A DNA stretch of 16,004 nucleotides from Pundamilia nyererei (lineage: Eukaryota). Positions within the stretch are counted from its first letter, which is position 1; the number at the start of each line of letters is the position of its first letter. Shown one piece after another: positions 1 through 16,004 of the stretch. Both the position numbers and the translations under genes were made by a program. The stretch is from contig NW_005187640.1 of assembly GCF_000239375.1 (NCBI RefSeq), positions 831,579-847,582 of the forward strand, in the 5' to 3' direction. The notes below the pieces were generated by a model. The model searched no databases. It saw only the letters and a list, made by a program, of their open reading frames with translations, and was not told the DNA's origin.

Positions 1-401
1 TCTTCAAGCAACTTAAAGAAGTCCAGACGCTTTTCTTTGCAAGCTCCTTTGACTACGATGACCTGGATGACTGAGAACCTTCACAGACATTGGAAGTGGA
101 TCTTTAACTTATTTCCAGTACCTAATTTCACTCTGTCACTATTCTATGGTTAGTAATGCTTTGGTTGAAGCTTCAGGCATGGTTATATTTCTACCAGCTG
201 AACAGTAACCGCGAGTGGCCTGAGGGGAAGAACAAATGAGTTAACACTAATCTGCATCAGTATGACTGCTGACTTAGAAACTGTGAAGAGCAAAATATTT
301 TAACTTTATTTTAATTTGCAGTCTCTGGCTTTTTGACCTGATTAAAGAGTTACAGCACAACACCGTTAGACAATAATGATAATGCCGTTGTTTTAACACA
401 G

Positions 402-482
402 GCGACTCTCCTGGGAAATCTGAGTGGTCAGGAGCTCAAAACAATGGTGTCAACCAGCGAGCTGCAGAAAACAAAGGGCACA
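402..482 (+). CDS. Candidate upstream exon of the PARP4-like gene. AG acceptor at 400-401 (ttttaacacag|GCG), donor GTAAGA at 483. 81 nt, phase 0/0, reads ATLLGNLSGQELKTMVSTSELQKTKGT.
   Basis: Open 27-codon frame bounded by a pyrimidine-rich tract+AG and a strong GTAAGA donor. Joins in frame to the next candidate exon. No independent homology recognised. Confidence 0.3.
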
Positions 483-607
483 GTAAGAACGCACACTGAC
501 ACTCAACAGTATGTATGAGCATACATCTCACTTGTTAAACCTGCAATCCTCGCGCAGGCTGACTGCCATCACAGGACAGTGAGGTAATTGTTATGTCATG
601 TGTTTAG

Positions 608-688
608 TTTCTTCACAAGCTCACCGCGAGGGCCGTCATCAGGGATTATGAAGACGGGAACCTGGACACCAGTGAGGCTGAACACGAG
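608..688 (+). CDS. Candidate exon of the PARP4-like gene (..LTARAVIRDYEDGNLDTSEAEHE). Acceptor AG at 606-607 or 618-619, donor GT at 689-690. Phase 0 end joins in frame to exon at 4213 (..EAEHE|GKKAELKSF..).
   Basis: Splice-site consensus on both sides. Frame continuity with the confidently called downstream exons. The motif ARAVIRDYEDG resembles the region following the vWA domain in PARP4/VWA5A/ITIH-type proteins (from memory, unverified). Confidence 0.4.
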
Positions 689-999
689 GTACTGTGCAGA
701 TAAGTGAGACCAAAGATTGAAATTTACAGTAGTTGTTGTTTTAGTGATATATATATTTTATTGTTCTTCAAATTTTTCTTCCAGTTCAGTTTAGTTTCAA
801 AATCCTTATTACAATAAATACAGCTGTGGTCAAAGGTTTACTCATCATGGACATTATGTTCGTACTACATTGTGAACTGTTAATCATTTCTTATAGCATA
901 TTTTAGTGATGCTGTAAAATGATGTCATGCTTATCTTTACCAGCCTATAAAGTTGTGTTTGATAGCACTGATTAGATTGACCAGTAGAAGAACAGAAAA

Positions 1000-1235
1000 G
1001 AACTCAGTGAAGAAGAATTGTAGATTTGGACACATTGGGAAGGTCTCTTGCAGCCATTTCTAAACAACTACAGATTCCAACATCATCAGTTCAGGTGAAC
1101 ATTATTATTCAGATGTGTCACGACTCTGCCAAGGTCTGGAAGAAGACACAACCCCTCAGATGAGAGGACGTTTGTAAGGATGTTCAGGAACGACCCAACA
1201 AAGCTCCAGCCTGCCATAAACTGGAAATGATATCC
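1000..1235 (+). mobile_element. Degenerate Tc1/mariner-like transposase relic (N-terminal HTH region), frameshifted pseudogene.
   Basis: Translated fragments ISKQLQIPTSSVQ (cf. Tc1 ISKQLQIPRSTVQ) and LPRSGRRHNPSDERTFVRMFRNDPTKLQPAINW (cf. LPRSGRPRKLSPRAERRLVREVKKNPRTTAKDLQKDL) lie in different frames with stops. Confidence 0.5.
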
Positions 1236-1766
1236 GATTCAGTAATTTAGGTCAGAATCGGACCGATACTGTATATTGGATTGGTCCCTAGTAGAACGTA
1301 CATATATTTGTTTAGAAATGTAGAGAGTTAAAGTAAAAAGCAGTCAGAAAATAAACTACTGATAAACTAGTACTTAGAGCAGGGCGATATGACCAAAAAT
1401 ATTTATCACCATATACGTTTGAAAATTTGCGATAACGATATAACTGACGATATAATTGACACTAGAGAAAACACTTTACAACTCCACAACTTTATTAGTG
1501 CAAAAAAACCCATCAATGTATTTTCACTTAAACAAGCAGCTGTTTTTTATCTGCATTAAAGTTATATAAACATGTAACAGTGCAAACTCCTGTCTGACAG
1601 TTTAACCAAAAGGCGTTTCTAGTGGAAACTGGCCGACACATCCTCAGCATAACCATGTATAACATCCACTGAACTTAAAAAGAGGTTAAACACACACAGT
1701 ATGGTAACATTATGTTGAAGCACAGTACACATCACTCCGCGAGGCTCCGCCTACGATAGCCGTAAT

Positions 1767-1774
1767 GCTCCGAC
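1767..1774. repeat. 5' copy of the 8-bp target-site duplication GCTCCGAC flanking the hAT element.
   Basis: Exact 8-mer GCTCCGAC lies immediately before the TIR at 1775 and again immediately after the TIR end at 3258-3265. Confidence 0.8.
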
Positions 1775-2114
1775 CAGTGTTGCCAACTTAGCGACTTTGT
1801 CACAGTTTTCAGACCCCCTTAGCGACTTTTTTTCTAAAAAGTGACTAGCGACAAATCTGGTGACTGTTTCTGTTGTTATTGGAGACTTATTTATGACAAC
1901 AGATGATGTGCAGATCGATCCTGAAATATCGATTCCTCCGATACCAATCGTTTATGTTCTAGAATCGATTCTCACATTAAAATATCGATATTTTAGTACT
2001 TTAGAGTAAATTTGTAGTTTATCATTAACAGTAACACAGTGGAAAGAAACTATAACATTTGGATTGTCTATGTTTGGAAGGAACTATTTTCCCTTCCGCC
2101 TTTCATAGTCATGT

Positions 2115-2375
2115 GTGAAACACGGCTGTATAAATGTGTTGCAGCCGCTGGCGTGCGCACTCACAACAATGGCTGAGCGTAAACAGAGTCATGTGTGGAC
2201 GTATTTTACCTCCACAAACAGCCAAGACGTGGTTTGCGATACATGTGGCAAAAAAGTGAAGTGTTGTGGCAACAGCACTAACCTCGTCAAACACCTCAGA
2301 GTAAATCATATCACAGAATATGACGAGCGTATGTTGAGGAGAACTGAAGAGGAGGACAGGGACAGGTGCTGCTAG
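2115..2375 (+). pseudogene. Truncated hAT transposase N-terminus: BED-type zinc finger (SHVWTYF..CDTCGKKVKCCGNSTNLVKHLRVNH). No dimerisation or catalytic part is present.
   Basis: 86-aa ORF with the BED-finger pattern (W..F.., C-x2-C, then H-x4-H after NL.KHL). It lies inside the TIR-bounded element, and the rest of a transposase is absent. Confidence 0.65.
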
Positions 2376-2916
2376 GGCGACACAGACGTCTCTCACGGAG
2401 TCCTTTAGTGCTGCAGACAGGCAACGTGTTCAAATAGGCACAACTTCAGTTTTTTATTTCTATATGATGAACTCTGCATTATTAAGTGATAAGAACAAGT
2501 AATCTGATGTAATCATGATGACGCTATAATTTGAGATACTTTGTACAAAAACTTATTTTATTTATTGTATCGGATCAGTATCGTCGATACCACCCTGAAT
2601 ATTACTTGGTATCGGATCGGAAAGGAAATCAGTGGCATCGCACATCACTAATGACCACTTTTTGACGTGAAAGCGCGTATCGCTCTTCTCAACAAGCAGC
2701 GATGCTGCCGTGGGCACCTCGCCCATACCAAAGCGCTCACGGGCGGAGGATAGTGCTCCCCCCGCTGCTATCAGGGCAGGAGACGTTCACACCTGTGCGT
2801 CCAAACTACAAATGAATCGCGCATGAGCGAAGCCGCTGCTCCCGCACTGACTGTAACGCAGTCGGTTCTTCTTTTATTGTTATGCTGTTTTGTGGATCAG
2901 GTTTAAAACTACTTAT

Positions 2917-2918
<2 letters not shown>

Positions 2919-2952
<34 letters not shown>
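2919..2952. repeat. (AC)16 dinucleotide microsatellite inside the hAT element.
   Basis: Directly visible perfect AC run. Confidence 0.95.
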
Positions 2953-3257
2953 TAACTCCACCAGAGCGCCTATCTTGGGTCACTTGCCGGTCCAAGCCCG
3001 GGTAAAGGAGCAGGGTTGGAATTGTGACATTAAAAAAACAATAATTGCTAAAAGAAATTTAATCTGTAGTTCTAAATAAATTTTTGGGAGGACATTTTTT
3101 ACTCACTTTATGTCCACGATGTTATTTTTCTCTCCAACACCGTAGGTTACAATTACATTAGCATTATGCAAATTAAGCGATGACGTCATTTGGCAACTTC
3201 TAGCGACTTTTAGGACAGCCAATAACGATTTTCCTTACTGAGGAGTTGGCAACACTG

Positions 3258-3265
3258 GCTCCGAC
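3258..3265. repeat. 3' copy of the 8-bp target-site duplication GCTCCGAC.
   Basis: Identical to 1767-1774. Reconstructed empty site would read aatGCTCCGACaatcc. Confidence 0.8.
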
Positions 3266-3879
3266 AATCCATCAAGCGGTGCGGCTTCGTAGCTTAGCAA
3301 AGTCGCACTAAAACATCTGACAGATTTTCGAGCGCCGTGCACATAAACTCGTTTCGAGGTCAGTAAACACAACCAGAGTTCATACATGAGGCACACGGGG
3401 TTATAAGGGGCTCTGTCGACTTTCAGAAAAATCAAAGGATGATTTTAAGTGCGCCGTGTTTTCCAAACAACACGGTAATAACGACGGCCCGCTAGCATGC
3501 GCTACCAAAAATAGTGCTTTGTTGTGTGTCTGAGGGACGAAAGCCAAACCAGTTCAACCACTGAAGCTGCAGCATTTTTACAAACCAGTTCAGCTTCATC
3601 TGTTTCAATCAACGATCCACTTTCGCTCTTCTCATTCTCTGTCACCATCATGCTTTTTCCGCCATGTGCGTATGAAAACAAAGGCACTGCGCATGCGCGT
3701 TTTACCCGTATTCTATCACCATATTTCATTTTCCTATCATTGCCCAACATTACACCGGTGTTACCATGAACGGTATATGTCCAGCCCTACTAGTACTGAT
3801 ACCTAAAAACCGTACTTCATTACAGTAACAAAGTATTTGTACTTGCTTCTTACTTACTTCCCACCTTAGGGGGATATTA

Positions 3880-4200
3880 TTACATGACAGATCAGCCGGT
3901 ACTTGGCCATGGACCCACCAGGTGCCTGTCATGGTCCTGTCAGGAATAAGGCAGCCTTTATAAGTGGCTGTATCTGTACAACAGCTTATCTCTGGCCTAA
4001 ATGATGTCAAGCAGCAGGACAATGATCCCATTCGTTCCCACTGCTGTCCAAACTGACAGGAGTTAGCTTAGGCTCTCTAGTTAACAGTGCTGGGATTGTT
4101 TAACAATACATTCCTCATGGATATCTTCAGAGGTGACTACAGGCTGATTGTTAGCATACCTGGGTGGGCTGTGAGGGAGAAACTCTGGAAACTGACTTTT
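3880..4200 (+). mobile_element. Degenerate Tc1/mariner-like transposase relic (catalytic DDE region). Translated QQDNDPIRSHCCP corresponds to the Tc1 FQQDNDPKHTSK motif.
   Basis: In-frame QQDNDP at ~4011-4030 followed by W..ENLWKL-like residues. Broken by stops. Probably the same or a related Tc1 copy as at 1000-1235, disrupted by later insertions. Confidence 0.4.
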
Positions 4201-4212
4201 TTACTTTTACAG

Positions 4213-4308
4213 GGTAAGAAAGCAGAGTTGAAGTCCTTCATCATCGAGTTAAGCAAAGAGTTTTCCATCCTGTCTCAGTTTACCAGCTTCGTGGCCATTG
4301 AGGAACGG
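4213..4308 (+). CDS. PARP4: PARP4-like exon: GKKAELKSFIIELSKEFSILSQFTSFVAIEER. Acceptor AG 4211-4212, donor GT 4309-4310, phase 0/0.
   Basis: Open frame between consensus splice sites. The ..SQFTSFVAIEER motif is characteristic of the post-vWA segment of PARP4/VWA5A-family proteins. Frame-consistent with downstream exons. Confidence 0.6.
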
Positions 4309-4401
4309 GTTTGTCAAATCAGCCTTTTTTCACATTTACAGCTTGTTTTCCATTCTTTTAGCTTTTTTATCAAATATTTATTTAACTGATCTTATTTTTA
4401 G

Positions 4402-4533
4402 GACTCAGAGCAACCACAGCCTGGTTTTACAGACATCCCCAAGCTGATTGCAGAGGAAGATGTGGACTTCCTTCCCTACATTAACTGGATTTCTCCCGAG
4501 GATGATGAAGACCTAATAGAGGAAGAGTCTTCG
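4402..4533 (+). CDS. PARP4: PARP4-like exon (44 codons): DSEQPQPGFTDIPKLIAEEDVDFLPYINWISPEDDEDLIEEESS. Acceptor AG 4400-4401, donor GTATGA 4534.
   Basis: Open frame, polypyrimidine tract + AG upstream, GT donor, phase 0/0 continuity. Confidence 0.6.
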
Positions 4534-4764
4534 GTATGAATTTTTTAAACTGTTGTTCATACATGACTAGTCCTCATGCGCATAAACTGGAGCTGTAGTT
4601 TTGCCAAAGATTTTGTTTCAGCGGCCGAGGGAGCAACACATCTGTGTTCCTGTGCTTTACTAAACATGTGATCATCATGTCATTGATCGCACTGACTGTA
4701 TTGCTGCTGCAATCTTCACAAATGCTGACGTTTATGATTTCATGCTTTTGTCTTCCTGCTGCAG

Positions 4765-4815
4765 GAGGAGGAGGATTGTGTCTTTGGTTTGTTTGACACT
4801 TGTGGTTCCTTCACG
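4765..4815 (+). CDS. PARP4: PARP4-like micro-exon (17 codons): EEEDCVFGLFDTCGSFT. Acceptor ctgctgcag|, donor GTTAGT.
   Basis: Strong acceptor (tcttcctgctgcag), GT donor, phase 0/0. Confidence 0.55.
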
Positions 4816-5123
4816 GTTAGTCCCCTTACACTAAGACGCTGATGCTGCACATTCAGTGAAACAAATTCAAGAACTTTAACAAATATGTGGAACAATAATT
4901 CAGTTCAATTTCAGAAATATCTAAATGGCATGTAGCAGATGTCCCGCAGTGCAACAAACTATGTGATTCTTTTGTTGAGTTAATGTTGATGTAGAACTTT
5001 TCTTATATTGTGAAACCTGACAAAAGACATTACCAACAGTATTTCTGACAGAATTCATCTCAACACATTTAGAGGTTTGTAGAGTCGGAGTTTAAATTTC
5101 TGCTTATTTTTCTCCTTTCATAG

Positions 5124-6742
5124 AGTCCCGACTACTCTCCTCCAGCTCCACCTACTTCTTCTTTTAAGGAGCTTGCTTCAGACGATGTTCCCCACCTTTC
5201 TTCTCCTGGACACCCGGCTCCCCCTCCGCCTCCTTCTTTTATGAAGCCTGCTTTTATGAAGCCTGCTTTTATGAAGCTTGCTTCAGACGATGTTCTCGAC
5301 CTTTCTTCTCCTGGACACTCGGCTCCCCCTCCGCCTCCTTCTTTTATGAAGCCTGCTTTTATGAAGCCTGCTTTTATGAAGCCTGCTTTTATGAAGCTTG
5401 CTTCAGACGATGTTCCCCACCTTTCTTCTCCTGGACACTCGGCTCCCCCTCCGCCTCCTCCTTTTATGAAGCGTGCTTCAGACGATGTTCCCCACCTTTC
5501 TTTTCTTGGACACTCGGCTCCACCTCCACGTTATTTATTTATGAGGCCTGCTTCAGAGGGTGTTCCCCATCTTTCTTTTTCTAGACCCCCACCTCCACCT
5601 TCTTTTATGAGGCCTGCTTCAGACGATGTTCCCCACCTTTCTTTTCTTAGACACTCGGCTCCACCTCCACGTGTTTCAGGACATATTCCACAAGGACCGT
5701 CCAGACCTTTTTCATTTTGTGGTTACTCTCCTCGTAGTCAATCCATGGATTCATTTTCATTTGGCATTTCATCATCATCAGACAGTCAGGCAGTGAAGGA
5801 CATCGATATTCCAATTCCGAGCTGTAGCACTCAGATTAGCAGGTCATCACTCCACACTCAAGCTTACACTTCAGCGATGAGTAATCAGGTACAGAGTGCA
5901 CTTGATTCTGTGTCTGATGAGGAAGAACAGAGTTCATCTGAGTATGTTGAAGGCGTTTCTTACAGGGCCTGTAAAAAGCCTGTAAAATACAAAGACGGAG
6001 CAGCAGCCAGCCGTCTGTCTTTCCTCCCAGATTCTTGTAGTTCTTTCTTTAAAGTCAGAGAACAACTTCGTGAGACGTCAGCTCCAGCGGATTTAGAGCA
6101 CCAAGCAAAACCTCACCTCCCAATATATGGTCAGGTAGGGAAAAGAGCCGAGTTTAAGAGTAAAGTCTTTCCTGAGAAGTCCTATTTGCCTCCCAAATTT
6201 TGCGGCCCCAGCATATATGGGAGTCCTAACATTGCTCCTGCAGCAGTACCGTCTCAGATGGTTGTTGAATCTGATGAAACAGCTCCTCTGTTTGTTGCAC
6301 AGACTGCCAGAGACAGAGAGCCGTCTTTTGGGTCAGCTAAGTTTACTACCAGTGGCTTTCACTTAGGTAGGTTCGGTAGCTCAAGCTCCACCTATGGTGG
6401 TGCTCCGGGATCTACAGTGGTTCCTGTGACGTCAGCTCCATCAGATTTAGAGCACCAACCAAAACCTGACTTGTGCTTATCATCATTAAGCTGTTATTTA
6501 CCTCCCACCCGTTCCGACAATGATGTTCCTGTAGGCCCTGCAGGGGCTCCTGAGAAGGCCGCTCGGCTTCATCTCAGAGGAATGGCTCCCTCTTATCGTT
6601 CACGCAAAGTTACGAGTGCATCACAACCTCACCATGAACTTGAAGCTCAGAGCAATGTTCGACAAAGAACGCCCATCATAGCTTTCGTCGCTGGCCATCA
6701 GGATCTCCCGACTAACCCTGTCCTGCGTCATCGGTCAGCTGT
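5124..6742 (+). CDS. PARP4: Large PARP4-like exon (1619 nt). Encodes a proline-rich, low-complexity, tandemly repeated linker followed by Ser-rich unique sequence. It does not end at the in-frame TGA 6744: a consensus donor GTGAGT at 6743 splices it onward.
   Basis: Acceptor tttctcctttcatag| at 5122-5123. One uninterrupted frame of 539 codons. Donor G|GTGAGT at 6743 precedes the stop and gives in-frame continuation into exon 6832. Confidence 0.65.
5160..5690 (+). repeat. In-frame coding tandem repeat. About 7 units of ~75 nt (FMK LASDDVPHLSSPGHSAPPPPP S/P), with a nested 15-nt repeat TTTATGAAGCCTGCT (FMKPA) present in 2 and 3 tandem copies.
   Basis: Direct inspection: repeated tttatgaagcttgcttcagacgatgttccccacctttcttctcctggacactcggctccccctccgcctcc units with decaying identity toward 5690. 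Confidence 0.9.
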
Positions 6743-6831
6743 GTGAGTCTCTGAACATTTCTACACACATTCTGTTTGTTAACTATGAGAAGTGTTTGTC
6801 TAACAGGTGGAAATGACTGTATGTTAACCAG

Positions 6832-6901
6832 GCTGAATGCAGCAGAATCTCCTGAAGCGCTGAAGCTCAAATGGATGAAGATCTTCCAGATGCAACATTC
6901 A
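6832..6901 (+). CDS. PARP4: PARP4-like exon: (V)LNAAESPEALKLKWMKIFQMQHS. Acceptor ttaaccag| at 6830-6831, donor GTGAGC at 6902. First nt completes the GT| codon from the previous exon.
   Basis: This is the only acceptor/phase combination that stays open across the junction. The alternatives at 6807 hit stops. Confidence 0.5.
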
Positions 6902-8186
6902 GTGAGCTTTTCGTGGTTTTATAGTCTTGGGTTCACTTAAGCAAACATAGCTGTTTATCACTCGGACAAAGCAACAGCTTCCTTTGGCTCTCTGACAGGT
7001 TAAAACTGCGAAGGAAGCGTAATTTTTTTACTGAATCACTTGTTAACATCTGTTTTATTTCTATGGGACTTGTCATTGTTAGAGTCATGGGTGGGTGGAG
7101 CCTATTCCAGCTGTCATGGGGCGAAAGGCGGAGTAGACCCTGGAGAGACTGCTAGTGTATTGCAAGGCTAACACAGAGAATTTAACCTCCTAGGACCTGG
7201 CGTCCACATGTGGACATCATATTCTGGGTTGTCTAAACCAAAATACAAAATTTTGGTAAAAACAAAGAATCACATAATTCTTTGTTTTTACATTCATCAG
7301 GTTCAATCAGCCCAAATAACGAGAAGAGAAAATGCCGTGTAAGAGTTCGGGTCTTACGAGGTTAAACATAACTGTCAGGTTAGGCTCAGACTAGGGTTTT
7401 AGTCTATGTGATATATTAACAGCAAACATCCGTTGTTTTGAAACTTTAAGCTGCATTTCAGAGTTTTATGATAGGAACATATAAAGAAAGCTTCCAGTGA
7501 TGCCCCTCTGCCTCCTTGTAGACACACCTGTCGTATCAATTTGAAAATTCTACCTCAACTCGTCACATTCACAAGATTTCCAGAAAACTTGACCTCCAAC
7601 CTTTACCTTAAACTAAAGGCCACTGGTATTCAAACTGGTCTGAGGTTTGTAGTGGCTGCACCTGTTTTTGAGTTACTGCATTCACAAGCTCAAGTGTCCA
7701 TGCTGCCCACCTGCCCAGCAGGGTGGAGACGGTACCCCTCCATCTTTTACAGCCAAGGGGTGAAAATCATTTTGACGCAGAAAGAATCGCAGCTAATGAT
7801 GAGTCTGGGATCATAATGGGGATATAAACAAGACCTTGCTATCACGTTTACCCAGAATGCAGTTTTTCAAATGGTATCCAGTTAATTATCAGAAAACAGA
7901 TAAAACAGCCACGCTTCTGTCAATCTACATCACAGATATTAAACTGGTAATATATGTCATGACAGTGATGCTCAAAGTTGGTCATAGAGTTAAAAGTGTT
8001 TTATCGTAGTGAACGTTTCATGTGGTTAGCTCCTGTGCTTTGGTAGTTAGCAAGGCTCAAAAAAGCTGGACAGAATTCTTAAAATGACCAAGGACAGAAC
8101 TGTAACCCACACCTTTGCACTCTGAGTGCATGCAAAAATGTAAACGTCACTTTGATATAATGGCGTTATTTTTATGCGTGTTGTAG

Positions 8187-8289
8187 GAAGGGTACTGGGA
8201 ACTAACCACAGAGCTGGGGGAACTACTTAATGTCAACGTGGACCTGTTTGCCAACGTGTTCCTGAAGAACAAAGGCATCCATTCTCTCG
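8187..8289 (+). CDS. PARP4: PARP4-like exon: EGYWELTTELGELLNVNVDLFANVFLKNKGIHSL(G). Acceptor ttgtag| at 8185-8186, donor GTGAGA at 8290. Ends in phase 1.
   Basis: Strong similarity to the human PARP4 C-terminal segment ..GSWKLTPELGLILNLNTNGLHSFLKQKGIQSLG.. (recalled from memory). Consensus splice sites. Confidence 0.7.
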
Positions 8290-9424
8290 GTGAGAGCTCG
8301 TTCAATTCTGATCTGGAGGTTTTATGAAAGTTAACATGTATGTACGCTTACTTGGGATCGTGTTAACAATGCATATAAAATGTGACTCACATCCACCAAG
8401 GTCTTTAAGGTCAACTTAAGATTTATTGGTGGAAAATTGACAAAAAGTCTCGAATCACTTAGAAACTGCAGTTCTTACACGTGTGTTTTGTTAAAGTACA
8501 TAAAGTGCCATATAAAGATTTACAGCATCAGGTTACATTTGAGGTCTGACCTAAGTAGTACTAAACAGTAAAAAGAAATGACGCATATCCAGTATATCCA
8601 CATAAATAAAACCTAATTCTTTGCATTTGTTTTCATGGCACTTCTTAAAGTTTACAAAGAACAGGAAACAAAGTGGTTCCCAACAAAAGCCGATGCTGGT
8701 CCTTTAAAACAAGCCCAGAGACTGATGGGTGGACAGATTTGTGCTCTGAGTGCTTCTTGTTTTTCAAGTTATTGTAAGTTTACTTAGTTTTATAATTATT
8801 ATGAGCTCACACTTAACACTTTACCTCGATGTCTGTAAGAAAGGTTTCGCAATAACCATTTTATACCAACACGTTCTCACTCACAAAGCACAACATTCTG
8901 CGCTAAATGACAAATCATCGATATATTACGCTTCCGATCACTCAACACGTCCCTATATTACAAGATCGGAAAAATGAGGAAACACGAGAACCATTTGGAA
9001 TGAATCTACACGTTTGTTTTACTCGCTTTGGAAAACACGATCCAACATCATTGAAGTGCTGGTTATGGTTTGGGATCAGGCTAGGGCTGGAATAACGCGG
9101 TGCGTAGCACAAGAACACGGAGGGTCTCCTGTCACATTCCTCAGGAACGTCCGGGACTCGGAAGTGAGAACGGGCTGTTTATATGCAGTTTTCTAGGAGC
9201 TCAGCTGTTAATTAACCTTATTTTTCATTATTTCTTTAACAAAATCAGGCACATGTTAAACCTGTAGATTACTCCCCAGCGCGACGTCTAAATGGGCAGC
9301 TGTTGTTTGAGATTGATTCATTATGTTGATTCTGTTCGTCTGGACGTTGCGTCTGGAACACTTCGGTTATAAAAGGACCATTTTGTGATTTCCTTTGGGA
9401 TCTTTTTTGCATGTGTGTTTGAAG

Positions 9425-9557
9425 GCGTGACAGCCCACAAAGATATCCTGAGGCTGGTGGCGACTCTTCTGGTTCTGCAGCTGATGAAAGCGAACAAACT
9501 GGAAGAAGGCAAACTGCTCCGCACCCTGTTCTGTCTGGAAGAAGCTTCTCAGTCCAG
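9425..9557 (+). CDS. PARP4: PARP4-like exon: (G)VTAHKDILRLVATLLVLQLMKANKLEEGKLLRTLFCLEEASQS(R). Acceptor tttgaag| at 9423-9424, donor GTCTGT at 9558.
   Basis: Matches human PARP4 ..VKGRECLLDLIATMLVLQFIRTRLEKEGIVFKSLMKMDDPSISR.. Phase 1 in / phase 2 out, consistent with flanking exons. Confidence 0.7.
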
Positions 9558-9786
9558 GTCTGTCCAACACAGGATGCACAACAGCTTAGAGTAAAATTTC
9601 TCTGCAGTTGTTACAAATCAGCTGAAATTAAGCTTGAAAAACATTTTGTACAAAATGTGATTTGATATATTAATGAAGCTTATTTCACTATGCCTTGCAT
9701 GACTTTAGAAATGCAGGTCTGGAAATATTTGCACCACGATGGTTTTAACAAGGTTGTTCACTACTGTGACTGTCTTTTTCATTCAG

Positions 9787-9994
9787 GCCTGAACGATGGG
9801 AGCAGGTGAAGAAGGCGGTGGACTGGGTTTGCTGGGCTGACCGACAGTACCCCTGTGTCTATTGTCGGCTAGAGTTTGGTTTGAGCTGGGAGTCCGCCAC
9901 CCGTCAGCTACTGGGTTATGAAAGCCTCCCTCCCTTCTCGCCTCTCTGTGGTCTTGATCTACAGAGGACAACGGCCCCAGTACTGGTCCAGTGA
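9787..9994 (+). CDS. PARP4: Terminal coding exon of the PARP4-like gene: ..PERWEQVKKAVDWVCWADRQYPCVYCRLEFGLSWESATRQLLGYESLPPFSPLCGLDLQRTTAPVLVQ*. Stop TGA at 9992-9994.
   Basis: Acceptor ttttcattcag| at 9785-9786. Matches the human PARP4 C-terminus ..AIKQASEWVRRTEGQYPSICPRLELGNDWDSATKQLLGLQPISTVSPLHRVLHYSQG* (the major-vault-protein-interaction region). Confidence 0.75.
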
Positions 9995-10600
9995 GAAGAT
10001 GCTGTGGACACCGTGTAGCCTTTCAGAGGGGATTACAGTAGCTTTAGATATGCTTGTAGATGAATATGCATGTATTCCTTTGCCTTTTAAGAAGAATTTC
10101 GTACTCTGTGTGTTTATACATGTATGGATAATCTCAAATGTCCTCTGCTGTAATCTAATTTCTCAAATGTTACAAATACAGGCCATTTACACGGAGCATT
10201 TACTGCACATAGAGCAGTTGTTTTGTCATCTGTGAAGTTTGCCCGAAAAGCAAACTGGTGTTTGATCCAGGTCAGGTGGTAAAATGTACCTAATTTGAGA
10301 CACAAGTTGTTATTTTTTTTATTGCATAACACAGTATCCATTTTTTAAAACACTTCATAGCTGTTGGTGTTGGTGGCAGCAGTTGTTGTTTTGTGCAGTG
10401 GGATAATGGTGGAGGGTAAATACCTCTGATGCTGGAGGACCGATGTTGACTCTCCAGTGATTGGGTAGCAGAATGTAGAGTCTCCCCTGGTTACGGGCAT
10501 CAGCCAGGTTTGTGTCCTTTGTGTTTGATGCACATTGTAACGTGATTTTATAGTCAGTCAGTGACTTGATACTTCTTTACATGTAACAAAGGTTGTTGTT

Positions 10601-10606
10601 AATAAA
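10601..10606 (+). terminator. Candidate polyadenylation signal AATAAA for the PARP4-like transcript (~0.6 kb 3'UTR).
   Basis: First canonical AATAAA downstream of the stop at 9994 on the + strand. Confidence 0.3.
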
Positions 10607-10989
10607 TTGCTACTGTGACCTGTTTGTGCCGGTGCTTTACCTTGCTGCCTTTTACAGCTGCTGCCGTGTTAAGTTGTTTGCTGAGGGAGGCTGAAGAAAT
10701 TGAATACATGCAAAGGGTGCCAGGTTTGAGGGTCTCGGGATCTTATCACTGCTTTTTGAAGATGAAGTGGTTTTCTTAGGTTCACCAAGCTATCACATCC
10801 GGCTGACACCAAGATGGTCATAGTAAGGAGCTCAGTCATTTAGGTGAGAGAGGTGTTGACTGGCATGAAAACCATCACTATGTTCAGGATGTCCCATCTG
10901 TGCTGAGAACAGAGGCAATGAGTTGAATGTGTTTTTCAACAGATTGAAATGCTCACCTCCCTCCTGATTTACCCGTAGTCGTCCTTCAG

Positions 10990-11620
10990 TCCATGCCACT
11001 CTCTCTCCACTTTGCACCTCAGGCTACGTCTACACTAATCCGGATAAATCTGAAACACTCCGCGTCCACACTATCATTTTCAAAGAGTTGTGCATCCACA
11101 CTGAAGCGACCTAAAATGCTTACATTCCAGTCCAGCGCATGCATGTAAAGTAAGAAGATTCGACCCGCCTCATTTCTGTCTGCCGTTTATTTTCTTTCCG
11201 GCTCTTTGAAAATTGGCAAAATGTGGAGGAAAAGCAGCGAGTTTTTTAAATGGATTAACAATGAGGTGGAGTTGTTGCTGCGAGGAACACAAAAGCACAA
11301 ATTGCAAAAGCGAGTGAGAATTAAAGAATTTGAAGAAAAGCTCTCTGGAGCATGTGCAGACTGATATTAATCTTTAACAGGGCTGTCAAACCTGAGAGCT
11401 GACAGAACAACTGCTGCTCCGCTGTCTCAGTTTAATTGGTCACATGACTGCATCATATAACTAAAATGCGTCATCTTTCCAAAAGTCTGCGGTTACGCTG
11501 GCCACACCGCCGCGTGAAAACAGCGTTTTCAGTTGTTTCTGCTTTTTCAAAAAGCTCCGTTTTCCTTGACCGAAAACGCCGTCTCAGTGTGGAGTGTACA
11601 CATGTACAGGTTATAATTAA
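10990..11620 (+). mobile_element. Putative non-autonomous DNA transposon-like block with imperfect inverted ends (..CGTCTACACT.. / ..AGTGTGGAGTGTACAC..). Contains a 48-codon ORF at 11221-11367 (MWRKSSEFFKWINNEVELLLRGTQKHKLQKRVRIKEFEEKLSGACAD).
   Basis: Shared words at both ends in inverted orientation (tacact / ccacact / ttttcaaag vs ctttttgaaaaag). The small ORF has a W-x-E-x-LL pattern reminiscent of Myb/SANT-like (MADF/Harbinger-type) DNA-binding domains. The boundaries and family are uncertain. Confidence 0.25.
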
Positions 11621-12455
11621 CGACAGTTCAACAAGTTTCCGTGTTCAACAGCATTTCCTCCTTATTTGGTTGTCTGCCCCCCCAGATGTTTCCTGTGGAC
11701 CCCGGATCACTAGTTGCTAAGCAGAGACAAAGTCTTTACCCTAGAAATGATGCTTCATGTCTATGTGTATGTAAGCGTGTTAGGCCTTCATTCACAGCAT
11801 GCAGGTCATTGCATCAATATATCAGTTCAGACATGGCGCTGAACGACGCTTTAAGCCTTCCTGTATGCTCAACTCTATCATGAGCACAAATGCAATGTGC
11901 GTAATAACCTGATTGAAACTATGTTTAATAAATGGAATAAATGACACTGCTCAAAGCTAAATAAAAAGATGTAAAAGAATCAACCTGATATAAAATGATA
12001 TAATCCCCACACTTGCACATTCATAGTTCATTTGCTCGAATCCGGTTTCATAGCCCTAGTTCTTGGTCATTGTGTTGTACTTTGTTTCTGTAAATAAAAT
12101 ATTTTAATCACTAAGCTCTGCTTTTGGTTTCATTTCTCACTGCTGGCTACCGAGCCCTGACACCCCCAAGGCAACTGTTCCAGATGGGAGCTGTTACGAA
12201 ATCAGTTTTACCTCGGTTCTTTTTATTCCTCGAGCATCCAGAGACGGCACCGGACTCAGTCATTTTCACAAAACCTTTATTCATCTTTACTCATCTTTAC
12301 TCTTCTTCATTCATCTTCATTTAAGCATGCATCTTCTAGAAGGGAAGACGAGGCCGGTGGGGCCCTCTGCAAAAAATCTTCACCCCTTTGTTCGTTACAG
12401 CCAGCTTTATAGAGGCGTCCCCATCATAAAACCCCCCACAGTGTGCTGCAAACTC

Positions 12456-12605
12456 TGTCTGTGTCTATGTGCACGAGCACATGAATGCCTACATGTGCGT
12501 TCCCGCGTGTCTATGTGAGTGCTCGTGTGTGCCTGTGTGCGCATACCTGTGTGTATGTGTGTGTGCACATGAGTGAGTGTGCGTGTGGATGTGTGTGCGT
12601 GACAG
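12456..12605. repeat. TG/CA-rich imperfect low-complexity block (GTGTGYGYRYR-type).
   Basis: Directly visible degenerate (TG)n / (TGTGCG)n composition. Confidence 0.85.
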
Positions 12606-13299
12606 TTAAAACACTGTGGGTGTAGGTGACTCCCTTGGTCATAAAACCCCTCTCCCTTCCAGACCACAGTTATCCAGTTACAAATGTTGAGACCCCCACC
12701 CAAACATCCTCTGGGGAATTTCCACTCAGCATTAACTCTTCTATGTTTTACTTTCACAGTTCAAGTGGGGGAGGGGTCTCCTACAATCTACTCCTAAGTT
12801 CACGACACAGTGAGGCCTTTATTATATTGAGGGCAGTGTCAGTGTCTCTACAACAGTTTACATTCTATGATAACACATTTCTAAACTCTAAAATCAGCTA
12901 AACATTCTTCAGAGCCCACAAATCCAACACAGATGGGTCCAGTTGTCCAGTATGTTTATCTTTAAAAGAAACAGCAAATCGAGCTATTTCTTACCATGTC
13001 AAAACAGCATCCCAGTAAAGGAAAGCTTCAGCTCTCAAGGTTGCTCAGTGACAAACTCTTCCAAGTCTGGAACATAAAGTGGTCGTTTGATAAAGTGGGA
13101 GACACAAACAGATGAAAAAGGGTTTTACTCCATAAAAGAGCTGGCCTTCCTCAAAATAGCTGAAAAGCGTTTCTACCAGGATGAAACAAATAGTTGGGTA
13201 GCGCCACCACCTTTTCATTCTCCAAGACCACGACTCCCCAACAGCAGACAGCAAGCCAGTCACCCTCTTGCTTCACTCAGTCGAATGCTGAAGAATTGA

Positions 13300-13425
13300 C
13301 CTGGAATGAGACAATAGTTTATGCAAGGCATATCAACAACAGCCTTCTGGGTGTCCTTGTGCGGTTTTGCAAGGATCGAGTGGGAGCTACTGCTGATATC
13401 AAAGATATTTTAGTTCTCTCGTGAA
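13300..13425 (+). mobile_element. Short BEL/Pao-like LTR-retrotransposon polyprotein fragment (..YARHINNSLLGVLVRFCKDRVGATADIKDIL..).
   Basis: Motif LLxxLxRFRxxxVAxxADIEKMF is characteristic of BEL/Pao polyproteins. Here LLGVLVRFCKDRVGATADIKDIL sits in an ORF that terminates immediately. AT-rich LTR-like sequence with AATAAA follows (13440-13640). Confidence 0.3.
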
Positions 13426-14135
13426 AAGACACTAAAAAAGAAGAACTTTGTGCAGTACTTTTGGTATTTATATTTGTAATTGAGCTATATTAGACCTATT
13501 TCTTTTATTTTGTAACTTTGTAATATATTGTATTATTTAATTAGTTCAGTCTGTTACTGTTCTTTTTCTCTTGGAGCAACTGTAACAACATTATTTACTT
13601 CGGGATTAATAAAGTTTTCTGATTTTGATTCTGATTGAGAAGAGAACTGTTACTCCTTCACATCAAAAGGAAGCCGGTGAAATGGGTCAGACATCTGGAT
13701 ATGATGCTTCTTGGACACTTGGATGAGGTGTTTGGGGAATGTTTATCACAAGACCCTGTGGTAGACCCATGACATGCTGGTGACATTATGTCTTTGGAGC
13801 CCAGAAAAAGAAGCATAGGTGGCTGGACAGGAGGCATAGGCATCCCTTCTTAGACTCGTGCTCCTGAAATCCAGGAGAAACAGCAGGAAATGAAATGATG
13901 TATCGGTGGAATGGGTGTGTTTTTATTTTTGTCAAGCTGTGAAACATAAGTAAATCTCAGGACGTGCTATCATGTGCATTTCCAGTGAAAGCGTTAGAGA
14001 ATATCACACAAGAGATTTTCTGGGGTGGATGGAGAAAAGGAGTAGGAGGAGTAAGGTAAGTCACATTACACGGATAGCTTTAGTCAGAAAGGTGCCAGTG
14101 TTCAGCAGCTTTCATCTTCTTTTCCCTTTCTGCTC

Positions 14136-14308
14136 ATGGAGAACGTGTATGGACAACAATTCTGCTTTCCACAGCTCCTCAACACCTCCTGTAGGAAGCC
14201 GCTGCAACATCACAATCAGACCATTTTTCTCTGCATTCTGCTTTGCTGCATCTCTCTGCTCACAGTGACTCTCAACGTCCTGGTCATCATCTCTATCTCC
14301 CACTTCAG
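14136..14308 (+). CDS. taar: TAAR gene exon 1: MENVYGQQFCFPQLLNTSCRKPLQHHNQTIFLCILLCCISLLTVTLNVLVIISISHF(R). N-terminus with two N-glycosylation sequons plus TM1. Donor GTGTTA at 14309, ends in phase 2.
   Basis: ATG-initiated open frame. Short glycosylated N-terminus followed by a hydrophobic helix. ..ISISHF|R-QLH joins the TM1-loop motif conserved in TAARs (SHFKQLHTPTN). Confidence 0.7.
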
Positions 14309-14644
14309 GTGTTAAAGTAAACTTTACTGTGATATATTGTGTTTGACTTGAGCATACTCGGATTAGCTACAGAGTACTTCACATTTACTAAACTGTGATA
14401 GCTCTCTTTTACAAAGGAACAGCTGATGTGATAAATGTTTGTACTATTTAACTGAAATGATTTCATATTCTGACCTCCTCCTCTCAGAATGATGTGGAAA
14501 CGAGAGGTTTGCCCTACTTTGTTGCACTGGATTGTTTATTGTATGTTGTTTTACTTTCAGAACTGGTGCATTACTGTAGCCTTCCACCTGCTGCAGGTTT
14601 ATTAATATTATGTTACGTCTTTCTTTCTGTTTTTTTCTTCTCAG

Positions 14645-15464
14645 GCAGCTTCACAACCAAACCAACCTCTTCCTCCTCTCTCTCGCTGTCTCAGACCTCC
14701 TTGTTGGCCTCCTGCTGATGCCGCCTCGAATCCTCCTTTTAGGGGGCTGCTGGTTTTTGGGCACCTTCATGTGTGGACTGTTTTACTATGCCTCTTTTGT
14801 TCTCACATCTGCCTCAGTAGGAAACATGGTGCTTATTTCATTTGACCGGTATGTAGCTATTTGTGACCCCTTGTCCTACCCCACCACAGTTACTGAGAGA
14901 AAAGTCCAAATCAGTGTCTGTCTGTGTTGGGCCTGTTCACTGCTGTATAACGGCACAATACTAAACAACTTCCTGAAGCAGCCAGACAGATATAATTCTT
15001 GTGACGGGGAATGCATAGTTGTAATTAATTTCATAACTGGTGCTTTTGATGTCGTAGCTACCTTCATCGGCCCCACTGCTGTGATCATATTTCTGTACAT
15101 GAGAGTATTTCTGGTGGCTGTGTCTCAGGCTCAGGCTATGAGATCTCATGTTGCCTTTGTTACTTCAAAGGGTTCAGTTCACGTTGCCATTAAGAAGTCT
15201 GAGAGAAAAGCAGCTACAACTATTGGTGTTGTTGTGGTTGTGTTTCTGATGTGTTTCTGTCCTTACTTTTATCCCTCTCTCGCAGGGCAGGACACATCAA
15301 CCAGTGTGGAATTTTCAGTTTTTGGGGTCTGGTTACTTTATTGTAATTCCTGTCTAAATCCACTTATCTATGCGTTTTTCTATCCCTGGTTTAGGAAGAC
15401 TGTTAAACTGATAGTTACATTGCAGATTTTGCAGCCTGACTCTTGTGATGCCAACATACTGTAG
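14645..15464 (+). CDS. taar: TAAR gene exon 2 (TM2-TM7 and C-tail). (R)QLHNQTNLFLLSLAVSDLLVGLLLMP..FDRYVAICDPLSY..CPYF..NSCLNPLIYAFFYPWFRKT..*. Stop TAG at 15462-15464. Total predicted protein 330 aa.
   Basis: Acceptor tttttttcttctcag| at 14643-14644. Rhodopsin-family GPCR hallmarks (LAVSD, DRY, CWxP-like CPYF, NPxxY). The TAAR-specific fingerprint NSxxNPxxYxxFYxWFxK in TM7 is present. Confidence 0.85.
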
Positions 15465-15624
15465 AATTAAAATCCTATCACTCCTCAGTTAGTCAAATAC
15501 ACTGTAAAGACCAAAGGTCAAAATGTGAAAAAATAAGTTGATATCTGACATCTTCTTCAGCTGTTAATGAAAAATTGCATCAATTATTTGTAATAATGTA
15601 TTAATATTGATTATTACCAGCTGT

Positions 15625-15630
15625 AATAAA
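15625..15630 (+). terminator. Candidate AATAAA polyadenylation signal for the TAAR transcript. A second AATAAA lies at 15989-15994.
   Basis: Canonical hexamer ~160 nt downstream of the TAAR stop. Confidence 0.3.
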
Positions 15631-16004
15631 CAATATTAATCAAGAATTCATCAAGATCCTTTAACTTCTTCATGAAAAATGCACATGCATACTCCAGAGT
15701 CACTATGAAGACTTGTGTCTCATCTTCATTCACTCCACTCTCGTCAAAGAACCTTTTTATTTTGTGGATGGTTCCTTAGCTATTACAAATGGTTCTTTAA
15801 AGAACAAAAGGTTCTTCATCCTTAGCTGTCTAAGTTTGATGGTGTGAATGGCATAAATATTTACTCACTATAACGAGGCTGTTAAATTATACTGTGTGTT
15901 TTCTTTGTGTGCATGTGTGTGCGAGGGGGGAGGGCGGGTTACCTGGTGATTACCCTTTAAGAGCAGATGGTAGGAAACTGAATATTCAAATAAAGTTAGA
16001 AATA

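Follow-up and report, generated by a model that had tools for sequence, protein, structure and literature searches.

A nested in-frame tandem repeat at the start of the probable PARP4 linker exon of a haplochromine cichlid

A proline-rich coding tandem repeat, which we confirm as real and in frame, occupies positions 5163-5678 (+) of the window, the whole 16,004-nt stretch of DNA analysed here. It spans 172 codons (516 nt; 25% Pro, 14% Ser) and forms the 5' end of exon 5124-6742. We consider it probable that the largest PARP4 exon of a haplochromine cichlid, an exon encoding a disordered linker, carries this array near its start as an in-frame coding minisatellite, and that the segment serves as a flexible, fast-evolving tether whose units turn over by slippage and unequal recombination. 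The linker would connect the C-terminal domain, which binds the major vault protein within the vault, to the rest of PARP4, its catalytic and ITIH/vWA-like body. New 15-nt FMKPA units, identical to one another, would arise by replication slippage, and new long copies would arise when 75-nt units undergo unequal recombination or gene conversion with each other. Such changes may be tolerated, and perhaps favoured, because the segment would act not as a fold but as a spacer that is flexible and a surface that evolves rapidly, with selection retaining the open frame that leads into the vault-binding domain. Each extra unit would lengthen the tether by 25 residues and add one stiff P5-6 stretch of the polyproline-II type. 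To our knowledge, PARP4 is the sole enzymatic component of the vault, and the one strong evolutionary clue to it comes from its disordered linker exon, on which positive selection is concentrated in mammals and birds. The nested minisatellite would be one way in which the PARP4 linker changes length, and the array, though genuine, is a fairly ordinary example of a protein tether that evolves fast.

Splicing nine exons at AG/GT boundaries gives a single open frame that ends at 9994, with a product of 840 aa in the window:

402-482 (+): PARP4 exon (ATLLGNLSGQELK...), part of the ITIH-like region; from splicing and human PARP4 alignment
608-688 (+): PARP4 exon (FLHKLTARAVIRDYEDG...); from splicing and human PARP4 alignment
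4213-4308 (+): PARP4 exon (GKKAELKSFIIELSKEFSILSQFTSFVAIEER); from splicing and PARP4 protein matches
4402-4533 (+): PARP4 exon (DSEQPQPGFTDIPKLIAEEDVDFLPYINW...), the last conserved segment upstream of the linker; from splicing and PARP4 protein matches
5124-6742 (+): largest PARP4 exon of the window, 1619 nt, 540 codons, AG acceptor, GTGAGT donor; from splicing and human PARP4 alignment
6832-6901 (+): PARP4 exon (LNAAESPEALKLKWMKIFQMQHS), where the C-terminal conserved part begins; from splicing and human PARP4 alignment
8187-8289 (+): PARP4 MVP-interaction-domain exon (EGYWELTTELG...); from splicing and human PARP4 alignment
9425-9557 (+): PARP4 MVP-interaction-domain exon; from splicing and human PARP4 alignment
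9787-9994 (+): last PARP4 exon, stop codon 9992-9994; from splicing and human PARP4 alignment

The spliced product matches human PARP4 (PDB 9bw6/9bw7) over residues 1096-1214 and 1571-1715 (E 6e-66). Its residues 1-118 align with human 1096-1214, the ITIH/vWA-proximal segment (E 2.5e-35 for this stretch), and are 85-100% identical to teleost PARP4 proteins; residues 682-825 align with human 1571-1715, the MVP-interaction domain (E 2.9e-28 for this stretch). The exons flanking the linker exon match many teleost PARP4 proteins, and homologues of the window protein carry PF26156 PARP4_MVP-ID. A local Pfam library gave no match for the C-terminal domain or the spliced protein, which is uninformative, and a weak LPD22 match on the linker exon (E 0.005, below cutoff) was set aside as compositional. 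At the orthologous loci of A. calliptera and Haplochromis burtoni, the gene carries PF00644, PF08487, PF00092 and PF26166; the RefSeq products are a PARP4 of 1906 aa with the same stop codon as the window (A. calliptera) and a protein of 1699 aa (H. burtoni). The BRCT, WGR, PARP catalytic, VIT and vWA domains of PARP4 lie upstream, outside the 16-kb window. A TAAR protein gene is the neighbour of PARP4 in the window, and its product is identical to the TAAR protein of Pundamilia nyererei. Judged from these alignments on both sides of the linker, the gene is PARP4 (vault PARP), which agrees with the first-pass annotation of a PARP4-like gene. That annotation had also placed the repeat between the vWA-proximal region and the C-terminal vault-interaction domain, and exon 5124-6742 indeed fills the unaligned gap that corresponds to human PARP4 residues 1215-1570.

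By this placement, exon 5124-6742 is orthologous in position to human PARP4 exon 30. The whole exon, beyond the repeat alone, is the fish counterpart of that known hypervariable exon, a teleost equivalent of the exon 30 that is hypervariable and positively selected in mammals and birds. Human exon 30 (residues 1223-1582) is the largest exon of its gene, is disordered and has a human-rhesus dN/dS of 1.75; it is present in all human PARP4 isoforms, its length is highly variable among vertebrates, and in mammals it combines site-specific positive selection with some invariant residues (Daugherty et al. 2014, PMC4038475). The disordered link of human PARP4 joins the ITIH-like region to the MVP-interaction domain (Suskiewicz et al. 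2023, PMC10450202), and lies inside the vault lumen, where it is too mobile for cryo-EM resolution (PMC12280208). Human/mammalian exon 30 and the cichlid exon share their position, their status as the single largest exon, predicted disorder, variable length, dN/dS above 1 and conserved flanking exons, although the human and cichlid linkers have no detectable sequence similarity. The publications on exon 30 (PMC4038475, PMC10450202) cover mammals and birds, not fish, and hold no description of a tandem-repeat architecture; unlike the published exon 30, the cichlid exon changes length visibly through a 75-nt/15-nt minisatellite and larger in-frame indels. A search for literature on PARP4 in cichlids found none. 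The cichlid exon is rich in serine (16%) and proline (15%), and an AlphaFold2 model shows no secondary structure in residues 25-608 at pLDDT 31-49; within the array, pLDDT is 36-49. As an internal control, the C-terminal domain of that model is all-helical at pLDDT 50-80. Low pLDDT from a shallow alignment of 19 sequences is only moderate evidence for a disordered linker, and the proposal that the segment is intrinsically disordered is in keeping with both the model and the literature (PMC4038475, PMC10450202).

Codon-registered parsing divides the array into six head-to-tail long units (75 nt; one of 66 nt) and five nested 15-nt units, in place of the "seven or more" units of about 25 aa counted originally:

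5163-5678 (+): whole array; from Tandem Repeats Finder and codon-registered parsing
5163-5237 (+): U1, FKELASDDVPHLSSPGHPAPPPPPS; from codon-registered parsing
5238-5267 (+): two identical 15-nt units TTTATGAAGCCTGCT (FMKPA); from Tandem Repeats Finder and parsing
5268-5342 (+): U2, FMKLASDDVLDLSSPGHSAPPPPPS; from codon-registered parsing
5343-5387 (+): three identical 15-nt FMKPA units; from Tandem Repeats Finder and parsing
5388-5462 (+): U3, FMKLASDDVPHLSSPGHSAPPPPPP; from codon-registered parsing
5463-5537 (+): U4, FMKRASDDVPHLSFLGHSAPPPRYL; from codon-registered parsing
5538-5603 (+): U5, 66 nt, FMRPASEGVPHLSFSRPPPPPS; from codon-registered parsing
5604-5678 (+): U6, FMRPASDDVPHLSFLRHSAPPPRVS; from codon-registered parsing

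The FMKPA pentapeptide nested as 2x and 3x, as described earlier, corresponds to five identical 15-nt copies in frame. The coding nature of the repeat is likewise borne out: the unit lengths of 75, 66 and 15 nt are all multiples of 3 in one shared frame, and no open reading frame was found on the minus strand over the array. Tandem Repeats Finder, the program suggested for settling period and copy number, reports period 15 at 5232-5283 (3.5 copies, 94%) and 5337-5403 (4.5 copies, 96%), period 105 at 5161-5388 (95%, score 414), period 120 at 5232-5478 (96%, score 459) and period 75 at 5386-5670 (3.9 copies, 80%). When the five short units are also counted, the array holds 11 segments headed by FM[KR] or FKE. 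U1-U3 are 93-96% identical to each other and U4/U6 92%, with 77-85% between these two groups. The repetition far exceeds what chance would give: the longest exact direct repeat in the array is 63 nt, whereas none of 500 codon shuffles exceeds 19, and the protein self-match reaches 20/20, compared with at most 9 in shuffles. All of the nucleotide differences among young unit copies (12/12) are non-synonymous. U1 is a mosaic, with 5' and 3' ends like the short first unit of other cichlids and a centre like U2/U3. We infer slippage and recombination from this mosaic, from the 105/120-nt super-period, and from a 141-nt insertion inside what was formerly the terminal unit.

The repeat-unit family also occurs in Neolamprologus brichardi, in the cichlid contigs L002 and L003, and in H. 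burtoni. A comparison of the orthologous exon in related species, which had been proposed as a check, shows that these cichlids carry the unit family in differing architectures, no two being alike among the four cichlid sequences that include the array. The N. brichardi array has about 3.5 units without FMKPA repeats, that of L002 has one short unit and a terminal partial unit, and that of H. burtoni has at least 4.5 units and an assembly gap (157 N) within the array; tandem FMKPA copies are found only in the window among the cichlid sequences compared. The U1 head of H. burtoni is identical to that of the window, and the unit after its gap is 97% identical to U3. Because this value exceeds the identity among the window's own paralogous units (93-96%), the U1...U3 block would predate the split between the two, and it is apparently common to both. 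The 141 nt gained by the window itself (U5 tail plus U6) are an insertion when compared with the partial unit that ends the H. burtoni array, and over 42 nt U4 and the second unit of L003 share 98% identity. A search with the whole exon against 1.84 billion representatives matched only two already-known cichlid ORFs, which supports the restriction of the repeat unit to cichlids. When only the repeat region served as protein query, no match was returned and even the N. brichardi homologue was missed, probably through compositional filtering, so this is not evidence of absence; no further contig turned up when the window ORF was looked up by exact sequence. Thus, the first-pass description of the expansion as lineage-specific holds at the level of tribe or family, since the unit is found only in cichlids, and only partly at the level of species, with U1...U3 apparently present in H. 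burtoni. Similarly, "recently expanded" fits the 141-nt gain and the tandem FMKPA copies seen in the window only, and does not fit the U1...U3 block, which predates the H. burtoni split. The chromosome locus of A. calliptera (L004) begins at window position 6059, a short way past the end of the array, so this chromosome-level reference gives no copy number; product-length arithmetic (1906 aa versus 1699 aa in H. burtoni) tentatively points to a similarly sized array in A. calliptera.

The exon as a whole also varies in length: 540 codons long in the window, it has 396 codons in L002, 419 in L003 and about 335 in H. burtoni, the gap included. H. burtoni has a 175-codon in-frame deletion, while in N. 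brichardi 78 codons are missing and one module is duplicated. We considered whether the N. brichardi locus, at a BLAST identity of 77-83%, is a paralogue, and rejected this on a substitution-only intron divergence of 5.3-5.7%; the low BLAST identity is due to indels. In an offset scan, the linkers of a PARP4 of the killifish Nematolebias whitei (P0006) and of a tetrapod-like PARP4 (P0033) showed internal repeats of their own. These are local duplications in the same linker of the same protein (16/20 and 14/20, against a shuffle maximum of 9), but they are unrelated to the cichlid array in sequence and period (179-aa and 36-aa offsets) and are two-copy, not a multi-unit nested array.

Outside the array, pairwise dN/dS of the exon between the window and its relatives is 1.7-3.0 (four other species): 2.24 (p=0.016) for L002, 1.96 (p=0.004) for N. 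brichardi, 2.97 (p=0.006) for A. calliptera and 1.85 for H. burtoni, all pairwise Nei-Gojobori values from 170-335 codons with few synonymous changes, in comparisons that mostly share the window lineage and hence are not independent. Between L002 and L003, dN/dS is about 1. Mismatches reach 6.06% in the exon versus 0.8-2.5% in flanking non-coding DNA, a substitution density about 3.6x as high, and exon dN is 0.07-0.095 versus a flanking non-coding divergence of about 0.017-0.027. In the C-terminal PARP4 exons, pN is 0.010 and pS 0.008. Indels in the exon relative to its relatives are multiples of 3 in 9/9, 7/7 and 10/11 cases, the exception abutting an assembly N-run, compared with only 3/15 in introns, and the frame of 540 codons is uninterrupted in five cichlid sequences. 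The window shows, for a fish radiation, the same pattern as in mammals and birds, with omega above 1, substitutions several-fold over neutral and in-frame-only indels.

A purely neutral expansion, in which the array is functionless, slippage-prone, low-complexity spacer DNA and only its frame is selected, is a serious possibility that we nonetheless do not favour. It would account for the tolerance of large in-frame deletions and insertions (175 codons lost in H. burtoni; 78 lost and a module duplicated in N. brichardi), for the different architecture in each species, for the lack of canonical SH3/EVH1 motifs, and for the L002-L003 ratio of about 1. However, neutrality alone does not predict a dN several-fold over flanking non-coding divergence, and it sits poorly with dN/dS above 1 in three comparisons (p=0.004-0.016), with the wholly non-synonymous differences among young copies, and with the site-specific positive selection and invariant residues of the mammalian orthologous exon (PMC4038475). 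The cichlid PARP4 linker could also be under diversifying selection acting through modular repeat turnover and point substitutions, with the array as part of a host-pathogen (or other conflict) vault interface and with unit number and sequence adaptive, possibly polymorphic in haplochromines. We regard this as a tentative and rather unlikely proposal. If diversifying selection were true, the arms-race signature of PARP4 exon 30 would extend from mammals and birds to teleosts, with a visible mutational mechanism. Our own reading carries the caveats that the 175-codon deletion in H. burtoni shows much of the exon to be dispensable, which relaxed constraint fits as well as adaptation does, and that dN/dS above 1 could come partly from relaxed constraint and alignment noise near indels. 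If the pattern in the window were confirmed by long reads and population data, cichlids, with their hundreds of close species, would be handy for asking whether linker length or repeat content is selected, and what the linker contacts.

The remaining alternatives concern the reality of the array, its expression and its binding partners. It is unlikely that the array or its copy number has been over-expanded or collapsed during assembly. The five identical 15-nt units, and exact stretches of up to 63 nt among U1-U3, leave room for such an error, as do a possible short-read draft assembly as source, suggested by the species match with P. nyererei (presumed only), and two cichlid assemblies that break or scramble here (the 157-N gap of H. 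burtoni, and the inverted artefact that L003 carries at the array). Yet the long units are distinguished by unit-specific substitutions spaced about 80-160 nt, so they are not trivial assembly stutter; the window contains no N bases and all units are in frame; H. burtoni independently has the U1 head and a U3-like unit around its gap, and N. brichardi has the unit family at the matching exon position. The number of identical 15-mers is the least secure part of the array, copy numbers come from one assembly per species, with those of H. burtoni and N. brichardi gapped in or near the exon, and the short arrays in two short-read contigs could be collapsed. It is very unlikely that the repeat-bearing part is missing from the mature mRNA through exon skipping, an alternative 3' end or an internal intron. 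Several Ensembl/UniProt teleost PARP4 models do skip the linker exon (P0005, P0007) or end before it, the Ensembl cichlid model P0035 stops in the intron after exon 4213-4308, before the linker, and the N. brichardi annotation makes the exon a separate 'uncharacterized' gene (P0003). In contrast, we infer inclusion from frame conservation and from the gene models of other species: indels are in-frame only across the five open cichlid frames, conservation extends to the AG acceptor and the SPD/RPH-YSPP start, the RefSeq products of A. calliptera and H. burtoni are too long for proteins without the exon, the NCBI model of Lates calcarifer has a 391-aa linker, and every human isoform has exon 30 (PMC4038475). 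We also think it improbable that the array is a multivalent docking platform, with polyproline in each unit for profilin, SH3, WW or EVH1 partners and copy number tuning a putative valency. A motif scan of the array found four P5-6 runs, 11 overlapping PxxP, conserved S-P sites and a sole PPxY motif (PPRY, in U4), and among cichlids no part of the unit is better conserved than its polyproline core. Against docking, the same scan found no class I [RK]xxPxxP or class II PxxPx[RK] SH3 motif and no EVH1 [FWYL]PPPP (FPPPP) motif in the array, and two of the six long units, U4 and U6, have lost the P5 run (PPPR). The human linker lies in the vault lumen (PMC12280208), where cytoskeletal partners would not be expected.

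Our preferred reading, that of an in-frame minisatellite in a flexible tether, finds partial parallels in two known systems. Human DRD4 carries a 48-bp exon-3 repeat, a proline-rich coding VNTR with documented population polymorphism and reported SH3 binding. Like the cichlid array, it is an unstructured, proline-rich, in-frame minisatellite with slippage or unequal recombination and non-synonymous unit variants; the two differ in unit length and protein context (vault lumen), and polymorphism and SH3 binding would be putative for the cichlid array. Formin FH1-type polyproline tracts are profilin ligands, and they share with the array several P5-6 runs, short spacers, disorder and a tract number that varies among homologues. 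Unlike formins, however, the array comes without FH2 or any other actin-related domain and has only four tracts of at least five prolines. The likeness to FH1 is compositional only, and profilin inside vaults is unlikely. As a separate observation, the array is a spot where cichlid assemblies break or scramble, and where PARP4 gene models get split or truncated.

Nine segments with AG/GT boundaries join into one open frame, which ends at 9992-9994:

402-482, +, PARP4 exon
608-688, +, PARP4 exon
4213-4308, +, PARP4 exon
4402-4533, +, PARP4 exon
5124-6742, +, PARP4 exon, array-bearing, 1619 nt
6832-6901, +, PARP4 exon
8187-8289, +, PARP4 exon
9425-9557, +, PARP4 exon
9787-9994, +, last PARP4 exon

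The spliced 840-aa product shares two blocks with human PARP4 (PDB 9bw6/9bw7/11jf; E 6e-66), its residues 1-118 aligning with human 1096-1214 and its residues 682-825 with human 1571-1715. The unaligned middle is approximately exon 5124-6742, the counterpart of human residues ~1215-1570, and the exons on either side share 85-100% identity with PARP4 from numerous teleosts. By position, exon 5124-6742 corresponds to human PARP4 exon 30 (residues 1223-1582). The human exon is the gene's largest, is disordered almost throughout, has a human-rhesus dN/dS of 1.75, and is "highly variable among vertebrates" in sequence and length (PMC4038475). It encodes an intrinsically disordered link from the ITIH-like region to the MVP-interaction domain (PMC10450202), whose mobility inside the vault is too high for cryo-EM resolution (PMC12280208). 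Thus, the first-pass annotation was right to place the repeat in a linker preceding the C-terminal vault-interaction domain, and the exon, taken in its entirety, belongs to a class already known.

Tandem Repeats Finder reports overlapping arrays at 5161-5670, with periods of 15, 66, 75, 105 and 120 nt. Reading the array in the exon's own frame sets the unit boundaries as follows:

5163-5237, +, U1, FKELASDDVPHLSSPGHPAPPPPPS
5238-5267, +, two FMKPA units
5268-5342, +, U2
5343-5387, +, three FMKPA units
5388-5462, +, U3
5463-5537, +, U4
5538-5603, +, U5, 66 nt
5604-5678, +, U6

On this codon-registered parsing there are six long units, rather than the "seven or more" originally proposed, while the nested pentapeptide FMKPA occurs twice and three times, just as first noted. 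Identity is 93-96% among U1-U3 and 92% between U4 and U6, with 77-85% from one group to the other; all five 15-mers are identical to one another. One long unit together with FMKPA copies makes up the super-units seen as the 105- and 120-nt periods. Exact direct repeats reach 63 nt (none exceeded 19 nt in 500 codon shuffles), the protein self-match reaches 20/20 (shuffle maximum, 9), and N bases are absent from the window. With each long unit the segment gains 25 residues and, in most cases, a run of five or six prolines. The array is real and lies where it was first located, though its interest is modest.

The reading frame of exon 5124-6742 is open over 540 codons. Indels within the exon are multiples of three in 9 of 9 cases in cichlid contig L002, 7 of 7 in contig L003 and 10 of 11 in N. 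brichardi, where the exception adjoins an N-run; in neighbouring introns the figure is 3 of 15. PARP4 products called at the orthologous loci of A. calliptera (1906 aa, sharing the window's stop codon) and H. burtoni (1699 aa) are too long to lack the linker exon, and we infer that it is also included in translated PARP4 of the window's species. A separate 1106-aa Ensembl/UniProt model of A. calliptera PARP4 (P0035) terminates by read-through into the intron after exon 4213-4308 (window 4309-4444), and the peptide so added shares 95% identity with the translated window intron. Either an annotation artefact or a true short isoform without the linker and vault-binding domain could account for this end. 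An AlphaFold2 model of a 786-aa construct has no secondary structure at residues 25-608 (pLDDT 31-49; 36-49 in the array) and a helical C-terminal domain (pLDDT 50-80). Because the alignment was shallow (19 sequences), this is moderate evidence that the linker, array included, is disordered; the prediction agrees with the composition of the array (25% Pro, 14% Ser) and with published descriptions of the human orthologue.

Pundamilia nyererei is a Lake Victoria haplochromine cichlid, and the array differs among its relatives. In N. brichardi the array opens with a short unit, continues with two full ones (FMKLAADEVP[PH]LSF...) and closes with a partial one; it lacks FMKPA repeats. L002 holds one short unit and a terminal partial unit, and L003 one unit more, together with a unit junction copied in inverted orientation, though short arrays in short-read contigs may be collapsed. 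The inverted copy (short-read contig L003, ~1519-1568), in which the peptide EARFIKEGGRG represents PPPPSFMKRAS read from the reverse complement, probably reflects a de Bruijn graph artefact and shows that the array scrambled short-read assembly. In H. burtoni the array begins with a U1 head that matches the window's exactly and runs into a 157-N gap (L005 536-692). Beyond the gap stand a unit with 97% identity to U3, two diverged ones (81-86% identity to units of the window) and, last, a partial unit, FMKPASEGVSGHIPQG. Since U1 and U3 resemble their H. burtoni orthologues more closely than the window's paralogous units resemble each other, the U1...U3 block apparently predates the split between these species. 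A 141-nt insertion of the U5 tail and U6, within the former terminal unit, is found only in the window, as so far are tandem FMKPA copies among the cichlid arrays compared. U1 is a mosaic, with a centre like U2/U3 and ends like the short unit that opens the L002, L003 and N. brichardi arrays, which indicates probable conversion or unequal exchange. A search of 1.84 billion representatives matched only two cichlid ORFs and nothing similar outside cichlids, and the Lates calcarifer linker lacks the array unit, though polyproline runs are present. Together with the cross-cichlid comparison, this bears out a lineage-specific expansion in that it is cichlid-specific and largely haplochromine; it is only partly species-specific, as U1...U3 is apparently shared with H. 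burtoni.

The hypervariability extends across the exon. Downstream of the array, comparing the window with one relative at a time gave these Nei-Gojobori dN/dS values:

L002, 2.24 (51.7 non-synonymous and 7.3 synonymous differences; p=0.016)
N. brichardi, 1.96 (p=0.004)
A. calliptera, 2.97 (p=0.006)
H. burtoni, 1.85 (not significant)

These comparisons, which are pairwise, mutually non-independent and built on small counts, establish an estimated omega of at least 1 for the linker exon and suggest one above 1. Mismatch to the A. calliptera chromosome is 6.06% in the exon versus 0.8-2.5% in non-coding flanks totalling about 8.5 kb, and over the four C-terminal exons pN is 0.010 and pS 0.008. 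In young unit copies, all 12 of 12 nucleotide differences are non-synonymous. In-frame indels are frequent: N. brichardi has a 78-codon loss and a module gain, and H. burtoni lacks 525 nt (175 codons; L005 ~1429-1435 vs window 6186-6717). Non-coding divergence from A. calliptera (window 6059-16004) climbs towards the linker exon, and divergence from L002 is 3.9% in the upstream intron and 1.1% downstream; this unevenness hints at heterogeneous ancestry or a raised mutation rate around the exon. The same exon carries a second internal duplication, older than the array, at 6075-6120 and 6429-6474 (+; TSAPADLEHQAKPHL and TSAPSDLEHQPKPDL, 118 codons apart), with an extra copy adjoining an assembly gap in N. 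brichardi.

To the demonstrated structure, frame preservation, between-species turnover and raised non-synonymous rate we add a proposed mechanism. Slippage may have produced the identical 15-mers, while the 75-nt units would have been made and reshuffled by unequal recombination or gene conversion. New copies may persist because the segment serves as a flexible tether and fast-evolving surface, with selection chiefly keeping continuity with the vault-docking domain. The suggestion that the repeats are SH3, WW or profilin ligands finds little support in a motif scan, which returned no SH3 class I or II consensus or EVH1 motif in the array, one PPxY and four P5-6 runs.

Coding minisatellites in disordered linkers and PARP4 exon-30 hypervariability are already known, and we found no literature on PARP4 in cichlids. 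What is new is this cichlid repeat family, the extension to teleosts of an exon-30 signature published for mammals and birds, and the occurrence of unrelated internal repeats in killifish and tetrapod-like PARP4 linkers. The Nematolebias whitei linker (P0006) has HPxxIAAFDSDSGNAAA twice (residues ~280-300 and ~459-479, 179 aa apart), and the tetrapod-like protein P0033 has FPxAAAAGGSS twice (~294-350, 36 aa apart); both are unrelated in sequence to the cichlid array.

Starting 4.1 kb beyond the PARP4 stop codon is a two-exon trace amine-associated receptor (TAAR) gene (14136-14308 and 14645-15464, +; 7tm_1, TAAR motif NSCLNPLIYAFFYPWF). Once spliced, it encodes a protein identical to XP_005749279.1 (TAAR13c-like, Pundamilia nyererei), which marks the source lineage as that species or one very close to it, and the PARP4-TAAR synteny is common to N. 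brichardi, A. calliptera and H. burtoni. Within a 3.5-kb PARP4 intron, an ORF at 2109-2372 (+) encodes a BED zinc finger (PF02892, E 1.4e-7). Since 390 nt around it (2263-2653) have an 87% match on the opposite strand downstream of the TAAR gene at the A. calliptera locus, the region is a transposon-derived (hAT/ZBED-like) dispersed copy. An (AC)16 microsatellite (2919-2950) and an imperfect TG-rich tract (12548-12601) look like ordinary vertebrate simple repeats.

Follow-up and report, generated by a model that had tools for sequence, protein, structure and literature searches.

The receptor gene at positions 14136 to 15464 of the window, i.e., the whole stretch of 16,004 nucleotides that was analysed, is very probably an intact two-exon gene of the class III (clade III) trace amine-associated receptors (TAARs) in a haplochromine cichlid, representing the ortholog of the previously described ZebTARs.A022 and BurTARs.A023 and coding for a putative amine receptor that would operate via Asp193. 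Genes of this kind are already known, the orthologs being annotated in RefSeq and catalogued in 2015. The presence of a TAAR, as stated in the preliminary description, is confirmed far beyond chance. Both the missing Asp3.32 and the single intron are normal features of a large fish-specific clade, so the gene should be regarded as an ordinary member of it.

Two open reading frames on the plus strand contribute to the gene, one of 59 codons from the ATG at 14136, which is the first ATG of a stop-to-stop ORF at 14055-14312, and one of 284 codons which ends with the TAG at 15462-15464. Splicing 14136-14308 to 14645-15464 results in an uninterrupted, in-frame product of 330 amino acids, with the following parts:

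14136-14308, plus strand: coding exon 1 (173 nt), comprising Met1 to Phe57 and positions 1 and 2 of the Arg58 codon; it codes for the N-terminus and TM1, with the N-glycosylation sites N16 and N27 and the residues Cys10 and Cys19.
14309-14644, plus strand: intron of 336 bp with GT..AG boundaries, phase 2, located in intracellular loop 1 (IL1).
14645-15464, plus strand: coding exon 2 (820 nt including the TAG stop codon at 15462-15464), comprising the last base of the Arg58 codon up to Leu330; it codes for TM2-TM7 and helix 8.

Exon 1 matches residues 1-58 of the product with 100% identity in tblastn. If left unspliced, it runs into a stop two codons on (HFRC*), and the exon-2 ORF by itself is devoid of the N-terminus and TM1. 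The intron starts with GTGTTAAAGT and ends with a pyrimidine tract (...TTTTTTTCTTCTCAG) closing in CAG, the boundary letters being GTGTTAAAGT ... TTCTGTTTTTTTCTTCTCAG. The Arg58 codon is assembled from AG|G at the junction, right after Phe57, which corresponds to phase 2 by the GT-AG rule. Azzouzi et al. (2015; PMC4415300) label the corresponding intron of cichlid TAARs as 'phase 0' (F|R). Either phase leads to the same mRNA, because AG(G) stands at both boundaries, and a GT..AG intron results only from the phase-2 placement. As judged from the splice sites and the in-frame join of 330 codons, the coordinates, the length of 336 bp, and the phase 2 given in the preliminary description are all correct.

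With only three differences (C33Y, A196V, and V256A), the product reaches 99% identity to a 330-aa protein of Maylandia zebra, which is annotated in RefSeq as 'trace amine-associated receptor 13c-like'. The M. zebra protein spans the identical junction HFR|QLHNQTN, and RefSeq models of many species lead to the same 330-aa product. In the supplement of Azzouzi et al. (2015), the same protein is listed as ZebTARs.A022 for M. zebra and as BurTARs.A023 for Haplochromis burtoni, both being recorded as spliced members of subfamily A4 with 330 aa and an intron after codon 57 (TTC=F) in INTLOOP1, and family A is equated with class III (Table 4 of the same paper). The gene in the window agrees with these two entries and with the M. 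zebra RefSeq model in its length of 330 aa, its two exons, the Phe|Arg intron in IL1, and its class III affiliation; it is separated from ZebTARs.A022 and BurTARs.A023 by lineage-level substitutions only and matches neither of them exactly.

The affiliation of the receptor with the TAARs is apparent from a Pfam 7tm_1 match (E = 1.6e-48, residues 47-300 of the product), the TM7 fingerprint, the DRY motif, and the ranking of sequence matches in the PDB, where TAARs come ahead of other aminergic receptors. The best matches are zebrafish TAAR13d, c, e, and a at about 1e-66 (3e-66 to 2e-64), followed by mouse TAAR7f and then TAAR1 and TAAR9 at about 1e-53 to 1e-49. Altogether, the TAAR matches range from 1e-66 to 1e-42, while the non-TAAR aminergic matches are weaker, with 6e-40 for the histamine H2 receptor and about 1e-37 for adrenergic receptors. 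A best match to non-TAAR aminergic GPCRs, which had been named at the outset as an argument against a TAAR, was checked for, and the TAARs come first. An AlphaFold2 model of moderate confidence (pLDDT 66, pTM 0.63; MSA of 89 homologs) contains seven long helices located where they are expected, and its best Foldseek matches in the PDB are the zTAAR13-Gs, TAAR1-Gs, and TAAR9-Gs complexes. In a phylogenetic tree (see below), the product nests inside the TAARs, HTR4 being one of the distantly related sequences. The TM7 fingerprint NSxxNPxx[Y/H]xxx[Y/F]xWF is reportedly the mark of the TAAR family (Lindemann et al., 2005). It is listed here together with the other diagnostic residues:

14793-14795, plus strand: Ser108 at position 3.32 (codon TCT), aligned by HMMER to Asp112 of zebrafish TAAR13c.
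14844-14852, plus strand: DRY motif Asp125-Arg126-Tyr127 (3.49-3.51), with D and R invariant in 89/89 homologs.
15048-15050, plus strand: Asp193 at position 5.42 (codon GAT), aligned to Asp202 of zebrafish TAAR13c.
15345-15392, plus strand: TAAR TM7 fingerprint NSCLNPLIYAFFYPWF, residues 292-307, matching the regular expression NSxxNPxx[YH]xxx[YF]xWF.

Position 3.32 is occupied by Asp in classical aminergic receptors and in class I/II TAARs. Ser108 stands opposite Asp112 of TAAR13c in the residue alignment; therefore, the loss of the classical amine-binding Asp is real, and Ser in place of Asp is indeed found as previously reported. Among the close homologs (n=89, 65-99% identity), this position is rather variable, containing S in 74 sequences, A in seven, G, D, and N in two each, and T and C in one each, and Asp5.42 is invariant (89/89). 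TM5 had been left out of the preliminary description, and Asp5.42 (D193) was missed there. Just upstream of the TM7 fingerprint, Trp287 (Trp7.40) is conserved in all 89 homologs and Tyr290 (Tyr7.43) in 77 of them, and DRY, NPxxY, and Asp2.50 are present in the product and intact among the homologs. Among the class A microswitches, only the 'toggle' Trp6.48 deviates from the usual state, being replaced by Phe as in 83 of the 89 homologs; a literature search for replacements of Trp6.48 in teleost TAARs gave nothing relevant. The pocket positions 3.28, 3.29, 5.38, and 7.39 vary within the same set.

The preliminary description connected the missing Asp3.32 with a shift of class III away from classical amine ligands, a hypothesis of Hussain et al. 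(2009), as far as it is presented by Li et al. (2015; PMC4695389). The latter authors revised it by showing that clade III TAARs bind amines via Asp5.42 in an inverted orientation. Zebrafish TAAR16c, TAAR16e, and TAAR16f of this clade are amine receptors, the amine responses of TAAR16c and TAAR16f are abolished when Asp5.42 is neutralised, and Asp5.42 is kept in 84 of the 85 zebrafish TAARs without Asp3.32 (Li et al., 2015). The same Asp3.32/Asp5.42 pattern was observed on more receptors by Guo et al. (2022), along with exceptions to the rules. In view of the role of Asp5.42 in TAAR16c/e/f and the confirmation of the pattern, the shift away from amines has to be considered the older hypothesis, and it is not supported for the receptor described here, which belongs to a group with a fully conserved Asp5.42.

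As suggested by these relatives, the protein would be a GPCR of olfactory neurons whose ligand is an amine carried in the water and bound in the inverted or 'non-classical' manner. The amino group of the ligand would form a salt bridge to Asp193 on TM5 and not to position 3.32, and the signal would be transmitted via Gs/Golf and cAMP, as expected from zebrafish TAAR16c/e/f and from the solved TAAR13-Gs structures. Expression in the olfactory epithelium is documented for 61 of the 68 taar genes of mandarin fish. Since one Asp is present instead of two, a monoamine would be a likelier ligand than a diamine. Like the product of the window, zebrafish TAAR16c, TAAR16e, and TAAR16f lack Asp3.32, contain Asp5.42, and belong to the same large teleost clade. 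However, the zebrafish clade III TAARs are encoded by single exons, whereas the gene described here contains the neoteleost IL1 intron and codes for Phe instead of Trp6.48. The otophysan and salmonid representatives in the tree mostly keep Trp6.48, unlike this neoteleost subfamily, and the activation details may differ from those of the relatives, given the Phe at this position. Clade III ligands are established for zebrafish receptors only.

It appears unlikely that the receptor has given up amine detection together with Asp3.32 and responds to some non-amine odorant instead. Such a change would agree with the Ser at 3.32, the Phe in place of Trp6.48, the variable residues at 3.28, 3.29, 5.38, and 7.39, the exceptions to the Asp3.32/Asp5.42 rules noted by Guo et al. 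(2022), and the lack of any reported ligand for the subfamily, no neoteleost member of it being shown as deorphanized in the papers considered. Yet position 5.42 remains unchanged in all 89 homologs while 3.32 drifts between S, A, G, D, N, T, and C, which is what would be expected of a functional anion at 5.42, and the aminergic pocket still contains Trp7.40 and Tyr7.43. Moreover, every clade III TAAR without Asp3.32 that was tested needed an amine on the ligand and Asp5.42 on the receptor (Li et al., 2015). Amine recognition in the inverted orientation through Asp193 is most probably the better-supported expectation.

The intron had been considered unusual for a TAAR, which is not borne out by the comparison with other species. 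About 80% of cichlid TAAR genes consist of two coding exons, with an intron whose site in IL1 hardly varies (about codon 55-57), where an aromatic-basic dipeptide is split at 92 of 95 junctions (Phe-Arg at 75 of the 95); spliced TAARs are confined to the class III subfamilies A1-A4 and A7, and introns occur in 86% of the TAARs of stickleback, 74% of those of medaka, and 61% of those of fugu (Azzouzi et al., 2015). The intron of the window is located exactly at this family-A site, after Phe57 and inside the Arg58 codon. An identical junction is present in the Archocentrus centrarchus ortholog, whose exons 1 and 2 are separated by an intron of 363 bp, as well as in an Archocentrus paralog and in four tandem copies from Lates calcarifer. 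The donor site of the family-A intron varies, being GC in many copies, namely each of the four from Lates and a paralog from Archocentrus, and GT in the gene described here.

Comparison with the Archocentrus ortholog yields dS = 0.376 and dN = 0.075 (dN/dS = 0.20), with 30, 22, and 72 differences at codon positions 1, 2, and 3, respectively. The exons are 87.5% identical (81% for exon 1 in tblastn) and the intron 62%. This pattern of substitutions indicates purifying selection on the spliced frame ever since African and Neotropical cichlids separated, and the gene looks functional. It is very improbable that the locus represents a pseudogene, a decaying gene, or a mis-joined model whose ORFs are not spliced as proposed: the 330-codon frame is intact and interrupted by a canonical GT..AG intron with a pyrimidine tract, the junction is kept in orthologs and paralogs, the low dN/dS value goes along with exons whose conservation greatly exceeds that of the intron, the class A microdomains are intact, and the same 330-aa product is predicted by RefSeq in many species. 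Degeneration might be suspected from Cys33, which replaces a Tyr found in 79 of the 89 homologs, from the loss of the normal stop codon in the Archocentrus ortholog, and from the status of A4 as a mere edge gene or fragment in the 2015 assemblies of Neolamprologus brichardi, P. nyererei, and O. niloticus (Azzouzi et al., 2015, Table 4), but the assemblies have gaps where A4 is scored as 'edge' or 'fragment', 65% of the sequence at the N. brichardi locus being N.

A view on the relatedness of the sequences shows that the receptor belongs to class III of the teleost TAARs. Representatives of clusters at 50% identity were taken from a library search with the M. zebra protein, and 36 of them, all full-length or nearly so, were combined with the window protein and TAAR13c to a set of 38 sequences for a distance-based neighbour-joining tree (327 columns, 200 bootstraps). 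In this tree, the window protein falls into a neoteleost clade (182/200 bootstraps), which is located inside a clade of TAARs from cyprinids, piranha, and salmonids without Asp3.32 but with Asp5.42 (168/200), and the whole Asp3.32-less set is set apart from all others (183/200), namely TAAR13c and Siganus TAAR13 (both with Asp at the two positions), a bat TAAR6-like protein, Tetraodon TAAR1, a lungfish TAAR1-like protein, and HTR4. Together with Ser3.32 and the class III assignment of the orthologs by Azzouzi et al. (2015), the bootstrap values of 84-91% sustain the class III membership proposed in the preliminary description. TAAR1, the class I TAARs, and the mammalian class II TAARs share the fingerprint, DRY, NPxxY, Trp7.40, and the 7TM fold with the receptor, but recognize amines via Asp3.32, form a separate clade, and are mostly encoded by single exons.

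Class III is derived from a duplication of an ancestral taar13 gene (Dieris et al., 2021), which is why TAAR13 represents the closest solved structure. Zebrafish TAAR13a, c, d, and e, which are receptors for cadaverine, putrescine, histamine, and agmatine with known cryo-EM structures (9m0x, 9m2s, 9m3s, and 9m40), are about 37-38% identical to the product and have Asp5.42 and the TAAR fingerprint in common with it. However, they contain both Asp3.32 and Asp5.42 as a di-cation motif and are intronless, as opposed to the Ser3.32, the intron, and the separate grouping of the receptor described here. A grouping with TAAR13c and Siganus TAAR13 was obtained in 0/200 bootstraps of the neighbour-joining tree of 38 sequences; thus, the RefSeq name 'TAAR13c-like', which is also carried by Asp3.32-less TAARs of salmonids, piranha, and reedfish, should be read as a best-hit label and not as a sign of orthology. 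That the gene codes for a true TAAR13-type diamine receptor for cadaverine or putrescine (class II/basal clade III), as the automatic names and the top rank of zebrafish TAAR13a/c/d/e among the solved structures might suggest, has next to no probability, as the receptor is without Asp3.32, one of the two Asp needed for diamines by TAAR13c and its relatives (Li et al., 2015), never groups with zebrafish TAAR13c or Siganus TAAR13, and carries the family-A intron, while zebrafish TAARs including TAAR13 are single-exon genes (Azzouzi et al., 2015) and H. burtoni apparently does not contain TAAR12/13 genes (species table of Dieris et al., 2021). Membership in the TAAR13 subfamily was rejected on the grounds of Ser3.32 and the bootstrap result.

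Upstream of the receptor gene, the window contains the end of a PARP4 gene on the same strand:

4081-9994, plus strand: 3' exons of PARP4, upstream of the TAAR gene and not part of the receptor.
5124-6743, plus strand: Pro-rich repeat exon of PARP4 (540 codons).
About 9770-9994, plus strand: last coding exon of PARP4, with the stop codon TGA at 9992-9994.

Several of these exons match residues 1159-1214 and 1581-1660 of human PARP4 (PDB 11jf_P) with E = 2.4e-20, corroborating the neighbour named in the preliminary description, and 4.1 kb lie between the PARP4 stop and the ATG of the TAAR gene. The PARP4_MVP-ID domain was not found by Pfam in the hand-joined C-terminal exons of PARP4, probably owing to imprecise boundaries, so that PARP4 is identified by the PDB match and by the Pfam match of the N. 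brichardi model. In N. brichardi, the order of the genes is the same, with 5.3 kb between the last PARP4 exon and exon 2 of the TAAR gene, and the respective RefSeq model is a chimera of PARP4_MVP-ID, a retroelement fragment, and TAAR exon 2. Therefore, the adjacency of PARP4 and the TAAR gene appears conserved among African cichlids; it is shown for these species only, because no PARP4 exons occur in the 10 kb that precede the Archocentrus ortholog.

The receptor gene had further been described as a lone TAAR next to PARP4 and not inside an obvious tandem cluster within the window. It is indeed single in the window, since tblastn found no second TAAR within the 16,004 nucleotides, but its position outside a cluster is not supported: the window ends 540 bp past the stop codon and hence cannot show the absence of a cluster, and the search for neighbouring paralogs, when carried out in relatives, yielded further TAARs at distances of 3-12 kb. 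In Archocentrus, an opposite-strand paralog with two exons and 58% identity is located downstream at a distance of about 12 kb. Lates contains at least four A4-like copies in tandem and an additional TAAR on the other strand, all within 21 kb. In tilapia, a single radiation-hybrid (RH) mapping group comprises all 66 TAAR sequences. The simplest interpretation places the gene at the PARP4-side border of a TAAR cluster or close to it, and there is no need to regard it as a dispersed singleton.

A more far-reaching view would be that this single-copy A4 receptor at the PARP4 edge, which combines Ser3.32/Asp5.42 with Phe in place of Trp6.48, might serve to detect one specific and conserved amine cue, with a mode of activation that might depart from that of the solved TAARs, and that the GC and GT donors could alter splicing efficiency and expression between the paralogs, but this combination is speculative and improbable as a whole. 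Beyond its correct annotation, the gene is of little importance, being a further representative of a well-described type. It may serve as a reminder that the RefSeq name 'TAAR13c-like' does not mean TAAR13, that the loss of Asp3.32 is not equal to a loss of amine detection, with Asp5.42 taking over, and that an intron in a neoteleost TAAR gene is the rule rather than an oddity. As a single-copy and well-conserved gene, it would be a reasonable candidate for deorphanizing the class III TAARs of neoteleosts.

The intron that interrupts intracellular loop 1 (IL1) of the two-exon TAAR gene does not begin with the same dinucleotide in all related genes, as seen from the following exon/intron boundaries at the donor side, listed with that of the window gene for comparison:

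L003 (Lates calcarifer locus) 3552-3566, 10163-10177, 14885-14899 and 19282-19296, plus strand: donors of A4-like TAAR copies, CACTTCAG/GCAT
L001 (Archocentrus centrarchus locus) 24518-24504, minus strand: donor of the TAAR paralog, CACTTCAG/GCAT
Window 14301-14312, plus strand: donor of the window TAAR, CACTTCAG/GTGT

The intron thus starts with GC in all four Lates A4-like copies and in the Archocentrus paralog, and with GT both in the window gene and in its ortholog from Archocentrus (CACTTCAG/GTGA). Judged from their sequences, the five introns with a GC start would therefore belong to the GC-AG type; no mention of GC donors was found in the paper on cichlid TAARs by Azzouzi et al. (2015; PMC4415300). 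The same authors assign phase 0 (Phe/Arg) to every intron of cichlid TAAR genes, and the window intron is of phase 2 (AG/G) under GT-AG boundaries (window 14305-14311 and 14640-14647). Since AG(G) recurs at either end of the intron, both descriptions lead to an identical mRNA.

Trp6.48 is the conserved "toggle switch" of the CWxP motif. It is replaced by Phe262 (CFCP; window 15255-15257) in the window receptor, as in 83 of its 89 close homologs; other neoteleost representatives carry Leu or Tyr there, and class III representatives from cyprinids, piranha and salmonids mostly retain Trp. A literature search yielded no discussion of Trp6.48 replacement in teleost TAARs. In TM1, Cys33 (window 14232-14234) takes the place of a Tyr present in Maylandia zebra and 79/89 homologs, and is a lineage-specific or polymorphic substitution. 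The remaining differences from the M. zebra protein, A196V and V256A, both affect variable positions.

The Archocentrus ortholog lacks the normal stop after ...ANIL, and its frame continues for 19 more codons (L001, about 11350-11410); its RefSeq model (P0002, 440 aa) has an unrelated C-terminal extension spliced on instead, which is probably an annotation artefact. The RefSeq model from Neolamprologus brichardi (P0007; locus L002, JH422439.1) is a chimera that joins the C-terminal PARP4 exon, a segment resembling reverse transcriptase and exon 2 of the TAAR. No TAAR exon 1 was detected in the locus, 65% of which is N; the exon probably falls in an assembly gap.

The sequence upstream of the receptor gene contains further features:

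Window 2109-2372, plus strand: ORF encoding a zinc finger of the BED type (zf-BED in Pfam, E = 1.4e-07)
Window 2919-2950: (AC)16 microsatellite
Window 5124-6743, plus strand: very long Pro-rich PARP4 exon (540 codons)
Window 5161-5670, plus strand: coding tandem repeats in this exon
Window 12430-12620: CA/TG-rich low-complexity stretch between PARP4 and TAAR

The zf-BED ORF is likely a relic of a hAT-type transposon, presumably inside a PARP4 intron. In the Pro-rich exon, 15 bp repeats (PAFMK) are nested in 66-120-bp units (SPGH.APPPPPSFMKPAFMK...LASDDVPHLS); this region shows only 44-62% identity to N. brichardi and therefore evolves fast.

The reedfish Erpetoichthys calabaricus is a polypterid and hence not a teleost. 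A TAAR of this species, P0193 (XP_051780714.1; Tyr3.32/Asp5.42), clusters with the Asp3.32-less clade in our tree, so this clade is not strictly teleost-specific, in agreement with Guo et al. (2022), whose clade III includes genes from gar and coelacanth.
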